Both the position numbers and the translations under genes were made by a program. The notes under the pieces were generated by a model. The model did no database searches and was not told the DNA's origin. It worked only from the letters and a program-made list of their open reading frames with translations. A DNA stretch of 64,000 bases from Patescibacteria group bacterium (lineage in GTDB: Bacteria; Patescibacteriota; Minisyncoccia; Phycocordibacterales; Phycocordibacteraceae). The stretch is taken from assembly GCA_038064495.1 (NCBI GenBank), contig JBBTSZ010000002.1, positions 480,002 through 544,001 on the forward strand. Reading direction: 5' to 3'. Positions 1 to 64,000 of the stretch are shown here, one piece after another. Each line of letters begins with the position of its first letter. Within the stretch, counting starts at the first letter, position 1.

Positions 1-494
1 CACTCATCGTCCTTGCCTGGCTTCCTACCCTCTTTGTCCCGTTCCTCTTGTTCGTTACGAAAGCCATTCAGCACGCGGACCAAGTGGCCGCCCTTTCACT
101 CGCCTTTAGTCCGCTTGGTCGTATGGTATACGGGCTCTGGCTCGTCATGCTGTGGAGTGCTGCTTTCAACACGCTCACTCGGTGGTACTTAAACGAATGG
201 ATTATCACGACCAACCGTATTATTGAAATACATCAGTACGGCTACTTCAGTAGAGAAGTTTCAAGTCTGCTTCTCATTCGTATTCAAGATGTGAATACGA
301 ACGTAGACGGTTTGTTTGGCACACTCCTTGGCTACGGACAGCTTGAAGTACAAAGTGCTGGTACGGAGGAGCATTTCATTATGGAGGATGCCCCTGACCC
401 TGCAGGACTACGCGACCTTATTATGCGAGAAATAACCGCACTCCATGGCACGGGTGGCGCCGTTGTCGGGGGTGTTTCCGTAACAAACCTATGA
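1..494 (+). CDS. Membrane protein with C-terminal bacterial PH (bPH_2/YdbT-like) domain; 5' end runs off the window
   Basis: The frame is open from nt 3 with no upstream stop; the annotated start at 48 is TTG. The N-terminus is hydrophobic. The C-terminal region (YGYFSREVSSLLLIRIQDV...GQLEV) looks like membrane-flanked PH-like domain proteins. Confidence 0.45.
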   Translation, partial: LIVLAWLPTLFVPFLLFVTKAIQHADQVAALSLAFSPLGRMVYGLWLVMLWSAAFNTLTRWYLNEWIITTNRIIEIHQYGYFSREVSSLLLIRIQDVNTNVDGLFGTLLGYGQLEVQSAGTEEHFIMEDAPDPAGLRDLIMREITALHGTGGAVVGGVSVTNL

Positions 495-988
495 AAACTG
501 CTCAAAAGATAGTTGCCCGAGGCGCTCTCGCGGGAGTGCTTCTCATGATGGTCTCCGTGACTGTGCTCTACGAACTTCTGCCACAAGTAGAGGGAAATAT
601 TCCCGCCTTTATCTACGGTTGTATGGCACTTTCTGTTGTTCCTCTTTTTATTATGATTGCGACCGTTGGAAACAAGCGATTTATGAGTGGGGCGATTAAC
701 CCACTCGCTCATGCGGAAAATAAGGCGATGGAAATAGATGGGCGCGTCGTAGACAATACCCTCCAACAGAACTTTGTGTTTGTGGTCGGGCTTCTTGCAC
801 TTTCCGTGCAACTTCCCTTCCCGCAGATGAAACTACTTCTCGCGCTCTCCATTACCTTTGTCCTTGCACGCCTTGCCTTTTGGTATGGCTATCGGAAAGA
901 TCCGTTGCTGCGCGCGCCCGGGATGGCTGCGACGAGTTATTTGAATCTGTTTATTCTTATTACGGTCCTTTACGCCTTCCTCCGCTAG
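491..988 (+). CDS. Polytopic integral membrane protein (tentatively MAPEG-like)
   Basis: ATGA overlap with the upstream CDS; 4-5 predicted TM helices; 165 aa. Confidence 0.35.
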   Translation: MKTAQKIVARGALAGVLLMMVSVTVLYELLPQVEGNIPAFIYGCMALSVVPLFIMIATVGNKRFMSGAINPLAHAENKAMEIDGRVVDNTLQQNFVFVVGLLALSVQLPFPQMKLLLALSITFVLARLAFWYGYRKDPLLRAPGMAATSYLNLFILITVLYAFLR

Positions 989-1111
989 TTGAGCTTGTTG
1001 AAAAATACGCATCTGCGTTGTTGCTCGCCTCGCTCAAAGCCTCACCGTACCACCTGTACGCCTCGCCTTTTCGCTCGCGGGCGCCTAGCATCTGACCACT
1101 TTTCAGTAACC

Positions 1112-1474
1112 TCAATAATCCTTACCATTTACAGGAGTTCGGACAATTGTTGAGAGGTCTATATCATCCAAACAACGTACGTTTATGGAATACATCGTCG
1201 TTTCAACTCCGTCTTTTGGGAACGTCGCCCAGGTGAAAGACTGCACCCCACAAGTCGGACAAAAGAGATGGTGGATGGTCTTCTTATTAAACAGATAGTC
1301 CGTGAGTTCTTCCATACCTCCCTTCGTAAGACGAAATTGCTCTGGTGGTACAAAGGCGAGCAAGAGCCCCTTCGCCTGGCAGTGTGAGCAGTTACATTCA
1401 ATAACCTTTTCAAGGTCGGTATCAACCTCGTACCGAAAGCGTCCGCAGTGGCATCCTCCTGTGTGAGTTTTCAT
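1112..1474 (-). CDS. GFA/CENP-V family zinc enzyme (glutathione-dependent formaldehyde-activating-like)
   Basis: Cys pattern GGCHCG...CNCSHC...CPTCG is typical of the GFA domain; 120 aa. Confidence 0.75.
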   Translation of the reverse strand: MKTHTGGCHCGRFRYEVDTDLEKVIECNCSHCQAKGLLLAFVPPEQFRLTKGGMEELTDYLFNKKTIHHLFCPTCGVQSFTWATFPKDGVETTMYSINVRCLDDIDLSTIVRTPVNGKDY

Positions 1475-1583
1475 AGCAACATACTAGCACTGCAAGGAAG
1501 CGCGGACGAGGTTGAAACTAGGCTGTTATTGACAATCTGAATATATAATGCTAATATAACATCAGGATTAAGGGAGATTTGAA

Positions 1584-1898
1584 ATGGTTGAAGGATATGA
1601 TTTCGCTGTTTGGGGAACACAAGGTGGCGGTCTCGTCCGGTGGAATGCCGAAAGCCGACGCTATGTCTTCGTTACGACTCCCAACTGCCCCGGCTTGAAC
1701 GTAGGCGATGAGATGCCCGAAGAATGGGATGTTATCGCGGCAAACCGCGAGGCGCGTCGGGCCAGTGAGGAAGCACTCGACTTCCAGATAGGTCTCAGCG
1801 AATTCTACGACGTGCTATTCGCCAAGATCGACGACGGCAGCGTTACGTTGAACCAAGCCGAACGTTTCTTTCCAAAGGATGTGCGTAGTAGTCATTGA
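1584..1898 (+). CDS. Hypothetical protein
   Basis: 104-aa ORF with an AGGGAG-like RBS, followed by a terminator. Confidence 0.4.
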   Translation: MVEGYDFAVWGTQGGGLVRWNAESRRYVFVTTPNCPGLNVGDEMPEEWDVIAANREARRASEEALDFQIGLSEFYDVLFAKIDDGSVTLNQAERFFPKDVRSSH

Positions 1899-1903
1899 TC
1901 ATT

Positions 1904-1950
1904 CGCCCGCCCGTTGAGCCACTCGCTCGCGGGCGGCTCTTCGTTTATTG
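1904..1950 (+). terminator. Intrinsic terminator
   Basis: GC hairpin cgcccgcccg...cgggcgg followed by a T-rich tract. Confidence 0.6.
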
Positions 1951-1999
1951 CTGACTAAGTTGGTTTTAGAACCAAATCCCAATCTGCTACACTGGAGTT

Positions 2000-3280
2000 A
2001 TGACCGACAAGGAGCGACTTTCAACCGAACCCTACAAAGGAGTCCGGGATTTCTATCCAAATGACTGGGCCCAGCTTCAGGCGGTATTTGAAACCCTCCG
2101 AACGACGCTTCGCATGCACGGGTTTGAGGAATACAACGCTTCCCCGCTTGAACCGGCTGAGCTCTACGAAAGCAAGACGAGTGAGGAAATCGTAAGCGAG
2201 CAGACGTTTACATTTACCGACCGTGGCGAGCGGCGCGTCACGCTTCGTCCGGAAATGACTCCGACACTCGCACGCATGGTGGCTGGCAAGCGCCGTGAAC
2301 TCACCTTCCCACTTCGCTGGTTTTCTTTACCAAACCTGTTTCGCTATGAGCGTCCTCAGCGCGGACGCCTGCGTGAGCACTATCAGCTGAACGTTGACCT
2401 CCTTGGCATTCCTGACGCAAAAGCAGATGGTGAGATTATCGTTATCGCTTCTTCTCTTCTGAAAGCATTTGGTGCGTATGATGGTGACTTCACTATCCGC
2501 ATTAATTCTCGTTCACTGATGAACGCAGCGGCAGACGCTCTTGCATATACACCGGAAGAATCAAAGAAGTATCTCCAGCTCCTTGATAAAAAAGCAAAGA
2601 TTTCAGCTGAGGAGTTTGAAACGGCACGAGAAGTGTTCCGCAAAGAGGGTGTGGACGCGCTTGAGTTGATTCTTGCTGGCACGAATACTAACGTGGCAGC
2701 TGAGAAAGAAAAACTGGATGGTCTTATCGCGGCCTTCAGCGCGCGCGGAATGCAGAACGTACTCTACGATCCTTCCATCGTCCGTGGTTTTGATTACTAC
2801 ACCGGTATGGTATTTGAGGTGTACGACACCAACCCTGAAAACACTCGCTCTATGTTTGGTGGTGGCCGCTATGACAACCTCGTCTCACTCTTTGGTGGTG
2901 AGTCTGTGCCAGCGGTTGGTTTTGGTATGGGAGACGTTACCCTCCTTGATTTCCTCACCACGCACGACTACGCGCCAAAAGCTTCCTCAGCTCCCACGCT
3001 CTTTCTTGGCACTCCATCAGAGGGAGATATTGGAGCGGCACAGGAGTTTGCCACCACGCTACGTGAAGAGGCTGGTATCTCGGTGCTCGTGAACATCACC
3101 GGGAAATCACTCGGCGACCAAATCCGTGAAGCAAACAAGCGCTCCATCCCGTATTTCATTGCGTATGGTGCTGAAGAACTTTCAAGCGGGATGATGAAGC
3201 TGAAAAAACTGGATGAAGTTTCTGAAAAGGAAATGGCGGCAGGTGAGGTGCTGGATATTCTTTCACATCTTCCGAAATAA
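2000..3280 (+). CDS. hisS: Histidyl-tRNA synthetase
   Basis: Class II HisRS motifs (GVRDF, RYERPQRGRLREHYQ, GGGRYD) and a C-terminal anticodon-binding domain. Confidence 0.95.
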   Translation: MTDKERLSTEPYKGVRDFYPNDWAQLQAVFETLRTTLRMHGFEEYNASPLEPAELYESKTSEEIVSEQTFTFTDRGERRVTLRPEMTPTLARMVAGKRRELTFPLRWFSLPNLFRYERPQRGRLREHYQLNVDLLGIPDAKADGEIIVIASSLLKAFGAYDGDFTIRINSRSLMNAAADALAYTPEESKKYLQLLDKKAKISAEEFETAREVFRKEGVDALELILAGTNTNVAAEKEKLDGLIAAFSARGMQNVLYDPSIVRGFDYYTGMVFEVYDTNPENTRSMFGGGRYDNLVSLFGGESVPAVGFGMGDVTLLDFLTTHDYAPKASSAPTLFLGTPSEGDIGAAQEFATTLREEAGISVLVNITGKSLGDQIREANKRSIPYFIAYGAEELSSGMMKLKKLDEVSEKEMAAGEVLDILSHLPK

Positions 3281-3300
3281 CATGCGTGGTTCTCATATTT

Positions 3301-3416
3301 CACGCAGAAAGGGCGAGGGATACAAGGCGTGGGCAAACATATTTCTGGAGACGTATGTGCTATACGGCGGAAGAAATTGTTGGGACCCACAACAAAGTAG
3401 CTGCGACCTTTATGCG
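3301..3416 (+). repeat. Copy A of a 3-member structured intergenic element family
   Basis: Shares the core AAGGCGYGGG...GACGTATGTGCTATACG...GGGACCCRCAAC with copies at 32933 and 62943; helices are maintained by compensatory changes. Confidence 0.6.
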
Positions 3417-3990
3417 TGAAATCACGTTTGACATAGAGACAAGAAACCTAATCCCCGCCTTTGCGCGTGGGGACATGACTCGTTTGGACTTGGCCATCGT
3501 CGGCATCCACGATTCTGAAACTGATTTGTATACGAGCTATGCTCAAGAAGAACTCTCACAGCTCTGGCCGATTATTGAGAAAGCCGATGTCCTCATCGGC
3601 TTTAACTCGGATTCCTTTGATATTCCACTTTTGAATCATTATTACCCCGGCGACCTCACGAAGATTCGTTCACTTGATTTACTTTCTGAAGTGTACAAAT
3701 CACTTGGTCGTCGTATCCGCCTACAATCACTCGCCGAGGCAACACTCGGACACGGTAAATCTGCAGACGGCGTGAAAGCGGTAGAGTGGTGGCAACAGGG
3801 GCTCCACGACAAAGTACGCGAGTACTGTCTGCAAGACGTGAAAGTCACCCGTGAGCTCTACGACTACGCACGAAAGCACGGCAAGCTGAAATACAAAGAC
3901 TTGCGCCAAAACAAAGATATTAAAATTGATACGAGTGCCTGGGATGATGCGCACGAGTCTTCCGCCTTCACTCACACCTTAGGACTCTAG
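3412..3990 (+). CDS. RNase H-like 3'-5' exonuclease (DEDD/PolB-exo-like, YprB-type)
   Basis: FDIETRN...D...YCLQDV motifs. The start was chosen at the internal Met because the upstream part of the ORF overlaps repeat copy A. Confidence 0.5.
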   Translation: MREITFDIETRNLIPAFARGDMTRLDLAIVGIHDSETDLYTSYAQEELSQLWPIIEKADVLIGFNSDSFDIPLLNHYYPGDLTKIRSLDLLSEVYKSLGRRIRLQSLAEATLGHGKSADGVKAVEWWQQGLHDKVREYCLQDVKVTRELYDYARKHGKLKYKDLRQNKDIKIDTSAWDDAHESSAFTHTLGL

Positions 3991-4017
3991 TGAAACTGCG
4001 CATGCTATCCTTTTTAT

Positions 4018-4758
4018 ATGGATACGCCGCAATCTGAAGTGCCGCAGGCACCCCTACCAACACGTAAGGTACTAAAGCCTGCAGAGCTTCTCATTCCGAT
4101 TGCCATTTTGATTGCCGGTTTGTTAATTGCGTCTGCAGTCTACGTCGTTCGCATAAAACACCAGGTGACGCATGGAAGTGGTACGCCGGAGGCCGTCAGG
4201 CCTGTTTCGCCGAGTGATCACATCATTGGAAACCCAACGGCACCGATTGTCATTATTGAATACGCGGATATTGATAGTAGCTACTCAAAGAGTCTTCAAC
4301 TCACGATGGAACAGCTCATGACCGAGTACGCCGACGGTGGAAAAGTCGCCTGGGTCTTCCGTCACTTCCCGCTTTCACTTCAACATCCAAACGCGGGTCA
4401 GCACGCACTTGCTGCTGAGTGCGCCGCTTCGCTTTCCGTGCCCACTACATTCTTCCGCTTTATAGATGCCATGCAGGCAGCTGCACCAAACCAAAACCAG
4501 TACAATCCGGTTGGCTACCCAACACTTGTCGCACAGTTTGGTATTGATCAAACGGCCTTTAAGAAATGTATGACGGACGCAGCCTTTGAGAAGAAAATCC
4601 ACGACGACTATGACAACGCGCTTGCCTCCGGTGCTATCGGTTCTCCGTTTGTGGTGCTGATTACCCCTGACAATACGCCCGCTCCCATTAATGGCGCACT
4701 CCCCTATACCTCTATGAAGAAGGTTATCGAGGAGGCTATCAAAAAACTTCCGCAATAA
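4018..4758 (+). CDS. DsbA/BdbD-family thioredoxin-fold protein with N-terminal TM anchor; active-site CxxC replaced by SSYS
   Basis: VIIEYADIDSSYSKS aligns to the family's VEFSDFQCPYCKR; the FRHFPL...H motif and the cis-Pro loop region are conserved. Confidence 0.7.
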   Translation: MDTPQSEVPQAPLPTRKVLKPAELLIPIAILIAGLLIASAVYVVRIKHQVTHGSGTPEAVRPVSPSDHIIGNPTAPIVIIEYADIDSSYSKSLQLTMEQLMTEYADGGKVAWVFRHFPLSLQHPNAGQHALAAECAASLSVPTTFFRFIDAMQAAAPNQNQYNPVGYPTLVAQFGIDQTAFKKCMTDAAFEKKIHDDYDNALASGAIGSPFVVLITPDNTPAPINGALPYTSMKKVIEEAIKKLPQ

Positions 4759-4813
4759 TCTTGCTTTTTACTAGTGTTTGTGGTATTGTGATTTTAGGCA
4801 GAAAGGAGGTGCC

Positions 4814-5044
4814 ATGCTTACACGAACCGTTCTCCGTGAAGGCCGTAAGCGACGTCATATGACGAATCAACCGGCACGGGAGCAAATGGCTGCGATTCTG
4901 TCCGAGTATTATCCTGGTGATGATGTCTTGGAGAGTCTCCGCAGCCAGAATTCTCCTGAAGGAATGGTCAGAGTCCTTGGACTCATGAAAAGGTTCGAGC
5001 AATCTGAACTCCAGTGCAGACCCAAACACCGGGTCGTGCATTAA
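4814..5044 (+). CDS. Hypothetical small protein
   Basis: AGGAGG RBS 6 nt upstream of the ATG; 76 aa. Confidence 0.4.
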   Translation: MLTRTVLREGRKRRHMTNQPAREQMAAILSEYYPGDDVLESLRSQNSPEGMVRVLGLMKRFEQSELQCRPKHRVVH

Positions 5045-5049
5045 CAAAA

Positions 5050-5080
5050 CGGGCGCTCGCGATAATCGCGCGCGCCCACT
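5050..5080. terminator. Bidirectional intrinsic terminator
   Basis: gggcgctcgcgataatcgcgcgcgccc hairpin; a T-run follows on the minus strand. Confidence 0.5.
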
Positions 5081-5101
5081 TCATTATCTATCTACGATTC
5101 C

Positions 5102-5488
5102 TTACGCCGATTCGCGCTGTCCTTCCGTAATATCCATCACTTCCTTTTTGGAAGTTGCAGTTCCTATCACTTCTCCCGATTGATCACTGATGTGTACCAC
5201 GTTTTCGCTTCCAGGAACGCTTTGCATGCGCAAACCAAGTGCTTCAGCAAATCCAGACATATCCTCGTCACTCATAGCTTGCAGTGATTCGGTTGTGTAG
5301 GGAGTTCCAGCCCGCTCAGCCTTGAGCGCAATATGAAAAGCTGCTTGTTTAATGTCTTTATCAGTAAATGTTGTTCCCTCAGTGCTCGACTTCGATGCAA
5401 CCTCTTGCATTTTCGTCTGGAGGAGACCGAACGCATCAGGATCAGTATTTTGCAACTTCGGGCCCGTAAATTTCTCTATAAAACTCAT
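5102..5488 (-). CDS. Hypothetical protein
   Basis: 128-aa ORF immediately downstream of the helicase gene on the same strand. Confidence 0.4.
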   Translation of the reverse strand: MSFIEKFTGPKLQNTDPDAFGLLQTKMQEVASKSSTEGTTFTDKDIKQAAFHIALKAERAGTPYTTESLQAMSDEDMSGFAEALGLRMQSVPGSENVVHISDQSGEVIGTATSKKEVMDITEGQRESA

Positions 5489-5536
5489 GTCAGTGATGGT
5501 TAGTTGTTGTAGGAATATTCTACAACGAGCCTCATT

Positions 5537-8371
5537 CTAGTCAAACAGCGCAAGGAGGTCATCGTAGGCGTCACTGTCGTCTCGCTTTCGCTCCCCTTTT
5601 CGCCATGCCCCGCCCATAAGCTCACCTACAACCTCCTCAAGGGTAGTGAGCAGGTCTTTGCGCGACTCGTCGGTGAGCGGCACTAGGTAATTCGTCACGT
5701 CCTCAGGAGACACCTGGATAATGAGTGCCATGGTCGGGTGGTGGCCATTCTCACGAAGCAGCAAGTCATAGAAGGCAAGCTGGCGGGGATAGGCCTCGTC
5801 TTTTTTATCAATCTTGCTTGAGGTCTTGAAGTCTACAATGCACTCACCTCCTTTCTCCTTAAACACTGCATCAATCATCCCGTACAAAAGCACATCCACA
5901 CCCGAAAATAATTTCTTAACCGAGAATGCTTTTTCTATTGCAACGGTTTCTTCTTTCTTTCCTTCCCGTAGATAGGTCTCGAGGCGCGCACGGGAATTCT
6001 CCACCACACGCTCGTAGGCCGCGTTTCGCGGAAGTAGGGAGCGCTTCAGCGTTCCTTCAAGCACGCTGTATGCTTTGTCCTCACTTCCCGATTTAAGGTA
6101 CTCCGCAATGCCCGCATGCACTGCGGTGCCGATAGCGGTCGCGGGTGTTTCTGGCTCATGGAGCCGAAGTACACGGCGTGCGAAAAAGACTGGAGGTGAT
6201 TCAAGATATTCATTCAACGCTGATGGCGAGAGTCCTTCCTGCGTGAGGTAGGTACGCACCAGGTCAGTCACCACCTGTGCAGACGCTACATTGTGATGGA
6301 GGAGTGGAAGTGGGTCTGCTTCCCTAGTGACCGTGGTGAGACCTTCCGGAATGAGCGCCGAGGGCGCTGTTTCTCTACCATCACCATTTTCACTACTGTA
6401 CGAAAGAATGAGGTTGTCTTTTGCGCGCGTCATCGCGACATAGAAGAGCTTGGTCACGTCTTCAAGCGAACGGGACTGGTCCACCGGTGATGGAATCTTC
6501 GCAGACATACCACCCCTCTCCCAGGCGCGCGCCGTGAGTTCAACCATGAAGACGGTGTTGAACTCCATACCCTTCGCCTTGTGCGCAGTGATGACTGTGA
6601 CCATACCCTCTTTTTTTGTAATTGAGGTCTTCACGCTTTCAAGACCGTGCTCATGGGCTTTCGTGAAAGCCGAAACGACGTTTGCAAACGTGCGTCCCGG
6701 GTCACGCACCACGATTTCTTCAATGTGCATGAAAATACGTCGCATGAGTTGCACATCTTCAAGGTGCTCTGCGCGAGCGAGCATATACGCACGTGCGCCA
6801 GATTCGGTAATGGCACGCGACAGAAGCGGAAGCGGTGCCTCAGAAAGTGCGTCTTTTTGTAGCTTACTGAGAATCTTCGCAATGTCGCGGTACTCCGTGA
6901 TAAGCGTCGTAAAAAGCTCGCGGTCGCGGTTTTTGAGGAGGAGTCCCGCGCGCTCCGGAAGCGGCAGGTCCCACCAGGGGGCGAGCAGCGTCTCACGAAG
7001 GGCTGAGATATCAAGCGGGTCGGAAATGGTACGCATGAGCGCAAGAATAGAGCGCATCAGTGGTCGACTGGATAGTTTTACATCACCCGCGCGCAGTACC
7101 GGAATGCCTTTGCCTCTCAAATGCTCAGCGAAGAGGTCTGCGGTTGCGTTCCGGTTTGCGATAATCGCCACCTCTTCAGGTGCGACACCTTTGGCAAGAG
7201 TTTCTTCAACCATGACTGCGACCGCATCGCGCTCCGCGAGCGGATCTCCTGCAACGAGTAGTTCCATACGTGCACTGCCGGTTCGAGTACTTGTGAGTTC
7301 CTGATGTTTACCTGTTGCAGCAGGAACACTTTGTATGAGTGTGTGTGACGTATCAAGCAGACCTTGGAGCGCACGAAAGCTGTCCGTGAGGTAGACAAGT
7401 TCGGTTCGTGGATAGAGCTCGGTGAATCTCTTGAAGTGCGTAGAGTCTGCTCCCTGAAAGCGATAAATGGCTTGCTTTTCATCCCCCACCACAAAAAGGT
7501 TCGGGTGGTCATCAAGTGCAAACGTATCCAGAAGCGCGTGTTGGAGCTCGTTGGCATCCTGGTGCTCGTCAGCAAGAAGATACTGGTACTGCTCCCGCAC
7601 GCTCGCCATGAGGTCTGCGTCCGCTTTGAGCCCATCAACCGCAATGCGCAGCACATCAGCAAAATCATACACATCGTTCTTCTCTTTGAGTGCCTCGTAT
7701 GCGGAAATGAGCCTCGCGGCTTCCTCACCTTTTTCAAGGCGCTCTAGTTTCTTTTCACCTTCTGGTTTGAAGTCACCTTTCTTGCCGTACTTGCTGTCAC
7801 GCAGGTAGTAGAGCGACTCGTCCGCACGAATGCGCTTCGCTTCGCCTTCTAACCACACACGGTAGTCTGCTAGCGTAATGCGCTCGCGCACGAAGTCGTC
7901 ACGAAGTCGTGCGAGGTCGCGCAGATAAAAATAGGGTGACTTTGTGGTGCGGAGTGCTTGCAGGTCTTCCTGCTCAAGCACTTCTCGCCAGAGCAGTGTG
8001 GTCTCCACTTCCGCAGCAAGGCGCTTACCACGCGCTTCCGGGAAGGAGTCGCTATAGGTAGAAAGCAGGTGCTCGGCAAATCCGTGAAAAGTGGTGATGA
8101 AAACTTCCCGCGCGACAGCTTCACCTACGAGTTCCCCAAGGCGGCTGCGTACTGTGCGAGCCGCGGAATCCGTGAAGGTAAGGACGAGAATATTCCCCGG
8201 AGTTGCCTGCGTCTTCTGAAGAATGTTCGCAATGCGTAGCGTGAGAATGTGCGTCTTGCCGGTACCGGGTCCTGCTATGACGAGGACTGGCCCTTCTACC
8301 GTGTCCACCGCTTTCTTTTGGGCAGCGTTGAGTTCTCTGTATGCCTTGGTGAATGCGGTCGGGTCTGCCAT
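5537..8371 (-). CDS. UvrD/PcrA-family SF1 helicase with C-terminal RecB/Cas4-like PD-(D/E)xK nuclease domain
   Basis: Walker A GPGTGKTH at the N-terminus, UvrD helicase motifs, and a C-terminal ...CIVDFKTS... nuclease motif with Cys residues. Confidence 0.85.
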   Translation of the reverse strand: MADPTAFTKAYRELNAAQKKAVDTVEGPVLVIAGPGTGKTHILTLRIANILQKTQATPGNILVLTFTDSAARTVRSRLGELVGEAVAREVFITTFHGFAEHLLSTYSDSFPEARGKRLAAEVETTLLWREVLEQEDLQALRTTKSPYFYLRDLARLRDDFVRERITLADYRVWLEGEAKRIRADESLYYLRDSKYGKKGDFKPEGEKKLERLEKGEEAARLISAYEALKEKNDVYDFADVLRIAVDGLKADADLMASVREQYQYLLADEHQDANELQHALLDTFALDDHPNLFVVGDEKQAIYRFQGADSTHFKRFTELYPRTELVYLTDSFRALQGLLDTSHTLIQSVPAATGKHQELTSTRTGSARMELLVAGDPLAERDAVAVMVEETLAKGVAPEEVAIIANRNATADLFAEHLRGKGIPVLRAGDVKLSSRPLMRSILALMRTISDPLDISALRETLLAPWWDLPLPERAGLLLKNRDRELFTTLITEYRDIAKILSKLQKDALSEAPLPLLSRAITESGARAYMLARAEHLEDVQLMRRIFMHIEEIVVRDPGRTFANVVSAFTKAHEHGLESVKTSITKKEGMVTVITAHKAKGMEFNTVFMVELTARAWERGGMSAKIPSPVDQSRSLEDVTKLFYVAMTRAKDNLILSYSSENGDGRETAPSALIPEGLTTVTREADPLPLLHHNVASAQVVTDLVRTYLTQEGLSPSALNEYLESPPVFFARRVLRLHEPETPATAIGTAVHAGIAEYLKSGSEDKAYSVLEGTLKRSLLPRNAAYERVVENSRARLETYLREGKKEETVAIEKAFSVKKLFSGVDVLLYGMIDAVFKEKGGECIVDFKTSSKIDKKDEAYPRQLAFYDLLLRENGHHPTMALIIQVSPEDVTNYLVPLTDESRKDLLTTLEEVVGELMGGAWRKGERKRDDSDAYDDLLALFD

Positions 8372-8478
8372 GCACTCATTCTACCCCGAGTCATTGTTTC
8401 TGCATTTTCCGCACTCAGTGCTCTATATATATGAAAACCCCTCGCTTGTTGCCAAGCGAGGGGCTGGGGAAAGAGCAA

Positions 8479-8643
8479 TCAGTTGCCGGTCGAGCGCGTT
8501 TCCGGGCCAATCGTGCTGGTGTTATGCAGCTTGGTGTTGAGCGAATTCCACGCCGCGATGGCAGCGACCGCGATCAAGGCAGCGATGAGACCGTATTCAA
8601 TTGCAGTCGCGCCATTTGTTGCCTTCCAAAACCTTTTGAACAT
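8479..8643 (-). CDS. flp: Flp/Fap-family type IVb pilin
   Basis: 54 aa: MFKRFWKATNG/ATAIEYGLIAALIAV..., with the canonical G/xxxxEY prepilin motif and AGGAGA RBS. Confidence 0.8.
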   Translation of the reverse strand: MFKRFWKATNGATAIEYGLIAALIAVAAIAAWNSLNTKLHNTSTIGPETRSTGN

Positions 8644-8680
8644 GAATGTTCTCCTGACTGAGGGCGTTCGCGAAAGCGAA

Positions 8681-8842
8681 CTACCGGTTGTTGACGCTGA
8701 TGTCGGTCGCAATCACCTTCGGCGGATTGTTGGCTTGGATAGCCGCAATGGCTGCAACACTGATAAGCGCTGCAATGAGGCCAATTTCAATCGGCGTAAC
8801 CGATTCCTTAGCCGAGCGGAAAAGATCTTTGAACTTGCTCAT
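8681..8842 (-). CDS. flp: Flp/Fap-family pilin (second tandem copy; ORF below the 60-aa track cutoff)
   Basis: Manual translation gives MSKFKDLFRSAKESVTPIEIGLIAALISVAAIAA...; TAG stop at 8681. Confidence 0.7.
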   Translation of the reverse strand: MSKFKDLFRSAKESVTPIEIGLIAALISVAAIAAIQANNPPKVIATDISVNNR

Positions 8843-8885
8843 GTGAATCTCCAAAAAGGGCTACCGGCCTAGTGCGCGGTGCTTA

Positions 8886-8916
8886 TTATAATACACCCAT
8901 ATCTTGTATTTGTCAA
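8886..8916 (-). promoter_or_regulatory. Sigma70-like promoter for the pilin genes
   Basis: On the minus strand: TTGACA-17nt-TATTAT(AAT). Confidence 0.5.
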
Positions 8917-8994
8917 TGTCTCATAACGCCTTCCTCCGCGGTGGTTTGTGTAGTATTTTCAACACAGATTGAACAAAACAGAGGGAGATGGGTT

Positions 8995-9540
8995 ATGGAC
9001 AGATATGAGCCAATATTGCTTGTTCCGGTTCTTGAGGAAGGCCCCTACTGGAACCTGCTCGGAATATCGTCGCCTGCCGATAGAGATATCGCCAAGCTCG
9101 ACCATGCAATGAATCTTCACATGAAGTTCTTGCATAACAACTGCACTATCTTTCTTTCAGAACGTTCCGGGAAAGTGGCCTCAAAGCGATTTCAAGGTGC
9201 GATGGAATATGTAGAGATGCATGTACCGCCACATTCTGTAATCACACGGCCACTCATGTATTCTGGGATGTTTGGAGAAGTTCAGACTGCAATTCGGTAT
9301 CTCAAGGAGGAGCCTCAAAACATTCGAAAGGTCATCTTCGTTGGCAACGCTTCACAGCGACCACATATTCTAAGTATTGCGCGAGCGGCGTTCGGCGCAC
9401 ATCAGCTTCGTTCAAGCATGCAGGTGGATGCGCATTCTGAACATGTTGGACTGCTTGCCCGCATTGGCAGTTTTCTTAAATCATTTAGCGAGCCACCGCC
9501 AGCGAACATACCAGCGAAAGCTCCGAAACGAATCTCGTGA
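8995..9540 (+). CDS. Hypothetical protein
   Basis: GAGGGAG RBS; 181 aa starting at the internal Met. Confidence 0.45.
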   Translation: MDRYEPILLVPVLEEGPYWNLLGISSPADRDIAKLDHAMNLHMKFLHNNCTIFLSERSGKVASKRFQGAMEYVEMHVPPHSVITRPLMYSGMFGEVQTAIRYLKEEPQNIRKVIFVGNASQRPHILSIARAAFGAHQLRSSMQVDAHSEHVGLLARIGSFLKSFSEPPPANIPAKAPKRIS

Positions 9541-9560
9541 GTCATCCCTGACCCACTTCC

Positions 9561-9592
9561 CCGGGACGCCTAGGCGTCCCGGTTTTGTTTTA
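9561..9592 (+). terminator. Intrinsic terminator
   Basis: ccgggacgcctaggcgtcccgg followed by ttttgtttt. Confidence 0.7.
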
Positions 9593-9599
9593 TACAAGT

Positions 9600-9906
9600 G
9601 CTATGCTTTAAGCACCCCCGGATGGTCCGTAGGACATACTGAAAACTAGACCAACGAGACGGGGAGTGAGAGATGTTCATTGTGTCCCTCCGTAAGGGAA
9701 TTAAAAGCCTCCCTTACTGGTGTTCCGTTTAGCGCATTATCACGGAACAGCGAAAATGGCTGGGACGGTGCGACCTTATCGCTTGGCCAAGACGTAGCAC
9801 CTACGTACACAGCGTGTCCCCGGTACACTAGTTAAATCCATAGACATCTACAGACTCACTAACGCTTTCACAAGTCCCCCCCAATCGTGGGGGGACATTT
9901 TTATTC
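9600..9906 (+). ncRNA. ORF-free structured region bracketed by two terminators; candidate ncRNA or long cis-regulatory leader
   Basis: About 300 nt with several local hairpins, ending in a C7/G6 hairpin plus T-run at 9875-9906, seven nt before the transporter start. Confidence 0.3.
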
Positions 9907-9932
9907 TGGAAGTGGGGTCGTATACTGTGTAT

Positions 9933-10976
9933 ATGAATACAGACAAGGGCCGTGCCTATTTCTTACTCGCACTTCTCGTGGGCTCGGTGATTGTCGCATT
10001 TCTCGTGCTACAACCATTCCTCACCACGATTGCGCTTGCAGGTATATTTGCGGTCATACTTCATCCCTTGTATGAACGGATTCATCATAGGATTCCGAAC
10101 TATCCTGGACTCTCAGCGTTGGCAACGGTCATTGTAGGACTCCTTCTCGTGATTGTTCCGCTTTCACTCATTGGAACGCTCGTCATTAACCAGTCGCGAA
10201 CCGCCTACACCGAGCTCGTGAGTGGTGACAGTCTCGCAACTGCTGAAGTGATTGCTCACAATGTGGGCTCCTGGCTTGAACCGTATGTTCCCGGCGCAAC
10301 TGAATATGCGAACTCCATCTCGCTTGAAATAAGTACGTACGCGGAGCAGGGCCTGCAGTGGCTCATCTCGCGCATCGGAGTCGCTTTCACGAGCCTGCTT
10401 GCCGTCTTCCTTCGCCTCTTGATTATGCTCATGGCCCTGTATTACTTCCTCAAGGAAGGAAAGCAGCTGGAAAAACTCCTTATTGAGCGCAGTCCCCTCC
10501 TGAACGAAGAAGGGAGTGCGATTATGGACCAACTCGCACGCACCATCACCTCCGTGGTAAAGGGTTCGCTCGCGATTGCGTGCATTCAAGGAGCGCTTGC
10601 TGGCGTTGGTTACCTCATCTTCGGTCTTCCGAATCCAGCGCTCTGGGGTGTGAGCACTGCTATCTCTGCGCTTATCCCGGGCGTGGGCACGGCACTCACT
10701 CTTATTCCTGCAATCATTTACCTTTTTGCGGTTGGTCACATTGGAAGTGGTATTGGTCTTCTGCTGTGGGGCATGCTCCTGGTCGGGGCTATAGATAACT
10801 TTCTTGCACCAAAACTTATCGGTACCGGCGCGGCGCTTCACCCGCTCGCCATTCTCCTTTCGGTGCTTGGTGGTATTGCACTCTATGGCCCCGTCGGTGT
10901 CTTCCTTGGTCCACTTACCATTAGCTTCCTGTACTCGGTCTATACGGTGTATGCAAAAAGCGTTGCGGCGCACTAG
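9933..10976 (+). CDS. AI-2E family (UPF0118/PerM-like) transporter
   Basis: About eight TM helices with the characteristic family topology; a GTG at 9912 is an alternative start. Confidence 0.8.
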   Translation: MNTDKGRAYFLLALLVGSVIVAFLVLQPFLTTIALAGIFAVILHPLYERIHHRIPNYPGLSALATVIVGLLLVIVPLSLIGTLVINQSRTAYTELVSGDSLATAEVIAHNVGSWLEPYVPGATEYANSISLEISTYAEQGLQWLISRIGVAFTSLLAVFLRLLIMLMALYYFLKEGKQLEKLLIERSPLLNEEGSAIMDQLARTITSVVKGSLAIACIQGALAGVGYLIFGLPNPALWGVSTAISALIPGVGTALTLIPAIIYLFAVGHIGSGIGLLLWGMLLVGAIDNFLAPKLIGTGAALHPLAILLSVLGGIALYGPVGVFLGPLTISFLYSVYTVYAKSVAAH

Positions 10977-10979
10977 CGT

Positions 10980-11441
10980 ATGAAGGAGGTGCACTATTGG
11001 CTCATGAAATCCGAGCCGGAGTCCTATGGCATCACACACCTGAAGAAGGACAAAAAGACACCATGGAATGGTGTGCGGAATTATCTTGCGCGTAACTATA
11101 TGCGAGCGATGGCGCCCGGTGACCTCGTGCTGTTTTACCATTCCAGCTGTGCCGTTCCCGGCGTGTATGGCATTGCGAAGGTCGCTTCGCTTCCCTACCC
11201 GGATCCGACACAATTTGATGCGAAGAGTCACTACTTTGATGCGAAGTCAAAAAAGGAAAAGGCCCTCTGGGACCTCGTAGATATTAGCTACGTTTCTATA
11301 CTCAAGACTCCCGTGCCACTCTCAGACATTCGTAAAAACACAAAACTAAAAGGTATGAAAATACTTGAGCCACGTTGTCGGCTTTCAGTAACTCCGGTGA
11401 GTGCACATGAGTACGCTGAAATACTCAAGCTTGGTAGTTAG
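10980..11441 (+). CDS. EVE (PUA-like) domain protein
   Basis: WLMKSEP...W.GVRNYLARNYMR...GDLVLFYHS motifs. Confidence 0.85.
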   Translation: MKEVHYWLMKSEPESYGITHLKKDKKTPWNGVRNYLARNYMRAMAPGDLVLFYHSSCAVPGVYGIAKVASLPYPDPTQFDAKSHYFDAKSKKEKALWDLVDISYVSILKTPVPLSDIRKNTKLKGMKILEPRCRLSVTPVSAHEYAEILKLGS

Positions 11442-12013
11442 GCGTTCAAGATTCGCTCAATCCGACGGTCTGGAACAAACCACATAAGACCCGTAAGCAT
11501 AAAGAAGGTGATGGAGACTGCAGGGTTATAGGGAGCAAAGACAATCGCTAGTGCGTTGAAGAGAATGGAGGTTTTGCCCTTAATATCCTTGCCGAGTGCC
11601 TGCGAGAGTGAAGTCGTGTTTTCGTGAAGTGAAAGCAAATCCTTGGTGAGGAGATAGTACGCAAATGAAGCTCCGAAACCAATGACGGCGTACATGGCAA
11701 CCGGGTACGGAGCAAAGCTGGTTTCGCCCATCCAGGTGGTGGCAAATGGAATGAGCGAAAGCTAGAACAAGAGGTGAGAGTTCGCCCAAAGAGTGCGCCC
11801 GTGAATTTTCTCCACTGCCTGGAACATATGGTGATGATTGTTCCAGTAGATAGCGACCGTGATGAAACTAATAATATAGCTGAAGAAAATCGGAATGAGT
11901 GGTATGAGATTCCCGGGGTCGGCAGTTGCCGGCACTTTAAACTCGAGCACCATCACCGTAATGATGATGGCGATGACTCCGTCGGTGAAAGCCTCGAGTC
12001 GTCCCTTACTCAT
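11438..12013 (-). pseudogene. TMEM175/DUF1211-family K+ channel homolog interrupted by an in-frame TAG at 11762-11764
   Basis: RLEAFTDGVIAIIITVMVLE motif; the two ORFs (11762-12112 and 11438-11731) lie in the same frame separated only by an amber codon. Confidence 0.65.
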
Positions 12014-12020
12014 AGGTTTC

Positions 12021-12431
12021 TTATGCGGCTGGGGCCTCCGGCAGTTCGTACTCAGTTGGTCTGGGATTGAGTGTAGAATCCACCCCAGAAAGAATAGTAT
12101 CGAGCGACTCATCTGATTTCAAAATGTAGCCCTTGATACCAAGCGACACGCCCTCGCTGATTTTATCAATCGCAGAAAGGTTTGAGGTGATGTAGACGGG
12201 GATTTGTTTCTCGCCAGCATACGCTTCCTGAAGCTTTTTCAGAAAACCAATGCCGTCCAGCTTTGGCATGTTCACATCAAGGAGAATCAGGTCGGGTTTC
12301 TCTGCTTTGACCTGTTCAAGACCGGCTTCGCCATCAAGTGCGGCGACCGTGGCGTAGCCTCCCTCCTTCAGCTTGTTTGCCATCGTGAGCTGGAAAGTTA
12401 CGTCGTCGTCAATAATGAGTACTTTTTTCAT
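12021..12431 (-). CDS. Stand-alone response regulator receiver (CheY-like)
   Basis: IIDDD...D...LDVNMPKLDG...K motif set; no output domain. Confidence 0.85.
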   Translation of the reverse strand: MKKVLIIDDDVTFQLTMANKLKEGGYATVAALDGEAGLEQVKAEKPDLILLDVNMPKLDGIGFLKKLQEAYAGEKQIPVYITSNLSAIDKISEGVSLGIKGYILKSDESLDTILSGVDSTLNPRPTEYELPEAPAA

Positions 12432-14212
12432 GGTGCGCTGGTTACGGATGCTTTCTCCAATGGTATCACGAAGTAAAACACGCTTCCGACGCCTATTTCT
12501 GAGACCACCCCAATCGTGCCCCCATGCTCTTCAATAACGCCTTTTACGATAGCAAGCCCGAGGCCCGTGCCCTTTAGGCCTGTTTCAGACTTGGTATCAA
12601 GCTGCTTAAACTTGGTGAACAACTCCTTAATGCCGGCGGTACTAATGCCAGGACCCGTGTCAGACACCGCGACGAGAAGCGAATCAGGGGCGTCAACGAA
12701 GGCATCCTCAGGGAGTGGAATACTTGCCTTTGCGGGAATGGTCGCGAACTCGTCTGCTACTCGTGCGCCCTTCACGTGCTTCGCCACAATAATCTCAACG
12801 GTGCCGTCTGCCTTCGTAAATTTGATGGCGTTCGAAATCAGGTTATTCATCACCTGTTTGATAGCTGCTTGATCAAGGGAGACCTCCTTCGGGAGTTGTT
12901 TGTCGTACACGGCATGGAACATGAGCTTTGCGTCGTCAGCGCTTGGTTTGAAGAAGTCATACCGATTCTGCACAAGCGCCCGAACATCATTAGGCTCTTT
13001 TCGCACATCAAACTTCCCTGCCTCAAGTTTTGCAACGTCCAGAATGTCGTTCACGAGCTCGAGCATGCTCGAACTGTCTGCACTAATCATGTGGACATAT
13101 TCGTCGTAGTCTTTCTTTGCGATTTTCTCGGCACCCGCGCGAAGCAGTTCGCTGATTTTGTTAATGCCGGAAAGTGGCGTGCGAAGTTCGTGCACAATCA
13201 TGGAGGTAAACTGTTCCCGAATTTGTTCAATAGAACGCTCCGCCGTCACGTCGTGGAAGATAACCACACCACCCACCACATTTTTCTCCTCACCCTCACC
13301 CGTATTTGCGTTTACGGGGAACACAAAGATTTTGTAGAAACTGTCGCGAATCAACACCTCTTCAGACTTGAAGGGCTTGTTGAGCTTTACGGATTCCTCC
13401 AACTTTCCACGAATATCAAACTTTCCTTCAAGGTTATCAATGAAGTCAAATATGGTGAGGTCCGTTTTGTTTGTCTTGCCGATGATGGCGTGAACCGAAG
13501 GGTTTGCGACGAGGATACGGTAGTCGGTGTCGGTCATCACGACACCGTCGGCCATGGACTCCACCATGGCGTTCACCTTCGCCTGCTCTGCCTTCACTAC
13601 ACCCTGCAGACTCGTTACGGCTTTAGAAGCCTGTTGAATAATCTTGTAGAGGATGGTCATTTCCTCCTCTTTATAGAGCCCACTCTTGGTATCAGCTACC
13701 GTGAGCACGCCCACCACTTTTTCATCAATAACGAGTGGAATGTTGAAGAAGGAACGCACGGGCTCATCCAGCTCTTCCACAATGATGGCGCCCGAAATAA
13801 CGTCTTTCACGTCCTTCTTGGTGATTTCACGGTCAAGAAGCGCAGAAAGCGAGCCGAGCATACGGTCCTTAATATCGTTCACGAAACGCTGGTGAACGGA
13901 GCGCTCCAGGTGCATTTTGAAAATCACCTTCTCGGGGCCAAGCAACATGTAGGACACGGCCGAGTAGTCAATGAACTGGTGGAGTGAACCCGTAATAACG
14001 TCCACAATCTGTTGGACATCGAGTGAGTAACCAATGCGGTCGCCGAGCTCCTTCAGAATCGCGAGCTCGAACATGCGACGAGAAACGTCCTGTTCACGCT
14101 TAATGAGGACACGCTTTGCGGTTCTATCTTTGACGTAGAAATAGATACTCGCCGTCAGTCCGCCGACGGCGAGTATCAGTGAGATTGCGGTAACTACCTC
14201 GAGAAGAATCAT
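12428..14212 (-). CDS. Sensor histidine kinase (TM anchor, GAF/PAS-like, HisKA, HATPase_c)
   Basis: H-box HELRTPL; N, G1 and G2 boxes (DTGPGI, GTGLGL); ATGA overlap with the receiver gene. Confidence 0.9.
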   Translation of the reverse strand: MILLEVVTAISLILAVGGLTASIYFYVKDRTAKRVLIKREQDVSRRMFELAILKELGDRIGYSLDVQQIVDVITGSLHQFIDYSAVSYMLLGPEKVIFKMHLERSVHQRFVNDIKDRMLGSLSALLDREITKKDVKDVISGAIIVEELDEPVRSFFNIPLVIDEKVVGVLTVADTKSGLYKEEEMTILYKIIQQASKAVTSLQGVVKAEQAKVNAMVESMADGVVMTDTDYRILVANPSVHAIIGKTNKTDLTIFDFIDNLEGKFDIRGKLEESVKLNKPFKSEEVLIRDSFYKIFVFPVNANTGEGEEKNVVGGVVIFHDVTAERSIEQIREQFTSMIVHELRTPLSGINKISELLRAGAEKIAKKDYDEYVHMISADSSSMLELVNDILDVAKLEAGKFDVRKEPNDVRALVQNRYDFFKPSADDAKLMFHAVYDKQLPKEVSLDQAAIKQVMNNLISNAIKFTKADGTVEIIVAKHVKGARVADEFATIPAKASIPLPEDAFVDAPDSLLVAVSDTGPGISTAGIKELFTKFKQLDTKSETGLKGTGLGLAIVKGVIEEHGGTIGVVSEIGVGSVFYFVIPLEKASVTSAP

Positions 14213-14242
14213 GATATGCGTCCCGAGAGGTGACCTCCCGTA

Positions 14243-14965
14243 CTAACTGGCCTTTGCGAGTGATTTCAAACGAAGTGCAGCAACCGTGACGCACGTAGCA
14301 GCAGTAATGAGGAAGATTTTTTCAATTCCCTCGCCCACTTCGCTCGTCACCACAACTATTTTCCAGCTCTCAAACAAGAGTTCCCAGAAGTGCTGAATCG
14401 AGAGAGCTAACACGGCGATAATCATTGGGTTTGCAATCGCCTGACCAATTTGGCCGAGGTTCTTTTTTGCGCTCATGAGGTAGGAACCGACGGTTCCAGC
14501 AAGTGCAAACGCGAGGAAGTGATGGAGACCAAGGCCTGCAAGTATAGATGTGCTGTACATTTCAACGACACTGTCAGCCATACCAGGAATGAGGAAGACC
14601 ACGACAAGCACGATGATGGAGAAGATACCCCACGACTTCGCTTTGCTACCCATGAGGTCAGCTTCGTCGCTTCCGAGCTTCGTAAGAGCCTTGAAGCCGA
14701 AGTAGTAGGAGAACATGGCGAGGTAGAACATAATGTGCCACCAAATATCCATGGACTCGTCAGAAATACCGAAGAAGTCGCCCCCGAGACCCTGGAAAAT
14801 GGTAATGACAAAGAACGTACCGGTACCAATGAAGAGGTACGAGAGCACGGAACCAAGACCGGATGCGCCTACCTTACTGCGCGCCATAAGCGTAATGACG
14901 GTTGCAATGAGGAATCCGAGCGAAGAGAGGTAGAACCCAATTGAGATAATAGAATCGAGACTCAT
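14243..14965 (-). CDS. Polytopic membrane protein (hypothetical)
   Basis: Six to seven predicted TM helices; immediately upstream of the histidine kinase. Confidence 0.45.
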   Translation of the reverse strand: MSLDSIISIGFYLSSLGFLIATVITLMARSKVGASGLGSVLSYLFIGTGTFFVITIFQGLGGDFFGISDESMDIWWHIMFYLAMFSYYFGFKALTKLGSDEADLMGSKAKSWGIFSIIVLVVVFLIPGMADSVVEMYSTSILAGLGLHHFLAFALAGTVGSYLMSAKKNLGQIGQAIANPMIIAVLALSIQHFWELLFESWKIVVVTSEVGEGIEKIFLITAATCVTVAALRLKSLAKAS

Positions 14966-14968
14966 ACG

Positions 14969-15238
14969 CTATTTGTTAATTTCGATATTCGGATACTTCG
15001 CGAAGATAGAACCGAGGGCGTTCTTCACGATTTGTCCTGAAAGCTCCACATACTGGTCAACGAGGTTCTGCAGGGTCTCTTTTGGGTTGTCGCCAACACT
15101 CGTTACCTTTCCATCGTTGTCTACCTGGAGGCCAGACACGCTACGAGCTTTTAATATAGCGATTTCAGGACCGAGAATCACTGATTGCTTCTTAATAATC
15201 TCTGTAATGAGAGCGGTATACTGTGCTGTTTCTTCCAT
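14969..15238 (-). CDS. Hypothetical protein
   Basis: 89 aa counted from the internal Met. Confidence 0.3.
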   Translation of the reverse strand: MEETAQYTALITEIIKKQSVILGPEIAILKARSVSGLQVDNDGKVTSVGDNPKETLQNLVDQYVELSGQIVKNALGSIFAKYPNIEINK

Positions 15239-15391
15239 ACGTATAAATAATGAATATCTGTCCCTTTTAGTGTAGCACCCGTCTACTGGCGGAAAGCCCC
15301 CTGCCTGCATAGCTATGCGACCTCACGCATTGACCCATGTAGGTCTCCGTTGTATAGTGCTCGTTCACCACACCCAACAAAGGAGAGAGTG

Positions 15392-15880
15392 ATGACTGAT
15401 CTTTCAGCTGTTCCGGATAGTCAGCCCGTTCATTTGGTCAAAATTGACCCGCCCGCGCCAAGTATCGACGATTATCTCGACGGCAGTTTCATCAATTTCA
15501 ATTTTGTCGGCGATTACAGTTATCACAATGTCCTGCGGATGCGTTTTTATCGGTTTGATCCGTTTGAAGACAGTTCCACCCGCGGCGAGCTCGTGCTTCA
15601 TGCGCGAGTTACCGAAGCGAGTAGCCTCCTTGGCCGGCTCACGGTGCGTGGTATCTGGAAGTGCCTCGGACGCAACCAAGACAAGTTCCGTGCCTTTACG
15701 GAAGATGGCACTGATTTCATCGGCATTGTCTTTGACTGCACCCGGCCCGAGGTCATTACACCCTTTTTCGCAGACGGCAGACGAACTCCCCTTCCGGTTG
15801 TGCACCTGTGCGACCACATGAAGTTCTTCAAACCAAAGCGACCACTGCTTAAAATCGTCAGTCCTCAGCATGGTTACTAA
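15392..15880 (+). CDS. Hypothetical protein
   Basis: AAAGGAGAG RBS; 162 aa; followed by a terminator. Confidence 0.45.
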   Translation: MTDLSAVPDSQPVHLVKIDPPAPSIDDYLDGSFINFNFVGDYSYHNVLRMRFYRFDPFEDSSTRGELVLHARVTEASSLLGRLTVRGIWKCLGRNQDKFRAFTEDGTDFIGIVFDCTRPEVITPFFADGRRTPLPVVHLCDHMKFFKPKRPLLKIVSPQHGY

Positions 15881-15904
15881 TCTGCACAGCAGAATAGCTT
15901 CAAA

Positions 15905-15936
15905 AAGCCCCGGCATCACGCCGGGGCTTCTTCTTA
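15905..15936 (+). terminator. Intrinsic terminator
   Basis: gccccggcatcacgccggggc followed by ttcttctt. Confidence 0.65.
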
Positions 15937-15958
15937 GTACACCTATGGATGTAGGTCT

Positions 15959-16801
15959 CTAACGAATTCCAGTGTCTACATCAACCGTGAGGTGGAGAGA
16001 AGCCCCGGCCTTGATAGTAACCGTTGCTGGAAGACCTTTCACACTTCCGACACCTGCGGATTTTTCCATAGCAATATAGTACGTACCGACAGGAAGCGAG
16101 ACAGAGAAGGTGCCATCACTTCCCGGTGTGATGGTGGTGATGAGTGTCTTTCGGTCAGCTGTATACACGGAGATCTTGCGGGCAGCAAACATTTCCGGCG
16201 TTGGTTTACACGGATTGTCCACTCTCTCAACAGGACAGACCGGACCAATAGTCATAGTGCCCGTGAGGGTACCGAGAGATTCACGTGCAACGTCGGCGAC
16301 CATAAATTCAAACCGGTAGTCAGCAGGAAGAATGGTCTGTTTTGAAGACTTCGCTGGCGTCACGCTTACGAGTGTGACCTGCTTCCCCACAAAGGTGATT
16401 GGTTTATTAAGCGTGAGCGTTACGGTTTCCGCGTTGGTGCCTACCTGGATGAGCGTACGTACGGTGACGGTTCCAGCTTGGATACACTGCACATCAATTG
16501 GACAACGGCTGTCCTGCACCACTTCAAGAGGTGTGAGGTGCACCCCGTGGGTCAATATCCGCTGATTGAGAACCGCGACCGTGCCTTCTACCTCTGGAGT
16601 AGTGGTTGCAGCTACGGGACACTCCGCAAAGTCACAGTTTGGACCTGAACGGCCGACACTGCTTCCGTCCGGACATACCTTTGCCTCAGCAGTACAGGCA
16701 GTCGCCGTTGGCGCCATCGCGGTGTTCGTAATAGCCAAATAGCCGAAGATACCGGCAGCAAACACAAGTAATACGCCGATTCCGACAAGTGCGTTTTTCA
16801 T
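15959..16801 (-). CDS. Membrane-anchored/secreted hypothetical protein
   Basis: N-terminal signal anchor with a Cys-containing extracellular portion; 280 aa. Confidence 0.5.
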   Translation of the reverse strand: MKNALVGIGVLLVFAAGIFGYLAITNTAMAPTATACTAEAKVCPDGSSVGRSGPNCDFAECPVAATTTPEVEGTVAVLNQRILTHGVHLTPLEVVQDSRCPIDVQCIQAGTVTVRTLIQVGTNAETVTLTLNKPITFVGKQVTLVSVTPAKSSKQTILPADYRFEFMVADVARESLGTLTGTMTIGPVCPVERVDNPCKPTPEMFAARKISVYTADRKTLITTITPGSDGTFSVSLPVGTYYIAMEKSAGVGSVKGLPATVTIKAGASLHLTVDVDTGIR

Positions 16802-16866
16802 ATAGTAGAGAGTTACTTACTGGAGACGTTCCGGCGGAAGAGTTGTGACAGCAGTGGTGTGAGCAC

Positions 16867-17193
16867 TTAGCGAGGCTCGGTGGCCTGAGGTGGAGAGGTT
16901 GTTCCAGAGCGTGCGAGAAGTAGGGCCTGTTCACGTTCCTCGAGTTCCTGCACCAGCTTCTTGTTTTGGTTCTGCAGATTCCTCATTCTGAAGCTCTCGC
17001 TAATTACTGAAGGAAGTAGTGCAAGAAGGCTGATAATCATCCCGACCGCAATGGCAGCGATAATAAGCAGAGCAAGAGAAGTCTCAAACTGCCAGTGCAT
17101 GAAGGTAAGCGCCACAACTTCTGTGTTCTGAACGGCGAAGATAATGGCACCAGCACCGAGAATAAAGCCCAAAAGGAAGAGTATAAGTGTCAT
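16867..17193 (-). CDS. LapA-domain (DUF1049) inner-membrane protein
   Basis: Two N-terminal TM helices followed by a coiled-coil tail (QNQNKKLVQELEEREQ). Confidence 0.6.
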   Translation of the reverse strand: MTLILFLLGFILGAGAIIFAVQNTEVVALTFMHWQFETSLALLIIAAIAVGMIISLLALLPSVISESFRMRNLQNQNKKLVQELEEREQALLLARSGTTSPPQATEPR

Positions 17194-17287
17194 AAAGATA
17201 GAGAATAGTACCTACTATAGACGTGTAGACCCGGAAAACATGACAATGGAGAAGGCCGGCGCAAGCGCCGGCCATTTTGGACAAAAA

Positions 17288-17719
17288 CTATTTTTCGGGA
17301 GTAACCCAGTTCACTGATGGTAGCAAGTTAAGCGAGTCAATCGTTGCGTGAGTGACTGCTGGGTCGCTACTCTCATACGTGCCCGTCTCACCCCGATTTT
17401 TATAGAAACGTACGGTCAGCCTGTTGTCGAGCAGACGGTCTTCGGTGCCATGCGGAATGAAGAATTCCACGAGGCACGTCTCTTCTCGGGTCAGCCACAG
17501 CTCCGCCGTAAAAACGTCAATGAAGTGAGGGTTATCGAGTGCAGTACACTTGAACCGCAGTTTCCCATCGATCAGGGTGTGGGAAAATTCAATCCATCCT
17601 TTACGCTTCGCGTGTGGTTTCTTGAGATACAAGGCTCCCAGTTTCAGAAGAACTACCATCTGATCAGGAGTGAGTGCATGAGTGGTCCGAATGAAACCAC
17701 CATAGTGTGCTTCTTGCAT
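17288..17719 (-). CDS. Hypothetical protein
   Basis: About 143 aa from the internal Met; no recognised motifs. Confidence 0.35.
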   Translation of the reverse strand: MQEAHYGGFIRTTHALTPDQMVVLLKLGALYLKKPHAKRKGWIEFSHTLIDGKLRFKCTALDNPHFIDVFTAELWLTREETCLVEFFIPHGTEDRLLDNRLTVRFYKNRGETGTYESSDPAVTHATIDSLNLLPSVNWVTPEK

Positions 17720-17828
17720 GTCTACCTCCCTGAAAGTGTGGTGCCTGTCCGCTTTATACCATGCCGCCTGCAGCCGCACCCCGCTATCCCCTTAGCAAGT
17801 CATTGGAGCGAAGGAAGCTAACTTGTAC

Positions 17829-18467
17829 TTATGAATATTTTTCTTCTTTGATCTTCTTAAGAAGATCTGTAAAAGCCACATATTCAATATCGTGTTCTTT
17901 AAAATAAGCCAGCGTGTCCTTCAGTTCTTGAGTCTGGTTACTCGAGTCAAGTAAATCTCCGAACGCAAACATCTCTCTGGCCTCATATTCCTGATAGCCA
18001 ATCAAGATTATTCTCAATGGTTTGCCGTAAAGTCTTGGTAGTTCACCATACTTGAGCGGCACACCGAGTATTTTTTCTCCGGCGGTACCTGGCGTAGTCC
18101 AACTCCGACCCTTAACTTCGTATACGAAATCATCGCATTCGAGATCAGGTTTGTATTTCTTATTTCTGACAGAACTCTGAATCCCGATAGTATTTCGGAC
18201 ATTCTTACGCCCTATAGCAACCAGAGCTTCCATCGCCAAGTCCTGACAAAGTTTTGTTGTCCATTGTGTTCCTTCTTCATGTCGAATTACCTCATTTGCC
18301 CATTGTGTTTCTATTTTATTTGCTTCCTTGAGCTTTTTTTGATTCGACGTGGTTTTCAATGAATCTTCAGTAAGCGGCTCATGACACCATTTTATTACGG
18401 TCGGATTATCAAGTAGACACAGCCCAATTTCTGCTTCGACTTCAACATCCTCGATTTCTTCTTCCAT
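17829..18467 (-). CDS. Putative Type II restriction endonuclease
   Basis: Directly downstream of the MTase (ends 2 nt apart), with low GC and a PD-(D/E)xK-like ECDDFVYEVKGR segment. Confidence 0.5.
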   Translation of the reverse strand: MEEEIEDVEVEAEIGLCLLDNPTVIKWCHEPLTEDSLKTTSNQKKLKEANKIETQWANEVIRHEEGTQWTTKLCQDLAMEALVAIGRKNVRNTIGIQSSVRNKKYKPDLECDDFVYEVKGRSWTTPGTAGEKILGVPLKYGELPRLYGKPLRIILIGYQEYEAREMFAFGDLLDSSNQTQELKDTLAYFKEHDIEYVAFTDLLKKIKEEKYS

Positions 18468-18469
18468 AA

Positions 18470-19306
18470 TTAAACTTTGAGCTGTGAATCGAGATCGCCA
18501 TAGCGTTTCTTCGATAAATCCAAGTATTCTCTTTCCAAGTCTATTCCGATGAACTTTCGTCCATGCTCAGCAGCTGCTAAGCCTGTAGTTGAGCTGCCCG
18601 TGAAGGGATCGAGAACTATATCTCCAAGATTCGTGCTCGCAAGTACAATTCTGCGCAGTAAATCGAGAGGCTTCTGCGTTGGATGCTTGCCATGCTTCTT
18701 TTCGTAGGGCTTTGGAGTACCCATAGACCAGACAGAACGCATCTGAAGACCTGGCTTCTTTAGCGCATCCTCAGGCCAATGGCCTTCCTTCATGTGTTTG
18801 TAGTTGAAGATATGTTTTGCCTTTTTATCCTTACGCGCCCATATAAGTGTCTCGTGACTGGCGGTAAAGAAACGTCCACTCAGGTTTGGTGAAGCGTTCG
18901 GCTTAAACCATGCAATATCGTTGAGTATGTGATATCCGAGTGATTGCATGGCATGGCCACACTGATAGATAGAGTGGTAAGTTCCTGATACCCAAAGAGT
19001 GCCTTGAGGTTTTAGGACACGGTGACATGCCTCCATCCAGCGATAGTGGAAATTATAGTCGTCGGCAAAACCACTGCTCACATCCCAATTACCTTTGTTT
19101 ACGCTCACCCGCTTTCCTGCCTGAACACTAAAGCCCCCATTTGAGAGGTTGTAAGGAGGATCAGCAAATATCATGTCTATAGAATTCTCGGGAAGCTGCT
19201 CTAGCAATTTAATAGAATCACCCTGATATAGAGCGAAATTATCCTTCAGGAAATAGGGTTTTGTCTCAAAACTAGAGAGTATTTTTGATGGATTCCCAAC
19301 CGGCAT
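18470..19306 (-). CDS. Beta-class DNA methyltransferase (N6-adenine or N4-cytosine)
   Basis: Motif IV DMIFADPPYNL lies upstream of motif I VLDPFTGSSTTG; HPTQKPLDLLRRIV is also present. Confidence 0.9.
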   Translation of the reverse strand: MPVGNPSKILSSFETKPYFLKDNFALYQGDSIKLLEQLPENSIDMIFADPPYNLSNGGFSVQAGKRVSVNKGNWDVSSGFADDYNFHYRWMEACHRVLKPQGTLWVSGTYHSIYQCGHAMQSLGYHILNDIAWFKPNASPNLSGRFFTASHETLIWARKDKKAKHIFNYKHMKEGHWPEDALKKPGLQMRSVWSMGTPKPYEKKHGKHPTQKPLDLLRRIVLASTNLGDIVLDPFTGSSTTGLAAAEHGRKFIGIDLEREYLDLSKKRYGDLDSQLKV

Positions 19307-19376
19307 TAGTTCAGTATATCAGTGACCTATTCCAGTCACTATTTCCTACCCACTACTAGATCTGAAGAAGGCTCGG

Positions 19377-19538
19377 GGTTTGCGTTTCGGGAGACTAAAC
19401 TGGAAGCAGCCGAAGGCTAGGGAGCGACTGAGAGTAATAGCTGACCGATGCTGCCGAGTGGCAGTATTACTTGATTCGGAGCGGCCATAGCCTTCGTGTC
19501 GCCCTGGAATGCCGAGGCTGTCTCCCGAAACGCAAACC
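19377..19538 (+). ncRNA. Structured element closed by a perfect 19-bp inverted repeat (candidate ncRNA or MITE-like element; strand uncertain)
   Basis: ggtttgcgtttcgggagac ... gtctcccgaaacgcaaacc, with further nested pairings (cgaaggcta/tagccttcg, ctgcc/ggcag). Confidence 0.35.
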
Positions 19539-19572
19539 AAAAGAACTTAGGCGTGCTAACGCCGGTTAAAGC

Positions 19573-19600
19573 AAAAAACACCCTGGGAGGGTATTTTTTG
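19573..19600. terminator. Bidirectional intrinsic terminator
   Basis: aaaaaacaccctgggagggtatttttt. Confidence 0.6.
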
Positions 19601-19607
19601 GTCGTCG

Positions 19608-20111
19608 CTATAGCAATTTGTCCTGAAAACTGCCGATTGCATCAAGCAGTTTGTTGGTTCGATTTTCGTTCAGGGCCATAATGTTTTTCCCTTCTTCGAT
19701 AACCTCTCTCTTAATGCATCCATCCATGAAGTCAGTGAAGAGTCTGAAGTCTTGTTCTTTAATGAATCCAGGAAATTGCTCAAATAAAGATCTGATATTG
19801 TCGCGATGCTCTATCCACTTAATGGTAAGAGGTGACATATGCTTTTGCATTAGATCAATCCTTACTTCAACATTCCTCCATTCTTCGATATCCTTTGAAA
19901 CTTCTTCTCGATTTTCTACTAACAACTTCATCACTAGGAGATGGAACTTGAGTGGGCCATAGAGCTTTTCATAACGCATATCCTCTCTGGTGCGATCTGA
20001 TAGGCGCCAGCTAATAACTCCAGAGAATAATGCAGACAAAAGACTTGAGCCAAGAATGATAGTGGCGATTGCCGTCCAAGGAATACCCTGAAGCAGAGTT
20101 GTGGTCTCCAT
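19608..20111 (-). CDS. Hypothetical N-terminally anchored protein
   Basis: Low-GC ORF of 167 aa with an N-terminal TM helix. Confidence 0.45.
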   Translation of the reverse strand: METTTLLQGIPWTAIATIILGSSLLSALFSGVISWRLSDRTREDMRYEKLYGPLKFHLLVMKLLVENREEVSKDIEEWRNVEVRIDLMQKHMSPLTIKWIEHRDNIRSLFEQFPGFIKEQDFRLFTDFMDGCIKREVIEEGKNIMALNENRTNKLLDAIGSFQDKLL

Positions 20112-20123
20112 TGAAATCCTTTA

Positions 20124-21515
20124 TTAATAACTCTTCAAACGTCGGGACTTATCATGAGTTCGAATCTTCTCAAGCGCCTTTGCCTCGATTTGGCGAATAC
20201 GTTCCCTCGTCACCCCAAACTCTTTCCCTACCTCCTCAAGCGTATGGTACACACCGTCCAAAAGGCCGTGGCGCATTTCTAGAATCTTACGCTCCTTTGG
20301 TGAAAGGTCATCAAGAATGTCCCGAACCTGCTCACCAAGAATGCGCTCTGAAGACTCCTGCACTGGCGACGGAATTTTGTCGTCTGCAATAAAGTCACCA
20401 AGCGTGGACTTCTCATCATCATCACTACCGATAGGGTTCTCAAGCGAGAGTGTATCCTGATTGATTTTCTCAATCTGGTAAATCTTATCTACTTCAACAC
20501 CCATTTCAACCGCAATCTCCTCTGGCTGAGGATCACGTCCAAGGGCCTGAGCAAGACGACGACTCACCTGCTTATATTTTGCAATGGTTTCCACCATGTG
20601 CACGGGGATACGAATGGTGCGGGACTGGTCTGCGAGCGCACGAGTGATGGCCTGGCGAATCCACCAGGTCGCATAGGTTGAGAACTTGTACCCTTTCTTC
20701 CAGTCGAACTTGTCCACGGCCTTGAAGAGACCGAGATTTCCTTCCTGAATAAGGTCCAAAAGCGTAAGGTCCGGAGAGCGACCCACATACTTCTTTGCGA
20801 TAGATACCACGAGGCGGAGGTTGGAACGGGCAAGAATGTTGCGTGCTTCATCGTCACCAGCATCAATGCGCTTTGCAAGCTCGCGCTCTTCTGATGCAGT
20901 TAGGAGTGGATACTGACCAATTTCACGAAGATAAATCTGAATGGAGTCGTAGCTGGAAGAATCACGACCCTTGATGTTACGGGTTGCTAGGTACTGGTCA
21001 GCATTGTCTTCAAGCATGCCGCCCTCAAGGATGTCGATGCCGGCAACCGTAAAGCGTTCATAGAGTTCGTCCAAAAACTGCACGTCGTCTTCAACGTGTG
21101 GGAACTCTTTCAAAATCTCGCTGTAGGTAACGTAGCCACGTGTCTTACCCTTTTGGATAAGAAGCTCTGCTTTGTCAGCCTTGCCTGCAGCTGCCTTTGC
21201 TTTTGCTCCTGAGACAGCGGCACGAACAACGGCCTTTGCGCGAGTAGAGACGGACGCCTTTTTAACCGCCTTCTTCGCAGTCTTCTTCGCAACCTTCTTC
21301 GCAACCTTCTTCACCTTCTTTGCTTTCTTGGCCGCCTTCTTCGGTGTCTTCTTAACCGTTTTCTTTACTGCCTTTTTCGCTTTCTTAGGCGCACTCTTCT
21401 TCACCGCTTTCTTCGGCGCTGTTTTCTTCTTCGCACTCTTACCGGCGGTCTTCTTCCCCCTCGTCAGGGACCCAGATGCTTTGACCACCTTTTTAGCCTT
21501 CTTTTTTGTTGCCAT
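20124..21515 (-). CDS. rpoD: RNA polymerase sigma-70 factor RpoD/SigA with lysine/alanine-rich histone-H1-like N-terminal extension
   Basis: Regions 1.2-4 are conserved (IAKKY...[19 protein letters not shown]). The first ~110 aa are KKA/AKK repeats where the acidic region 1.1 would normally be. Confidence 0.9.
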
Positions 21516-21557
21516 ACGTATGTTTACTAAATGAAAATAGAGAACGCGCCCTGTGAG

Positions 21558-23240
21558 TTATCCGAGCGTTGCGAGTTTGCGGGAAAGTTCCTGACATTCT
21601 GTTGCAACCTCTTTACTGAGGTCACTGTTGCCTGAAGCTTCGGCAAGTCGGAGGCGATGGGTTGCCTCGTTCAACTTGTCGCTTAACACTATTTTTTCAA
21701 ATGCTCGTAATGAATCGTCTGCTGCCCCTTCCGGAGGCGTCTCCCCGTAGGAAAGTCCCGCCTCAAATAGCCAGCGTTCTTCCGGTGCTGTTTCCGGGAA
21801 CGGTGTGCCGTTAATACGAATATACTCAATTTCTATGCGTTTAGCAAGGTCTGTCGACGGGTAGGAGGCCCAGACAGCGTGTAAAAGTGCTGATTGGCGA
21901 TCCTTGGAATTGAGTGCGCTTGAAGCAACGGAAGGCCGGCCCTGAGCTGGTGCAGACGCCGGTGTTTCCCTTCCGGCTTTCGGGATACTGGCACGGATGG
22001 CGTCGGCGGTGGAGCCAAGCGCACGCGCCACAATACCCACAAAGTGCTCGCGCTCCATCGGGCTTTGAACGGCAGCCACGAGTGGTAGAACGATTTTCTC
22101 AGTCGAAAGCACGAGCTTGTGCTGGTCGAGCCCAGCGCGCGTAAGCACGGCTAGGAAGAATTCCACAATGGACTCCGCGTCAGCAATCAACTTGGTGAGT
22201 GCTTTCGGGTCTTCTTTAGCAATATCTGCTGGGTCTTTTCCAGCGGGCATTTTCACCGCCTTCACTTTCATCCCAGACTGGAGGGCAACGATGGCACTCT
22301 TCTGACTTGCAGCGAGACCGGCGCGGTCACTATCAAGTGCGAGCATGAGATTGTCCGCGTAGCGCTTCATGAGTCCGAGATGTTCCTTGGAGAGCGCGGT
22401 ACCGGAGAGTGCCACGGTGTTGTTGAAGCCAATCTGATGCAACAGCAACAAGTCCATCTGCCCTTCCACGAGAACCGTGAATCCACGGGTACGCACAGCA
22501 TCCTTTGCCTTATCCATACCAAACAAGACTTCGTGCTTTTTGTAGAGCTCGGTTTCAGGACTGTTCAGATATTTTGCTTGGTCGTTTGGATCAAGTGCAC
22601 GCCCGGTGAACGCAACCGTGCGGCCTGCGGAATCCCGAATCGGGAACATGAGGCGGTTACGGAATCGGTCGTACCAGGTGCCCGCCTTCCCGTCTGCTTC
22701 TTTGATAAGACCTGCATCAAGCAGCTCCCGCTGAGTGAAGCCGTCCTTGGTGAGTGTTTCAAGGAGTTCGCGCCAATTGTCGGGAGCATAGCCAATCCCC
22801 CAGTCGTGAATGGTTTGCGGTGTGAGACCACGGGAAAGCGCGTATTCGTATGCCGGAGAATGCTCGGTGAGATTACGAACGTAAAAGGCTTCAGCACGAC
22901 TCATGGCTTCACGGATGCGGTCTAATTTCCCTTTATTCTCTGAACCTCTCCCATCGTAGACAATCTCTACTCCAGCTTTCTCCGCAAGCACCTTGAGAGC
23001 TCCCTTAAAATCCACGCCCTCCATCTTTTCAATGAACGTGAAAATATCTCCACCTTGTGAGGTACTAAAGCAGTAGTAACTGCCACGGTCCACGTTCACA
23101 AAGAATGACGGGGTCTTTTCCTTGGTGAAGGGTGAGAGGCCACGCCAGTATTTGCCACTTTTGGTGAGCTTCACGTAAGGCGATACCACGTCCAAGATGG
23201 AGAGTTTTCCTTTTACTTTCTCTACGGTGTCGGTCGCCAT
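21558..23240 (-). CDS. dnaG: DNA primase DnaG with degenerate zinc-ribbon
   Basis: TOPRIM motifs VLVEGQMD and ALDSDRAG; the N-terminal region aligns to CPFH...CFGCG but reads SPFT...CFSTS. Confidence 0.88.
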   Translation of the reverse strand: MATDTVEKVKGKLSILDVVSPYVKLTKSGKYWRGLSPFTKEKTPSFFVNVDRGSYYCFSTSQGGDIFTFIEKMEGVDFKGALKVLAEKAGVEIVYDGRGSENKGKLDRIREAMSRAEAFYVRNLTEHSPAYEYALSRGLTPQTIHDWGIGYAPDNWRELLETLTKDGFTQRELLDAGLIKEADGKAGTWYDRFRNRLMFPIRDSAGRTVAFTGRALDPNDQAKYLNSPETELYKKHEVLFGMDKAKDAVRTRGFTVLVEGQMDLLLLHQIGFNNTVALSGTALSKEHLGLMKRYADNLMLALDSDRAGLAASQKSAIVALQSGMKVKAVKMPAGKDPADIAKEDPKALTKLIADAESIVEFFLAVLTRAGLDQHKLVLSTEKIVLPLVAAVQSPMEREHFVGIVARALGSTADAIRASIPKAGRETPASAPAQGRPSVASSALNSKDRQSALLHAVWASYPSTDLAKRIEIEYIRINGTPFPETAPEERWLFEAGLSYGETPPEGAADDSLRAFEKIVLSDKLNEATHRLRLAEASGNSDLSKEVATECQELSRKLATLG

Positions 23241-23280
23241 TTCCCTTCAGTTTACTTCTTTACTCGCACTTACCGTAGAC

Positions 23281-23315
23281 TTGACAAATACTCTTAATGG
23301 TGTATTATTATAAAT
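23281..23315 (+). promoter_or_regulatory. Sigma70-like promoter
   Basis: TTGACA-16nt-TATTAT upstream of the small ORF at 23345. Confidence 0.5.
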
Positions 23316-23344
23316 AGGCAATTCCTGCCATTGAGGATAGTTCT

Positions 23345-23608
23345 ATGGAGAAAGTAGAGTATGAAGATTTGAGTGTGGGTCTAGGAATCGTTGCTCTTGT
23401 CAGTGGATGCTTTGGTCTCGTTATTGACCTCATGCTCATCCTGGAATTCTTTGGGCTTCTGGACAGTTCCAATGACTTATACACTGACATGTCCACGACG
23501 GACTACACAATAATCGGTATCGGACTTACCGTCCTCGCTGCAGTCGCACTTCCGCTTTCGATACATCTCGGCAAACTTGCTGATGCATCTGCGGAGAAGC
23601 CGCAATAG
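23345..23608 (+). CDS. Small membrane protein (hypothetical)
   Basis: 87 aa with two TM helices. Confidence 0.4.
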   Translation: MEKVEYEDLSVGLGIVALVSGCFGLVIDLMLILEFFGLLDSSNDLYTDMSTTDYTIIGIGLTVLAAVALPLSIHLGKLADASAEKPQ

Positions 23609-23613
23609 CTTGA

Positions 23614-23668
23614 CCGTCCGAAGGAACCCCCGGAGATATTTCTCTCCCTTCCTTCGGGCGGTTTTTAT
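23614..23668 (+). terminator. Intrinsic terminator
   Basis: Long hairpin ccgtccgaaggaa...ttccttcgggcgg followed by ttttta. Confidence 0.55.
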
Positions 23669-23770
23669 ATTGGGCTGATTTGACTTTCGTGGAAAATAGT
23701 TTATTATGATACTAGCTTAGATCTTTTCATCATGATTTGAGTACGAATTCATCACCACAAGGGGTATCTA

Positions 23771-23977
23771 ATGGTAGTTACACATCAATCAATTCTCACG
23801 GTGCATGAAGCACTAGAGATGGCTCGCATCTCGCTTGTCATATCGTTCGCAGTTTTCATCGTCGTCTTCCTTGTGGAAGTCGCTGAGAAAAGGACCTTGC
23901 GGCGTTCCGCCGATCTTGCACTTATTCCCTTCATTCTTTGTTTCATTATCACGATTGTGGCTCAAATGAACAGATGA
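23771..23977 (+). CDS. Small membrane protein (hypothetical)
   Basis: 68 aa with two TM helices; preceded by TTGACT-16-TATTAT. Confidence 0.35.
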   Translation: MVVTHQSILTVHEALEMARISLVISFAVFIVVFLVEVAEKRTLRRSADLALIPFILCFIITIVAQMNR

Positions 23978-23984
23978 ATCAGCA

Positions 23985-24015
23985 CGGCCCGCCACCATTG
24001 GCGGGCCGTTTTATA
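23985..24015 (+). terminator. Intrinsic terminator
   Basis: cggcccgccaccattggcgggccg followed by ttttat. Confidence 0.7.
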
Positions 24016-24111
24016 TGCAAAACAAAATCCCACGCCTTAGCGCGGGATTTGTTGCTTCTTGCGGAAGCGGAGCCTCCATACTCTATAAGACGAGTTAAAC
24101 TCAAAACTCTT

Positions 24112-24158
24112 ACAAAGAAAACACTCACCGGGTGGTGAGTGTTTTCTTTGTTCTTTGA
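24112..24158. terminator. Bidirectional terminator (serves rpoC on the minus strand)
   Basis: 12-bp perfect stem aaaacactcacc-ggg-tggtgagtgtttt with T/A tracts on both sides. Confidence 0.7.
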
Positions 24159-24188
24159 ATCTGTGAGTGAGGTCTTTAGTCCACGAAC

Positions 24189-27100
24189 CTACGCTTTTGC
24201 TTCTTCTAGAGCACGTTCCGCTGCCAAATCTGCAGCATCGTTCTCAGCAGAGATGCGCGCGCTACGATTCTTCTGCAGTTCCGTAATCGCAATGTGCTTC
24301 TTACTGTCGGCAAAGCCAGTACCAGCAGGGATGAGGCGTCCAAGAATAACGTTCTCCTTCAGACCACGAAGGGTGTCCACGGAGCCCTTAAGAGCTGCGT
24401 TAATGAGAATCTTTGTTGTCTGCTCGAAGGACGCCGCAGAAAGGAATGAGCGACGTGAGAGTGCTGATTCCTTAATACCGAGAACCATCTCGCGTACCTT
24501 CGGTGCAATCTTGCCGTCCTCTTCCATGAGCTTCTTCTCTTCCTCAAACTCCCAGTGTTCAACCACGTCACCCACTGACCACTCAGAGTCTCCAGTGTCC
24601 GTGACTTTCGCGCGACTGAACATCTGCTTCACGATAACTTCAAGGTGCTTACGAGATACGGATGCACCCTGGAGTTCGTAAATCTTAGAAGTCTCAGCAA
24701 TGATGTATTCCTGCACCATGGCGCGACCGGCGTGCTCGAAGAGCTCATCGAGGTCGGCAGAACCGTCCGTGAGAAGCTGGCCCTTTACGACCTTGTCGCC
24801 CACCTTTACGAGTGCCATACGAGGGAAGGGCGCAGTGTATTCCGTTGCGGAACCATCCTTCTTGCCCTGCCCTGCTTCAGGTGTGACGACGAGCACCTTC
24901 TCACGAGCTTCCTCGCGAATGTCGGTAACAAGACCGTCAAACTTGGAGACCACTGCTGGATTCTTTGGTGAGCGCTTCTCAAGCACTTCCTCAACACGAG
25001 GAAGACCTGAGGTAATGTCTCCACCGACGGATGCGGTTCCTCCTGCGTGGAAGGTACGCATCGTGAGCTGCGTACCTGGCTCACCGATAGCCTGAGCTGC
25101 AATCGTACCGACTGCCTCGCCGAGGTCTACCACTTCCTGTGACGTGAGGTCCATGCCGTAACACGCCGCACAGATTCCGTAGCGCGTTTCGCAGGACATT
25201 GGTGAGCGAACCTGGATACTCTGGATGCTTTCCTCAGCTGCAATCGCGCGAGCGTCGTCAGCGATCATGTAATGGTTCTTCTTGAAGGTCTTGCCTCCTG
25301 CCACGACGTCAGCTGAAAGCGTGCGTCCACGAATGGCTTCAGCAAAATCAATCTTGATACCAGAAGCACTGATGCGATTGATTGAGATGCCACGCTTCGT
25401 CGCACAGTCATGCTGCGTGATGATGGAGTCCTGTGCAGTGTCAAACAGACGACGCGTGAGATATCCAGCGCGCGCGGTACCGAGCGCGGTGTCCGTGAGA
25501 CCCTTACGAGCACCGTGAGTACTCATGAAGTATTCAACCGGGTTCAAACCTTCTGTCATGGAAGACACAATCGGCACTTCAATCGTCTCACCGGCAGTGT
25601 TCTGAATGAGTCCCTTCATACCGGCCATCTGCGTCAAGTTTCCGATGGAACCGCGAGCACCCGAGCGCACCATGTCGGCGACTGAACCCATCGGGTCAAG
25701 CGCTTTTTCCACGAGTGTTTCCACCTCGGTCTTCGTGCCGTGCCAGATTTCAATCACCATGCGGCGTTTCTCATCTGCGGAGAGAAGTCCGTCACGGTAA
25801 TCACTTTCAATCTTGTGCACCTTTTCGCGAGCAGCCGTGATGATTTTATCCTTTCCTTCTGGAACGGATACATCGTCCAAACTCCATGAAACACCGGACT
25901 TGGTCGCATACTCAAAGCCGAAGCGCTTAATCTTGTTTACAATTCCCGGAATCGCATCAAGGCCATACTTGATGGTGCTGTCGCTCATGATAGCGGAGAG
26001 CACCTTCTTAGAAATGGCATCGTTCACGTACGGGTAATCAGACGGAAGGACTGTGTTGAACAAGAGACGACCAACCGTGGTCTCAAAGATTTTGCCGTCA
26101 AACTGTGCGTACTTCTCCTTGTCAGCCGTTGGCATGACATGAATCTTTGCGCGGAGGTCTACGGCACGATACTCGTACGCGAGGATGGCTGCGTTTGGTG
26201 ACTGGAAGTACTTTCCTTCGCCAAGCGCTCCTGGCACTTCCTTCGTGAGCCAGTACGTACCAAGAACGATATCAAGTGGCTTCTGGATCATGACAATCAT
26301 TTCTCCTGAACCTGGCTTTAAGATGTTCTTGTTGGCACTCATCACGTTCTTTGCCTCCCACTGTGCTTCGTCAGAAAGTGGTACGTGAATAGCCATCTGG
26401 TCTCCATCGAAGTCTGCGTTGAACGCTGGGCAAACGAGTGGGTGGAGCTGAATCGCGTCTCCTTCAATAAGGCGAGGGCGGAAGGCCTGGATACCCTGAC
26501 GGTGAAGCGTTGGTGCGCGGTTCAAGAGAACGTACTTACCATCAATCGCCTCTTCAAGGATTTCCCATACTTCAGGTACCCCGTCTTCAATCAAGCGACC
26601 TGCGCCGCGGATGTTGAAGGCGAGCTCGCGCTCAAGGAGGCCTGCAATAACGAATGGGCGGAAGAGCTCAAGCGCCATATGCTTTGGAAGACCACACTCG
26701 TCGAGTTCAAGATCAGGACCCACCACAATCACCGAGCGACCGGAATAGTCCACGCGCTTACCGAGGAGGTTCTGGCGGAAGTAACCCTGCTTACCCTTTA
26801 GGTAGTCAGCGAGACTCTTCAAAGGACGACGTTGTGCGGGTGTGAGTGCTCCTGCGTTCGCACCTGACTTTCTAATGGAGTTATCAAGGAGTGCGTCAAC
26901 CGCTTCCTGGAGAATACGTTTCTCGTTGCGAAGAATAACTTCTGGAGCATGAATATCGAGAAGCTTCTTCAGGCGGTTGTTGCGGTTAATCACACGACGA
27001 TAGAGGTCGTTCACGTCGCTGGTTGCATGCCTGCCACCTTCAAGGGCAACCATCGGGCGAAGTGCTGGCGGGATAACCGGAATCTTCGTCATGAACATCC

Positions 27101-27953
27101 ATTCAGGACGCGTCTTTGCGGCAATCATGTTTGAGATGAGTGCGATGCGCTTGGCGAGCTTCTCACGCTCTGCTGCAGGAGCGTTTGGATAACGCTCTTC
27201 ACACTTTGCCTTCAATTCTGGAAGGTCCATCTTGCGGAAGATGTCGTAAATAGCTTCTGCGCCTATCTTTGCCTCAAAGAGAGTTCCGAAACGAACGCTG
27301 AAGCGATGGTACGCAACCTCGTCAAACACGCGACCAACAACCACAGAATCAATCTCCTGCTTTGCGACCGTCATGCGCTCCTTGAGTGCATCACGTTCCT
27401 TGTCGTCATTCAGTGCCTTGTGCTTGGTCTTGTACTCCGTTTCAAGTTCGTTGAGGAGACGCTTCTTGGTGTCTTCCTGTACTTTCGTGACAATGTAGCC
27501 CGCGAAGTAAATAACTTTCTCAAGGTCAGCAGCTGGAACTCCAAGGAGGAGTGCCATACGGCTCGGCATAGAGCGAAGGAACCAGATGTGTGCTACCGGT
27601 GAGACGAGCTCAATGTGGCCCATGCGCTCACGACGAACGATGGAGCGCGTGATTTCCACGCCACATTTGTCACAGGTGATGCCCTTGTAGCGGATACCTT
27701 TGTACTTACCGCAGTAACACTCGTAGTCGCGCTCAGGACCAAAGATCTTTTCATCAAAGAGTCCATGCTTTTCAGAGCGCTGAGTGCGGTAGTTGATGGT
27801 TTCCGGCTTGGTGATTTCACCACGACTCCAACTGAGAATACGCTCAGGAGACGCGAGTGAAAGACGAAGTGCATTCCAGTCTTGGCGCGGGGCGTTGCGG
27901 TGTGCTGCCATACTTGGCATCGACTTCTTTCCGTAGGTGTTTGGTGTAGACAT
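24189..27953 (-). CDS. rpoC: DNA-directed RNA polymerase subunit beta'
   Basis: [14 protein letters not shown] catalytic loop; 1254 aa. Confidence 0.97.
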
Positions 27954-27965
27954 AAGAAGAAGAAA

Positions 27966-30900
27966 TTAGATGTCAGCGTCGATCTCCATGTCCATAGGCT
28001 CGATATCAAGCGCAAGACCGCGGATCTGGTTAGTAAGCACCGAGAAGGATGCTGGTGTACCGGCGTGAGATACCGGTTCTCCCTTCACGATGGCATCAAA
28101 GGTCGCCGAGCGGCCCTGGATGTCGTCAGACTTAATAGTGAGCATTTCCCGAAGGGTGTAGGCAGAGCCATATCCAAGGAGCGCCCACACTTCCATTTCT
28201 CCGAAACGCTGACCACCATTCTGTGCCTTTCCGCCAAGCGGCTGCTGGGTGATGAGTGAGTACGGTCCAATGGAGCGCATGTGAATCTTGTCTTCCACCA
28301 TGTGATGGAGTTTCAAGATGTACATGTACCCAACGGATACGGGCTGAGCGAATGCTTCACCTGTGAGACCGTCGTAGAGCTGCATCTTTCCAGAACGATC
28401 AAACCCGGCAAGCTCAAGCTCGTTACGGATTTCGTCAGCGGTAGCTCCTGCAAACGGCGGCACGATGGCCTGATAGTTCAAAGTGTTTGCCGCAAGTCCG
28501 AGGTGCAACTCAAGAATCTGTCCGAGGTTCATACGGCTTGGCACACCGAGTGGAGTGAGAATGAGGTCAATCGGGTTTCCGTCCTTGTCGTACGGCATGT
28601 CTGCGGCAGGAAGTACGCGAGAGATAACTCCTTTGTTACCGTGACGTCCCGCGAGCTTGTCTCCGACTGAGACGTTACGTACCTGTGCAACCGTCACGAC
28701 AATCTTCTTGATGATGCCGGTCTCAAGCTGGTCGCCCTTCTCACGAGAGAAGACGCGAACACCGATAACACGACCGCGTTTCCCTCCTTCCATGCGAAGT
28801 GAGGTGTCCTTCACGTCTTTTGCCTTGTCTCCGAAGATGGAGCGGAGGAGACGCTCTTCAGGCGTGAGCTGGGTCTCACCCTTTGGGGTGACTTTACCAA
28901 CGAGAATGTCGCCGGGTCGCACTTCAGCGCCGATGCGTACCACTCCTTCCTCGTCCAAGTTCTTCAAGCGAAGTTCTCCCACGTTTGGAATGTCGTGCGT
29001 GGTGACTTCCGGTCCAAGCTTGGTGTCGCGAACGGCACACTCAAAGTCTTCAATGTGAACCGTGGTGAACTTAGACTGCTCTACCAAACGCTCAGACACG
29101 ATGATGGCGTCCTCGTAGTTTGCGCCGTTCCAGCTCATGAAGGCAACACGAACGTTCTGTCCGAGTGCCATCTGGCCGTGGTCGGAACTGGATGCGTCAG
29201 CGAGTACATCACCCTTCTTTACCTTGTCTCCCGTGTGAACGGACGGACGCTGGTTAAAGGCTGAGTTTTGGTTGGTCTGGGTGAGGCCCTGGAGCTTGTA
29301 CTCCTTTGCCTTGCCGTCCTTGTTCGTAACGATAATCTTCTGCGCATCAGCATAGGTGACTTCACCTGCTTCAAGCGCCATGACGAGACGTCCCGTGTTT
29401 TTAGCCGCGTGGCCCTCAATACCGGTCGCAACGAGTGGTGCCTCAGGGATGAGGACTGGGGTTGCCTGCTTCTGCATGTTGGAACCCATGAGTGCACGGT
29501 TGGCATCATCATGATCCACGAATGGAATCATGGCGGTTGCTGCGGAGAACATCTGGTAGGTAGACGCGTCCATGAGCGTGATTTCATCGCGCTCCACAAC
29601 GGCTGGTTCACCTCCCTTACGTACTTCAATAGAATCCGGCACAATCTTGCCCTTTGCATCTACTGGCGTAGCTGCGTGTGCAATTGTTTCGGTTTCTTCT
29701 TCAAGTGCGTTCAAGTAACGAACTTCGTCGGTAACCACACCCTTCTTTACAACTGCGTACGGTGTTTCAATCACACCGAATTCGTTCGTGCGAGCATGGA
29801 GTGCGAGACGAAGGATGAGACCAATGTTCTGACCTTCTGGAGTGTGAATTGGGCAGAGGCGTCCGTAGTGGCTTGGATGCACGTCGCGAACTTCAAAACC
29901 TGCGCGCTCACGGGTCAAACCTCCCGGTCCAAGCGCTGACAGCGTGCGCATGTTCTCAAGTTCAGCAAGAATGTTCTGTTGGTCCATGAACTGCGAGAGC
30001 TGGTTTGCGGTGTAGAACTCGCGGACGGAAGCCTGGAACGGACGTGGGTTCACGAAGGCCATTGGAAGCGAGGTTTCGCTTTCAATGGTACTCATGCGGT
30101 CCTGGATGTTGCGCTTCATGCGGCTCATGCCGACACGCATACGAGCCTGCAGGAGCTCACCAACGAAACGAACACGACGGAAACCGAGGTGATCAATATC
30201 ATCTGGGCGTGCATTCGGGTCGGTGTTCAAGCGAGCAATTTCTCCAACGATGCGGATGAGGTCATCGAGTGTAAGGGCACGCTGATTAAGCGACTTGGTG
30301 TCGGTTGGCAGACTAAAGCGAGCATTCAAGCGGTGACGTCCTACCTTTGAGAGGTCGTAGCGCTCAGGCGTGAAGAGGGCGTTCACGTAGCTCTTTGCGT
30401 TGTCTGGGGTCGCGAGGTCGCCGTCGCGCATGCGGCGGTGAATCTCAACAAAGGAATCATCCACACTGGTCGCGGTGTCGTGCGACAGAGTGGTGGTGAT
30501 GGCGTTCGTTGCGATTTCGTTTCCGAGGAACTTCTTCAAAATGTCCTCGCGAGAACCTGCACCCATGATGGTGAGAAGATTGGTGACCGGGAACTTGCGC
30601 TTACGGTCAATCTTCACGTAGATAGCACCGTCTGCTTCTGATTCAATTTCAATCCACACACCACGCGCTGGGATAATCTTTGCACCAAACATCTGCTTTC
30701 CTTTAACTTCTTCACTGATGAAGAAGGCGCCGAAGGAACGAGCGAGCTGAGGCACGATGGCGCGCTCAACGCCAGACACGATGAATGAGCCGTGGGGCGT
30801 CATCATCGGAATGTCTGCAAGGAAGATGTCCTGCGTCTTCTCGGAGCCCATGGTCTTGTTGAGCAAGGTAACGGTTGCCTTTACGGGTGCTTCAAAGGTG

Positions 30901-31148
30901 CGCATGTTTTCACGCGCTTCCTCTTCGGTTCCTTTTGGCTCACCTATTTCAAACCCATCAAACCGGAGTTCAAATTTTTTCCCCGAGTAGTCTGGAATCG
31001 GAGAAAACTCCTTAAACAGTTCCATCAACCCATCTTTTAAAAGCCACTCGAAGCTTTCGCGCTGGTGCCCGACAAGGTCAGGAAACTCAACACGTGGAGC
31101 CCGATAGGCACTGAACGTTTTTTGTTCAAGCGCTTTGGTTTTAGGCAT
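27966..31148 (-). CDS. rpoB: DNA-directed RNA polymerase subunit beta
   Basis: Conserved rifampicin-region and catalytic motifs; 1060 aa. Confidence 0.97.
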   Translation of the reverse strand: MPKTKALEQKTFSAYRAPRVEFPDLVGHQRESFEWLLKDGLMELFKEFSPIPDYSGKKFELRFDGFEIGEPKGTEEEARENMRTFEAPVKATVTLLNKTMGSEKTQDIFLADIPMMTPHGSFIVSGVERAIVPQLARSFGAFFISEEVKGKQMFGAKIIPARGVWIEIESEADGAIYVKIDRKRKFPVTNLLTIMGAGSREDILKKFLGNEIATNAITTTLSHDTATSVDDSFVEIHRRMRDGDLATPDNAKSYVNALFTPERYDLSKVGRHRLNARFSLPTDTKSLNQRALTLDDLIRIVGEIARLNTDPNARPDDIDHLGFRRVRFVGELLQARMRVGMSRMKRNIQDRMSTIESETSLPMAFVNPRPFQASVREFYTANQLSQFMDQQNILAELENMRTLSALGPGGLTRERAGFEVRDVHPSHYGRLCPIHTPEGQNIGLILRLALHARTNEFGVIETPYAVVKKGVVTDEVRYLNALEEETETIAHAATPVDAKGKIVPDSIEVRKGGEPAVVERDEITLMDASTYQMFSAATAMIPFVDHDDANRALMGSNMQKQATPVLIPEAPLVATGIEGHAAKNTGRLVMALEAGEVTYADAQKIIVTNKDGKAKEYKLQGLTQTNQNSAFNQRPSVHTGDKVKKGDVLADASSSDHGQMALGQNVRVAFMSWNGANYEDAIIVSERLVEQSKFTTVHIEDFECAVRDTKLGPEVTTHDIPNVGELRLKNLDEEGVVRIGAEVRPGDILVGKVTPKGETQLTPEERLLRSIFGDKAKDVKDTSLRMEGGKRGRVIGVRVFSREKGDQLETGIIKKIVVTVAQVRNVSVGDKLAGRHGNKGVISRVLPAADMPYDKDGNPIDLILTPLGVPSRMNLGQILELHLGLAANTLNYQAIVPPFAGATADEIRNELELAGFDRSGKMQLYDGLTGEAFAQPVSVGYMYILKLHHMVEDKIHMRSIGPYSLITQQPLGGKAQNGGQRFGEMEVWALLGYGSAYTLREMLTIKSDDIQGRSATFDAIVKGEPVSHAGTPASFSVLTNQIRGLALDIEPMDMEIDADI

Positions 31149-31403
31149 AGTGCAGTGTAATTACCGCTCGGATGGCGCGGCCTCGAAGCGTATGGGAGCC
31201 CCGTTCGCGTTTCTATCCCATCCGTAGGTAGAAACGCCAATAGGGCTCGTGCATACGCCACGAGCCACGTCCCTCGTTATCTCCGAGACGCTGGTTAATT
31301 TGGATGTGTGTGAAAGCCCCTTTCCCCCGCTACGCAATCTTTGTTCCACTAGTATATTCCTCGGTCAAAGGGGCGTCAAGGCGTATTGTGGACAGATTCT
31401 ATA

Positions 31404-31438
31404 TAGAAAAACGGGCGGAACCTGATGGTTCCGCCCGT
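31404..31438 (-). terminator. Intrinsic terminator upstream of the rpoB leader
   Basis: gggcggaacctgatggttccgccc followed by tttttct on the minus strand. Confidence 0.65.
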
Positions 31439-31469
31439 GTTGTTGGAGTTCATGGCGCATGTTGGCTGA

Positions 31470-32024
31470 CTAGCAACCGTTCATAACGTCTGAGCTCTGA
31501 GAGCGCGAGAAGTTCGCGCGCTTCACAACCCTCGTTTCGTTTTTCCGTTGAATCGGAGAAATCTGGACAAAGATTGCTGCAATGAACGCCGCTGCAAGGG
31601 TGGCAATGACGGCCACTAGATATTGACGATTGAGGTCAATGAGATAGTCAGCGACGACCATACCCGAAAGTGGAAGCACGGTGCTGATCCACAACCGAAC
31701 GAAATTCATCTTGGTCTTTCGGACTTCGTTGACAGCAGCCCATGCTGCAACACCAGTGAAGATGAGCATGCTGACTGCCGACACCATCCAGCCAAACGGC
31801 ACCATTGCCATTCCTGCGGCTAAGAAAACTGCACCGACGTCGGTCATTTCGTGCGAGCCACCGTAGTCGTAACCGCTTTTGGCGATGCGATTCGATTCCC
31901 GCATACTGATAATTGCAGCAATAATGTACGTGATGCCAAGGACATACGCAGCTATAGTGCCGAAAAACAGCACCATAAGGATGTTGAAGATTGACACGAA
32001 GGTCAATCCAGAAATTCTGCTCAT
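31470..32024 (-). CDS. Polytopic membrane protein (hypothetical)
   Basis: GAGGTAGGAG RBS; 184 aa; five to six TM helices. Confidence 0.5.
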   Translation of the reverse strand: MSRISGLTFVSIFNILMVLFFGTIAAYVLGITYIIAAIISMRESNRIAKSGYDYGGSHEMTDVGAVFLAAGMAMVPFGWMVSAVSMLIFTGVAAWAAVNEVRKTKMNFVRLWISTVLPLSGMVVADYLIDLNRQYLVAVIATLAAAFIAAIFVQISPIQRKNETRVVKRANFSRSQSSDVMNGC

Positions 32025-32216
32025 AGTATGAACTCCTACCTCATAAACGCTTATGAGGCTTCTAGGTATTACTATATCACTTCCGACACGTAAAGTCAAT
32101 ACTTAGGCCTTTTTCTTTGTTTTAGCCTTTTGTTTCCAGGCTTCTATGAGTGTGTGACTACCGGTTCGAAGTACTGCCGGAACCCTGTGTTTCTTCCCCC
32201 CACACCAAACTCGCGA

Positions 32217-32909
32217 TTACGCTTTTTTGGTATGGGACGGCACTCCTTTCTTGTTGGTCTTATTCTTTTTCCATGAGTCTATATCCGCATGGTTTCCTGT
32301 TAGTAAGACAGCAGGCGCTTTATACCGCTTGCCTTCCCAGGTAATAGACTCAGGACGGGTATAAACGGCAGGAGAGGCGGTGCGGCGCTCCTCAACGGAT
32401 TCGTCTTTTCCGAGCACGCCCGGAAGTCTACGTGTGACCGCGTCCACAATCGCCATGGCAGGAACTTCTGCTCCCGTGAGCGTTGCCTCCCCTACTGCAT
32501 ATTTTTTTACGGTGCCGAAGGTTTTCAGTATAGAAAGTGCGCGGTCATCAATGCCCTCGTAGCGACCACAGACCAAAACAACGTCATCAAATTTCGCGAG
32601 CTTGTCAGCTTCTTTGTTCGTGAACGCGCTCGCGCTCGGTGAAAACCACACGAGCGCAATCTTCTTCCCGCCACGGCGGGATAAACTCTTTTTCACGGCA
32701 CGCACCACCGGAAGTGCGGTCATCACCATACCGGGCCCGCCTCCATACGGACGCTCGTCTACTTTGCCCCATTTATTGTCCACGTAGTCGCGTGGCGTTT
32801 GGTAGTCCACGCTAATCTTCTTGCCAGCGCGAGCGCGCCCAAGGATGGATGCATTCAAATACGCATCACAGGCTTCTGGAAAAAGTGTTATGAGATGAAA
32901 TCTGAGCAT
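32217..32909 (-). CDS. trmD: tRNA (guanine37-N1)-methyltransferase
   Basis: SPOUT/TrmD motifs: LTLFPE..., GRYEGID, GGGPGMV. Confidence 0.92.
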   Translation of the reverse strand: MLRFHLITLFPEACDAYLNASILGRARAGKKISVDYQTPRDYVDNKWGKVDERPYGGGPGMVMTALPVVRAVKKSLSRRGGKKIALVWFSPSASAFTNKEADKLAKFDDVVLVCGRYEGIDDRALSILKTFGTVKKYAVGEATLTGAEVPAMAIVDAVTRRLPGVLGKDESVEERRTASPAVYTRPESITWEGKRYKAPAVLLTGNHADIDSWKKNKTNKKGVPSHTKKA

Positions 32910-32932
32910 AGTAAAAGTGTAACTTGGTCCTT

Positions 32933-33047
32933 GTGTGCGAAAGAGAGGTTCCAGATGCTAGGCGCGGGTTGGCTCCGAGTGCAGACGTATGTGCTATACG
33001 ACGGAACGAGGAGACGGGACCCGCAACAACGCAAATGGGGCCTATCC
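32933..33047 (+). repeat. Copy B of the structured intergenic element family
   Basis: TAGGCGCGGG...GACGTATGTGCTATACGACGG...GGGACCCGCAACAACG. It sits between the KH-protein gene and trmD and is antisense to that operon. Confidence 0.6.
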
Positions 33048-33057
33048 TTTCGTGCAC

Positions 33058-33369
33058 CTAGAGGGAGTCAATGACTTCGTCTACTGACTTCACTTCCGGT
33101 TCACGGCGTCCACCAATAGGCTCAGGAATCTTAAGCGAGACACGCGCGTTATGCTTCAAACCAACTGCCGTAAGGAGCGGTCGAATAGCGAGCGTAGCAA
33201 TACGGCCACCGCGACCAATCACCTTCCCCATATCATCAGGGTGTACGGTAAGGGTGAGGAGTACGCCGAGGTTATCCACGGTCTGCACAATTTTTACATC
33301 CTCAGGATGATCAACAAGGCTCTTCACCAAGTATTCAAGAAAATCGTAATAGGGTGCGTTCGGTTCCAT
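33058..33369 (-). CDS. KH-domain RNA-binding protein (YlqC/UPF0109-like)
   Basis: VIGRGGRIATLAIRPLL motif (GxxG). Confidence 0.8.
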   Translation of the reverse strand: MEPNAPYYDFLEYLVKSLVDHPEDVKIVQTVDNLGVLLTLTVHPDDMGKVIGRGGRIATLAIRPLLTAVGLKHNARVSLKIPEPIGGRREPEVKSVDEVIDSL

Positions 33370-33432
33370 ATCGTTTCAGCGTAATCGGATAAACGGGCGA
33401 GCGGGGTTGTCGCAAGATTGCGACGAGAACAC

Positions 33433-33969
33433 TTAGGTTGCAGGAGCCTCTTCGGTAGCTACTTCTTCAGCAGGAGCAGCTTCCTCTGCCGCTACCACTT
33501 CTACAGGTGCCTCCACTACCGGAGCTTCTTCAACAACTGCTTCAGGAGCAACCTCTTCAGCTGGCGCAACTTCCTCTGCTACTGCTTCTGCCTCAGCGGC
33601 TTTTGCAGCGACCTCTTCAGCGGCCTTTGCGTCAGCGGCTGCTTTTGCGGCTGCTGCCTCGTCTTCAGCCTTCTTCTTAAGAATGTTCTTCTCGAGGTTC
33701 TTCTTGGTAACCACCTTTGCAGTCTTTACTCCGGTAACGACACCTTCCTTGACGAGGAGGTTGTGTACGGATGGAGATACCTGAGCACCCTTTGCCATCC
33801 ACGCGGTAATGCTCTCCGGCTTGAGGGTCGTGGCCTTGGTCTTTGGGTTATAGGTACCGACAAGATCAACATACTTACCAGCCTTTGGGCCAGCTGCCTT
33901 GTCTAGGACGGCAATACGAAAAGCCGCGTCGTTTTTACGGCCAATCCTCTGGAAACGAATCATCAACAT
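33433..33969 (-). CDS. rpsP: 30S ribosomal protein bS16 with ~95-aa Ala/Glu/Val-rich C-terminal tail
   Basis: MLMIRFQRIGRKNDAAFRIAV...VGTYNP... followed by AEEVAP-type low-complexity repeats. Confidence 0.9.
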   Translation of the reverse strand: MLMIRFQRIGRKNDAAFRIAVLDKAAGPKAGKYVDLVGTYNPKTKATTLKPESITAWMAKGAQVSPSVHNLLVKEGVVTGVKTAKVVTKKNLEKNILKKKAEDEAAAAKAAADAKAAEEVAAKAAEAEAVAEEVAPAEEVAPEAVVEEAPVVEAPVEVVAAEEAAPAEEVATEEAPAT

Positions 33970-34057
33970 ATAGTGGGGCGTAGCGTAACAGATTGAGCGA
34001 GTTGGGTCAATCAGCTATGGAAATGAGGCTAGTTTGTTCCAGCCTCATGATTTGTAA

Positions 34058-34088
34058 GCAAAAAGGCGGCTGATAATTCAGCCGCCTC
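34058..34088 (-). terminator. Intrinsic terminator
   Basis: aggcggctgataattcagccgcct followed by tttttgc on the minus strand. Confidence 0.6.
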
Positions 34089-34094
34089 GTTCAC

Positions 34095-34472
34095 CTACTT
34101 CGGCTTCTTGAGAGATTCAAAAGCCTTTTCAGGAAGTTCGACTCCGTACCATCTCCTTCTAGTACCAACCAATGCAAGAACTTTATAATTAGCTTGCACA
34201 TCTGATCGGTTGTTTACTTTTCTGAACTGACGCTCAGCGCGCCGAATAGTAGGCCGTAGCGGACCTTTACTTTCACAACCAACCGCGTGCTCACCCTCCA
34301 CAGACCACAACGAAAACAAAGAGACGGTGTAGAGCAGATCTTGTGGTCTTTGTTCAAGTGACTCTTTTGCCTCACGAACGGCTGCTAACTTAGCCATAAG
34401 TATGGCTTCCTTAATCCGGAGGCATTCACCAATACTCACGCGAAGCGAAAACTCCTCTGAAGCAATGCCCAT
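34095..34472 (-). CDS. Hypothetical protein
   Basis: AAGGAG RBS; 125 aa; no recognised motifs. Confidence 0.4.
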   Translation of the reverse strand: MGIASEEFSLRVSIGECLRIKEAILMAKLAAVREAKESLEQRPQDLLYTVSLFSLWSVEGEHAVGCESKGPLRPTIRRAERQFRKVNNRSDVQANYKVLALVGTRRRWYGVELPEKAFESLKKPK

Positions 34473-34574
34473 CTTCTAATCTCCTTAAAAATCTAGACAG
34501 AACCTACCATAGGTTGCAAAAAGGTTCCAATCTTTTTCCAGAACGTCAGTTAACTTGGGTATGTAAAAAGAAAA

Positions 34575-34905
34575 ACCGCCCCATCATATGGGGCGGAAAG
34601 TGGTGATTCAGGCAACCTACGGCGACTCCTTTTTCCCGCAGGATTCAGAGTCTTGTCTCCAGCACGGGTGGTGTTTCATTGGCGACTTCCGTCTCCCACC
34701 TAGTATGCGCACAATTGAATGCGCAGAGGTACGCGATGCCAGATAAGCTAACGATCCGCCCCAGAGGAATCGAACCTCCGGACATTCCGACACCATCGGA
34801 ACATCGGCTGTTAAGGAGTCGAACCCTCTTTACCCTCACCAACAAGGAACAGCAGGACCTCAAGCGTTTGCCTGAATCACCGACCGCAAGTCTACCCTGA
34901 CCGCG
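34575..34905 (-). ncRNA. tRNA-like / tmRNA-like structured RNA region (identity unresolved) with its own terminator
   Basis: On the minus strand there are two GGTTCGAnTCC T-loop-like motifs, a GGU-anticodon-like hairpin, the 3' acceptor-like GGGGCGG-A, and a 14-bp long-range helix (GGTGATTCAGGCAA/TTGCCTGAATCACC). A short frame GCC AAT GAA... (ANETPPVLETRL*) is present. A terminator lies at 34566-34597. Confidence 0.3.
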
Positions 34906-34909
34906 CACG

Positions 34910-36982
34910 ATGTCAAAACGATTCCGAAATCGTCGCAAGAACAAATCCTCGGAATCTGCTACAGTAGCTGAAATGACCGACGCTGAATCTCCTATATACG
35001 AGGGGCCAATAACCATTATCAAAACCGGTAAGGGGTTTTTTTCATATGACCCTGAAAAGGATGATCTCTTCGTTCCGGGCGAGAATCTGGGTGGCGCCTT
35101 TCCGGGCGACATTGTGAAGGTGACCACGGCCGGCATGGAAGCCGACCCAAAGACCAAACAGCTGAAGCCTATCGGCAAGGTGGTTGAGGTCGTCTCGCGT
35201 AATCGCGAGACGTTTGTGGGCACGCTCACGAGTAGTCGTGAAGACCTTCCGGCAGACGCTCCGAATCTCGTCATGATGCTTCCTGACTGGAAGAAAATGT
35301 ACGTGCCGTTTGTGGTGAAAGGTGAGAACCTCCCGATTGGTCAGAAAGTGCTGATTCGCTTCCAGGGATGGGCAGCGAATCAGCCCTACCCATGGGGCAC
35401 ACTTGAGGAAATTATCGGTCCCGCAGGTGACCACGAGACTGAGATGCGCGCACTCGCGCTCTCACAAGGGTTCCGTAGTGACTTCCCTCCTGGCGTTGTC
35501 GGCGAGGCACGTGTTCTTGAAGAAACCGGCAAAGGACTCATCGCAAAGGATGCTGAGGAAGGTATTGCCGCCGGACGGCGAAAAGATTTCCGTGAAGTAA
35601 CTACCTTCACGATTGACCCGTTTGATGCAAAAGACTTTGATGATGCTCTTTCAGTTCGCGTGCTCGAGAATGGCAACACCGAAGTGGGCGTACACATTGC
35701 CGACGTCTCCTATTTTGTAAGCCCCGGAACTGCGATAGATGACGAAGCACGTCAGCGCGCCACTTCGGTGTATCTCGTGGACCGCACCATCCCCATGCTT
35801 CCGGAGGTACTCTCCACAAACCTTTGTTCGCTGAATCCGAACGAAGACCGTCTCTCGGTCTCGGCGGTGTTTGAACTGAACGCGAACGCGGAAGTGGTTT
35901 CCAAGTGGTTCGGTGAAACCGTCATTCACTCTGATAGGCGCTTCACCTATGAAGATGCGCAGGAGGTGCTTGATAGTCAGTCGGGAGATTTTCTTACAGA
36001 ATTGAACACGCTCAAGACGCTGGCGTTCAAGATTCGTGACCGTCGTACTAAGAGTGGCGCCATTGCCTTTGATACCCCCGAAGTAAAGATAAAGCTGGAT
36101 GAGACCGGGAAACCCATTTCCGTCACACTGAAGGAGCGTCGCGATACGAACCTGCTGATTGAAGACTTCATGCTTCTTGCAAACGAGAACGTTGCAGAAA
36201 TGTTGTCAGAAAAAGCGCAGAAAGCAGGGCTCACGAATTCGGTTATCTACCGCATCCACGACCTGCCCGACGCTGAGCGTATTGAAAACCTTTCGCAATT
36301 CTTGAAGGTGATGGGTTATGAGCTTGAAACGCATGCCGGTCGCGTGAAAGGTTCCGACATTAATGCCCTACTTAAGCAAGTGGAAGGCAAGCCGGAAGAA
36401 TATTTGATAAAGACCGCTACCCTACGCTCCATGGCAAAAGCGGTCTACACTACGAAGAACGTCGGCCACTTCGGTCTTGCCTTTGAGTTCTATACGCATT
36501 TCACGTCTCCTATTCGTCGCTATCCTGACCTTCTCATTCACCGCCTCGTGAAGCACAACACTAACGGCGAACCATTTACCACGAGCCAAGTCGCAGAGCT
36601 TCAGAACCTTGCGACGCATTCAAGTGAGCGCGAGGCCGGAGCCGTAGAGGCTGAGCGTGATTCCATCAAGATGAAACTCGTTGAGTTTATGGAAGATAAG
36701 GTCGGGCAGGAATTTGCTGCCGTTATTTCCGGTGTCTCAGACCGCGGACTCTATGTGGAACTGAATGAAACCCGTGCAGAAGGCATGATTAAGATTCGTG
36801 ATCTCGGCGACTCGTCTCGCGACGGAGCGGGCGACTACTTCGTCTACGACGAGAAACGCTATCGCATTATTGGCGAGCGCACGAAGGTGCAATACGCGCT
36901 TGGAGACCCGGTGACCGTAAAACTTATTGCTGCACGACTACAAGAGCGTGAACTCGACTTCGCCCTCGTGAAGCCCGCATAA
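34910..36982 (+). CDS. rnr: Ribonuclease R (RNB family 3'-5' exoribonuclease)
   Basis: N-terminal basic tail, cold-shock-like domain, RNB catalytic motifs and a C-terminal S1 domain. Confidence 0.9.
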   Translation: MSKRFRNRRKNKSSESATVAEMTDAESPIYEGPITIIKTGKGFFSYDPEKDDLFVPGENLGGAFPGDIVKVTTAGMEADPKTKQLKPIGKVVEVVSRNRETFVGTLTSSREDLPADAPNLVMMLPDWKKMYVPFVVKGENLPIGQKVLIRFQGWAANQPYPWGTLEEIIGPAGDHETEMRALALSQGFRSDFPPGVVGEARVLEETGKGLIAKDAEEGIAAGRRKDFREVTTFTIDPFDAKDFDDALSVRVLENGNTEVGVHIADVSYFVSPGTAIDDEARQRATSVYLVDRTIPMLPEVLSTNLCSLNPNEDRLSVSAVFELNANAEVVSKWFGETVIHSDRRFTYEDAQEVLDSQSGDFLTELNTLKTLAFKIRDRRTKSGAIAFDTPEVKIKLDETGKPISVTLKERRDTNLLIEDFMLLANENVAEMLSEKAQKAGLTNSVIYRIHDLPDAERIENLSQFLKVMGYELETHAGRVKGSDINALLKQVEGKPEEYLIKTATLRSMAKAVYTTKNVGHFGLAFEFYTHFTSPIRRYPDLLIHRLVKHNTNGEPFTTSQVAELQNLATHSSEREAGAVEAERDSIKMKLVEFMEDKVGQEFAAVISGVSDRGLYVELNETRAEGMIKIRDLGDSSRDGAGDYFVYDEKRYRIIGERTKVQYALGDPVTVKLIAARLQERELDFALVKPA

Positions 36983-37056
36983 CGTAAAGGCAGTTTGTTT
37001 GACAAATACTATATCTACGATATAGTATTTAAGAACGTACATTCTAGGAGGTGAAC

Positions 37057-37461
37057 ATGGCATATCGTGATAACGTCAATCTTCTTTGTGATCAAATGGG
37101 TGTTCCGAATCCTATTCGCGAAGACGATATCAAGGTCGACAAAATCTATTTCATTTCCGATCGCTGGATTGAGTTGGGTCATGTTGAATCCACGGAAATG
37201 AACCGCGCAGGAAGATTGTTCGTTGAATTCATTGAGAAGGGAAAACTGACGAACGAAAGACGACTTTATCGACAGTGGGAACGATCTTCAGGGCTTTTTG
37301 AAGCTGGTATCGAACACGACGTCTTTCGTATAAATAAAGCTGTGGCACTGCTTATTCAATGGCACTTCGCTGAACTGTATACGGATGCCTACGAGAAAAA
37401 CCGCACACTCATCTTAGGCCTTCTCGATGCCACTTTTGTTGGTGTTGTCTTTAAATCCTGA
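37057..37461 (+). CDS. Hypothetical protein
   Basis: TAGGAGGTG RBS; 135 aa. Confidence 0.45.
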   Translation: MAYRDNVNLLCDQMGVPNPIREDDIKVDKIYFISDRWIELGHVESTEMNRAGRLFVEFIEKGKLTNERRLYRQWERSSGLFEAGIEHDVFRINKAVALLIQWHFAELYTDAYEKNRTLILGLLDATFVGVVFKS

Positions 37462-37479
37462 TGGTGAAAACCATATTCA

Positions 37480-37518
37480 AAAATCAAACCGCGCCAGAAA
37501 TGGCGCGGTTTTCTTTTC
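37480..37518. terminator. Bidirectional terminator
   Basis: accgcgccagaaatggcgcggt flanked by an A-run and a T-run. Confidence 0.7.
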
Positions 37519-37525
37519 AGGGGGT

Positions 37526-38872
37526 TTAGGCTTCTAGAATTCGAGTGAGTGCCAGCGCATACGCCGCTTCGCGCAGCGTCACCCCGCGTGTAAGTGCAAA
37601 GTCTGCCACGTCACGATACGCGTCTCGCATGGTTTCATTCAAACGCTCTTGCACATCTGAGGCTGTCCAGAGAATGTCTGAACGATTCTGAAGCCATTCA
37701 AAATAGGAGACCGTAACGCCTCCCGCGTTCGCTAGCACGTCCGGGATGATGGCCACGCCATTTGCCGCTAGGATGACATCTGCTTCAGGTGTGATGGGAC
37801 CATTCGCGATTTCAAGAATGATGCCCGCTTTCACCAGCTCTACATTGTCTTTTCGTATTTGCTCTTCTAGAGCTGCCGGGACAAGCACATCAACTGGTGC
37901 ACTCAAAACCGCCTCAGGGTCGCGCAGTTCTACCGCGTCTTCTTCCATACGCGCGGCGTCACACACCGAGCCTTCGCAGTACATACCACTGACCGAGCCC
38001 TTTTCCTCTTTCGCGCGTAGCACGGACGCCACATCAAGCGAGTTTGGTGAAGCAAGTGTGCCGTGACTGTCCGCCAGTGCTTGTACGGACGCTCCATCAT
38101 TTGATAGAAGTTGTGCGGCCCGCGCTCCTGCATTCCCTACTCCCTGCACCGCAACAGTGAGCTTTGAGATATCCCGATGCTGGTCAGCGAGAAGCGCCGT
38201 AAGCACGGCGATAGCACCATCTGCTGTTGCGGTGTCTCGTCCAACGATTCCTCCCTTATCGAGAGGCTTGCCGGTAATAAATGCTGGAGCCGAGTGCCCC
38301 ACAAGTTTTTCATATTCATCAAGCATGAGTGCCATGATTTCTGCGTTCGTGTAGACATCGGGCGCCGGCACGTCCACCTCGGGACCCATATATTCTGCAA
38401 ACGCTCGCACATACGCGCGCGACAATTCTTCGAGTTCTTTCTTCGTGAGTTTCTTCGGGTCAACGGACACACCCCCTTTCGCTCCCCCAAACGGAATATC
38501 CACCACCGCACACTTGATAGCCATCATCGCCGCAAGGGCTTTCACTTCATCCTCGTCAGCGTCCGGATGAAAACGAATTCCGCCCTTGTAGGGACCGCGT
38601 GCGTCATTAAATTGGACGCGATACGCTGGAAAGCTTGCCGTACCCCCGGCATCCATGGGAATCGTGAGCTCAGCTCTCCGAATATGATTTGGAATCTCAA
38701 ACTTCTCTCGTTCCTCCTTCGTGAGTGCGAGCAGGTCGGCTGCTCGGTCCACGTTTGTCTTAAAGTAATCAAAAGCTGCCATTGTAGATGAAAGCATACG
38801 CCTGCCCGAGGGCGTGTCCAAGGGGATAAATAAAAGCACCATATCATTAGACAAGGTGCTTGCTTCATTCAC
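37526..38872 (-). CDS. gdh: Glutamate (Glu/Leu/Phe/Val-family) dehydrogenase
   Basis: KGGIRFHP...GGAKGG and an NAD(P)-binding GVGNAG motif; the true start may be an internal Met. Confidence 0.85.
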   Translation of the reverse strand: MNEASTLSNDMVLLFIPLDTPSGRRMLSSTMAAFDYFKTNVDRAADLLALTKEEREKFEIPNHIRRAELTIPMDAGGTASFPAYRVQFNDARGPYKGGIRFHPDADEDEVKALAAMMAIKCAVVDIPFGGAKGGVSVDPKKLTKKELEELSRAYVRAFAEYMGPEVDVPAPDVYTNAEIMALMLDEYEKLVGHSAPAFITGKPLDKGGIVGRDTATADGAIAVLTALLADQHRDISKLTVAVQGVGNAGARAAQLLSNDGASVQALADSHGTLASPNSLDVASVLRAKEEKGSVSGMYCEGSVCDAARMEEDAVELRDPEAVLSAPVDVLVPAALEEQIRKDNVELVKAGIILEIANGPITPEADVILAANGVAIIPDVLANAGGVTVSYFEWLQNRSDILWTASDVQERLNETMRDAYRDVADFALTRGVTLREAAYALALTRILEA

Positions 38873-38978
38873 GGAGTGAAGTGAAGTGTTAACTACGGTT
38901 TCAAAAGGGACATAGATACGCTCAACTTAAAATACACAGAACAACGACTATTGTTTGGCCGAAATGCACGAACGTAGC

Positions 38979-39209
38979 TTATTCGACTTCTGTGCAGGTA
39001 CGTGAGAGATATTCTTGAATTTTCTCGTACTCCTTAGGATGAGAAAACTCAACATGACGATTCATTCTTTCAGTCCAAGTAACCTCATTTCTCTTATCAG
39101 ATCGAAGTATTTTCTGAATCCGACATTTGCAGAAGCGACATTTAATAGACTCTGTCTTTTCTTCCATGAGAAGCAATCCTTTCTTGTTTGGAGAGGTGCG
39201 ATGGGCCAA
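38979..39209 (-). CDS. Small hypothetical protein with a CxxC pair
   Basis: Low-GC ORF of 76 aa containing CRFCKC. Confidence 0.3.
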   Translation of the reverse strand: MAHRTSPNKKGLLLMEEKTESIKCRFCKCRIQKILRSDKRNEVTWTERMNRHVEFSHPKEYEKIQEYLSRTCTEVE

Positions 39210-39288
39210 TCAATCTTTAATATCCTTTCATAACTACTATCTAAACAGATGATACCTGTTTATTGTAGAAAGTCAATATCTGGAATGA

Positions 39289-41505
39289 TTACTTCGCAAC
39301 CGCTGTTGCTTCATCAAACTTCACGGAAAGGAGTTTGCTGATGCCATCACCGCCCATCGTAACGCCGTAGAGAATGCCCGCACGACTCATCGTCTCGCGA
39401 TTGTGGGTGATGACGATAAGCTGAGAACGCTTTGCGAGCTCTTCAATCATGTCGCCATAACGGCGTGAGTTTGCCTCATCAAGCGCCGCATCGGTCTCGT
39501 CTAGTATCAAAAATGGCGGTGGGTTCACCTGGCTCATTGCAAAGATAAGGGCGATAGACGTGAGTGCACGCTCACCTCCGGAGAGTTGCATGAGTGACTG
39601 CACTTTCTTCTTTGGCAGATGCACGGAGATTTCAATACCCGGCTTTCCTTGTTTCTTTTTCTTTGGTGCGTCTTCCTCCTCGTACAAATCTTCGTCCTCT
39701 TCCTCGGCAACATCAAATTCTTCCAGTACGAGCTTCGCTCCACCCCCACCGAACATAATCGCAAAATATTCACCGAAGGAACGGTTGACGGAGGCGAGGC
39801 CTTCCGCAAAAGACTTGCTGAGTTCCGTATCCAATTCAAGAATAAGAGCACGGAGCCCCTCGGCTGATTGCGCGAGGTCCGCAAGCTCACGTGCGAGAAA
39901 TGCTTCGCGGTCGGTTGCGTCCGTGTATTCCTTACGCACATCTTCACCAGTTCCTCCCGCTTCCTCTACACGAATCTTGAGGCGCTCGAGAGTTCGCTTT
40001 CTGTCTTCCTGCGCACGGCGCTCCTCATGCGAAAGTTCCATCTCCTCGTAGGAAAATGCGCTTGCTCCGGCAAGCGCGAGCACCTCTGCTCGGTCCCGCT
40101 CGAGCTCATCCGCTAGCATCTGGAGCTCACGAAGCCTGGCTTCTTCACGCACCACACTTCCCTCCTCGCGTGCCTTACTTTCCGCGAGGCCGAGAATGCG
40201 ACGCTTCTCTTCGCGTCCGGTCTCTTCGTGAGCAAGTGCAGCCTCGCGCGCCTTCATGAGCTGACTCCTCGCTTTTTCTATATGTCCTTCAAGTTCAGCA
40301 TCCTTCTTTAGCAGGGTTTCGCGTTCACGATCAAGTTCGTAGACCGTGTTCTCTTCCTCCTTCAGATAATCGTCGTTTGGCGCGGCATAGCGCTCAAAGA
40401 ATGCGACGACCGCACCCCGAAGTGCACCAAGCGCCGCACGCACCGCGCCAGGCTCTGCGTGCTCACTGATGTTCGCTTCACCCTCCACAATATCGCGGAG
40501 CATGGAGAGGTCTTCGCGAGTGACTTTTACGTACGGATCGCGTGCAACCGCAACGGAGCGTTTCTTTGCTTCGTGGAGTCCTCCCTCAACGCGACCAATT
40601 TCACGAGCGAGACCACTTCGTTCACTACCAAGTCGGTCCACTTCGCGCTCTGCCTGACGAATGGCTTCGGTACGCTTCATGCCCTCGCTGTCGGTTGTGG
40701 CGCGTTCATCAAATGCAGCGAGTTCGTTCGTTGCCGTGAGGAGTCGCTCGCTTGCGACACTCTTCCGCTCGGTAGCGGTGGCACGCTCGTCAACAATGTA
40801 GCGCTCTTCGCGGGCAAAATACTCACGAGCAAGACGTGCGAGCTCGCGTGCAATTTCTTCTGCACGCTCTACTTTCTCTACTTGTTTCTGAAGAAACCGG
40901 AGGTGTGGAGCAATCTCACGACGAAGCGCTTCTACTTCTCGCACATTTTCTTCAGCGCGCTCAAGCTTGCGCTCAGCTTCCTGTTTTTTGAATTCATAGA
41001 ACTTGAGGCCAAGCGCGTCCTCAAGCATGGCGCGTCGCTCACGAGGGTGTGCAAGCAAGATACGATCTGCTTCGCCTTGGGAAATAATATGGTGGCCCGT
41101 CTCGCCAATGTTTGCAGACGCAAGGAGTTCCTGCACATCACGAAGCCGCACTTTAGAGCCGTTAATCAGGTATTCAGACGAGCCGTCACGAAATACGACA
41201 CGCTCCACACTTACCTCCTCAAAATCAAGTTTCGGGAAGATGCGCTTTCGGTTATCAAACACAATCGCAACTGAAGCGCGATTGCTTCGAGCAGTTGCGT
41301 GTGAACCAGCCCAAATCAGGTCCTCACTACGCTTTCCGCGCATGCTTTTCATGGACTGCTCGCCAAGCGCAAAGCGGAATCCTTCCGCAACGTTTGATTT
41401 ACCCGAACCGTTTGGACCAACGATGGCAGTAGCGGCACTTGAGAAATCAAGTACCGTTTTCTTCGCGAACGATTTAAAGCCGACTATCTCGAGCCGTTTC
41501 AGCAT
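39289..41505 (-). CDS. smc: SMC-family ATPase lacking a recognisable hinge (738 aa)
   Basis: N-terminal head LEIVGFKSF...GPNGSGKSN and C-terminal signature LSGGERALTSIALIFA...LDETDAALD. Only coiled-coil and an acidic/basic low-complexity insert lie between them. Confidence 0.8.
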   Translation of the reverse strand: MLKRLEIVGFKSFAKKTVLDFSSAATAIVGPNGSGKSNVAEGFRFALGEQSMKSMRGKRSEDLIWAGSHATARSNRASVAIVFDNRKRIFPKLDFEEVSVERVVFRDGSSEYLINGSKVRLRDVQELLASANIGETGHHIISQGEADRILLAHPRERRAMLEDALGLKFYEFKKQEAERKLERAEENVREVEALRREIAPHLRFLQKQVEKVERAEEIARELARLAREYFAREERYIVDERATATERKSVASERLLTATNELAAFDERATTDSEGMKRTEAIRQAEREVDRLGSERSGLAREIGRVEGGLHEAKKRSVAVARDPYVKVTREDLSMLRDIVEGEANISEHAEPGAVRAALGALRGAVVAFFERYAAPNDDYLKEEENTVYELDRERETLLKKDAELEGHIEKARSQLMKAREAALAHEETGREEKRRILGLAESKAREEGSVVREEARLRELQMLADELERDRAEVLALAGASAFSYEEMELSHEERRAQEDRKRTLERLKIRVEEAGGTGEDVRKEYTDATDREAFLARELADLAQSAEGLRALILELDTELSKSFAEGLASVNRSFGEYFAIMFGGGGAKLVLEEFDVAEEEDEDLYEEEDAPKKKKQGKPGIEISVHLPKKKVQSLMQLSGGERALTSIALIFAMSQVNPPPFLILDETDAALDEANSRRYGDMIEELAKRSQLIVITHNRETMSRAGILYGVTMGGDGISKLLSVKFDEATAVAK

Positions 41506-41538
41506 TACAAAAAGTATACCGCACGATGCTCACTTCAG

Positions 41539-42444
41539 TTATGCAGCGAGTCGAAAGGCTCCTGGCACAAGCGTGCGAGCGAAGGTTATGAAGTCCTGCT
41601 GGTTGGCTTCAGCGACGTTATCGTTCGCAATTTGTATAGACTCATCAAATCTTGAGAAGAGCTGGTGCACGCGTTCTATCTTTTTTTCATCAATCCCAGC
41701 GAGTTCTGTTTTGAAACGAGCTTCTCTTCCCCGGACGAATCCTTCCTGTACCGAAAGCCACGTACGGTAGCGTGTCTGATACGCCTGCTGCACCGCTTCG
41801 GGGATGTCGCTCGGAGACTCTGCCCGTTTGAGCGCCTCAATAATATCGAGTTGCTCTTCAATGAAAAGCTGTCTTCCTTCTTCTTTAAAGGTCTCAGGCT
41901 CCATCGCACCTGACGAAAGGTCGGCGAGCACTGCCGCCCGAATGGTTGGGTCCGTCGTCTCGTTTAACCCCTTCTGCATAACTGTCTTATTATCTATATC
42001 CCAATCCGGTTCAGTTATTTGAATCGCAGAACGTACCAACTCGTAGTCTGCCTCGGTAAAGTCTCCGTCCTCCTGTTCCTTCATCCACGCTACCGCTTCC
42101 TCAGCTGCTGCGCGTTCGTTGTCGCCTATCTTCCGCTTACGAAATACCACTCCTTCGCCTTTGTCTTGCGGTTCCCATTCCTGTACGACGTCATGGAATG
42201 ATGCGGCAATTACCACGAGCCGTTTCTGTTCTTCCGAGAGTTCGAGTGCTTCGGCAATTTTAAGCGCACGACGAATCACCCCTTCCGTATGACTACTGTT
42301 GTGGTACGCAAGACGATTTTCCTCCGGACCGGTCTCAAAGCGGGCGCGAACCAATTCAAGAGCATGCTCCTGTGCTCGCTCTTCAATATTCTTATGTACA
42401 CCCTCTTTCGTTTCTGCCTTTATCCTCCCGGGGAGTCCTTCCAT
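41539..42444 (-). CDS. Hypothetical protein, possible HD-domain phosphohydrolase
   Basis: H...HD-like residues (NSSHTEG...SFHDVV). Confidence 0.4.
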   Translation of the reverse strand: MEGLPGRIKAETKEGVHKNIEERAQEHALELVRARFETGPEENRLAYHNSSHTEGVIRRALKIAEALELSEEQKRLVVIAASFHDVVQEWEPQDKGEGVVFRKRKIGDNERAAAEEAVAWMKEQEDGDFTEADYELVRSAIQITEPDWDIDNKTVMQKGLNETTDPTIRAAVLADLSSGAMEPETFKEEGRQLFIEEQLDIIEALKRAESPSDIPEAVQQAYQTRYRTWLSVQEGFVRGREARFKTELAGIDEKKIERVHQLFSRFDESIQIANDNVAEANQQDFITFARTLVPGAFRLAA

Positions 42445-42456
42445 ATCTCTAGAGTA

Positions 42457-43209
42457 CTATTTCCAACCGTTAACATCGAGTGCTCGTTCTGCGGCTGATT
42501 GCTCTGCCTCTTGCTTGCTCTTTCCATCACCTCGTGCGAGTTCTTTCTCGCCAAGGAACACGCCCACAATGAATTTCTTATCGTGATCAGGACCTTCTTC
42601 AGACAAGGTCTTGTAGGTAGGCGTAATATTCTTCTTTTCCTGTGCGGCTTCCTGTAGACGTGACTTTGCGTCTTGGTATGCCTTGTTCGCGATGATGGCA
42701 TCAATCTTTGGATAGAGATGTTTTGCAACGAATGCTTCAGCCGCGTCATACCCTTGGTCGAGATAGAGTGCGCCAAGCACCGCTTCAAATGCGTTTGCAA
42801 GAATGATGTCGCGCGCTCGCCCAGTGTCCTTTGCCTCACCCTTTGATAGAAAGAGCATGTCGTTCAGTCCCATCATCTTCGCACTCTCCGCAAGCGATAC
42901 GGTGTTTACGAGCGAGGCGCGGTACGCCGTAAGATCTCCTTCAGGATTACTTGGAAACTTCGTAAAAAGAAAGTGGGTGGTAGCAAGTTCCAGTACGGCG
43001 TCGCCAAGAAACTCAAGACGTTCATTATGAGGACCTGCGGCCTTGTTCTCATTCAGATAGGAGCGATGCGTGAGAGCCTCCACAAGGAGGTCCTTATTCT
43101 TGAACGAAAGTCCGAGGACTTCTTCATGCGTGGCACTTTGGTTCATACACGAAAGACTATCGTAAAACGCCAAGAATGCCAGTGACGTATAAAAGTGTAC
43201 CCCTCCCAC
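42457..43209 (-). CDS. rnc: Ribonuclease III
   Basis: ERLEFLGDAVLEL signature and a C-terminal dsRBD. Confidence 0.92.
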   Translation of the reverse strand: MGGVHFYTSLAFLAFYDSLSCMNQSATHEEVLGLSFKNKDLLVEALTHRSYLNENKAAGPHNERLEFLGDAVLELATTHFLFTKFPSNPEGDLTAYRASLVNTVSLAESAKMMGLNDMLFLSKGEAKDTGRARDIILANAFEAVLGALYLDQGYDAAEAFVAKHLYPKIDAIIANKAYQDAKSRLQEAAQEKKNITPTYKTLSEEGPDHDKKFIVGVFLGEKELARGDGKSKQEAEQSAAERALDVNGWK

Positions 43210-43251
43210 GCGGACGTGGGAGGGGCTTGAGGAACATTCAAATGCTAGTGT

Positions 43252-43893
43252 CTAGAGTCCAAGTGTCACAGGGTCCAGATTGCGGACCAGAAGACGACAC
43301 TGTGTGCCTTGAAAAAGGCGGTCAGACCACTCATCACGCCCCTCCATCCAATGATACATTCCAGGATACACACGACCAATAAAGACCGAACCGTATTTAT
43401 CCCGAGAAGGGTAGAAGTTGGAGTAGCCGTTAGTGCACATCCCCGTCATTTTGCCTCGGTCAGTAAGGTCCGTCATCTCCTCAATATGAGCTGAGCCAAC
43501 AAGATAGCCGCGCTCTTTAAGAAGTTTGACTATCGCTTTATACGGAGTGTGCACCGGCACACCGAGCACAGAGGAGAGCCACTCTACGAATTTAGCATCT
43601 CGCACTGGACTTAACACCGTAATAAAGCTTCCGTCTGCGAGCGCAGTCACCATCGCATCCGTAAACAGTGGTGGTACTTTCCGGGAAGCGACTTTTTGGG
43701 CCGGCACACTAGCCGGACTCTTGAGACTCTCAGCAAGACTTTTGAGCCACGTAGTGTAACGCACCATACGTTCCTTTGGTGCGAGGTCGATGATGGTCTG
43801 CACTTCTTCGGACGTAAGTTCATCCCACCTTATTTCCTGGCTGAATTGGCCTACAAGTGTGAGAGCTTGACCGCGTGTTACGGCTTTACCCAT
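43252..43893 (-). CDS. Hypothetical protein
   Basis: About 213 aa from the internal Met. Confidence 0.4.
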   Translation of the reverse strand: MGKAVTRGQALTLVGQFSQEIRWDELTSEEVQTIIDLAPKERMVRYTTWLKSLAESLKSPASVPAQKVASRKVPPLFTDAMVTALADGSFITVLSPVRDAKFVEWLSSVLGVPVHTPYKAIVKLLKERGYLVGSAHIEEMTDLTDRGKMTGMCTNGYSNFYPSRDKYGSVFIGRVYPGMYHWMEGRDEWSDRLFQGTQCRLLVRNLDPVTLGL

Positions 43894-44049
43894 GACATGT
43901 TCTCCTATGGAGTGAGCGCTTGACCATTTGCACCTTGCAAACAGCTTGACGCAGCTGTGGTTTCGCCACAGCAGGAAACGGCCCGAATGAGGCACTTTCT
44001 GCTGGGGCGAAATTCTCTATTTTTTCAAAGAGCTTTATGTACTAAAACA

Positions 44050-44949
44050 TTATTTTCTTGATTTGTCCAAAAGCTTCTGCACCGCTGCCGTCACAATCGG
44101 CAACATATCGTCATAGAAGTTGAGGTCGAGAATGTCTGGGAGGCGGAACCATTTTGCGTCGTCTAACCCCCCACTCTTTTTGAGCTCAAGTGTCTCAAAC
44201 GGTGAATGCACGAGGAAGAAGTACACGTGCTTACGCACCTTTCCTTTTTCAGGGTGACTCGCGACATACTCGTTTTCTCCTACCTGACTTTCGACTCGCA
44301 CATCAGTGAGACCCAGTTCTTCAGCCACTACGCGCTTTACGCCCACTTCAGGAGTTGCATCATTTTCAATATGTCCCTTGGACAAGGTCCAGCGTCCAAA
44401 CACGTCATGCACGAGCGCAAGATAGTACTGTCCGTCATGTTCGGCGTAGACGATGGCACCACCGAGCTTCTCAAGTGGCAAGTCTTCGCGCTTCACACGC
44501 TCTTTCTTTCCGGTTTCTTCTTTACCTGGCTCACCAAGCTCTTTATAGACGGCACCGAGCACGCCGTTTACAAAACGACCACTGGAATCTCCGCCGAACA
44601 CTTTGGCAAGTTCAATTGCTTCGTTAATAGCTACCTTTGCTGGCACCTGTGCGCGATCGGCAAAGAGAAGTTCGTAGAGACCGATGCGGAGAATATTTCT
44701 ATCGACGGGTGCAATCTTATCGAGTGGCCAATCGGGTGCTGCTTTTTCAATCACGAGGTCGAGGTCAGGCTTTTTTGCTAGTACCCCTGCGAGGAGGGCT
44801 TCCATGAATGGCTTATCGGTATCGTCTCCACCGAATTCTTCGACGTTACGCTTCAACATTTCGTCGGCACCTTTTTCGTCGGCACCAGTAGAATCCCACT
44901 CAAAAAGAGTTTGCAGAACTACCGAACGGGCTAGGTGTCTATTCGCCAT
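44050..44949 (-). CDS. nusB: NusB antitermination factor fused to a C-terminal NUDIX hydrolase domain
   Basis: NusB core LRIGLYEL...KVAINEAIELAKVFGG...FVNGVL; C-terminal Nudix box GHIENDATPEVGVKRVVAEELGL. Confidence 0.85.
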   Translation of the reverse strand: MANRHLARSVVLQTLFEWDSTGADEKGADEMLKRNVEEFGGDDTDKPFMEALLAGVLAKKPDLDLVIEKAAPDWPLDKIAPVDRNILRIGLYELLFADRAQVPAKVAINEAIELAKVFGGDSSGRFVNGVLGAVYKELGEPGKEETGKKERVKREDLPLEKLGGAIVYAEHDGQYYLALVHDVFGRWTLSKGHIENDATPEVGVKRVVAEELGLTDVRVESQVGENEYVASHPEKGKVRKHVYFFLVHSPFETLELKKSGGLDDAKWFRLPDILDLNFYDDMLPIVTAAVQKLLDKSRK

Positions 44950-45038
44950 ATGAAAGAGCTATACACCTACAATACCTCAGAATTGAAAACACACGAGTCG
45001 CTTCCACGACTCGTGTGTATATCGTTCTATTGAAACTA

Positions 45039-45497
45039 TTATCCTAACTTGAGTGCTTCTCTTAGAGTCTCACGAAAACCCGGAAGCAGTTTAACTTTAT
45101 ATGCTTCGCTGGGTTTTAACCACATATACTTTTGTGCTTCCCAATCTAAAATTATTTTATCAGTGTTCACCTTGACGAGTACCGGATGAACAATCCAAGT
45201 CTTCTTATACTTCGGTGCTTCTTGGAGCAAAATCCTTCCAAGTTTGATTGAGTTGATATTTCTTCTTGAAAACCCAACTTCCTCACGGAGCTCTTCGTAT
45301 ACTTTTTGATCAAGACTTTTATGGTCGTCAAGAAATCCTGATATTCCATTCCAGTATCCTGGATAGAGTCGCATGTTCTTACTCCTCTGTACTAAAAGAA
45401 TCTTTCCATTAAAAAACAGGACGCAGTTCAGTACTGGTGCCCAGCGAACATTTGTAAAATCGACCTGTCCCGGTTTTGGAATAAATCTCTTTTCCAT
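45039..45497 (-). CDS. NUDIX hydrolase
   Basis: Nudix box-like GISGFLDD...YEELREEVG; low GC. Confidence 0.65.
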   Translation of the reverse strand: MEKRFIPKPGQVDFTNVRWAPVLNCVLFFNGKILLVQRSKNMRLYPGYWNGISGFLDDHKSLDQKVYEELREEVGFSRRNINSIKLGRILLQEAPKYKKTWIVHPVLVKVNTDKIILDWEAQKYMWLKPSEAYKVKLLPGFRETLREALKLG

Positions 45498-45657
45498 AGA
45501 ATAAGTTTACCAAAGTCCTCATTAGATTCTTCAGAGTCGCTAATAATGATTTTAGATACGAGGCATGGGGAAAGCGGAACTGGAGGCGTATGTGGTATAC
45601 GACGAAGGGCCCGCTGGGGGGCCCATAACACTTTAGATGAAATTATTTTAGCGAACT

Positions 45658-46002
45658 CTAGACGCCGCCGCCGAATCCAGAACGACTCTTCGCCTTCCCT
45701 GTCACCATGCGTCCAAGAAGTCCTTGGGACTTTGTTTCGCGTTCCTCACCAATTGGACTGGTGTTGGTTCCCTTCTCTACCTTCTCGGCTTTCGCCTTTT
45801 CCTTGTCCTTCTTCTCTACCTTCTTTATCTCCTTCTTGGAAACAATCTGCTTGCCGCGGTACATACCGGTGGATTCATCAAGCGTGTGTGGAAGACGTAG
45901 TGCGCCTGATTCTTTATCGGTCACCAAATTAGTCCCCGAAAGCGCATGATGGCTTCGGCGGTTCTTGGTGTGCGAACTCGTGTGGCGCATTCGTACTGAC
46001 AT
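45658..46002 (-). CDS. rpmF: 50S ribosomal protein bL32 with Lys-rich C-terminal extension
   Basis: [27 protein letters not shown]...YRGKQIV matches the bL32 N-terminal pattern. Confidence 0.8.
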
Positions 46003-46454
46003 AGTCTTGCCACCCTACCATAAAACGCTCCAGAAAGTCTATATACTGCGTTACGGGTCCCAATTTCCTCGCTACGCCCTATAGAAATACGTCTCCGCTC
46101 CTCATTCGCCCGTGCCTTGTTTCTATACTTCCTGGAGCGTTTTATCACGGCTAAAAAGTCCCTATATAGGGTATTTTTAAGCACCTACGGGCTCTTGTGG
46201 TTTTTCCTTCGCGTGTCACCATAGAGAAGGAAGCTACGAGCGGGACCTCGTGCAAGCATCCAGAGCCCAAAACTGTTACTCACACTGGGAAAGACCCATG
46301 AAAACGTACACACCACGGTCTCTACGGAATGCTCATTTCAGGGAGGAGTCACGAAAACGATTCATTCGTCCTTATGATTCTGGGTAGCGGATATCCGCCT
46401 TCCAAACCCAACCCAGGGACCACGAAGTCTCTGCTCACTTTTGCACGCTTCTGC

Positions 46455-46492
46455 GTGTAAAACATCGGGGGTCGCGCTTGCGCGACCCCCGA
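46455..46492 (-). terminator. Intrinsic terminator for rnhB
   Basis: cgggggtcgcgcttgcgcgacccccg followed by a T-rich tract on the minus strand. Confidence 0.65.
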
Positions 46493-46500
46493 ACCATTTT

Positions 46501-47097
46501 CTAGAGATGTACGAACGTCGTTCGGTGAAGAGCACAAAGCCCGTGCTCACGGAGTGCCTCGTAGTGTGCCTTCGTGCCGTAGCCCTTATGTATTTCAAAC
46601 CCATACTGCGGAAATTCTGATGCTACCTTTTTCATATACCTATCGCGCGTCACTTTCGCAGCTATGGAAGCGAGCATAATGGCAGGTACGAGAGCGTCTC
46701 CCCCGATCACGGTCTCCTGTTCATATTCAGGCGGTGCCTTGAGTGAACCATCCAGAAATACTTTTCCGTTTTCGGGATTCTCGAGTAATTTCCGCACACC
46801 CAGACTCACCGCGTTCCGTACGGCAGGCGCGATTCCACCCTCGTCAATCAGTCGAGCTGAGACGAGTTGCACTCGCACACTAAGCGCTTCTTTTTTCAAT
46901 TCTTCCTGCAGAAGCGCGAACAAGGCTTCCCTCTTTTTCTCGCTAAGTTTCTTGGAATCGTTGAGTCCAGGGAAAACCGCGAGAAAATCGTATCCCTCTG
47001 GCGCACAGACGATGCCGACCGCAACGGGACCTGCAAGTGGTCCACGTCCTGCCTCGTCTACCCCTACTACAAATCTATTTCCGGAGTCCGAGTGCAT
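46501..47097 (-). CDS. rnhB: Ribonuclease HII
   Basis: VVGVDEAGRGPLAGPV active-site motif; the start is placed at the internal Met26. Confidence 0.88.
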   Translation of the reverse strand: MHSDSGNRFVVGVDEAGRGPLAGPVAVGIVCAPEGYDFLAVFPGLNDSKKLSEKKREALFALLQEELKKEALSVRVQLVSARLIDEGGIAPAVRNAVSLGVRKLLENPENGKVFLDGSLKAPPEYEQETVIGGDALVPAIMLASIAAKVTRDRYMKKVASEFPQYGFEIHKGYGTKAHYEALREHGLCALHRTTFVHL

Positions 47098-48160
47098 CAC
47101 GTAGTGTATTAGCTTTAAAGGCAACTGACTCAAGAGCCCGAATACGTTTTGCATATGCCTGTATGCGAGCACGTGGTTTCACTTCTTTATCCGGATTCGC
47201 GACAACATCTAAAATATTTTCGAATGAGAGGTTCCCTATTCCATCCAGGTAAATGAGGTGGTCTGCTAGCGTGACCAACTCAGGATCAGTCGCTAATACC
47301 TTTTCCCATTCACCAACCAAGCCATGCAAATCTTGGTTTCCATTTATATAGGCCTGAACAAAACTATTCCAAAGTTGTTCCGTAGGGACTTCAAGACGTG
47401 ATGCAAGCATTTCAAGTAAAATAGAGAACGTAAGACGTTCTAATGAATAGGAGCCATCACCAATTTCCGTATACACATTATCGTCTTTAAGATATGAACT
47501 GTTACCCGTTCGTATCAGATATTCCCGTAACACTTCCTGCCCAATATTCTCAGTAATGGCTTCATTAAGACCAGTGCCGAGTTTAAGTACTTCCGTTCCA
47601 TCAAGGTTAGTGGTAATGAATGTCTCCTTTAGACCAGACTTAATGACAGATTTAAGAGGATACGTTCTTACCTCAGAACGTTCTTTCGCGTTTATCCATC
47701 CCTCACAGGCATACCCTCCTCGTATATGCGTGGATTCATGAGTAAGTGTACGCAATATATTAATCATCTTCTCGGGCGGAGCTGATTCACCGTCAGAAAG
47801 TTCCCAAAGAAGATCGATTCCCCCCGTTTCAACATTTGCTCTTCCAGTAAGGGTTGACTCGCTGTGTTCATTTACTTGTAATTCTTTATGAAAGGTTATG
47901 CTGTCCTTTTTTATTTTGTGACCACTATTATTTACTGCTCCTGAACCACCTGACTTTTTTTCGAGTGAATCAAAAATCTCGTTCAGAGTTTTAAAATCTA
48001 CAGCGTCAAGAAACTGTTCCGGAGACGAGATCTTCTCAAAATCTCCTTTGAACTCCATTTCAGGCGTAAGTGTCAGCTCGGGCAATTGTTCGGGCTCTTT
48101 CGCTGCATCTACTACTTCCTGCTTTGGTGAGACTCTCTTACGCCAGAATTCCATGGACAA
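47075..48160 (-). CDS. Hypothetical protein
   Basis: 361 aa, relatively low GC, no recognised motifs. Confidence 0.45.
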   Translation of the reverse strand: MSMEFWRKRVSPKQEVVDAAKEPEQLPELTLTPEMEFKGDFEKISSPEQFLDAVDFKTLNEIFDSLEKKSGGSGAVNNSGHKIKKDSITFHKELQVNEHSESTLTGRANVETGGIDLLWELSDGESAPPEKMINILRTLTHESTHIRGGYACEGWINAKERSEVRTYPLKSVIKSGLKETFITTNLDGTEVLKLGTGLNEAITENIGQEVLREYLIRTGNSSYLKDDNVYTEIGDGSYSLERLTFSILLEMLASRLEVPTEQLWNSFVQAYINGNQDLHGLVGEWEKVLATDPELVTLADHLIYLDGIGNLSFENILDVVANPDKEVKPRARIQAYAKRIRALESVAFKANTLRDALGLRK

Positions 48161-48268
48161 ATCCTATCACGGCAGGATTTGGTATCCTGTAGCTATGTCA
48201 CGTTTCGTCCATCTCGCACCAAAAACTCGTAAGACTCGTTTTTGTACGGGACAAGCCTCCACACTACT

Positions 48269-51200
48269 ATGAGCAAATTCGTACATTTGCATACGCACAG
48301 CCATTACAGTTTCTTGCAGGCACTCCCGAAAGTGCCAGAACTCGTGAAGGCAGCGAAAGCAGCTGGCATGCCTGCGCTCGGTATTACGGACGCAGGTAAC
48401 CTCCATGCAGGCATAGAATTCTATAAGCAGGCAGAAAAGGCAGGTGTGAAGGCGATACTCGGGGTGGACGCGTACCTTGCACCACGCTCTCGCTTTGATA
48501 AAGAACAAAATGACTCAGCAGGTAAGCGTGCTCGTCTCGTGCTTCTCGCTAAAGACAATGTGGGCTACAAAAATCTTCTTGCCTTGATTACCAAGTCCTT
48601 CACCGAAGGATTTCTGGAGCGACCGCGCATGGACAAGAAACTCCTGCGCGAGCATGCGGAGGGGCTTATCGCCATTCTTCCGTCGTTTGCCGGCGAAGTG
48701 GCTCAACAACTAAAAGCTGGAGACCGGAATGGTGCCTCGGCAGCGCTTGCAGAATACGTAAGTATTTTTGGGAAAGAGAACGTATACCTCGAACTCACCC
48801 ACCATCCAAAGGTAGATGGTCATGAGAAACGCATGAAGCAGATTCGTGAGATTGCAGAAGCAGCAACCGTGAAAGTGGTTGCACAACACGATGTGTACTA
48901 CTTGAAGCCAGAAGACCGCGAAGCAACTGAAGTCATGCGTCGCATTCAACACGGGGGTGAGCGGAGTGCGAACGAAGAAGAAGACTTTTCGTTTGTGACC
49001 GAGAAACAAATGCTTGCGTGGTTTACCGATATACCTGAAGCAGTGTATGAAAGCGGCGCTATCGCGGAACGCTGCAATGTCACACTCAACCTCGGAAGCT
49101 GGAACTTCCCTGCCGTTCCAAGGGAACCCGGCAAGACCTATGAGGAAACGCTGCGAGAAAAGACGTATGCAGGTATCAAGGAACGGAACCTAGAGGAAAC
49201 GGACGAAGTGAAAGAACGCATTGAGTACGAGCTTGGCGTCATTATCGGAAAAGGATTTGCGCCCTACTTTCTTGCCGTGTCTGACCTCCTCCAACACGCA
49301 AAAGAAAAAGGAATCCTCACAACAACCCGTGGTTCTGCGGCAGGCTCCCTCGTGTCCTATCTAAACGGCATCACAAACGTGGACCCCTTGTTCTACAAAC
49401 TCCCCTTTGAACGCTTCCTGAATCCGGAACGTCCCAAGGCCCCTGATATTGATATGGACTTCGCCGATAACCGGCGTGACGAAATGATTGCGTATGCAAA
49501 AGAAAAATACGGTGAGGACCACGTCGCTCAAATCGGTACGTTCGGCACCCTTATGGCGCGCGCGGCGGTGCGTGACGTATCACGCGCACTCGGGCACGCG
49601 TACCGAACCGGAGACCAGATTGCAAAACTGATTCCCCTTGGTAGCCAGGGTTTTCCGATGACAATTGAACACGCACTTGAACTTGAGCCAGAGCTGAAAT
49701 CGCTTTATGAGGAAGACGATGATGTGCGTCAGATTATTGACCTTGCCCGGCGTATTGAGGGCTGTGTCCGCCACACGGGAGTGCACGCCGCTGGCGTCGT
49801 GATTGCACCAACACCGCTTTCCGAGTGGACACCGCTTCAAGTGGACCAGAAGACCGGAAAACTCATTACGCAGTACGACATGCATGCGGTTGAGGACGCC
49901 GGCCTTCTGAAGTTTGATTTCCTTGGCATTAAAAACCTCGCCATTCTTGCTGACGCCATCACTCGCGTGCGCGAATCAAAGGGAATTGAAGTTGATATTG
50001 AAAATATTCCCCTTGATGACACGACCACGTTTGCCATGCTCGCTCGTGGTGAGACGGAGGGCACCTTTCAGTTGAACGGCTCCGGCATGACCCGCTATCT
50101 GAAGGAACTGCGTCCGAACACAATTCATGACATTAACGCCATGGTGGCGCTCTACCGACCAGGTCCGATGGAAACAATTCCCCAGTACATTGAGCGTAAG
50201 GCGAACCCAAAACTCATCCGCTATATTGATGACCGCATGGCGGAGTACCTTGATGCGTCCTACGGACTTCTCGTATACCAAGATGACGTGCTTCTGACTG
50301 CCATCACCCTTGGCGGCTACACATGGCTTGAGGCGGACACGCTTCGTAAAGCTATGGGTAAGAAGATTCCGGAGGAAATGGAGGCACAGAAAGAAAAGCT
50401 TACCCGGGGCTTCCAAGAGTTTGGAAAGATTTCAAAAGAAAAGAGTAACCAGCTGTGGAAGTTGATTGAACCCTTTGCGGCGTACGGATTCAACAAGGCG
50501 CATGCCGCCTGTTACGGGAAGGTGGCATATCAGACTGCCTATATGAAGGCGAACTTCCCTGTTGAGTACATGGCGGCGGTCCTTACGGCTGATGCCGGCG
50601 ATACCGATTCTATTTCAGTCTTCGTGGCTGAGTGTGAACGTATGAAGATTCCGGTCCTTCCGCCAGACATTAATGAGAGTGGGAGTGACTTTACGGTTGC
50701 GGGAGATGCGGGCGACACCATCCGCTTTGGACTTACGTCCATTAAAAACTTTGGAGAGGGAAGTGCGGAGTCTTTGATTGAGGAACGGAAAGCACACAGT
50801 CCCTACACGTCGCTTTCCGATTTCCTTTCCAGGCAAAAAGGACGCTCCGTGAATCGTAAGTCGCTTGAGTCACTCATTAAGGCAGGTGCGCTTGATCGTT
50901 TTGGTGAGCGCACCCACCTGCTCGTGCATATTGAACAGCTTCTCGCGTTTCACCGAGACGCGACCGTAGAGGCTCCGCAAGATTCTCTTTTTGGTGCAGG
51001 ACATTTTGCACAGCCCGAACTCACCCTCCCTGAAAACAAAACTCCAACCTCCCTTTCGGACAAACTGGCGTGGGAAAAAGAATTGCTTGGTATCTATGTA
51101 TCTGGTCATCCGCTTGATAGTCACCACGCCACTTCTGAAAAAGCGCTTGTAACTATTGCTGGCATGAAGGCCGACCCCAAGCCCGGACTTCCCTTTATTA

Positions 51201-51430
51201 TTCCAGTCCTCGTGCGCGATGTGCGCACGATTCTCACGAAGTCGGGCGAAAAGATGGCCTTCATTAATTTTGAAGACAAGTCAACGAGCATTGAGGGAGT
51301 GATGTTTCCGAAACTCTTTAAGGAAAAAGGTTCGCTCGTTGCGCCCGGCGCATGCGTCCTCATTAAGGCAACCTCCTCCGTCCGTAATGGCGAACTTACA
51401 CTCGCTCTTGAGAACGTAAAGGCACTATAG
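48269..51430 (+). CDS. dnaE: DNA polymerase III alpha subunit
   Basis: PHP domain HLHTHSHYS, palm motifs, and the OB region. Confidence 0.93.
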   Translation: MSKFVHLHTHSHYSFLQALPKVPELVKAAKAAGMPALGITDAGNLHAGIEFYKQAEKAGVKAILGVDAYLAPRSRFDKEQNDSAGKRARLVLLAKDNVGYKNLLALITKSFTEGFLERPRMDKKLLREHAEGLIAILPSFAGEVAQQLKAGDRNGASAALAEYVSIFGKENVYLELTHHPKVDGHEKRMKQIREIAEAATVKVVAQHDVYYLKPEDREATEVMRRIQHGGERSANEEEDFSFVTEKQMLAWFTDIPEAVYESGAIAERCNVTLNLGSWNFPAVPREPGKTYEETLREKTYAGIKERNLEETDEVKERIEYELGVIIGKGFAPYFLAVSDLLQHAKEKGILTTTRGSAAGSLVSYLNGITNVDPLFYKLPFERFLNPERPKAPDIDMDFADNRRDEMIAYAKEKYGEDHVAQIGTFGTLMARAAVRDVSRALGHAYRTGDQIAKLIPLGSQGFPMTIEHALELEPELKSLYEEDDDVRQIIDLARRIEGCVRHTGVHAAGVVIAPTPLSEWTPLQVDQKTGKLITQYDMHAVEDAGLLKFDFLGIKNLAILADAITRVRESKGIEVDIENIPLDDTTTFAMLARGETEGTFQLNGSGMTRYLKELRPNTIHDINAMVALYRPGPMETIPQYIERKANPKLIRYIDDRMAEYLDASYGLLVYQDDVLLTAITLGGYTWLEADTLRKAMGKKIPEEMEAQKEKLTRGFQEFGKISKEKSNQLWKLIEPFAAYGFNKAHAACYGKVAYQTAYMKANFPVEYMAAVLTADAGDTDSISVFVAECERMKIPVLPPDINESGSDFTVAGDAGDTIRFGLTSIKNFGEGSAESLIEERKAHSPYTSLSDFLSRQKGRSVNRKSLESLIKAGALDRFGERTHLLVHIEQLLAFHRDATVEAPQDSLFGAGHFAQPELTLPENKTPTSLSDKLAWEKELLGIYVSGHPLDSHHATSEKALVTIAGMKADPKPGLPFIIPVLVRDVRTILTKSGEKMAFINFEDKSTSIEGVMFPKLFKEKGSLVAPGACVLIKATSSVRNGELTLALENVKAL

Positions 51431-51477
51431 ACAAAAAAGGGCGTGTGTGGTGTACTTTCTTCAGAAAAGGAGGAGTT

Positions 51478-51889
51478 GATGGCAAAGAGAACAAGCGTGC
51501 CTCCGGGCATGAAGGAAATACCAGTACCAAAAGGGTTGTTCATTGGTTCAACAGAAGAGCGTATCGAAAACTTCATCGGCGCCTGCATCAGGGTATATCT
51601 TGCGCCGAGCACCACATCGATGAAGGAGATTGACCAAGAATATGAGGAATTCACGGCTGAGGAACGAGCATTACTTAACCTCCGCGATTTGCTCCGGCAG
51701 GCCAGCTTCGTGGATATAGCTGTCTGGCTTTTTCCAGACCGGATAAAGAAGTGGGTCGCACACCGGCGCGCACATATTGCAAATGAGATGATTCAGAAAG
51801 CCTCTAGGCTTCGGGTGGACATCAAATGCGGGCGCGTCCGTCGTCCCAAGCACGTGAATCCGGGAACGATCGTTGTGCCCACACAGTGA
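51478..51889 (+). CDS. Hypothetical protein
   Basis: AAAGGAGGAG RBS; 137 aa. Confidence 0.4.
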
Positions 51890-51892
51890 ACC

Positions 51893-51925
51893 CAAACGGC
51901 GGCCCTTTGGGGCCGCCGTTTTCTA
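51893..51925 (+). terminator. Intrinsic terminator
   Basis: aacggcggccctttggggccgccgtt followed by ttc. Confidence 0.7.
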
Positions 51926-51976
51926 TGTCATACCCCACTTACGTAAATCCGGTCTGCTCTGTATACTCACTACTAC

Positions 51977-53719
51977 ATGGCCTCACTCGAGGAGAAACGT
52001 CATACGCTCGCCCACCTGCTCGCCGCAGCGGTGCTGGAGCGCTACCCGAACGCGAAAACAACGATTGGCCCAGCCGTTGATAACGGGTTTTACTACGACT
52101 TTGATTTCTCCGGTGGCGAAGCTCCAAAAGAAGCTGACTTGGCTTCCCTTGAAGAAGTGATGCGTGAACTTCTTTCCTCCTGGAATGAAATGACCGGCAC
52201 TGAGGTGTCTGAGAAAGATGCGCGAGACCGTTTTAATGCAAACGAATACAAGCGAGAGATTATTGATGGCATCGTAGCCGCGAATGAGACTATTACGCTC
52301 TATACCGCTGGCAACTTCACGGACCTGTGTCGTGGTGGACACGCAGAGAATCCCAATCACGAAGTGAAGGCAGACTCCTTCACGCTTGACCGTATCGCGG
52401 GTGCGTATTGGCGTGGCGACGAGACGAAACCAATGCTCACGCGCATCTACGGACTCGCCTTTGATACGAAAGCGGAACTGGAAGCCTATAAAGAACAGCA
52501 GGAAGAAGCGAAGAAGCGTGACCACAAGAAACTTGGCCGTGAACTTGATCTCTTTGTGTTCTCAGAACTCGTAGGTCCAGGACTTCCCCTCTTCACCCCA
52601 AAAGGAACAATGGTAAGAGACCTGCTCGATGAATTTGTATGGGAACTCCGTAAGCCGTATGGTTATGAAAAAGTAGAGATTCCACACATCACGAAAAAAG
52701 ACCTGTATGAGACGTCAGGTCACTGGGACAAATTTAAAGACGAACTGTTCCGTATCACAACTCGTGAGGGACACGAATTTGCGATGAAGCCGATGAACTG
52801 TCCGCACCATACACAAATCTACGCTCGTAAGCAGTGGAGCTACCGTGAACTTCCCCAGCGTTACAGCAATACGACGACGTGTTATCGGGATGAACAATCA
52901 GGTGAACTCTCCGGCCTATCTCGTGTTCGGGCATTCTCTCAAGACGACGCGCACGTGTTCTGTCGCGTAGCGGATGTAAAAACAGAATTCCTTAAGGTCT
53001 GGGATATTATTCATGCGTTTTATCCAACGTTTGGATTTGACCTACAAGTTCGTTTTTCTACCCATGACCCCGAGCATCCAGAAAACTATCTTGGTGATCC
53101 ATCGGTATGGAATACAGCTGAAGCAGTGCTCGCAGAAGTTCTTGAAGAGAAACAGATTGAAGCAATTCCGGGTCTTGGTGAAGCGGCTTTTTACGGTCCG
53201 AAGCTTGATTTTATTGCCAAGGATTCACTCGGCCGAAGCTGGCAGGTAGCAACCATTCAGCTTGATATGAATCAGCCTGAGCGCTTTGACCTCACCTGTA
53301 TTAATGAGGAAGGTAAGAAGGAACGTATCGTGATGATTCACGCAGCCATTATGGGTTCTATCGAACGCTTCCTTTCCATCCTTATTGAACACACTGCAGG
53401 AAATCTCCCCGTATGGCTCTCACCGGTCCAAGTGCGCGTGCTTCCCGTTTCAGATAAACAAGCGGAGTATGCGGCTTCGGTAGCTACTTCCTTACAGACT
53501 TCAGGTGTGCGTGCTGATGCAGATATGTCGAACGAATCTCTTGGTAAGAAAATCCGTGCTGCGAAAACAGAGAAGATTCCCTACCTACTCGTTGTAGGTG
53601 ACACGGAGATAGCTGACAGTACCGTCACCGTTGAAATGCGTTCTGGAGAAAAGATGGGTGCCCTTTCGCTTCAAGACTTCGCTGACCGTATCACTAAGGA
53701 GATTCAGGAGCGCGCGTAA
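51977..53719 (+). CDS. thrS: Threonyl-tRNA synthetase lacking the N-terminal TGS domain
   Basis: Editing-domain HxxxH (RHTLAHLLAAAV), class II motifs and an anticodon-binding domain. Confidence 0.93.
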   Translation: MASLEEKRHTLAHLLAAAVLERYPNAKTTIGPAVDNGFYYDFDFSGGEAPKEADLASLEEVMRELLSSWNEMTGTEVSEKDARDRFNANEYKREIIDGIVAANETITLYTAGNFTDLCRGGHAENPNHEVKADSFTLDRIAGAYWRGDETKPMLTRIYGLAFDTKAELEAYKEQQEEAKKRDHKKLGRELDLFVFSELVGPGLPLFTPKGTMVRDLLDEFVWELRKPYGYEKVEIPHITKKDLYETSGHWDKFKDELFRITTREGHEFAMKPMNCPHHTQIYARKQWSYRELPQRYSNTTTCYRDEQSGELSGLSRVRAFSQDDAHVFCRVADVKTEFLKVWDIIHAFYPTFGFDLQVRFSTHDPEHPENYLGDPSVWNTAEAVLAEVLEEKQIEAIPGLGEAAFYGPKLDFIAKDSLGRSWQVATIQLDMNQPERFDLTCINEEGKKERIVMIHAAIMGSIERFLSILIEHTAGNLPVWLSPVQVRVLPVSDKQAEYAASVATSLQTSGVRADADMSNESLGKKIRAAKTEKIPYLLVVGDTEIADSTVTVEMRSGEKMGALSLQDFADRITKEIQERA

Positions 53720-53732
53720 CTCTACAAATAGC

Positions 53733-53766
53733 AAAGGCCCGGATGCATGCATCCGGGCCTTTTTGA
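53733..53766. terminator. Bidirectional terminator
   Basis: aggcccggatgcatgcatccgggcct followed by ttttg. Confidence 0.7.
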
Positions 53767-53780
53767 ATCGGCAAAAGAGC

Positions 53781-53936
53781 TTATTGATAGGTCGCGAACG
53801 TCAAAACAATGCCGTATATCAGAGCAACAACAACGACGAGGCGAAGACAGTACGCGGGCCAGCCCAGTTCCCGTCCCGGTTGCGTGAGCTCATCCGTATT
53901 TCTACTTGGACTTTTATCTCTCCAATTCTTGCCCAT
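53781..53936 (-). CDS. Small membrane protein (51 aa)
   Basis: AGAGGAGG RBS; single TM helix. Confidence 0.4.
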   Translation of the reverse strand: MGKNWRDKSPSRNTDELTQPGRELGWPAYCLRLVVVVALIYGIVLTFATYQ

Positions 53937-53983
53937 ACGTTCCTCCTCTGTTGTCCTAGGCTGGAGTATGTCACTTGGGTGTA

Positions 53984-54025
53984 CCAAAAGCAAAAGCCGA
54001 GACTGAATAGTCTCGGCTTTTGCTT
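53984..54025. terminator. Bidirectional terminator
   Basis: aagccgagactgaatagtctcggctt flanked by an A-run and a T-run. Confidence 0.7.
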
Positions 54026-54042
54026 AAACGTCCGTAGAGGAA

Positions 54043-56091
54043 TTATCCTTCAATCGTATGGAGTGCACGCGTGAGTGCGAGCTTTACTCCGGTAACGCCT
54101 GCTGAGTAGCGAGCATCAACCGCCGTTGAGAGTGACTCAATAAGTCGCTCAAGAAACGATGGTGAGCAATCTACACAGATGCGTGCAATTTCAGGATGGA
54201 CCTTGGTGCCATCAAGTTTTGCCCGGTAGGCATCATCAAGCGCAACAATGACATGCGAAAGGAACGCCTCAGCATCGCCACCTGCCTGATTGATACTGCG
54301 AACCATCTTGAAGACCGTCTCCTTCTCGCCTGCCATGAGCGCGGTGAGAAATGCCGGCACGTCTGAAGGAGTTTCCTTTGCGACATGCGGTGCATGCTCA
54401 ACCACAGGTACCTGGTGAATTGATACAGCGACTGGAGCTGGAGCGACAGGAATAACGGGTAGCTCTTCCTCACGAGAGAGTCCCTTCACAATGTCTTCAA
54501 TAGACAGTGCGCGTTCCTCACCTGCGAATGATTTGAATCCTTCGTAGGAACTGTGGGTTGTGCGCGTCGTGACCGGAGCACTCACGGCATGCACCATTGG
54601 TGTCGTGTGCGCAACCGTATGCGCTACGGGACGATGTACCGATGTATTTTCTACAACGTGCGTACTCTGGCCAGTCACCTTTTTAAAGGCAACCGGAAGG
54701 GCTCCGAAGAGGATGAGATAGGCAAGAGCGAGGCTCCAGAGGATAAGCATGAGCCAGTAGATGGCGGTGCCGATCGGACCAAGATCAAGACCGGTGTATG
54801 GAAGATCTGAGAGATAGACGTACGAGAGTGGCTGATCTGGTGGACTTGGAAGCTGCGTTAGTGACACGTGCGGGTTGTTGCTCGTACTTCCATGACGGAC
54901 ACGCACTTCAAGTGTTGCTGAACAAGAAATGATTTGACCATTGTATCCGTAGAAGGTTCCTTCGTAACGATAGGTGCCTCGCCCGGGTGACACGGTGCGT
55001 GAACCAGTTTGGCCGGTGTAGCCACCACCGTTACTAATGTAGACCTGGCGAACGTTTTCGCTACCCCACGTAAGTTCAGCATCGTCACCGTCATAAATAG
55101 TTGAAGGGCTCACACTCATGCGGCAGGTAGGACCAACGGAAGGTGTGTCTACCGATACGCTTGTTGTACACGTAACTGTTCCACCAGCGCCTGTGGCGGT
55201 GAGGGTGTAATTCGTAGAAACAGATGGACTCACACTACGAGAACCATCCTGCGCTACTGCACCAATACCCCGGTCAATGCTGACACTGGTTGCGTTACTC
55301 GTGTTCCAAACGAGCGTACTGACTCCACCAGTTGAAATGCTGTTTGGCGACGCTGAAAGCGTACACGTTGGTGCGTTTGGTGGAGGTGGTGGTGTATTCG
55401 TTACCGTAATTGGTGCAGAACAATAAACCGTACCCCCAGGGCCAAATGCCGTGAGCGTATACGTTGTTGAGTTGTTTGGTGAAACGGTGCGAACACCTGA
55501 GGTCCCGACACCGCCAATTCCGTTATTGATGGAAACTGACGTTGCATTACTGGTGGTCCACGAAAGAGTGCTACTACCTCCCCGCTCGAGTACCTGTGGG
55601 TTTACCGTGAGCGTACACGTTGGTGCGTTTGGTGGCGGGGGCGGGGGTGGAAGTGTCGTGACGGTGACGGTTGTTGAACAATTCGTACTACCTCCAACAC
55701 CCGTAACGGTCATAGTGTACGTTGTCGTTTGAGTTGGAACGACGGTACGGGCACCGCTACCTGTGCCGACTGAACCGATACCTTGGTTGATTGTTGCACT
55801 TGTCGCATTATTCGTGGTCCAAGAAATCGTAGAAGCACCGCCAAGCGTAACCGAGCTTGGATTTGAAGAGAGAGAACAGACTGGGGGTGGAACGAGTACG
55901 GGCGGAATGATTGGTGGTGGAGGTACCACGCAGCATGGCGGACCAACGATGATGGCATGCACCGACTGTGGCGTGACGAATCCTCCAGCGAAGGCCATGC
56001 CCACACCGATTGCAAACACCGACACCACGGTGAATACACCGGTCAATACCGGTCGGTTCTTGGTTTCTGAAATTGTTTCGATGCTGTTCAT
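54043..56091 (-). CDS. Surface protein with about four tandem Ig-like repeats joined by poly-Pro linkers, a TM helix and a cytoplasmic C-terminal domain
   Basis: N-terminal signal anchor; repeated ~95-aa units (...SWTTNNATS...TYTLT...) separated by PPPPPNAPTCTL; a second TM helix near residue 430. Confidence 0.55.
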   Translation of the reverse strand: MNSIETISETKNRPVLTGVFTVVSVFAIGVGMAFAGGFVTPQSVHAIIVGPPCCVVPPPPIIPPVLVPPPVCSLSSNPSSVTLGGASTISWTTNNATSATINQGIGSVGTGSGARTVVPTQTTTYTMTVTGVGGSTNCSTTVTVTTLPPPPPPPNAPTCTLTVNPQVLERGGSSTLSWTTSNATSVSINNGIGGVGTSGVRTVSPNNSTTYTLTAFGPGGTVYCSAPITVTNTPPPPPNAPTCTLSASPNSISTGGVSTLVWNTSNATSVSIDRGIGAVAQDGSRSVSPSVSTNYTLTATGAGGTVTCTTSVSVDTPSVGPTCRMSVSPSTIYDGDDAELTWGSENVRQVYISNGGGYTGQTGSRTVSPGRGTYRYEGTFYGYNGQIISCSATLEVRVRHGSTSNNPHVSLTQLPSPPDQPLSYVYLSDLPYTGLDLGPIGTAIYWLMLILWSLALAYLILFGALPVAFKKVTGQSTHVVENTSVHRPVAHTVAHTTPMVHAVSAPVTTRTTHSSYEGFKSFAGEERALSIEDIVKGLSREEELPVIPVAPAPVAVSIHQVPVVEHAPHVAKETPSDVPAFLTALMAGEKETVFKMVRSINQAGGDAEAFLSHVIVALDDAYRAKLDGTKVHPEIARICVDCSPSFLERLIESLSTAVDARYSAGVTGVKLALTRALHTIEG

Positions 56092-56223
56092 AGTGATTTC
56101 TTCTAACGCTTGTAAGTAATGAGTAACAAATAAAATGCCCCAGCCACAGAGTGGGGTATGAAAAAGGGGAGGTTCCTAAGCGGGTGCGAACACCCGCTTA
56201 GGATTTTGAGAAGTGAGTGCACC

Positions 56224-57228
56224 TTACGGGAACGGTCGGAAGTCCCAGGGCAGAAGATCTGCCCTCTTATTCCATTCAGTTCCTGATCGGTTCTCCCGGT
56301 AATCCTCCCACGAGGTAACACCTTGGCTGCGAGAGTGTAGGCGACCTGTCCGTTCAAGACAGAACGCTACAATCATTTCCTGCGCAGGTGTAGCTGCCTC
56401 ATGCGGAACGCGAACGATATACTCGCCCGTTTCCGTAATTGGGATGCTCGCAGCACCCTGGATGTCCTTGCGGTAAAACGGCACGAGTCGCCTCATGTCG
56501 CAATACTGCGGACAATAGGCATCCATGTTGCGATAGATCGTGTCATTCGGACCTTTGTAGGCCCAACACCGATCCTCTACATCCACAGTGCCGTTGCGAT
56601 ATATACCAACCATCACGCGAAGGTCGCCACGATTCACATCCGCTTGGAAGTGAATCTCGTCGCAATCTGCACGAACAGGTGCAGCGAGCGCACGGTATTT
56701 GCCGAGACTCGGGTTCGCGCAATGCGCGAACATCACGAACTTACCGGTCTCGGGATTAATCCACTTCGCCTCACCTTTCTTCAGCGTCCGGTGCACGCAC
56801 TGGATGATGAAGGTGAAGGTTGAACCGCTCGGGACCATACATGCCGACCAGTATTCCTCTTTGTCGGTTGCCGTAACAGCAACCAAGGAACGCAGATAGG
56901 CGGGCAGGTCGGCAAGCGAATTGAGGTGCGTCGTTTTCGGGTCGACAATCTTCAATGCTCCGAAGAGCGCCGAAAGGGTGCCGCACGCACGTTTCCGTGC
57001 GTCCGAACGTGCGCATTTTTCCGGCTCTAGCAGCGAGCTTTCGCCCTTGCCACCTGCAAGTGCACGTTCAACTTTGACCGCCAAGTCGCGAGGCGACTGA
57101 TTATCTAGGCTGAATGATAGGTGCGGGTGGTGTACTTTCGCCGTTTTGGTTGGTGATGCAGCCGAAGCTGTATGTCCTCCCACTGCCGTAATCAGCAGCG
57201 CGAGGGCGACGAGCCAAACTTTGCTCAT
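56224..57228 (-). CDS. Secreted Cys-rich hypothetical protein
   Basis: Signal peptide MSKVWLVALALLITAVGGHTASA; multiple Cys. Confidence 0.5.
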   Translation of the reverse strand: MSKVWLVALALLITAVGGHTASAASPTKTAKVHHPHLSFSLDNQSPRDLAVKVERALAGGKGESSLLEPEKCARSDARKRACGTLSALFGALKIVDPKTTHLNSLADLPAYLRSLVAVTATDKEEYWSACMVPSGSTFTFIIQCVHRTLKKGEAKWINPETGKFVMFAHCANPSLGKYRALAAPVRADCDEIHFQADVNRGDLRVMVGIYRNGTVDVEDRCWAYKGPNDTIYRNMDAYCPQYCDMRRLVPFYRKDIQGAASIPITETGEYIVRVPHEAATPAQEMIVAFCLERTGRLHSRSQGVTSWEDYRENRSGTEWNKRADLLPWDFRPFP

Positions 57229-57330
57229 TCTCTTAACTCCCCTATAGCGCCGCTCCGAAATGGAACGGCTTTGGTTGAAGGAACAACTCTCTTTCTCTTT
57301 GTGTTTGCAAAGAGTTAGCCGAAAACGAAC

Positions 57331-57987
57331 CTAGTTCGTTACAGGGTAACTCCCAACAAGCTTTGCAATGACCACGAACCGGTCGCTCTTGCTCGCAAAC
57401 GAATCACAGGTCACGAGCGTGAGCTTATTACCGGAGACGGACAAGGGGATGCCATCTTTCTTGGCAGAGGCACTTGCGACGGTCTCCACGGCGTAGATAT
57501 AGACGCGGTCCTTGCCCGTGACGAGGATTTGGTCCCCGGTCTTCAGGTTCTGAATCCCGTCAAAGGTCTTGAACGCCTGGTTGTGGACGACCGGCAAGTA
57601 GCTTGAATGGCCAAACATGACCACGTTCGCTCCCGGCGTACCAAGAAGACCTGAGGTTGGATAGCGCACCGCGCCAACCAACAGATTTTGATCAAGCACC
57701 GCTGGATCTGCGGTCGTTGGATTTGCAACGCTCGCAACCAAGTTGATGCTTGGAATCTGAATCTTTGTTGGAAACTCGCCGGGCACTTTTGCCGTTGCGC
57801 TTGCAATCGGTCCTGTTGCACTGGCGGTGTCCGTAAGCGTCGTGCTGTTTGGGACCAGGTCAAAGAAACCGAGCACAATAAACGAACTCAAAAAAACGAA
57901 TAGGGTAAGGCCGAGGAAGCTCCACTTCCTCTCAAGAATTGGTGAGCTGCCCTTACGGGAGCTCAAACTATGGTTGTTTCCTGGCAT
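57331..57987 (-). CDS. srt: Sortase-family transpeptidase
   Basis: N-terminal TM anchor, His (VVMFGHSSY) and an LVTCDSF (TLxTC-type) Cys motif. Confidence 0.75.
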   Translation of the reverse strand: MPGNNHSLSSRKGSSPILERKWSFLGLTLFVFLSSFIVLGFFDLVPNSTTLTDTASATGPIASATAKVPGEFPTKIQIPSINLVASVANPTTADPAVLDQNLLVGAVRYPTSGLLGTPGANVVMFGHSSYLPVVHNQAFKTFDGIQNLKTGDQILVTGKDRVYIYAVETVASASAKKDGIPLSVSGNKLTLVTCDSFASKSDRFVVIAKLVGSYPVTN

Positions 57988-58080
57988 ATCGTCCTACTAA
58001 CAAATACACCATAAACTGCGTACTGTCAAGTCTTACGACCCGCCACCTCCCAAGGAGAGGTTTGACAAAAAATAAACAGT

Positions 58081-59199
58081 GTGGTAAACAGGTGCTATAT
58101 GGAAACGACTACAATTCAGTCCAAGAAGGGCCCAATGAACGGTCTTGCCGTCGTAGGGTTCGTAGCCCTTATTATCATTGGTATTTTGACGGCTATTTAC
58201 GCCGCAAGCTTTATTCCTAAGGCTCTTTCGCGATTCTCATCTGCGAACGTATACCTTTCAAATCTTTCTGCAACGGATGGAACGGACACGACAGCGACTA
58301 CGCCAACAACTCCTACCGTCGCGACGACGCCAGAACCAACGGTACCGGTCTCCCCTACGCAAGCGGCGCCAGCAGCACCCGTTGTGACTACGCCTACCTA
58401 CGTTACTCCTGTCTACACAGCACCTACACCTACCGTTGTACGTGTACCCGCTCCACAAACGTATTATTCAGGTTTGCCTGACCTTTCGGTCACCATCACG
58501 GACGTTGGATATCTTCGTACCAACAGCATTGATTCGTTTGTATCAGCCAACTCAGTTCCTCGTGGCTATCAGGGAGCTGTTCGCTACACAGTTCGCAACG
58601 AAGGCACCAATGTGTCTGGAAACTACCGTGTTGAGATTCGCGTCTCTACGAACGGCGGAAACGATACCGACAGCGTGAGTGGATCAAATCTCGTACCAAA
58701 CCGTAGCGTCACCGGAACCGGTGTGTTTGATGCGAACAGTTCTGGTACAGCAACCATTCGCATTACCGTTGATGCTCGTGACGATGTAGATGAGTCTCGC
58801 GAAAACAACAATGACGATTCTGACAGCATTCGTTTGAACGGTTCCGATAACTCTTCAAACGATAGTTACGACAGTAATGGTCGTTATTGCCCATACGGAA
58901 CCTATCATGCGAACAATCGCTACTACTGCAACACGTCAGACTCTGGCACTGATTCTTATGATAGTAATGGTACCTACTGCCGATACGGTACGTACTACTC
59001 AAATGGCCGCTACTATTGTGACTCTTCAAATACCACGAATAATTCCTCGTACGACAGTAATGGAAATTTCTGCTCCTACGGAACGTACTACTCGGGTAGT
59101 CGCTACTATTGCAACACCTCTGGCAGTCAGTGGTACACACGAGACCAAAACTGTACGTATGGAAACTACTACAACGACGGAACAAGTTACTGCTACTAA
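58081..59199 (+). CDS. Membrane-anchored surface protein with a Thr/Pro-rich stalk and four Cys/Tyr-rich repeats
   Basis: TM helix; TTATTPTTPTVATTPEP linker; four repeats of SYDSNGxYCxYGTYYSNGRYYCNTS. Confidence 0.55.
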   Translation: MVNRCYMETTTIQSKKGPMNGLAVVGFVALIIIGILTAIYAASFIPKALSRFSSANVYLSNLSATDGTDTTATTPTTPTVATTPEPTVPVSPTQAAPAAPVVTTPTYVTPVYTAPTPTVVRVPAPQTYYSGLPDLSVTITDVGYLRTNSIDSFVSANSVPRGYQGAVRYTVRNEGTNVSGNYRVEIRVSTNGGNDTDSVSGSNLVPNRSVTGTGVFDANSSGTATIRITVDARDDVDESRENNNDDSDSIRLNGSDNSSNDSYDSNGRYCPYGTYHANNRYYCNTSDSGTDSYDSNGTYCRYGTYYSNGRYYCDSSNTTNNSSYDSNGNFCSYGTYYSGSRYYCNTSGSQWYTRDQNCTYGNYYNDGTSYCY

Positions 59200-59261
59200 A
59201 CTTCCTCAACAAGAAAACCGCTCGGCATATGCCGAGCGGTTTTCTTGTTGAGAAGTGCGCT

Positions 59262-61337
59262 CTACACGTCTAGGTTTGCAAGCTTTGCATTGGACTGAAT
59301 AAATGACTTTCGACTTGGCACATCAGTACCCATGAGGATGTCAAAAATGCGATCCGCTTCAGACGCATCGTCCACTGTCACCCGCTTCAGGACACGACGT
59401 TCCGGGTCCATGGTGGTTTCCCACAGCTCAGACGCATTCATTTCTCCAAGACCTTTGTAGCGCTGTATGGTGAACTTCGTTGCCTTCTTTGCGATTGCCG
59501 CTACTTCTTCTTCCTCGGTTGGTTCAGGTCCTTCCTCATCAAGCACGGCTTCAATCACTTCCGCGTCTTTGCCGACAATCTTCTCCTTTTCTTCGTCAGA
59601 GTACGCGTAGTACACCTCCTTACCGCGCTTTATTTTGTAGAGTGGTGGCTGTGCAATATAGATGAATCCCCCATCAATCACCGCGCGGAAGTGGCGGTAG
59701 AACAACGTCAAAATAAGGGTACGAATGTGAGCGCCGTCCACATCAGCATCCGTCGCAATGATGACCTTGTGGTAGCGAAGTTTGGAAAGGTCAAAGATGT
59801 CGCCAATCGCGGTACCAAGTGCAATCACGAGATTCTTAATCTGCTCACTGGCGAGCATCTTATCTAGGCGTGCGCGTTCAATATTCAAAATCTTTCCGCG
59901 AAGCGGGAGGATGGCCTGGGTACGGCGATCACGTCCGGTTTTTGCGGTACCACCGGCGGAGTCTCCCTCCACAATAAAGAGTTCTGACTCCTCAGCTGAT
60001 TTACTCTGACAATCAGCAAGCTTACCGGGAAGCGTCATGCCCTCAAGAGCGCCCTTACGAAGCACCGAGTCTTTGGCGGCCTTTGCAGCCTTACGCGCTT
60101 TAAGGGCGAGCAGTACCTTGTTCACAATGGCACGCCCGTCGTCAGGATTCTCCTCAAGGAAGCTTGCAAGCGCAGAACCAAACACCGTCGCAACCGCGCC
60201 CTGTGCCTCCACGGAACCGAGCTTGCCTTTGGTTTGTCCTTCAAACTGAATCTCCGGCATTTTTACGGAAATAACCGCAGTGAGTCCCTCAAGCACATCG
60301 TCACCCGTAAAGTTTTCTTCACTCTCTTTCAAAATACCAGCAGAGCGTCCGTAGGTATTTAGGGTTCGAGTAAGTGCCGTCTTAAAACCGGTGACGTGGG
60401 TTCCCTGCTCCGGGTTGTAGATATTGTTTGCAAACGCCATTAAGCGCGGCGTGATGTCGTCGGTGTATTGAAAGGCGACCTCAACGGCAACGTCGTTCTC
60501 GGTCTGGTCAACATAGAAAATATTTTTGTGTGCAACGGTCTGATGTTTGTTATAGAACCCAATGAGTGAACGGAGACCTCCTTCAAAGAAAAAGGACATG
60601 GACGGCATTTCAAGAGCGAGTTCGCGCACATACCACACGCTGTCGGTATCAAGTTTGCCTGCGGTGCGCGCGTCTATAACACAAATACGGGTGCCCTTCA
60701 CGAGGTAGGCCTGCTGACGAAGGTGCGCCACAATCTTCTCCCAATTCCAACTGATGCCTTCTTTGAAGATGGTCGCGTCTGGCTTGAACATCACAACAGA
60801 ACCTTGATGAGAAGTCTTTCCGACTACCTTGACCTTTGCCTTTGCCTTTCCTATCTCGTACTCCTGCATGTGAATGCTGCCGTCTTTGTGGACGAGCACT
60901 TTGGTGTGTTCAGAAAGTGCGTTTACCACGGATGCTCCCACACCATGGAGACCTCCGGAAACTTTGTAGCCTGAGTCCTCACCTCCGAACTTACCGCCGG
61001 CGTGAAGCGTGGTCATGATGGTCTCCAGTGCTGAGACTTTGGTCTTTGGATGAATACCGACTGGAATACCGCGACCGTTATCTACGACGCGCACGTAGCC
61101 GTCTGGGAGAAGTACGACTTCAATATCGTTCGCAAAACCACCCATCGCCTCGTCGCGTGAGTTATCAAAAATCTCCCAAATGAGGTGGTGCAGACCGTCG
61201 GGGCCGGTGGTCCCGATGTACATGCCCGGACGCTTACGGACTGGTTCAAGACCCTCAAGAACGGTAATACTTGAGGCATCGTAATCGCCGCTCTTGGAAG
61301 CGGCTTTTTTAGCAGTTTTAACCTCCTTTTTGGCCAT
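59262..61337 (-). CDS. gyrB: Type IIA topoisomerase B subunit (DNA gyrase B / ParE)
   Basis: GHKL ATPase motifs plus a TOPRIM EGDSAGG and PLRGKILN. Confidence 0.9.
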   Translation of the reverse strand: MAKKEVKTAKKAASKSGDYDASSITVLEGLEPVRKRPGMYIGTTGPDGLHHLIWEIFDNSRDEAMGGFANDIEVVLLPDGYVRVVDNGRGIPVGIHPKTKVSALETIMTTLHAGGKFGGEDSGYKVSGGLHGVGASVVNALSEHTKVLVHKDGSIHMQEYEIGKAKAKVKVVGKTSHQGSVVMFKPDATIFKEGISWNWEKIVAHLRQQAYLVKGTRICVIDARTAGKLDTDSVWYVRELALEMPSMSFFFEGGLRSLIGFYNKHQTVAHKNIFYVDQTENDVAVEVAFQYTDDITPRLMAFANNIYNPEQGTHVTGFKTALTRTLNTYGRSAGILKESEENFTGDDVLEGLTAVISVKMPEIQFEGQTKGKLGSVEAQGAVATVFGSALASFLEENPDDGRAIVNKVLLALKARKAAKAAKDSVLRKGALEGMTLPGKLADCQSKSAEESELFIVEGDSAGGTAKTGRDRRTQAILPLRGKILNIERARLDKMLASEQIKNLVIALGTAIGDIFDLSKLRYHKVIIATDADVDGAHIRTLILTLFYRHFRAVIDGGFIYIAQPPLYKIKRGKEVYYAYSDEEKEKIVGKDAEVIEAVLDEEGPEPTEEEEVAAIAKKATKFTIQRYKGLGEMNASELWETTMDPERRVLKRVTVDDASEADRIFDILMGTDVPSRKSFIQSNAKLANLDV

Positions 61338-61726
61338 ATTTCGTAGTTAGAGTATAGCATATTTACTACCCCACGTCTTCCTTCTTTTTGTATGAAAAGG
61401 GCCCCACGAATGCTCGTGAGGCCCTGCTGAAGAAGGATTCGAATCCTGGCTTACGCGTACTGGGAATGCTCCCGATGCTGGCTCGGATCGCCTCCCCTCT
61501 GGATTCGCCGTCGTTCCTTCTTGGCCTGGATTTGGTTGCTCGACTTGCCAGGGGCCTTGCTGGTTGTTTGGCCTTTGTTGACCTTATGAGTCAAGTGACA
61601 CCTCCTTATATCGTGAGCGATAGTGCCCACAATGTACGAGACTACGGCATGCAATGATTCTGGTCAATTGGGGTGCGAACTACGTTTGCTTGAATAAGCA
61701 CCCATTATTAACTACACTCTCTACAC

Positions 61727-62881
61727 ATGGACATATCAATTGATAAAGGAGACGAGCTACGTCTACGCAGCGAACTTGAGGGACGTACCGACTTTGAGGC
61801 AGCACGCATCAGGCGCTACCTCGCTATGCCGGACCTGTCCCGTACGCCGGGCAGTCCGCTTGCTGAGATTGTGGATCGTGTTAAAGCCGTTCCAGAGCTT
61901 GCTGGATTCGATGTCATTGAAATACCGGAAATTGTTCCGGCTGACGTTTCATTTGATTTGTTTGACTTCCCCGCCGACCACCCTGCACGCAGTCACTCTG
62001 ACACCTATTATGTTGACGATACCAACATTCTTCGCACACACGATACGGTCTTTTGGTACTATTACCTCAATCACCCTACGATTAAGGAGCGCATCGCGAA
62101 AGGAGAATCTATGGGTGCGCTCTGCTACGGCAAGGTGTATCGAAAAGACGAGATAGATAGTCGCCATATGAATATCTTTCATCAGCTTGGTGGGTGGTAC
62201 ATAACACCAGCCAGCCAGCCTATCGTTGCAGATGACCTTAAAAAAGTCCTCGGCGATATTGTGCACTCGGTCTTTGGTCCTGAGATGATCTACCGAGTAA
62301 ACGATGACACGTTCCCATATACCGACCCGTCCTTTGAGGTAGAAGTGAGCGTCAAAGGTACCGCTGCAGAAGGCCCTGCACGTGGTGACTGGCTTGAGGT
62401 TCTTGGTAGTGGTATGCCGAAGGCCTCCGTTATGGAAGCGCTCGGTGGTAGTGGCTACCATGGGTGGGCATTTGGGTTTGGTATTGAACGACTCGCCATC
62501 ATCTCCATGGCACTCCCCGACATTCGCCTTCTCTGGTCTGACGATGAGCGCATCAAGCGACAACTGGTACTCGGTCAAGCGTTTACACAAGTGAGCAAAT
62601 ATCCGCCGATTACTCGAGACATTTCTTTTATCGTTACGGATGATTTTATTCCCAACGATTACTTTGAACTCGTGCGCGATATCGCGGGCGACCTTGTTGA
62701 GGAAGTTGCACTCATTGACCGCTACGAGAATGTAGAGAAATTCGGTGCTGGAAAGGTCAGCTATGCCTACCGCATTACCTATCGCTCTTTAAATCGTACA
62801 CTCACGAGCGAAGAGATAGATATCCTCCACAAGAAGCTTGAAACCGCGACCGCTGAGACCTACAGCGCCACAGTTCGTTAA
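61727..62881 (+). CDS. pheS: Phenylalanyl-tRNA synthetase, monomeric (mitochondrial-like) type: PheS catalytic core fused to C-terminal FDX-ACB anticodon-binding domain
   Basis: HPARSHSDTYY, GKVYRKD, FHQLGG and FGIERLAI class II motifs; the C-terminus SKYPPITRDISFIV...IDRYEN...GKVSYAYRITYRSLNRTLTSEEID matches the PheT FDX-ACB domain. Confidence 0.8.
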   Translation: MDISIDKGDELRLRSELEGRTDFEAARIRRYLAMPDLSRTPGSPLAEIVDRVKAVPELAGFDVIEIPEIVPADVSFDLFDFPADHPARSHSDTYYVDDTNILRTHDTVFWYYYLNHPTIKERIAKGESMGALCYGKVYRKDEIDSRHMNIFHQLGGWYITPASQPIVADDLKKVLGDIVHSVFGPEMIYRVNDDTFPYTDPSFEVEVSVKGTAAEGPARGDWLEVLGSGMPKASVMEALGGSGYHGWAFGFGIERLAIISMALPDIRLLWSDDERIKRQLVLGQAFTQVSKYPPITRDISFIVTDDFIPNDYFELVRDIAGDLVEEVALIDRYENVEKFGAGKVSYAYRITYRSLNRTLTSEEIDILHKKLETATAETYSATVR

Positions 62882-62942
62882 AACCATGCGTCCCCTCCTT
62901 TCAGCTTTTAAAATAGGCTTTTTTTGCTAGACTCTACCCATA

Positions 62943-63063
62943 GGGCACCGGGAAAAGCGTCATAGGCAAGGCGCGGGAAGACGACGAGCGCAGGCGTATC
63001 ATGTATACGACGTAGCGTGGAGTCGGGACCCGCAACGAGGCATATGGTGCTTTTCGCAAGCCC
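62943..63063 (+). repeat. Copy C of the structured intergenic element family
   Basis: AAGGCGCGGG...GGCGTATCATGTATACGACG...GGGACCCGCAACGAGG; the outer helix is GGAAAAGCG/GCTTTTCGC. Confidence 0.6.
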
Positions 63064-63070
63064 GCTCATC

Positions 63071-64000
63071 ATGCATCTCGAAGTCTTTGCCTACCCCTTT
63101 ATCTTTGTATCCCTCTTTTTTGAGGTGTTTTTACTGGTGACTTTCTTCTCAAGTCCGGCACGTGCACAGCGTGACCGTAAAGCTTCCACAAAGACTCCCT
63201 ACATTGCAATGATCGTTCCCTGTTTCAACGAGGAGACTACGATTAGGGGAACGGTGGATTCTCTTCTCGCACTTACCTATCCAAAGGACCGTCTCAGTAT
63301 CGTGCTCGTGAACGACGGCTCCACCGACAACACGAAAGAGATTATGGATACCTTTGCTGGCAATCCACAGATTCAGATTCTCCATAAAGAGAATGGTGGA
63401 AAACATTCTGCTATTAATGCCGGTATTGAAATGTCTCCGCAGGCAGAGTTTGTGGGGTGTCTTGATGCAGATTCATTCGTCGCACCGGATGCGCTTCGAG
63501 AAATCATTTCTTGCTTTGATAATCCGCGTGTTGCTGCTGCAACCCCTGCGATGAGTGTGTACAAACCCGAGACCCTGCTTGAGCGTATGCAAAACGCCGA
63601 ATTCATTTTCGGTATTGCACTTCGTCACATTGTGGCAGCCGTGAACGGTCTCTACGTAACGCCAGGACCGTTTTCTCTCTACCGCGTTTCGGTACTCAAA
63701 GAGATTGGCGGTTTCCGGTTTGGCCACCAGGCGGAGGATATGGAGATGGCACTTCGCATACAGCGCCATGGCTACGAAATAGATAACGCACCACGTGCAC
63801 GCGTCTTCGCAAAAAGTCCTCAGACCGTTCGCGGGCTGATTAAACAACGCACGCGCTGGACCAGTGGATTCCTTCGTAACGTGTCCTATGACTACCGTGA
63901 TATGGTCGGGAACGTACGCTACGGAGCACTTGGCATCATGATTCTGCCACTTGGCTTTATTGCGGTTGCTGGTGGCATCCTTATGTTCTTCCTTGGACTC
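63071..64000 (+). CDS. Family 2 processive glycosyltransferase (PgaC/IcaA/NodC-like); 3' end runs off the window
   Basis: Hand-translated frame with no stop before the window end, carrying DGSTDN, DADS and QRTRW (QxxRW) motifs; two N-terminal TM helices. Confidence 0.75.
   Translation, partial: MHLEVFAYPFIFVSLFFEVFLLVTFFSSPARAQRDRKASTKTPYIAMIVPCFNEETTIRGTVDSLLALTYPKDRLSIVLVNDGSTDNTKEIMDTFAGNPQIQILHKENGGKHSAINAGIEMSPQAEFVGCLDADSFVAPDALREIISCFDNPRVAAATPAMSVYKPETLLERMQNAEFIFGIALRHIVAAVNGLYVTPGPFSLYRVSVLKEIGGFRFGHQAEDMEMALRIQRHGYEIDNAPRARVFAKSPQTVRGLIKQRTRWTSGFLRNVSYDYRDMVGNVRYGALGIMILPLGFIAVAGGILMFFLGL

What the first reader, a model, noticed from the sequence alone, without database searches (positions are those of the whole stretch)
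34566..34909. tRNA-like/tmRNA-like structured RNA locus immediately upstream of RNase R
A 340-nt ORF-free region on the minus strand contains a tRNA 3'-half look-alike: an anticodon-type hairpin TTCCG-ATGGTGT-CGGAA (GGU, Thr-like), a 5-nt variable loop, the T-arm GGAGG-TTCGATT-CCTCT and the acceptor 3' strand GGGGCGG-A. No matching 5' acceptor strand lies upstream, so it is not an intact tRNA. A second GGGTTCGACTCC motif (also typical of tmRNA 5' D-analog regions) sits 50 nt upstream. A perfect 14-bp long-range helix, GGTGATTCAGGCAA ... TTGCCTGAATCACC, spans about 285 nt. The locus is closed by a terminator. A short frame beginning GCC-AAT-GAA (A-N-E..., ending TRL-stop) resembles the start of tmRNA tag frames, though its ending is atypical. 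RNase R is a known partner of trans-translation, and tRNA/tmRNA 3' ends are island attachment sites. Candidate interpretations are a divergent or permuted tmRNA, a tRNA-like regulatory RNA, or an att-site remnant.
Basis: partly seen in the sequence, partly recalled or inferred. Interest (0 to 1): 0.6.

Follow-up and report, generated by a model that had tools for sequence, protein, structure and literature searches.

The report
Mobile RNA mimicking tRNA arms and L1 stalk
The locus is not a tmRNA or a broken tRNA: it looks like a self-contained gene for a roughly 315-base structured RNA, so far seen in two Patescibacteria genomes, that joins two tRNA-style T-arms to a copy of the ribosome's L1 stalk, a combination I did not find in Rfam 15 or in the literature searched.

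Summary
The tmRNA reading fails. ARAGORN and Rfam find no tmRNA, and the tag-like frame is not conserved in the one homolog. The tRNA reading also fails. The 'anticodon arm' is a variable hairpin that carries a GAAA tetraloop in the homolog.

One metagenome scan found a true homolog, L297, in another Paceibacteria genome at an unrelated site. The two RNAs share these parts:
- a promoter-like site and an intrinsic terminator;
- a closing helix;
- two canonical T-arms, each abutting a short acceptor-like stem;
- a variable hairpin;
- a 3' domain that Infernal matches to helices H76-H78 of large-subunit rRNA, the L1 stalk (L297 E=9e-10; window core E=0.017).

Across 72 proposed base pairs, 20 differ on both sides yet still pair, and only one is broken. 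The segment after T-arm 2 is complementary to the 5' arm of the terminator in both RNAs, with compensatory changes. This points to a terminator versus acceptor-stem switch.

In both genomes the RNA gene lies in lineage-specific inserted DNA. In L297 it sits between 72-nt direct repeats next to tRNA-Asn.

The function is inferred only. I propose mimicry of the E-site tRNA/L1-stalk contact, with uL1 or a tRNA elbow as partner. The adjacency to RNase R looks incidental.

The parts
34889..34916 (-). Promoter-like site, TTGACA-16 nt-TAGACT. It would start transcription at about 34882, at the foot of the closing helix.
   Evidence: The position is shared with L297, which has TTGACT and GTAGTAAT at the aligned place. 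L297's site was not flagged by the consensus scan.
34868..34881 (-). P1 closing helix, 5' strand (GGUGAUUCAGGCAA).
   Evidence: Nine pairs are shared with L297, with one compensatory change (A-U to G-C) and one wobble change.
34849..34853 (-). Stem A, 5' strand (GCUGU). This is acceptor-like stem 1 and pairs with 34811-34807.
   Evidence: Both strands are invariant in the window RNA and in L297, and the stem stacks directly on T-stem 1. There is no covariation because the stem is invariant.
34829..34848 (-). Purine-rich linker with a GGG run (UCCUUGUUGGUGAGGGUAAA), in the position of a D-loop surrogate.
   Evidence: L297 has a shorter linker, CCUGCAGAAGGUU, that also holds GG. The role is inferred.
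34812..34828 (-). T-arm 1, with the canonical T-loop UUCGACU.
   Evidence: Against L297 the stem has one compensatory pair (A-U versus G-C) and one wobble change.
34807..34811 (-). Stem A, 3' strand (ACAGC).
34781..34805 (-). It has 11 bp and a GGU loop.
   Evidence: Pairing probability is 0.96. L297 has a 12-bp hairpin of unrelated sequence with a GAAA loop at the same place. All 11 aligned pairs differ and all still pair.
34762..34780 (-). T-arm 2 (CGGAGG-UUCGAUU-CCUCUG).
   Evidence: It is identical in L297 except for one loop base.
34756..34762 (-). Segment X (GGGGCGG), in the place of an acceptor 3' strand. It is complementary to the 5' arm of the terminator.
   Evidence: Window GGGGCGG pairs with CCGCCCC. 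L297 GGAGUGG pairs with CCACUUC. There are two compensatory changes and one wobble change over 7 pairs. The duplex energy is comparable to that of the terminator.
34658..34743 (-). L1-stalk-like domain:
- H76-like helix, 34743-34736 / 34665-34658;
- junction CGCGUA;
- a lineage-specific inserted hairpin, 34729-34701;
- H77-like helix, 34700-34696 / 34671-34667;
- H78-like GAC-GGAA-GUC, 34693-34684;
- T-loop 2 region GCCAAUGAAACA, 34683-34672.
   Evidence: Rfam LSU rRNA hits: L297 478-564 matches archaeal model positions 2205-2290 with 38 bits, E=9e-10. Window 34702-34667 matches eukaryal model positions 2466-2501 with 17 bits, E=0.017 in a 106-nt search. The H76-like helix has 3 compensatory pairs and the H77-like helix has 1.
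34634..34643 (-). Small hairpin UCC-UGCG-GGA.
   Evidence: L297 has GGAG-AGCG-CUCC at the same place, and all 3 aligned pairs are compensatory.
34602..34615 (-). P1 closing helix, 3' strand (UUGCCUGAAUCACC).
34566..34596 (-). Intrinsic terminator CCGCCCCAU-AUG-AUGGGGCGG plus a U-tract. Its 5' arm (34596-34590) is X', the partner of segment X.
   Evidence: L297 has a terminator at the same place, 641-662.
34095..34472 (-). orf125, an orphan ORF in the same lineage-specific insertion, 100 nt after the RNA's terminator. It has its own terminator at 34088-34063. Whether it belongs to the RNA element is uncertain.
   Evidence: There are no Pfam or PHROG hits. The only database match is a 99% identical fragment from the same environment. 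AlphaFold2 gives pLDDT 41. The ORF is absent from L297.

Best explanation
**What it is (well supported).** This is an independent gene for a non-coding RNA of about 315 nt. It has a promoter-like site at 34916-34889 and a terminator at 34596-34576, both on the minus strand. It belongs to a small RNA family absent from Rfam 15.

The transcript is clamped by a long helix between its 5' and 3' ends and has two domains.
- The 5' domain presents two tRNA 'top-half' mimics and a variable hairpin between them. Each mimic is a canonical T-arm whose 3' strand runs straight into an acceptor-like strand.
  - For T-arm 1 the partner strand lies just upstream (GCUGU/ACAGC).
  - For T-arm 2 the partner is the 5' arm of the terminator, about 165 nt downstream. 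An 'acceptor stem' and the terminator hairpin are therefore mutually exclusive.
- The 3' domain is a copy of the head of the ribosomal L1 stalk (23S rRNA H76-H78). In ribosomes this element binds protein uL1 and stacks on the elbow of the E-site tRNA.

The gene is carried on horizontally acquired DNA, not on a conserved chromosomal site.

**How it most likely works (inferred, roughly 25-35% for this mechanism).** The RNA acts by molecular mimicry of the E-site tRNA/L1-stalk contact. Its stalk-like domain binds either uL1 or a tRNA-type elbow, which could be its own T-arm or a cellular tRNA. That binding decides whether segment X pairs with X' (acceptor-like stem, no terminator hairpin) or leaves the terminator intact. 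This is the logic of a T-box antiterminator, but with the tRNA-like partner built in.

Shown here: the anatomy, the homology to the L1 stalk, the conservation of the helices, and the mobility. Inferred: transcription, the ligand, and the switch.
For: **A real family.**
- L297, from a JGI metagenome 300-kb contig, is collinear with the window RNA at 76% column identity from promoter to terminator.
- The L297 host is also a Paceibacteria member by RRF relatives. Its neighbouring genes (fmt, def, murA, mreB, frr) are unrelated to those of the window.

**Structure kept by evolution.** Of 72 proposed pairs, 41 are identical, 10 changed on one side, 20 changed on both sides, and 1 is broken. Variable stems end in stable tetraloops: GGAA, UUCG and GAAA.

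**L1-stalk homology.**
- Infernal hits to LSU rRNA H76-78 in both RNAs.
- The double T-loop signature UGNNA is present in both RNAs. AGNN(N)A is present in L297 (compared with PMC3664808).

**T-arms.** Two exact GGTTCGANTCC motifs against 0.21 expected. All four T-loops in the two RNAs are canonical.

**Switch.** X:X' covaries, and its energy is of the order of the terminator's.

**Own transcription unit.**

**Inserted DNA.**
- rpsP and rnr are 0-200 bp apart in most of about 75 relatives, against 941 bp here.
- There is no trace of the RNA in 80 related loci or in the closest relatives.
- In L297 the 421-nt unit lies between 72-nt direct repeats (96% identical) that include the 3' end of tRNA-Asn.
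- The unit is missing in relatives with 84-93% identical RRF.
Against: - Only two members are known. The structural alignment was made by hand from those same two sequences, so the pair counts lean towards the structure and no independent statistic such as R-scape is possible.
- There is no expression data.
- In the window copy, T-loop 1 of the stalk module is interrupted by a 27-29 nt hairpin and lacks the conserved G. An elbow-docking platform may therefore not form there. What is best conserved is the H77/H78/T-loop 2 core.
- The host genome is Shine-Dalgarno-poor. That trait overlaps with the Parcubacteria group that lacks uL1, so uL1 may not exist in this cell. This could not be tested.
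- X:X' together with P1 would be a pseudoknot.
- L297 has no co-oriented gene behind the terminator that a switch could control.
- The thermodynamic MFE structure differs from the comparative one.
Confidence: 0.55

Rival explanations
1. T-box-like cis-acting leader. The RNA would not be a stand-alone sRNA but a transcription attenuator that controls read-through into the downstream gene (orf125 in the window). It would use the stalk-like platform to sense tRNA or uL1.
For: - X:X' pairing competes with the terminator and covaries.
- orf125 follows 100 nt downstream on the same strand, with only a weak promoter-like site of its own.
- The T-box Stem I apex is a known relative of the L1-stalk head.
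Against: - In L297 the inserted unit ends with the terminator, and nothing co-oriented follows. Next come a repeat and an antisense tRNA-Asn.
- orf125 is an orphan with no homolog and may not be a gene.
- There is no specifier loop and no T-box sequence, and Rfam T-box gives no hit.
- A 5'-3' closing helix just before the terminator is typical of stable sRNAs.
Confidence: 0.2
2. Inert debris of mobile DNA. The locus would be a patchwork of decayed tRNA-gene 3' fragments (att-site scars) and a captured rRNA fragment, with no function as RNA.
For: - The locus is lineage-specific inserted DNA.
- L297's copy is flanked by att-like repeats at a tRNA gene.
- A serine recombinase sits beside the same tRNA-Asn in relative L437.
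- tRNA genes followed by duplicated T-arm/acceptor fragments are common in metagenomes.
- T-arm 1 of L297 resembles phage attP/tRNA-Ala segments.
Against: - Two copies in different genera-level hosts keep every helix while the stem sequences differ: 20 double-sided changes and 1 broken pair.
- Length-variable stems are capped by GNRA or UUCG loops.
- The promoter-like site and the terminator are conserved in position.
- G37 instead of A37 and a non-conserved loop argue against descent of the hairpin from a tRNA-Thr.
Confidence: 0.1
3. Divergent or circularly permuted tmRNA (ssrA), functionally linked to the neighbouring RNase R.
For: - T-arm plus acceptor-like strand.
- A T-arm preceded by a linker without an anticodon arm, which recalls the tmRNA tRNA-like domain.
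- A short frame starting A-N-E.
- RNase R is a trans-translation partner (general knowledge).
- The 5' partner of the acceptor-like strand lies downstream, as in permuted genes.
Against: - ARAGORN finds no tmRNA, even at relaxed threshold.
- No Rfam tmRNA family scores at E<=10.
- The frame is not conserved: in L297 it reads on for about 29 codons with a different peptide.
- There is no G3:U70, no CCA and no free 3' end after the acceptor-like strand.
- The RNA is absent from all close relatives, which an essential ssrA would not be.
- The adjacency to rnr arises from an insertion.
Confidence: 0.02
4. A real but unusual tRNA: a UAA suppressor with a long variable arm, as ARAGORN calls it, or an intron-containing tRNA-Thr(GGU) of the kind reported in Patescibacteria.
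For: - ARAGORN calls tRNA-Stop(tta) at 34755-34852.
- Patescibacteria do carry tRNA-Thr(GGU) genes with divergent group I introns that standard models miss (PMC13011429).
Against: - The cloverleaf is poor: three G-U pairs in the acceptor stem, an unpaired D stem, C33 and an A-C mismatch in the anticodon stem.
- The Rfam tRNA model gives no hit at E<=10.
- The L297 homolog is not called by ARAGORN, and its 'variable arm' and 'acceptor' do not keep that fold.
- The hairpin loop holding GGU is GAAA in L297.
- No 5' exon can be found.
Confidence: 0.02

Closest known systems
L1 stalk of large-subunit rRNA (helices H76-H78)
   Same: The same three-helix layout and nearly the same core sequence: UAGGUGGGAG...CAAUGAAACACCACC. 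Infernal aligns both family members to that part of the LSU models. T-loop 2 (UGAAA) is present in both RNAs and T-loop 1 (AGCAAA) is present in L297.
   Different: It is not part of a 23S rRNA. It sits in a ~315-nt transcript with its own promoter-like site and terminator, fused to tRNA-type T-arms. The H78-like stem varies from 3 bp to about 12 bp. In the window copy T-loop 1 is interrupted by an extra hairpin.
T-box riboswitch (Stem I apex plus antiterminator/terminator)
   Same: It contains an L1-stalk-like module of the type that docks tRNA elbows (PMC3664808). It also has a conserved pairing that competes with an intrinsic terminator.
   Different: There is no specifier loop, no T-box sequence or NCCA-binding bulge, no Rfam T-box hit, and no aminoacyl-tRNA synthetase or amino-acid gene downstream. 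The tRNA-like partner (T-arm plus acceptor-like strand) is part of the same RNA.
uL1 autoregulatory mRNA sites (bacterial L11-operon leader, Methanococcus L1 mRNA)
   Same: It is an RNA outside the ribosome that copies the uL1-binding H77/H78 core of 23S rRNA (the principle is described in PMC2175363).
   Different: It is not upstream of rplK/rplA. It is much larger, keeps H76 and the T-loops, carries T-arms, and lies on mobile DNA. The host may even lack uL1 (indirect).
tRNA-like domains of tmRNA and of bacterial Y RNA (YrlA)
   Same: A T-arm is stacked on an acceptor-like stem, with the anticodon arm replaced by a linker. In YrlA, a long helix joins the 5' and 3' ends.
   Different: There is no tag frame, no G3:U70 and no CCA end, which tmRNA would have. 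Rfam gives no hit of any kind to tmRNA or YrlA-type models. No Ro (rsr) gene is among the nine neighbouring ORFs scanned. There are two T-arms instead of one, and an rRNA mimic is attached.
tRNA 3'-fragment duplications at integration sites (att scars)
   Same: A T-arm plus an acceptor 3' strand without a 5' half, in inserted DNA. L297's copy lies between repeats that include a tRNA 3' end.
   Different: The T-arm-bearing segments are not copies of the neighbouring tRNA, and they are conserved between two hosts together with compensatory changes in the adjoining helices.

Membership tests
tmRNA (standard or permuted) | Recognised by tmRNA detectors and covariance models. | tested here: not met
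   ARAGORN finds 0 tmRNA, also at -ps80. Rfam RF00023, RF01849-51 and RF02544 give no hit at E<=10 on the window copy or on L297.
tmRNA (standard or permuted) | A conserved tag reading frame with a resume codon and a stop codon. | tested here: not met
   The window frame reads ANETPPVLETRL*. In L297 the aligned frame reads (I)NEIPSARETKIFW... with no stop for about 29 codons. The conserved bases belong to an rRNA-like helix and loop.
tmRNA (standard or permuted) | An alanine-identity acceptor stem (G3:U70) ending in a free 3' (CCA) end. | tested here: not met
   The X:X' stem is GGGGCGG/CCGCCCC, with no G:U at the third position. X is followed by 150 nt of RNA, not by an end.
tRNA | A cloverleaf with a conserved anticodon arm, scored by the tRNA covariance model. 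| tested here: not met
   The Rfam tRNA model gives no hit at E<=10. The ARAGORN cloverleaf is marginal and is absent in L297. The 'anticodon' hairpin loop is GGU in the window and GAAA in L297.
tRNA | A canonical T-arm: 5-bp stem, loop TTCRANN, G53-C61. | tested here: met
   There are two such arms in each RNA.
L1-stalk (H76-H78) RNA module | Sequence and structure match to LSU rRNA H76-78. | tested here: met
   L297 gives 38 bits, E=9e-10 over model positions 2205-2290. The window core gives 17 bits, E=0.017. Both are below the gathering score of the whole-rRNA models, as expected for a fragment.
L1-stalk (H76-H78) RNA module | [quoted passage not shown] UGNNA (PMC3664808). | tested here: inconclusive
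   UGAAA is present in both RNAs. AGCAAA is present in L297. In the window the first T-loop is split by a 27-29 nt hairpin and lacks the conserved G.
L1-stalk (H76-H78) RNA module | Binds protein uL1 and/or stacks on the tRNA elbow. | not testable with these tools
   This needs binding assays. No rplA gene is in the window or the fetched loci, and its presence in the genome is unknown.
T-box riboswitch | A specifier loop, the T-box antiterminator bulge, and a downstream aminoacyl-tRNA-related gene. | tested here: not met
   There is no Rfam T-box hit. Downstream lie an orphan ORF in the window and nothing co-oriented in L297.
T-box riboswitch | A conserved pairing that competes with an intrinsic terminator. 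| tested here: met
   X:X' has 7 bp in both RNAs, with 2 compensatory changes and 1 wobble change.
uL1 autoregulatory leader | Located in the leader of the rplK-rplA (L11/L1) operon. | tested here: not met
   The neighbours are rnr, orf125, rpsP, KH and trmD. There is no L1 or L11 coding sequence in the window.
Bacterial Y RNA (YrlA) | Encoded next to rsr (Ro), with a Ro-binding stem and one tRNA-like module. | tested here: not met
   No Rfam match. The nine neighbouring ORFs scanned against Pfam show no Ro/TROVE domain; three of them, including orf125, have no Pfam hit at all. The Ro-binding motif itself was not tested.
att-site scar / tRNA pseudogene | A copy of the 3' part of a nearby tRNA gene, decaying without constraint. 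| tested here: not met
   There is no tRNA gene in the 64-kb window apart from the dubious call. The helices are maintained by compensatory changes between two hosts.

The most novel reading that the evidence does not exclude
This would be a horizontally mobile small RNA that carries both partners of the ribosomal E-site contact: tRNA-type elbows and an L1-stalk head. [quoted passage not shown] It would be the first in a stand-alone RNA and the first with the tRNA-like ligand built in. It could work as a tRNA-sensing or uL1-sensing switch, or as a decoy, in CPR bacteria whose own L1 stalk is reduced.
Probability: 0.3. Interest if true: 0.85.

Novelty: categorically new. Interest (0 to 1): 0.72.

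Why it matters
If the anatomy holds, this is an RNA class built from two of the most conserved recognition modules of translation, the tRNA T-arm and the L1 stalk, reused outside the ribosome and moved between genomes as a unit of about 420 bp.

It would give structural biologists a natural cis-linked model of the tRNA-elbow/double-T-loop interaction. It would also bear on an open question about CPR bacteria, namely what has happened to their L1 stalk, since many lack uL1 or H78.

More practically, it shows that 'half-tRNA' look-alikes in intergenic DNA of uncultured bacteria can mark larger unannotated RNAs that tRNA and tmRNA finders and Rfam miss.

Tried and rejected
- **Rfam.** The whole window at gathering threshold, and the region at E<=10, gave nothing. 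The L1-stalk similarity appeared only through the homolog and a very narrow search.
- **Synteny approach.** I fetched 80 genome loci around RNase R relatives, plus the closest relatives from the protein collection (L204, L242-L244). None carries the RNA or orf125.
- **orf125 as a handle.** It has no homologs, no Pfam or PHROG hits, and an uninformative AlphaFold2 model with pLDDT 41.
- **Protein-space trick.** I searched the spurious 73-aa ORF across the RNA against 1.8 billion proteins and found only itself.
- **Phage and plasmid BLAST.** Only T-arm-sized matches came back.
- **Viral-contig pattern scans.** The T-loop-pair patterns hit many unrelated elements. The family-specific patterns CAATGAAAYACCAYCC, GGGAGACG..GTCNNCAATGAAA and AACAGCC..GGAGGTTCGANTCCTCTGG gave no true homolog.
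- **MITE hypothesis for the 14-bp inverted repeat.** Rejected. There is no second copy in the window, and the repeat covaries as an RNA helix.
- **Group I intron in a tRNA gene.** I considered this because of PMC13011429. No exon pair can be assembled and the RNA's tRNA-like parts are contiguous. Split tRNA-Asn genes do occur in L297's relatives.
- **Long-range pairing GACUCCUU/AAGGAGUC.** It is favoured thermodynamically (p about 0.58) but is not conserved in L297.
- **ARAGORN's acceptor CUGUUCC/GGGGCGG.** It is not conserved in L297.
- **Covariance model.** I did not build one, because MAFFT misaligns Stem A and the variable hairpin and a hand alignment cannot be loaded.
- **uL1 gene presence.** Not testable here. 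The only indirect clue is the low Shine-Dalgarno usage.
Full report
**1. The observation**

- the hairpin TTCCG-ATGGTGT-CGGAA;
- the T-arm GGAGG-TTCGATT-CCTCT followed by GGGGCGG-A;
- a second GGGTTCGACTCC 49 nt upstream;
- the 14-bp perfect long-range helix (34881-34868 with 34615-34602);
- a strong intrinsic terminator (34596-34576);
- the short frame beginning GCC AAT GAA.

These features are more than chance.
- The T-loop pattern GGTTCGANTCC occurs twice in 64 kb, both times here, against 0.21 expected.
- The 14-bp inverted repeat is unique in the window and pairs with probability 1.0.
- The region folds better than all shuffles, z = -3.9.
- A promoter-like site, TTGACA-16-TAGACT at 34916-34889, would start transcription at the foot of the long helix.

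The unit therefore looks like promoter, about 315 nt of RNA, then terminator.

**2. Standard detectors**

- ARAGORN reports no tmRNA, even at a relaxed threshold.
- ARAGORN does report a 98-nt 'tRNA-Stop(tta)'. Its cloverleaf is poor: three G-U pairs in the acceptor stem, an almost unpaired D stem, C33, and a mismatch in the anticodon stem.
- Rfam gives nothing at gathering threshold for the whole window, and nothing at E<=10 for 34450-35000.

**3. Genomic context**

The window comes from a Patescibacteria (Paceibacteria/Parcubacteria) genome.
- The RNase R relatives are all from that group.
- The same sequence is found in NCBI assembly GCA_964357455.1 and in a Logan assembly.

The neighbours of the RNA are:
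- rnr on the plus strand; its true start is probably 34973, because the database protein has 669 aa;
- on the minus strand, orf125, rpsP, a KH-domain gene and trmD.

In nearly all of about 75 related genomes rpsP and rnr are divergent direct neighbours, 0-200 bp apart. Here the gap is 941 bp.
- Neither the RNA nor orf125 is detectable in 80 related loci.
- Neither is detectable in the closest relatives, at 81-83% RNase R identity.
- orf125 is an orphan. Its only match is a 99% identical fragment from the same groundwater site. It has no Pfam or PHROG hit, and the AlphaFold2 model is uninformative.

The RNA thus lies in lineage-specific inserted DNA. Its position next to RNase R is not conserved.

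**4. A homolog**

I scanned metagenome contigs for two T-loops at the observed spacing, with the second in a GGAGG...CCTC stem. This returned 85 loci.
- Most are tRNA genes followed by duplicated T-arm/acceptor fragments.
- One, L297 (JGI Ga0207707_10000009, a 300-kb contig), is collinear with the window RNA over its whole length.

The shared elements, in order, are:
- the promoter-like TTGAC(A/T) and GTAG box;
- TTCAGGCAAAC;
- T-arm 1 followed by AACAGCC;
- a hairpin;
- T-arm 2, CGGAGGTTCGA(Y)TCCTCTGG;
- AGCTT(R)TC and GCGTA;
- G(R)TGGGAGACG ... GTC..CAATGAAA(Y)ACCA(Y)CCG;
- GGAGACAA and GTCGC(Y)G;
- the 3' strand of the closing helix;
- a terminator.

L297's host is also a Paceibacteria member: its RRF relatives are annotated Adlerbacteria or Paceibacterota. 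Its neighbouring genes (fmt, def, murA, mreB, frr) have nothing in common with the window.

No further member was found in any fetched locus or in viral contigs.

**5. Structure from comparison**

I aligned the two RNAs by hand, block by block, and counted pairs with a script. Of 72 proposed pairs, 41 are identical, 10 differ on one side, 20 differ on both sides and still pair, and one is unpaired.

Helix by helix:
- **Closing helix P1.** One A-U to G-C change and one wobble change.
- **T-stem 1.** One compensatory pair and one wobble change.
It is an 11-12 bp hairpin whose sequence is entirely different in L297. All 11 aligned pairs changed and all still pair, and its loop is GAAA instead of GGU. 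It is therefore a variable hairpin, not an anticodon arm.
- **Small hairpin.** UCC-UGCG-GGA against GGAG-AGCG-CUCC.
- **H76-like helix.** Three compensatory pairs.
- **H77-like helix.** GGUGG/CCACC against GAUGG/CCAUC.
- **Stem A (GCUGU/ACAGC) and T-stem 2.** Both are invariant.

Each T-stem 3' strand runs directly into an acceptor-like strand, as in tRNA.
- For T-arm 1 the partner is just upstream (Stem A).
- For T-arm 2 the following segment X (window GGGGCGG, L297 GGAGUGG) is complementary to the 5' arm of the terminator (CCGCCCC, CCACUUC). There are two compensatory changes and one wobble change over seven pairs.
- In both RNAs X therefore resembles the 3' arm of the terminator, although the sequence differs between the RNAs.
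- The X:X' duplex and the terminator hairpin have energies of the same order.

This is the signature of two mutually exclusive structures: terminator, or 'acceptor stem'.

Limits of this analysis:
- There are only two sequences.
- The helices were chosen while looking at both of them.
- MAFFT alone misaligns Stem A and the variable regions.
- The comparative structure is not the thermodynamic optimum.

**6. The 3' domain is an L1-stalk copy**

- Scanning the L297 RNA against Rfam in E-value mode aligned L297 478-564 to positions 2205-2290 of the archaeal LSU rRNA model, at 38 bits and E = 9e-10. Those positions are helices H76-H78, the L1 stalk.
- A narrow search of the window copy aligned 34702-34667 (UAGGUGGGAGACGGAAGUCGCCAAUGAAACACCACC) to the H77/H78 part of the eukaryal LSU model, at 17 bits and E = 0.017.
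- The 'tag-like' letters CAAUGAAACACC are thus T-loop 2 and the H77 3' strand of a stalk-like fold. The frame is not conserved as an ORF in L297.

According to Lehmann et al. [quoted passage not shown] UGNNA. It stacks on the G19:C56 platform of the tRNA elbow, and the same module occurs in RNase P and in the apex of T-box Stem I.
- L297 has both T-loops (AGCAAA and UGAAA).
- The window copy has UGAAA, but a 27-29 nt hairpin (34729-34701) is inserted where T-loop 1 should be.
- The H78-like stem is minimal in the window (GAC-GGAA-GUC) and long in L297 (UUCG-capped).

**7. Mobility**

In L297 the 421-nt unit (promoter-like site, RNA, terminator) lies between two 72-nt direct repeats, 96% identical. 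The repeats include the last 8 nt of a tRNA-Asn gene and 64 nt of its downstream flank.

Relatives with 93%, 86% and 84% identical RRF (L434, L437, L438) have the same gene order and the tRNA-Asn, but no RNA. One of them has a large serine recombinase gene beside that tRNA.

In two hosts, then, the RNA gene is a recent, site-unrelated acquisition.

**8. What it is**

The evidence supports a stand-alone structured RNA family, unknown to Rfam 15, that fuses two tRNA-type 'top halves' with an L1-stalk mimic and is carried on mobile DNA.
- It is not a tmRNA: no detector hit, no conserved tag frame, no G3:U70, no free acceptor end, and not conserved among relatives.
- It is not a tRNA.
- It is unlikely to be a passive att scar, because its helices are maintained by compensatory change.

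**9. How it may work (inference)**

In ribosomes the L1 stalk binds uL1 through the H77/H78 core and stacks on the elbow of the E-site tRNA. An RNA that holds a stalk copy and tRNA-type elbows can plausibly do one of the following:
- dock on itself;
- bind cellular tRNA;
- bind uL1.

The conserved competition between X:X' and the terminator suggests that such binding is coupled to a conformational choice, as in T-box antitermination.

I favour a mimicry-based sRNA or switch over a plain leader for three reasons. The L297 unit has no downstream gene. orf125 is an orphan. The RNA is clamped by a terminal helix just before the terminator.

Two points speak against a simple uL1 decoy.
- The host genome hardly uses Shine-Dalgarno sequences: 8 of 39 genes have the core, against a 13.5% background, and -10-like boxes lie directly before start codons.
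- Tsurumaki et al. report that this trait overlaps with the uL1-lacking Parcubacteria (PMC9297842). I could not check rplA.

One point speaks against elbow docking in the window copy: its T-loop 1 is interrupted.

The ligand therefore remains open.

**10. Comparison with known systems and novelty**

The closest relatives, module by module, are:
- the L1 stalk itself;
- the T-box Stem I apex and antiterminator logic;
- uL1 autoregulatory mRNA sites;
- the tRNA-like domains of tmRNA and YrlA.

The defining features of each of these families were tested and not met, apart from the shared modules (see the membership table). My literature searches for tRNA-like RNAs in Patescibacteria and for L1-stalk mimics turned up no description of such an RNA.

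I rate the combination as new. The caveats are that only two members are known and there are no expression or binding data.

Noticed in passing
They often sit directly after a normal tRNA gene in tRNA arrays. Neither ARAGORN nor Rfam at gathering threshold calls them. One recurrent subtype reads GGTTCGACTCC..TCG....CCGAGGTTCGGTAAG..GGTTCGATTCC. This may be an unannotated class of mini tRNA-like elements.
   Followed up: partly
metagenome loci L311:4519-4588(-), L257/L289, L256/L267/L268/L280/L290/L313/L314, L246/L275/L292/L306, L253: Several contigs, including one from the same Hainich groundwater site, show a complete tRNA gene enclosed by a 9-13 bp helix between its 5' leader and its trailer. 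It is followed by GGGG(U)AAA, a second T-arm and a diverged copy of the tRNA's own acceptor 3' strand. The tRNA's 5' acceptor strand could pair with either copy. Other loci show plain tandem arrays of tRNA 3' ends (L305, L320, L322).
   Followed up: no
L002, L004, L007, L008, L010, L067, L204, L242-L244 (rnr-rpsP spacer, minus strand): In relatives the rnr-rpsP spacer carries a conserved promoter-like TAGCAGA-N17-TGCTATGA, followed by one or two GC-rich terminated transcripts of about 100 nt. Recurrent motifs are ..GGAGCCCTCTTACTGCGGCGGCC..(terminator) and ..AG(C/T)CAGGAAA(R)TGAGGCGCAGC..(terminator). The spacer also accepts different orphan ORFs. It looks like a hot spot for small RNA genes and insertions.
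   Followed up: partly
window 32957-33041; 62966-63050; 3346-3395: A sequence of about 85 nt in the trmD-KH intergenic spacer has 76-80% similar copies at two other places in the window, forming a short dispersed repeat.
   Followed up: no
window, starts of 39 long ORFs: The genome hardly uses Shine-Dalgarno sequences: 8 of 39 genes have the core, against a 13.5% background. Many genes have a TAnACT-like -10 box 7-12 nt before the ATG, so their mRNAs are leaderless or nearly so. orf125, with a perfect AAGGAG 8 nt before its ATG, is an exception.
   Followed up: partly
L434:1138-1403 and L437:760-1100: The tRNA-Asn gene that is intact in L297 and L438 is split by an insert of about 185-195 nt in two relatives. 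This fits the group I introns at position 35/36 of Patescibacteria tRNA-Asn described in PMC13011429. ARAGORN misses both genes.
   Followed up: partly
window 34910-34972: The longest rnr ORF starts at 34910, but the database protein (669 aa) and all relatives (650-670 aa) start 21 codons later, at 34973. The first 63 nt are therefore probably non-coding and hold the RNA's promoter-like site on the other strand.
   Followed up: yes
window 34136-34145 (+), inside orf125: A third T-loop-like decamer, GTTCGACTCC, lies in the opposite orientation and is 88% complementary over 16 nt to the T-arm 1 region. No stem flanks it, so it is probably chance.
   Followed up: partly
L437:1-821: A large serine recombinase gene (Resolvase plus Recombinase domains, 540 aa) abuts the 3' side of the tRNA-Asn gene. 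This suggests that the tRNA is an integration site in this lineage.
   Followed up: no

What the first reader, a model, noticed from the sequence alone, without database searches (positions are those of the whole stretch)
44050..45497. NusB fused to a NUDIX hydrolase, followed by a second stand-alone low-GC NUDIX gene
The 299-aa protein has a complete NusB core joined through a Lys/Glu-rich linker to a Nudix domain with a canonical Nudix box. Coupling an antitermination factor to a nucleotide-pyrophosphatase or RNA-decapping-type domain is an unusual architecture. The neighbouring 152-aa Nudix gene has markedly lower GC, suggesting separate acquisition.
Basis: partly seen in the sequence, partly recalled or inferred. 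Interest (0 to 1): 0.55.

Follow-up and report, generated by a model that had tools for sequence, protein, structure and literature searches.

The report
NusB fused to Ap4A-hydrolase-type Nudix domain
This ultra-small (Patescibacteria) bacterium makes its rRNA-transcription factor NusB as one protein with a nucleotide-hydrolase-like domain attached; the fusion is real, is shared by hundreds of related species and has not been studied, while the second small Nudix gene next to it is an ordinary recent insertion.

Summary
Both ORFs exist as described. The 299-aa protein is a complete NusB (TIGR01951 125 bits, cutoff 88), then a 25-aa charged, disordered linker, then a Nudix domain. It is not a frameshift. 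Identical copies occur in independent assemblies, and full-length relatives occur in at least 583 species-level genomes in a conserved slot (RNase HII–L32–NusB-Nudix–RNase III–SMC).

The Nudix half belongs to the Ap4A-hydrolase/NUDT2 subfamily (profile E 1e-23 to Aquifex Ap4A hydrolase; TM 0.85). Its Nudix box is not canonical. Box positions 7 and 16 are Ala and Val, and this derived form is fixed across the window's clade. Other Patescibacteria (Microgenomates, CPR2) keep a canonical box, and some lineages have lost nearly all of it. In all of them the Ap4A-type pocket and scaffold residues persist, and dN/dS is about 0.13. The domain is therefore selected, and in this lineage probably for nucleotide or RNA-5'-end binding more than for hydrolysis.

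The 152-aa Nudix gene (GC 0.39, z = −3.1) is absent from all 80 related loci. It is a clean lineage-specific insertion carrying its own terminator.

A boxA-like element overlaps the nusB start codon. No paper on the fusion was found. Interest is moderate.

The parts
44050..44949 (-). nusB-nudix CDS: 299 aa plus TAA stop, one uninterrupted ORF
   Evidence: The identical protein occurs in independent assemblies. Full-length relatives occur in at least 583 species genomes.
44536..44949 (-). NusB domain (residues 1-138), seven helices
   Evidence: Pfam PF01029 E 2e-35 and TIGR01951 125 bits > 88. Aligns to E. coli NusB residues 5-129. AF2 predicts helices H4-21 through H123-138. Foldseek TMt is 0.87 to E. 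coli NusB in the NusB-S10 complex 3imq. dN/dS is about 0.11.
44461..44535 (-). Charged flexible linker (residues 139-163, GEPGKEETGKKERVKREDLPLEKLG)
   Evidence: 56% K/R/E/D. pLDDT 53 for residues 141-150. Length varies from 17 to 51 aa among relatives. dN/dS is about 0.24. The GEPGK start is conserved in the closer relatives.
44053..44460 (-). Ap4A-hydrolase-type Nudix domain (residues 164-299)
   Evidence: PF00293 E 3e-11. The family profile gives E 1e-23 to Aquifex Ap4A hydrolase 3i7u, then CT771, Ndx1, the C. elegans Ap4A hydrolase and human NUDT2. Foldseek TMt is 0.85 to 3i7u. dN/dS is about 0.13.
44308..44376 (-). Altered Nudix box GHIENDATPEVGVKRVVAEELGL (residues 192-214). Box position 7 is Ala198 and box position 16 is Val207. 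R206, E210, E211 and G213 are kept.
   Evidence: The derived form GHIExD[AP]..R[VI]Vx[ED]E[LI]G[LI] is fixed in 120 clusters of the window's clade.
44949..44959 (-). Candidate boxA-like element GCTCTTTCATA in the very short leader. Its last A is the A of the ATG.
   Evidence: Matches 9 of 10 specified positions of the published consensus GYTCTTTAANA. It is the only one of 57 window ORFs with the motif close to its start. It sits at the same position in relatives: 24 of 78 loci score at least 8/10 against a null of 3.8%. Function is not shown.
44980..45018 (-). Terminator-like hairpin (13 bp stem) plus T-run that ends the 152-aa Nudix gene
   Evidence: It lies inside the inserted segment that relatives lack.
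45039..45497 (-). Stand-alone 152-aa Nudix hydrolase gene. Low GC, lineage-specific insertion between rpmF and nusB-nudix.
   Evidence: PF00293 E 7e-10. GC 0.39, z = -3.07. Absent from loci L003-L082. Clean insertion in the alignment. The family is common in Patescibacteria, with the next cluster at 79% identity. E16, E19 and E20 of the box are invariant in 121 of 121 members.
45658..46002 (-). rpmF (L32): conserved upstream neighbour of nusB-nudix
   Evidence: Pfam PF01783. Syntenic in 75 of 80 related loci.
42457..43209 (-). rnc (RNase III): conserved downstream neighbour. Here it is separated from nusB-nudix by a lineage-specific 247-aa ORF.
   Evidence: Pfam Ribonucleas_3_3 and dsrm. Syntenic in 78 of 80 related loci.

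Best explanation
Shown: this is a genuine, vertically inherited single gene. It encodes the organism's NusB with an Ap4A-hydrolase-type Nudix domain on a flexible charged tether.

Inferred for the NusB half: it does the normal job. It pairs with S10 and binds boxA RNA in the rRNA antitermination complex.

Inferred for the Nudix half:
- It started as an active (di)nucleoside-polyphosphate hydrolase. Many Patescibacteria still have a canonical box.
- In the window's clade the metal-binding centre has been remodelled. Box Glu7 is now Ala/Pro and Glu16 is now Val/Ile.
- The Ap4A-type pocket and scaffold residues remain under strong purifying selection, including the adenine-stacking specificity Tyr.

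Most likely role here (inferred): a nucleotide-binding or RNA-5'-end-binding accessory module, with weak or no hydrolysis. NusB carries it to the nascent rRNA leader and antitermination complex. This resembles SuhB, an enzyme fold that serves there without needing catalysis, and RsmB, which uses a NusB-like domain to bring an enzyme to rRNA.

The adjacent 152-aa Nudix gene is an unrelated, apparently intact Nudix hydrolase. It was inserted recently from a lower-GC Patescibacterium and is transcribed separately.
For: Architecture and reality.

Conserved synteny L32-NusB-Nudix-RNase III in about 78 of 80 loci.

Complete NusB.

Ap4A-hydrolase subfamily:
- Profile E 1e-23 to 3i7u, 1.5e-16 to CT771 and about 1e-13 to the C. 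elegans and human enzymes.
- TMt 0.85 to 3i7u.
- Y228 aligns with the ApnA specificity tyrosine described in PMC5389931.

Altered box fixed in the clade.

Box states across the family:
- 9 of 52 representatives near the window have a fully canonical box, and 15 of 52 keep one or none of the five key residues.
- 97 of 118 are canonical in the Microgenomates/CPR2-centred sample.

Pocket and scaffold residues (W187, T188, K191, Y228, K240, Y244, W267, Y279) are 87-100% conserved even where catalytic residues are gone.

dN/dS: Nudix 0.13 against NusB 0.11, with the box segment at 0.25.

Precedents:
- Non-catalytic Nudix domains in multidomain proteins bind small molecules or partner domains (PMC5389931).
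- The NrtR Nudix domain is the top Foldseek hit by E-value.
- SuhB is recruited in a boxA/NusB-dependent way, and its phosphatase activity is not required (PMC6614801).

Second gene.
Against: - No experiment exists, and the ligand is unknown.
- E210/E211 (box 19/20) are retained. These correspond to the inferred catalytic base of the C. elegans Ap4A hydrolase and RppH (PMC5526541). Conserved E195/D197 might substitute for the lost acids, so residual or altered catalysis cannot be excluded.
- Most fusions outside this clade look catalytically intact, which argues that hydrolysis matters for the family's core function.
- Some related lineages have a plain 140-aa NusB in the same slot, so the module is dispensable for NusB function.
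- Physical coupling of the Nudix domain to the antitermination complex is inferred only from the covalent link.
- AF2 gives no confident inter-domain geometry (pTM 0.69).
- dS is near saturation, so the dN/dS values are only relative.
Confidence: 0.45

Rival explanations
1. The Nudix domain is still an active enzyme in this lineage. It would be a NusB-tethered Ap4A / Np4-cap / 5'-polyphosphate hydrolase that acts co-transcriptionally on the 5' end of boxA-containing (rRNA) transcripts, or that locally clears dinucleoside polyphosphates. The altered box would be a functional variant rather than a loss.
For: - R206, E210, E211 and G213 are kept.
- Box 19/20 Glu is the inferred base in the C. elegans Ap4A hydrolase and RppH.
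- E195 and D197 are fixed in the clade.
- Purifying selection is strong.
- Most fusions elsewhere are canonical.
- Dinucleoside polyphosphates cap bacterial RNA, and the Nudix enzyme RppH removes such caps (abstracts of PMC7044304 and PMC8833179).
- The gene is conserved next to RNase III, the rRNA-processing nuclease.
Against: - Box Glu16 is Val. A human Ap4A hydrolase structure was solved as the E58A mutant at this same position (entry title; position from the alignment; that E58A inactivates the enzyme is my inference). Glu7 is Ala.
- Several lineages have charge-reversed or missing box glutamates yet keep the domain.
- The box evolves faster than the rest of the domain.
Confidence: 0.3
2. 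The fusion has no functional coupling. A housekeeping Ap4A hydrolase gene happened to fuse to nusB in a streamlined genome, and the two halves work independently.
For: - The linker is flexible, variable and disordered.
- The module is absent from some lineages that keep the same synteny.
- No inter-domain contacts are demonstrated.
Against: - The fusion is maintained across deeply diverged Patescibacteria (identity down to about 30%).
- The domain is kept under purifying selection even where the catalytic residues are lost. That is not expected for a mere housekeeping hydrolase.
- No unfused adjacent gene pair was found. The 'stand-alone' representatives were contig-end fragments or a chimera.
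Confidence: 0.15
3. The Nudix half is a decaying remnant (a pseudo-domain) with no function.
For: The catalytic signature is incomplete here and nearly absent in some relatives. Pfam no longer detects Nudix in P0450 and P0470.
Against: - dN/dS is 0.13, about the same as NusB.
- The AF2 fold is confident, pLDDT above 90.
- Invariant or near-invariant W187, K191, Y244, W267 and Y279 across the family.
Confidence: 0.04
4. Artefact: a frameshift or misassembly joins two separate genes.
For: None found.
Against: - The identical protein occurs in independent assemblies.
- Thousands of clusters and at least 583 species genomes have the same continuous ORF.
Confidence: 0.01

Closest known systems
NusB (E. 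coli / Aquifex / Thermotoga; component of the rRNA antitermination complex with NusE/S10, boxA RNA, NusA, NusG, SuhB)
   Same: The N-terminal 138 residues are a complete NusB. They pass the TIGR01951 equivalog cutoff, form seven helices, align to E. coli NusB residues 5-129, and give TM 0.87 to NusB in the NusB-S10 complex.
   Different: Carries a roughly 160-residue C-terminal extension (linker plus Nudix domain) that the solved NusB chains (139-156 aa) lack.
Asymmetric Ap4A/ApnA hydrolases of the Nudix superfamily (Aquifex aq_158 3i7u, Chlamydia CT771, Thermus Ndx1, C. elegans Ap4A hydrolase, human NUDT2)
   Same: These are the best sequence-profile and structural matches. They share the W-x-x-P-K-G segment, the ApnA specificity tyrosine (Y228) and the aromatic Y279.
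   Different: Those enzymes are stand-alone and have a canonical box. The window protein lacks Glu at box positions 7 and 16 and is fused to NusB.
Non-catalytic Nudix domains in regulators (NrtR, AraR)
   Same: A Nudix fold with an imperfect box used for ligand binding inside a multidomain protein. The NrtR Nudix domain is the top Foldseek hit by E-value, and AraR also matches.
   Different: NrtR and AraR carry a DNA-binding winged-helix domain and are DNA-binding repressors. Here the partner is an RNA-binding antitermination factor.
SuhB (inositol monophosphatase fold in the rRNA antitermination complex)
   Same: A precedent for a small-molecule-enzyme fold acting as an accessory subunit of the NusB/boxA-dependent complex, with catalysis not required (PMC6614801).
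   Different: Unrelated fold, a separate polypeptide, and recruited non-covalently. Whether these genomes lack suhB was not testable here.
RsmB/Sun (NusB-like N-terminal domain plus 16S rRNA m5C methyltransferase)
   Same: A NusB-type RNA-binding domain covalently delivers a catalytic domain to rRNA. The NusB half gives sub-threshold RsmB hits.
   Different: The catalytic partner is a methyltransferase rather than a Nudix domain. RsmB's N-terminal domain is only NusB-like, whereas this one is a bona fide NusB.
Dcp2 (helical regulatory domain plus Nudix decapping domain)
   Same: The same order of an all-helical N-terminal domain and a hinged Nudix domain. Foldseek aligns about 260 columns.
   Different: rmsd is about 11 Å and identity 12-16%. 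This is an architectural analogy only. The helical domains are unrelated, and Dcp2's profile E-value is far weaker than those of the Ap4A hydrolases.

Membership tests
NusB (TIGR01951 / PF01029) | Sequence model score above the curated cutoff | tested here: met
   TIGR01951 125 bits against cutoff 88.35. PF01029 122 bits against 23.1.
NusB (TIGR01951 / PF01029) | All-helical seven-helix fold superposable on solved NusB | tested here: met
   AF2 predicts seven helices at pLDDT above 90. Foldseek TMt is 0.86-0.87 to M. tuberculosis and E. coli NusB.
NusB (TIGR01951 / PF01029) | Binds NusE/S10 and boxA RNA and supports rRNA antitermination | not testable with these tools
   Indirect evidence only. 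R4 and R8 in the N-terminal basic segment are conserved. F16 aligns with E. coli Y18, and F126 aligns with F122.
Nudix superfamily (PF00293) | Pfam score above the gathering cutoff, and a Nudix alpha/beta/alpha fold | tested here: met
   43.8 bits against 21.1. Foldseek probability 1.00 to many Nudix structures.
Nudix hydrolases (catalytic) | Nudix box G-x5-E-x7-R-E-U-x-E-E-x-G-U complete | tested here: not met
   The box is GHIENDATPEVGVKRVVAEELGL, so positions 7 (Ala) and 16 (Val) deviate. This form is fixed in the clade.
Ap4A/ApnA hydrolase subfamily (NUDT2-like) | Closest solved relatives by profile and by fold are ApnA hydrolases | tested here: met
   E 1e-23 (3i7u), 1.5e-16 (CT771), 8e-14 (Ndx1), 2e-13 (1kt9) and 3e-13 (NUDT2). 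TMt 0.84-0.85.
Ap4A/ApnA hydrolase subfamily (NUDT2-like) | Conserved specificity tyrosine contacting adenine (residue 87 in 1XSC numbering; PMC5389931) | tested here: met
   It aligns with Y228. Y/F is present in 89-100% of family members whatever the box state.
Ap4A/ApnA hydrolase subfamily (NUDT2-like) | Ap4A hydrolysis activity | not testable with these tools
Box Glu16 is missing, which equals human E58, the residue mutated in PDB 4ijx.
NrtR/AraR-type Nudix regulators | Nudix-like domain fused to a winged-helix DNA-binding domain | tested here: not met
   The only other domain is NusB. The resemblance is limited to the Nudix fold.
RsmB | C-terminal SAM-dependent m5C methyltransferase domain | tested here: not met
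   RsmB models match only the NusB-like part, far below cutoffs: 63 bits against 319.
boxA (NusB/S10 binding element) upstream of a Nus-factor gene | Match to the boxA consensus within 50 nt of the start codon, conserved in relatives | tested here: inconclusive
   GCTCTTTCATA matches 9 of 10 positions of GYTCTTTAANA, and the site is enriched and position-fixed in the clade. That consensus is for gamma-proteobacteria, only the G[CT]TCTTT core is conserved, and this organism's rRNA-leader boxA could not be retrieved.

The most novel reading that the evidence does not exclude
In Patescibacteria the rRNA antitermination factor NusB carries its own Ap4A-type Nudix module. This module would read or edit the 5' end of nascent boxA-containing transcripts (Np4A-type caps or 5' polyphosphate), or sense dinucleoside-polyphosphate alarmones. 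That would couple stress nucleotide signalling directly to rRNA transcription and maturation. In lineages with a dead box it would have become a purely architectural, SuhB-like subunit. The boxA-like element on the nusB start codon would add autoregulation.
Probability: 0.25. Interest if true: 0.75.

Novelty: new variant of a known kind. Interest (0 to 1): 0.5.

Why it matters
NusB is a universal, well-studied factor, and all solved NusB chains found here are single-domain proteins (139-156 aa). Its obligate fusion to an Ap4A-hydrolase-type domain across a huge, mostly uncultured phylum suggests an unrecognised link between dinucleoside-polyphosphate or 5'-end chemistry and rRNA transcription and maturation.

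The family also offers a natural series from an intact Nudix site, through a remodelled one, to a dead one on a single scaffold. That series is useful for separating binding from catalysis.

Annotation pipelines currently label these proteins simply 'NusB', which hides the second domain. The finding is directly testable with recombinant protein. The second Nudix gene matters only as an example of small-gene insertion into a conserved operon-like cluster.

Tried and rejected
- Frameshift/misassembly: rejected.
- Looking for an unfused nusB + nudix gene pair through the short 'Nudix-only' representatives. L089 is a contig-end fragment preceded by adaptor-like sequence, and L088 is a 695-bp chimeric-looking contig, so there is no evidence either way.
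- A locus search with the 51-sequence diverse alignment failed because it had no conserved stretch. It was repeated with a tighter alignment.
- Taxonomic names for the most divergent representatives: cluster look-up gave almost none. This was solved with a homology search from P0207.
- Literature: no paper joining NusB and Nudix in a relevant way, none on NusB in CPR, and the 2017 Nudix-clan survey never mentions NusB.
- The C. elegans residue search found nothing, and the Ge et al. 2013 NUDT2 paper is not held.
- Phage and defence libraries gave only generic Nudix hits for both Nudix proteins and nothing for the lineage-specific neighbours.
- Rfam: no family in the window at gathering threshold, and none at E ≤ 1 around the ARAGORN 'tRNA-Stop'. 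That call is treated as a false positive.
- The second boxA-like copy just after the stop codon is not conserved in relatives and is not used as evidence.
- Dcp2-like decapping as the primary classification: rejected in favour of the ApnA-hydrolase subfamily.
Full report
**1. What is in the sequence**

On the minus strand, ORF 44050-44949 encodes 299 aa and ORF 45039-45497 encodes 152 aa.

The 299-aa protein has two domains.
- Pfam finds NusB at residues 7-136 (E 2e-35) and NUDIX at residues 174-282 (E 3e-11).
- The NCBIfam nusB equivalog TIGR01951 scores 125 bits against a cutoff of 88.
- The 25 residues between them, GEPGKEETGKKERVKREDLPLEKLG, are 56% charged. This is the only low-confidence stretch of an otherwise confident AlphaFold model (mean pLDDT 93; residues 141-150 at 53).

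The 152-aa protein is a single NUDIX domain (E 7e-10).

A 13-bp hairpin followed by a T-run (45018-44980, minus strand) lies between the two genes. It looks like an intrinsic terminator for the 152-aa gene.

The claim of a canonical Nudix box does not hold. Neither protein matches G-x5-E-x7-R-E-U-x-E-E-x-G-U.
- The fusion reads GHIENDATPEVGVKRVVAEELGL. Box position 7 is Ala and position 16 is Val.
- The stand-alone protein reads GFLDDHKSLDQKVYEELREEVGF. Position 7 is Lys and position 15 is Glu.

**2. The fusion is real and widespread**

- The identical 299-aa protein is encoded in independent assemblies: a Logan assembly of ERR3858121 and NCBI GCA_964357455.1.
- All 120 best clusters (82-100% identity) carry both Pfam domains. 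They come from Patescibacteria/Paceibacterota MAGs and are named only 'NusB'.
- An exhaustive search of 50%-identity representatives found about 55 clusters that match end to end, with identity down to about 32%.
The best 80 are all full length and are labelled Kaiserbacteria, Adlerbacteria, Lloydbacteria, Paceibacterota and Parcubacteria.
- A search started from a divergent member added Microgenomates, CPR2 (a GW2011 genome present in UniRef) and Komeilibacteria.

The architecture is therefore phylum-wide and has been sitting in public databases.

I found no paper that discusses it.
- The 20 papers listed of the 36 holding both words were irrelevant by title and abstract.
- None of the 15 papers listed in the CPR search contains the word NusB.
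- The 2017 Nudix-clan survey never mentions NusB.

**3. Genomic context**

tblastn of the window's neighbours against the 80 loci shows a conserved order: RNase HII (72/80), L32 (75/80), NusB-Nudix, RNase III (78/80), SMC (70/80).

Some related lineages have a plain 140-aa NusB in the same L32-NusB-RNase III slot (L092). The Nudix module is therefore an accessory that was gained or lost at the 3' end of nusB.

The short 'Nudix-only' representatives are not evidence for an unfused pair. One is a contig-end fragment preceded by adaptor-like sequence, and the other is a 695-bp chimeric-looking contig.

**4. The NusB half**

- It aligns to E. coli NusB residues 5-129 of 139.
- The model has seven helices and superposes on E. 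coli NusB from the NusB-S10 complex with TM 0.87.
- R4, R8, D83, R88, E93, F96, P103, E110, F126 and G129 are at least 90% conserved in the family.
- dN/dS is about 0.11.

I take it to be the organism's working NusB. Binding to S10 and boxA could not be tested.

**5. The Nudix half**

A profile of the domain alone finds Ap4A/ApnA hydrolases first:

| Solved relative | E-value |
|---|---|
| Aquifex Ap4A hydrolase (3i7u) | 1e-23 |
| Chlamydia CT771 | 1.5e-16 |
| Thermus Ndx1 | 8e-14 |
| C. elegans Ap4A hydrolase (1kt9) | 2e-13 |
| Human NUDT2 | 3e-13 |
| Dcp2 | about 1e-9 |

The model superposes on 3i7u (TM 0.85) and Ndx1 (0.84). By E-value the top Foldseek hit is the non-catalytic ADP-ribose-binding Nudix domain of the regulator NrtR.

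The family's most conserved positions match the Ap4A-hydrolase signature.
- W187, T188, K191 and G192 correspond to W-x-x-P-K-G.
- Y228 aligns with the human tyrosine that the Nudix-clan survey names as the ApnA specificity motif contacting adenine. That residue is 87 in 1XSC numbering and Y82 in native numbering.
- K240, Y244, W267 and Y279 are also shared.

**6. State of the catalytic centre**

I scored five key box residues: E7, R15, E16, E19 and E20.
- In 52 full-length cluster representatives near the window, 9 keep all five and 15 keep one or none.
- In the Microgenomates/CPR2-centred sample, 97 of 118 keep all five.
- Both samples are biased towards their query. Together they show that intact, remodelled and dead boxes all coexist. 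By parsimony the intact box is ancestral.

In the window's own clade (120 clusters) the box is a fixed derived form, GHIExD[AP]...R[VI]Vx[ED]E[LI]G[LI].

Position 16 corresponds to human E58, the residue mutated in PDB entry 4ijx (entry title; numbering). That this mutation inactivates the enzyme is my inference.

Positions 19 and 20 are kept. These correspond to the inferred catalytic base of the C. elegans enzyme and RppH (PMC5526541). Catalysis here is therefore doubtful but not excluded.

The pocket and scaffold residues stay 87-100% conserved even in lineages that retain one or none of the five catalytic residues.

dN/dS of the Nudix half is 0.13. The linker is at 0.24 and the box segment at 0.25. 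dS is about 1, so these values are only relative.

The domain is clearly under selection, and in part for something other than hydrolysis.

**7. Mechanism (inferred)**

NusB is covalently tied to a nucleotide-binding module of the Ap4A-hydrolase type through a flexible tether. NusB's known job is to bind boxA in the nascent rRNA leader together with S10.

The simplest reading is that the Nudix module is delivered to that complex.
- In canonical-box lineages it could hydrolyse a dinucleoside polyphosphate or an Np4/5'-polyphosphate RNA end. Such caps exist in bacteria and are removed by the Nudix enzyme RppH (abstracts of PMC7044304 and PMC8833179).
- In the window's lineage it more likely binds than cleaves.

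Precedents support each step.
- Non-catalytic Nudix domains in multidomain proteins bind small molecules or partner domains (PMC5389931).
- SuhB, an inositol monophosphatase, joins the same complex in a boxA/NusB-dependent way without needing its activity (PMC6614801).
- RsmB joins a NusB-like domain to an rRNA-modifying enzyme (sub-threshold RsmB hits).

I give this reading about 0.45. A still-active tethered enzyme gets 0.3, an uncoupled fusion 0.15, a decaying remnant 0.04 and an artefact 0.01.

**8. The 152-aa Nudix gene**

- GC is 0.39 and GC3 is 0.37. It has the lowest GC of the 57 ORFs in the window (z = -3.07).
- It is absent from all 80 related loci.
- An alignment with the closest relatives shows a clean insertion of the gene plus its hairpin. 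The insertion sits between the rpmF spacer and a conserved nusB leader.
- Its family of roughly 150-aa proteins is common in Patescibacteria. The next cluster is only 79% identical, against 90% for the fusion.
- Its relatives sit in variable accessory contexts of 41-44% GC genomes. In one locus it lies among four other small Nudix genes, and in another an integrase gene lies about 1.6 kb away.
- Box E16, E19 and E20 are invariant in 121 of 121 members. There is a family-wide charge swap at positions 7 (K/R) and 15 (mostly E/D). It looks like an intact hydrolase of unknown specificity.

**9. A boxA-like element at the nusB start**

The leader reads TATAGCTCTTTCATATG. GCTCTTTCATA (44959-44949) matches 9 of 10 specified positions of the published gamma-proteobacterial boxA consensus GYTCTTTAANA (PMC5725501).

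- It is the only one of 57 window ORFs with the motif next to its start.
- Across 78 loci, 24 score at least 8/10 (null 3.8%) and 10 score 9/10 (null 0.5%). The site is always at -13 to -9, often behind a TGCTATACT extended -10-like sequence.
- That paper showed that Nus factors autoregulate through such elements (suhB, nusE, ribH-nusB).
- Only the G[CT]TCTTT core is conserved here, and this organism's rRNA boxA could not be retrieved. It is therefore a lead, not a finding.
- A second copy just after the stop codon is not conserved in relatives.

**10. Verdict**

The fusion is unusual relative to the solved, single-domain NusB proteins, but it is a clade-wide trait rather than a singular event.

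It is a new variant of a known kind, recorded in databases but not found in the searched literature. Interest is 0.5.

Noticed in passing
window 44949-44959 (- strand); same position in L003-L049: A boxA-like element, GCTCTTTCATA, overlaps the nusB-nudix start codon. It matches 9 of 10 positions of the published consensus GYTCTTTAANA. It is position-fixed and enriched in the clade, and is often preceded by a TGCTATACT extended -10-like sequence, which implies a very short SD-less leader. It may mean Nus-factor autoregulation.
   Followed up: partly
window 44023-44033 (- strand): A second boxA-like copy, GCTCTTTGAAA, lies 17 nt after the nusB-nudix stop codon. It is not conserved in relatives (scores match the null), so it may be chance or specific to this lineage.
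   Followed up: yes
window 45270-45338 (- strand) and proteins P0271-P0390: The stand-alone 152-aa Nudix family has a family-wide charge swap in the Nudix box. Position 7 is K/R and position 15 is mostly E/D, instead of E and R. E16, E19 and E20 are invariant in 121 of 121 members. This looks like a compensatory reversal of the usual Glu-Arg pair.
   Followed up: partly
window 43252-43995 (- strand): A 247-aa ORF (called as 213 aa in public assemblies) lies between nusB-nudix and rnc. It is absent from all 80 related loci and has no Pfam, PHROG or PADLOC match. Its GC is normal (0.52).
   Followed up: partly
window 47075-48160 (- strand): A 361-aa ORF with low GC (0.42, z = -2.2) is absent from related loci and has no family match. 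It overlaps the 5' end of the long RNase HII ORF. It is probably another lineage-specific insertion.
   Followed up: partly
window 45658-46002 (- strand): Ribosomal protein L32 is 114 aa. The Pfam core covers residues 6-55, and the rest is a Lys/Glu-rich C-terminal extension. tblastn matches of comparable length in many closer relatives suggest they share it, while in the more distant ones only the core matches.
   Followed up: no
window 34755-34852 (- strand): ARAGORN calls a 98-nt 'tRNA-Stop' with anticodon TTA. Rfam finds nothing there even at E ≤ 1, and no tRNA anywhere in the 64 kb at gathering threshold. It is probably a false positive.
   Followed up: yes
window 17829-18467 and 19608-20111 (- strand): Two more ORFs have markedly low GC (0.405 and 0.41 against a mean of 0.50). 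They may be further foreign insertions.
   Followed up: no
window 44521-44535 (residues 139-143) and alignment A2: The motif G-E-P-G-K directly after the last NusB helix is conserved among the closer fusions, although the rest of the linker is variable. G139 and K143 are invariant, and E140 and P141 are at least 90% conserved. It could be a hinge or a docking motif.
   Followed up: no
L088 (695-bp contig) and L089:1-40: L088 encodes a Nudix protein whose N-terminal half is a generic MutT-like sequence and whose C-terminal half is about 70% identical by eye to the fused domain (not computed). It looks like a chimera or a recombinant. L089 starts with Nextera-adaptor-like sequence, an assembly contaminant.
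   Followed up: partly
L050-L066, about 40 nt upstream of the nusB-nudix start: More distant relatives (about 60-65% identity) lack the GCTCTTT element. They share a different conserved leader, roughly CAGTAAnAGTTTAGTACATT, downstream of a TATACT/TACACT -10-like box.
   Followed up: no
record titles of L006, L007, L011, L012 and others: Many MAGs carrying close relatives (about 60-86% identity) of this Kaiserbacteria/Paceibacterota-type gene and its synteny are titled 'uncultured Candidatus Saccharibacteria'. This is probably a default or mistaken taxonomic label.
   Followed up: no

What the first reader, a model, noticed from the sequence alone, without database searches (positions are those of the whole stretch)
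61727..62881. Monomeric mitochondrial-type PheRS (PheS core + FDX-ACB anticodon-binding domain)
The catalytic alpha-subunit core is fused to a C-terminal domain matching the PheT C-terminal FDX-ACB fold, the architecture of monomeric mitochondrial PheRS; pheT is not adjacent in this window. Bacterial PheRS is normally an (alpha-beta)2 heterotetramer encoded by adjacent pheS-pheT.
Basis: partly seen in the sequence, partly recalled or inferred. Interest (0 to 1): 0.6.

Follow-up and report, generated by a model that had tools for sequence, protein, structure and literature searches.

The report
Single-chain mitochondrial-type PheRS in Parcubacteria
An ultra-small groundwater bacterium (Parcubacteria/CPR) encodes phenylalanyl-tRNA synthetase as one short chain built like the mitochondrial enzyme instead of the usual bacterial two-subunit tetramer; hundreds of related species share this form, and in most of those examined the amino-acid pocket is altered.

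Summary
ORF 61727-62881 (+, 384 aa) is a PheRS class II catalytic core (PF01409, E 2e-48) fused to an FDX-ACB anticodon-binding domain (PF03147, E 2e-21). It lacks the N-terminal coiled coil of bacterial PheS. An AlphaFold model (pLDDT 88) superposes over its full length on human mitochondrial PheRS (TM 0.74). The window and 10 kb beyond contain no other pheS/pheT-like sequence. The gene is not an oddity of one genome: 267 GTDB species (Kaiser-, Nomura-, Zambryski-, Vogel-, Colwellbacteria) carry it, usually next to gyrB, and it is about as conserved as GyrB. In a rough tree the bacterial proteins form their own clade, sister to the mitochondrial/phage-type group. The protein fails the curated cutoffs of pheS_mito, pheS and the 'mystery ligase' SrmL. 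The clade has a remodelled pocket: the motif-2 Glu is Gly155, Asp106 appears in exact covariation, and Trp110 replaces a Gln. In human mtPheRS these Gln and Glu positions hydrogen-bond misactivated m-Tyr. Best reading: the housekeeping, editing-free monomeric PheRS of this lineage. Genome-wide absence of pheS/pheT could not be tested. I found no paper describing it.

The parts
61727..62881 (+). Complete gene for the single-chain PheRS (384 aa plus stop)
   Evidence: ORF list. The same gene was called on three public contigs. More than 120 protein clusters at 72-91% identity have the same length and domain pair.
61727..61852 (+). Short N-terminal helical hairpin (aa 1-42; invariant R20, R27, R30-Y31-L32) in place of the roughly 100-aa coiled coil of bacterial PheS
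   Evidence: E. coli PheS aligns only from its residue 108 onwards. The AF2 model shows helices at 8-18 and 23-33. Invariant columns come from alignment A1.
61853..62563 (+). Class II PheRS catalytic core (aa 43-279, PF01409)
   Evidence: Pfam E 2.1e-48. Foldseek matches bacterial PheRS alpha cores with target-normalised TM about 0.8.
62030..62056 (+). LRTH-D106-T-V-F-W110 segment. His105 and Thr107 are retained. Asp106 is clade-specific. Trp110 replaces the Gln (human Gln124) that contacts m-Tyr.
   Evidence: Alignments and counts. Role of Gln124 from PMC3275996.
62129..62194 (+). Motif 2 (aa 135-156, GKVYRKDEIDSRHMNIFHQLGG). Arg139 and Gln153 are conserved. Gly155 occupies the position of the otherwise universal Glu/Asp (human Glu159).
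   Evidence: The motif-2 loop at residues 142-146 is the only low-pLDDT segment of the model.
62312..62332 (+). FPYTDPS phenyl-ring pocket strand (aa 196-202). Phe196 and Thr199 are conserved. Tyr198 stands where most PheRS have Phe.
62357..62383 (+). Subclade-specific 9-residue insertion GTAAEGPAR (aa 211-219)
   Evidence: Present in 37 of 80 species loci and in all 121 closest sequences; absent from all other groups.
62462..62494 (+). Motif 3 (aa 246-256, GWAFGFGIERL) with the specificity Ala248 (E. coli Ala294) and Arg255
   Evidence: The Ala294/Ala314 specificity role is from PMC3275996.
62516..62593 (+). Interdomain linker (aa 264-289, PDIRLLWSDDERIKRQLV...), which aligns with the linker of mitochondrial PheRS and with the C-terminal end of E. 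coli PheS
62594..62878 (+). FDX-ACB ferredoxin-fold anticodon-binding domain (aa 290-384)
   Evidence: Pfam PF03147 E 2.1e-21, profile positions 1-94 of 94. Matches the C-terminal domain of PheT chains in the PDB and of E. coli PheT. The model shows beta-alpha-beta-beta-alpha secondary structure.
61338..61726 (.). Divergent intergenic region shared with gyrB; no recognisable leader, T-box or Shine-Dalgarno-like motif
   Evidence: Sequence. No Rfam match even at E <= 1. One weak sigma-70-like site at 61595-61624, not above the number seen in shuffled sequence.
59262..61337 (-). gyrB, the conserved divergent neighbour
   Evidence: Pfam domains on the called gene. Present in 66 of 80 related species loci and full-length in 56, usually immediately next to the PheRS gene.

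Best explanation
This is the working, housekeeping phenylalanyl-tRNA synthetase of a large Parcubacteria (CPR) clade, built as a single chain. The class II core (aa 43-279) binds Phe and ATP, makes Phe-AMP and transfers Phe to tRNA-Phe. The fused FDX-ACB domain (aa 290-384) reads the GAA anticodon, a job done by the C-terminal domain of the beta subunit in ordinary bacteria. By analogy with human mitochondrial PheRS, the anticodon-binding domain packs on the core in a closed resting state and swings open to bind tRNA. There is no B3/B4 editing domain, so fidelity must come from the synthetic site. In this clade that site is remodelled: Gln to Trp110, motif-2 Glu/Asp to Gly155, and Thr to Asp106 in compensation. 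I infer that this removes the two hydrogen-bond partners that stabilise m-Tyr in the human enzyme while keeping a carboxylate near the substrate. Shown here: architecture, fold, conserved catalytic residues, clade-wide distribution, strong purifying selection, and absence of pheS/pheT locally. Inferred: monomeric state, Phe specificity, being the only PheRS in the cell, and the fidelity role of the substitutions.
For: The domain pair and its boundaries are clear. The best sequence and fold match is human mtPheRS over the full length in the closed form, from a confident model (pLDDT 88.4, pTM 0.82). The motif-2 Arg139, Gln153, Phe196, Thr199, Ala248 and motif-3 Arg255 are invariant across all groups compared. 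267 GTDB species representatives encode a relative, and the best 80 have 60-80% identity and carry Kaiser-, Nomura-, Zambryski-, Vogel- and Colwellbacteria names. gyrB is adjacent in 66 of 80 loci, which points to vertical inheritance. Mean identity to the window protein is 66.9%, against 71.8% for GyrB in the same 56 genomes. In the 16 genomes that also have the nearby class II aaRS, PheRS averages 64.4% against 52.0% for that aaRS, a level of constraint expected of an essential gene in genomes under 1 Mb. No canonical PheS or PheT core was found in the window, the next 10 kb, or 1.26 Mb of flanks from the 80 species. The covariation is exact: D106/W110/G155 in 78 of 80 species and T106/W110/D155 in 2 of 80. 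In human mtPheRS, Gln124 and Glu159 hydrogen-bond the meta-OH of m-Tyr (PMC3275996).
Against: The rest of the genome was not searchable, so a canonical pheS-pheT pair elsewhere is not excluded. The 80 flanking regions are largely syntenic and therefore sample the same neighbourhood repeatedly. The protein scores below the curated equivalog cutoffs of pheS_mito (214 against 258) and pheS (149 against 237). The motif-2 acidic residue, otherwise universal in the PheRS sequences compared, is lost, which could mean altered chemistry rather than a fidelity adaptation. A related protein occurs in an Oligoflexia MAG, where I would expect, from general knowledge and untested here, a normal PheST to be present as well; if so, the single-chain form can also be an extra copy. 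No tRNA-Phe gene was available to examine identity elements. Distances in the model could not be measured, so the Asp106/Gly155 compensation is inferred from covariation only.
Confidence: 0.7

Rival explanations
1. It is an accessory PheS-like paralog that coexists with a normal PheS-PheT pair elsewhere in the genome and has a different or specialised job. Examples would be charging under oxidative stress, resistance, or a non-translational ligation, like the curated bacterial 'PheS-related mystery ligase SrmL'.
For: NCBIfam holds a bacterial full-length model of this architecture, called a mystery ligase, and the query matches it at 209 bits over profile positions 32-345 of 349. A relative exists in an Oligoflexia MAG in a non-translational neighbourhood. 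The active site has lost the motif-2 Glu. Whole-genome absence of pheST is untested.
Against: The SrmL score is well below its cutoff of 300, and none of 20 diverse relatives scanned reaches it. The gene is present in at least 267 species of a lineage with very small genomes (829-kb and 813-kb near-complete chromosomes). It keeps conserved synteny and is about as conserved as GyrB, which is unusual for an accessory gene. All other catalytic, Phe-pocket and FDX-ACB signature residues are retained. No second PheS or PheT appeared in any sequence examined.
Confidence: 0.17
2. It is a monomeric aaRS-like enzyme whose amino-acid specificity has shifted away from Phe because of the Gly155/Asp106/Trp110/Tyr198 changes.
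For: Clade-wide replacement of the motif-2 acidic residue and of a pocket Gln, plus Tyr198 in place of Phe.
Against: The residues that shape the phenyl pocket and set Phe specificity are unchanged: Phe196, Thr199 and Ala248, the equivalent of E. coli Ala294 (PMC3275996). The 155-to-106 carboxylate swap covaries exactly, as expected if the same function is being preserved. Sister bacterial sequences with the ancestral Asp155 are otherwise very similar: P0121 at 63% identity, and L051 and L080 at 62-65%. A cell still needs a PheRS.
Confidence: 0.06
3. It is a recent transfer of a eukaryotic mitochondrial FARS2-type gene into one bacterium, or a contaminating or chimeric assembly.
For: The best solved relative is human mtPheRS.
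Against: The gene sits among bacterial housekeeping genes (gyrB, rpoB/C-sized ORFs, dnaE, rpoD, dnaG, HisRS). It was recovered on independent assemblies and in 267 species. In the NJ tree the bacterial proteins form a clade with 95% bootstrap support that is sister to the mitochondrial/phage-type group, not nested inside it. The protein has no presequence.
Confidence: 0.03

Closest known systems
Mitochondrial phenylalanyl-tRNA synthetase (human FARS2, PDB 3CMQ/3TUP; 'PheRS-M' in AARS Online, PMC11580382; NCBIfam TIGR00469)
   Same: It has the same two-module architecture (PheS-type class II core plus C-terminal FDX-ACB), with no coiled coil and no B3/B4 editing domain. The linker is homologous. 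The full-length fold matches the closed form at TM 0.74-0.77 and rmsd about 3.5 A. Motif 2/3 and Phe-pocket residues are conserved.
   Different: It is encoded in a bacterial (Parcubacteria) chromosome and has no presequence. It forms a separate clade and scores below the TIGR00469 cutoff (214 against 258). It lacks the insertion that splits the human alignment between residues 155 and 165. Human Gln124 and Glu159 correspond to Trp110 and Gly155, with the new Asp106. It has a distinct N-terminal helical hairpin and, in the closest subclade, a 9-residue insertion.
Canonical bacterial (alpha-beta)2 PheRS (PheS TIGR00468 plus PheT TIGR00472; e.g. E. coli 3PCO, T. thermophilus 1PYS)
   Same: The catalytic core is homologous to PheS (32% identity to E. 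coli residues 108-326). The C-terminal domain is homologous to the last domain of PheT (27% identity to E. coli residues 699-794).
   Different: It is one chain of 384 aa instead of about 330 plus about 800 aa. There is no N-terminal coiled coil and no B1-B7 domains, so no editing site. It is not next to a pheT. Its pheS score of 149 is below the cutoff of 237.
PheS-related mystery ligase SrmL (NCBIfam NF051887)
   Same: It is a bacterial full-length family whose 349-position profile aligns to the query across both domains (positions 32-345).
   Different: The query scores 209 bits against a cutoff of 300. None of 20 relatives scanned qualifies. I found no publication on SrmL, so its biology could not be compared.
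Single-chain PheRS of huge phages and of other bacteria seen here (P0137/P0279 on a 340-kb phage-like contig; GenBank huge phage LR745206.1; a code-25 CPR lineage, P0130; an Oligoflexia MAG, P0125)
   Same: All have the same domain pair and similar length, with no presequence.
   Different: The phage-type proteins pass the pheS_mito cutoff and group with the mitochondrial clade. P0130, P0127, P0125 and P0121 group with the Parcubacteria clade but keep Asp at position 155.

Membership tests
Monomeric mitochondrial-type PheRS (PheRS-M / TIGR00469) | PheS-type class II catalytic core | tested here: met
   PF01409, residues 43-279, E 2.1e-48.
Monomeric mitochondrial-type PheRS (PheRS-M / TIGR00469) | FDX-ACB anticodon-binding domain fused to the C-terminus of the same chain | tested here: met
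   PF03147, residues 290-384, full profile, E 2.1e-21.
Monomeric mitochondrial-type PheRS (PheRS-M / TIGR00469) | No alpha-subunit coiled coil and no beta-subunit editing (B3/B4) module in the chain | tested here: met
   E. coli PheS aligns only from its residue 108, and only PheT residues 699-794 align. There are no other Pfam domains.
Monomeric mitochondrial-type PheRS (PheRS-M / TIGR00469) | Full-length structural similarity to solved mtPheRS | tested here: met
   Foldseek 3CMQ/5MGW: E about 2e-33, TM 0.74-0.77, rmsd 3.5 A over about 395-410 columns. Model pLDDT 88.4.
Monomeric mitochondrial-type PheRS (PheRS-M / TIGR00469) | Score at or above the curated equivalog cutoff (258.35 bits) | tested here: not met
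   214.1 bits. The sister sequence P0121 reaches 264 bits.
Monomeric mitochondrial-type PheRS (PheRS-M / TIGR00469) | Placement inside the mitochondrial (eukaryotic) clade | tested here: not met
   In the NJ tree it falls in a separate bacterial clade with 95% bootstrap support, sister to the mitochondrial/phage-type group. The genomic context is bacterial.
Monomeric mitochondrial-type PheRS (PheRS-M / TIGR00469) | Active as a monomer and charges tRNA-Phe without a beta subunit | not testable with these tools
   This needs biochemistry. Only architecture and fold support it.
Monomeric mitochondrial-type PheRS (PheRS-M / TIGR00469) | It is the only PheRS of its compartment or cell (no pheS/pheT elsewhere) | not testable with these tools
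   None was found in the 64-kb window, the next 10 kb, or 1.26 Mb of flanks from 80 species, but whole genomes could not be read.
Canonical bacterial PheS (TIGR00468) | Score at or above the cutoff (237.45 bits), an N-terminal coiled coil, and a partner pheT, usually adjacent | tested here: not met
   148.6 bits. The N-terminus has only 42 aa before the core. No pheT lies in the window.
PheS-related mystery ligase SrmL (NF051887) | Score at or above the curated cutoff (300 bits) | tested here: not met
   208.9 bits. The best of 20 relatives scores 274 bits.

The most novel reading that the evidence does not exclude
A whole class-level clade of Parcubacteria, and probably other CPR lineages, has discarded the universal bacterial (alpha-beta)2 PheRS together with its editing site. 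These bacteria would live with a 384-aa single-chain enzyme whose synthetic site was re-engineered (Gln to Trp110, Glu/Asp to Gly155, Thr to Asp106) to reject m-Tyr and Tyr without proofreading. This bacterial single-chain lineage, sister to the mitochondrial enzymes, would mark the prokaryotic origin of the mitochondrial PheRS architecture rather than that architecture being a eukaryotic invention.
Probability: 0.25. Interest if true: 0.75.

Novelty: new variant of a known kind. Interest (0 to 1): 0.55.

Why it matters
PheRS is the textbook case of an aaRS that is a heterotetramer in bacteria, with the monomer described as a mitochondrial speciality (PMC3275996, PMC11580382).

- **Minimal translation apparatus.** A large free-standing bacterial clade using the single-chain form would show that the beta subunit and its editing site are dispensable for a cellular translation system.
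- **Origin of mitochondrial PheRS.** It would supply a bacterial sister group for testing where the mitochondrial enzyme came from.
- **Fidelity without editing.** The pocket substitutions provide a natural experiment in fidelity without proofreading.
- **Annotation and completeness.** Some NCBI records call these proteins 'hypothetical', and they fail the pheS and pheS_mito equivalog models. From my own knowledge, not checked here, the pheS and pheT TIGRFAM models are used as bacterial marker genes. If so, these genomes would look as if they lack PheRS, and completeness estimates would be biased.
- **Engineering.** A compact, editing-free bacterial PheRS could also be useful for genetic-code engineering.

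Tried and rejected
- **Literature.** Seven full-text searches combined monomeric or mitochondrial-type PheRS, CPR/Patescibacteria/Parcubacteria, FDX-ACB, SrmL, pheT and TIGR00472. I also looked inside five papers. None describes a bacterial single-chain PheRS. The Cedars paper on Parcubacteria C7867-001 is not held.
- **Free-standing PheT-derived editing protein.** A weak tblastn hit of E. coli PheT residues 210-433 to window 2552-3271 (E 0.84) turned out to be HisRS, so it was rejected.
- **SrmL membership.** Rejected on score for the query and for 20 relatives.
- **Regulatory RNA upstream.** No T-box or leader: no Rfam hit even at E <= 1.
- **ARAGORN 'tRNA-Stop(tta)' at 34755-34852.** No Rfam support, so it is treated as a false positive.
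- **Phage carriage of the CPR-type gene.** No IMG/VR contig was found with close-relative patterns.
- **Core-only representatives as unusually close canonical alpha subunits.** They are fragments of mitochondrial-type proteins.
- **Whole-genome test for pheS/pheT.** Walking along contigs by exact-protein look-ups adds only about 10 kb per look-up, so I did not pursue it. The 80 flanks are mostly syntenic, so their lack of pheST carries little statistical weight.
- **Asp106-Gly155 distance.** It could not be measured because model coordinates are not exposed.
Full report

Yes. The window contains an ATG-initiated ORF at 61727..62881 on the + strand encoding 384 aa. Pfam finds two domains and nothing else:
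- tRNA-synt_2d (PF01409) at residues 43-279, E 2.1e-48.
- FDX-ACB (PF03147) at residues 290-384, covering all 94 profile positions, E 2.1e-21.

A tblastn search with E. coli K-12 PheS and PheT (fetched as L004) gives two alignments. PheS residues 108-326 align to query residues 44-280 at 32% identity (E 6e-32). PheT residues 699-794 align to query residues 288-384 at 27% identity (E 2.7e-5). The chain is therefore a PheS core without the N-terminal coiled coil, joined directly to the last domain of PheT.

The same search finds no other PheS- or PheT-like sequence in the 64-kb window or in the 10 kb beyond it (L001/L002). Every ORF of 550 aa or more in the window is something else: an AddA-like helicase-nuclease, a histidine kinase, RNase R, SMC, DnaE, a class II aaRS of the 2b type, DnaG, GyrB and the RpoB/RpoC-sized ORFs. 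The one exception is a 681-aa ORF with no Pfam hit, and a real PheT would hit B3_4, B5 or FDX-ACB. A weak PheT hit at 2552-3271 turned out to be HisRS.

**2. Where does it come from?**

The identical protein is encoded on a 118-kb contig of MAG GCA_964357455.1 and on a 296-kb contig from a Hainich groundwater 0.1-um-fraction assembly. The surrounding genes are bacterial housekeeping genes: gyrB divergently upstream, and a GT2 glycosyltransferase, EF-Ts, S2, RF1, L31 and L25 downstream.

A search of 5.8 billion protein clusters returned more than 120 clusters at 72-91% identity. Nearly all are 384 aa long, and all carry PF01409 plus PF03147. Where named, they come from Parcubacteria or Patescibacteria. 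Some are called 'phenylalanyl-tRNA synthetase alpha chain' and some 'hypothetical protein'.

A scan of one genome per GTDB species found 267 species encoding a relative. The best 80 have 60-80% identity and include MAGs named Candidatus Kaiserbacteria, Nomurabacteria, Zambryskibacteria, Vogelbacteria, Colwellbacteria and Paceibacteria. Two lie on near-complete chromosomes of 829 kb and 813 kb. NCBI taxonomy places Kaiserbacteria in the Parcubacteria group of the Patescibacteria.

**3. Is it a constrained, vertically inherited gene?**

gyrB is present in 66 of the 80 loci, usually immediately next to the PheRS gene. In 56 genomes where both genes are full length, the PheRS is on average 66.9% identical to the window protein and GyrB is 71.8% identical. 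In the 16 genomes that also carry the neighbouring class II aaRS, the PheRS averages 64.4% identity and that aaRS averages 52.0%. This degree of constraint, and retention across hundreds of species with very small genomes, is what an essential gene would show.

**4. Structure.**

An AlphaFold2 model built from a 33-sequence family alignment (A1) has mean pLDDT 88.4 and pTM 0.82. The only low-confidence segment is the motif-2 loop at residues 142-146.

Foldseek against the PDB gives the following:
- The top six hits are human mitochondrial PheRS in the closed form (3CMQ, 5MGx, 8P8X), with E about 2e-33, TM 0.74-0.77 and rmsd about 3.5 A over 393-412 columns.
- The tRNA-bound open form 3TUP matches less well as a rigid body (TM 0.58).
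- Bacterial alpha chains match only the catalytic core of 240-280 columns.

Sequence search of the PDB agrees: human mtPheRS scores E 5e-56, the best bacterial alpha chain 5e-32, and PheT chains match only through their last roughly 100 residues.

**5. Relationship to other single-chain PheRS.**

An exhaustive HMMER search of 1.84 billion 50%-identity representatives gave 181 hits below 1e-30. Outside the query's own group, the nearest are a few bacterial-type sequences:
- P0121, at 63% identity.
- P0126 and P0127.
- P0125, from an Oligoflexia MAG.
- P0130, whose gene has 13 in-frame UGA codons that fall on conserved glycine columns, so it comes from a genetic-code-25 CPR lineage.

Most of the remainder are proteins with N-terminal presequences, which I infer to be eukaryotic mitochondrial PheRS. 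There are also roughly 350-aa presequence-less proteins that pass the pheS_mito cutoff. One of these lies on a 340-kb contig with phage-type genes, and a GenBank huge phage of 634,780 bp has a full-length match.

I built a neighbour-joining tree of 57 sequences on 351 columns, with 100 bootstraps and E. coli PheS as the only outgroup. The Parcubacteria clade has 82% support, and 100% with P0121 added. All bacterial-type sequences together have 95% support and are sister to the mitochondrial/phage-type group. Both groups sit on a long branch away from E. coli PheS. The tree is rough: it is a distance method with a single outgroup. It argues against a recent capture of a eukaryotic gene, but it does not settle the direction of transfer.

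**6. Curated family membership.**

The query scores below all relevant NCBIfam equivalog cutoffs:
- pheS_mito: 214 bits against a cutoff of 258.
- 'PheS-related mystery ligase SrmL': 209 bits against a cutoff of 300.
- pheS: 149 bits against a cutoff of 237.

None of 20 diverse relatives reaches the SrmL cutoff. The protein therefore works like a mitochondrial-type PheRS by architecture and fold, but it is not a member of the curated mitochondrial equivalog, of canonical PheS, or of SrmL.

**7. Active site.**

Several residues are identical in all groups compared: the motif-2 Arg139, Gln153, Phe196 and Thr199 in the FPxT strand, Ala248, and the motif-3 Arg255. Ala248 is the equivalent of E. 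coli Ala294 and T. thermophilus Ala314, whose mutation relaxes specificity (PMC3275996).

Three positions differ:
- **Position 155.** The acidic residue ending motif 2 (FHQxE/D) is Gly155 in all 121 closest sequences and in 78 of 80 species. It is Glu or Asp in every mitochondrial-type, phage-type, other bacterial single-chain and E. coli sequence compared.
- **Position 106.** This is Asp exactly when position 155 is Gly. It is Thr in the two species that retain Asp155 (L051 and L080) and in P0121. That pattern is a perfect carboxylate swap.
- **Position 110.** This is Trp throughout the bacterial single-chain clade, except for Arg in P0130. E. coli has Gln here, and Gln is the commonest residue in the mitochondrial-type group (21 of 42).

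By the alignment to human mtPheRS, Gly155 corresponds to Glu159 and Trp110 to Gln124. The structural review PMC3275996 states that the meta-hydroxyl of misactivated m-Tyr is hydrogen-bonded to exactly these two residues in human mtPheRS. [quoted passage not shown]

My inference, which is not shown, is that an enzyme without an editing domain has removed the two polar partners of m-Tyr from its synthetic site. It has kept a carboxylate nearby through Asp106. Tyr198, in place of the usual Phe, is shared by most of the bacterial clade. A 9-residue insertion (GTAAEGPAR, residues 211-219) marks only the closest subclade, being present in 37 of 80 species.

**8. Mechanism proposed.**

The core activates Phe with ATP and transfers it to tRNA-Phe. 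The FDX-ACB domain recognises the anticodon. The two modules are joined by a linker homologous to that of mtPheRS, so I expect the same closed-to-open domain movement. The short, conserved, Arg-rich N-terminal hairpin (R20, R27, R30 invariant) may contribute to tRNA binding in place of the lost coiled coil, but this is speculation. There is no editing.

I put the probability that this is a functional single-chain PheRS at about 0.85, and the probability that it is also the only PheRS of the cell at about 0.7.

**9. What remains open.**

No PheS or PheT core appears in 1.26 Mb of flanks from 80 species. Because synteny is conserved, however, these flanks are not independent samples of each genome. 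The relative in the Oligoflexia MAG warns that single-chain forms might also exist as extra copies, since I would expect that lineage to have a normal PheST as well (general knowledge, untested here).

**10. Novelty.**

I found no paper describing a bacterial or CPR single-chain PheRS. Reviews and the AARS Online classification present the monomer as the mitochondrial form (PMC3275996; PMC11580382). The sequences are already in public databases under generic names, so this is an undescribed variant of a known kind rather than a new kind of system. The distinguishing features are a bacterial host, a separate clade, and a remodelled pocket.

Noticed in passing
L079:9504-9935 (also L057:9516-9929 and L066:7458-7874): In 3 of 80 related species, a stand-alone tRNA_bind gene of about 144 aa (PF01588, E 9e-18) sits immediately upstream of the single-chain PheRS gene. 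It is 36% identical to the B2 domain of E. coli PheT (residues 41-153). It could be a trans-acting tRNA-binding helper or a YtpR/Trbp111-like protein. It is absent from the window.
   Followed up: partly
L005:10001-11047 (340-kb ENA contig); GenBank LR745206.1:613869-614858: A 348-aa presequence-less single-chain PheRS that passes the pheS_mito cutoff lies on a 340-kb contig with phage-type genes (PhageMetallopep, PcfJ, SNF2). A GenBank huge phage of 634,780 bp also has a full-length match. So huge phages appear to carry the single-chain form.
   Followed up: partly
L008:9463-10833 and L009:154-1524: A 456-aa single-chain PheRS (P0130, 32.5% GC locus) has 13 in-frame UGA codons that fall on conserved glycine columns (one is Gly in 56 of 56 homologues). 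It therefore belongs to a genetic-code-25 CPR lineage (Gracilibacteria/Absconditabacteria type). The database translation with Trp at those positions is probably wrong.
   Followed up: yes
L007:10001-11245: A 414-aa member of the bacterial single-chain clade is encoded in an Oligoflexia MAG (GCA_019694465.1) between a beta-lactamase-like gene and hypothetical genes, and is annotated as hypothetical. It may be an extra copy beside a normal PheST.
   Followed up: no
window 34755-34852 (-): ARAGORN calls a 98-nt 'tRNA-Stop (anticodon tta)' here, overlapping ORFs next to the RNase R gene. Rfam finds no tRNA or other family there even at E <= 1, so it is probably a false positive. Rfam supports no tRNA gene anywhere in the 64-kb window.
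   Followed up: yes
window 61338-61726: The divergent gyrB-PheRS intergenic region is 389 nt here, against a median of about 140 nt in related species. It has no Rfam match and no Shine-Dalgarno-like motif before the ATG, and it contains a GGGCC...GGCCC inverted repeat near 61400-61425.
   Followed up: partly
window 54043-59199: There is a probable cell-surface gene cluster. It comprises a 372-aa CARDB-domain protein with Thr/Pro-rich and repeated Cys/Tyr-rich 'YDSNG-YC-YGTYY-RYYC' units (58081-59199, +), a sortase (57331-57987, -), and two ORFs of 334 aa and 682 aa with no Pfam hit (56224-57228 and 54043-56091, -). In MAG GCA_964357455.1 the gene at the position of the long ORF is called as two pieces (358 and 134 aa), whereas the ENA contig has one 698-aa gene.
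   Followed up: no
window 61727-62881 and its homologues: Family members are labelled 'hypothetical protein' in some NCBI records. The protein fails the NCBIfam equivalog cutoffs of pheS, pheS_mito and SrmL, so automated annotation may report these genomes as lacking PheRS.
   Followed up: partly
window 2000-3280 (+) and 51977-53719 (+): Two further class II aaRS genes lie in the window: HisRS (PF13393 plus HGTP_anticodon) and a 580-aa tRNA-synt_2b plus HGTP_anticodon enzyme (ThrRS- or ProRS-like). The latter is much less conserved among relatives (52% identity) than the PheRS.
   Followed up: partly
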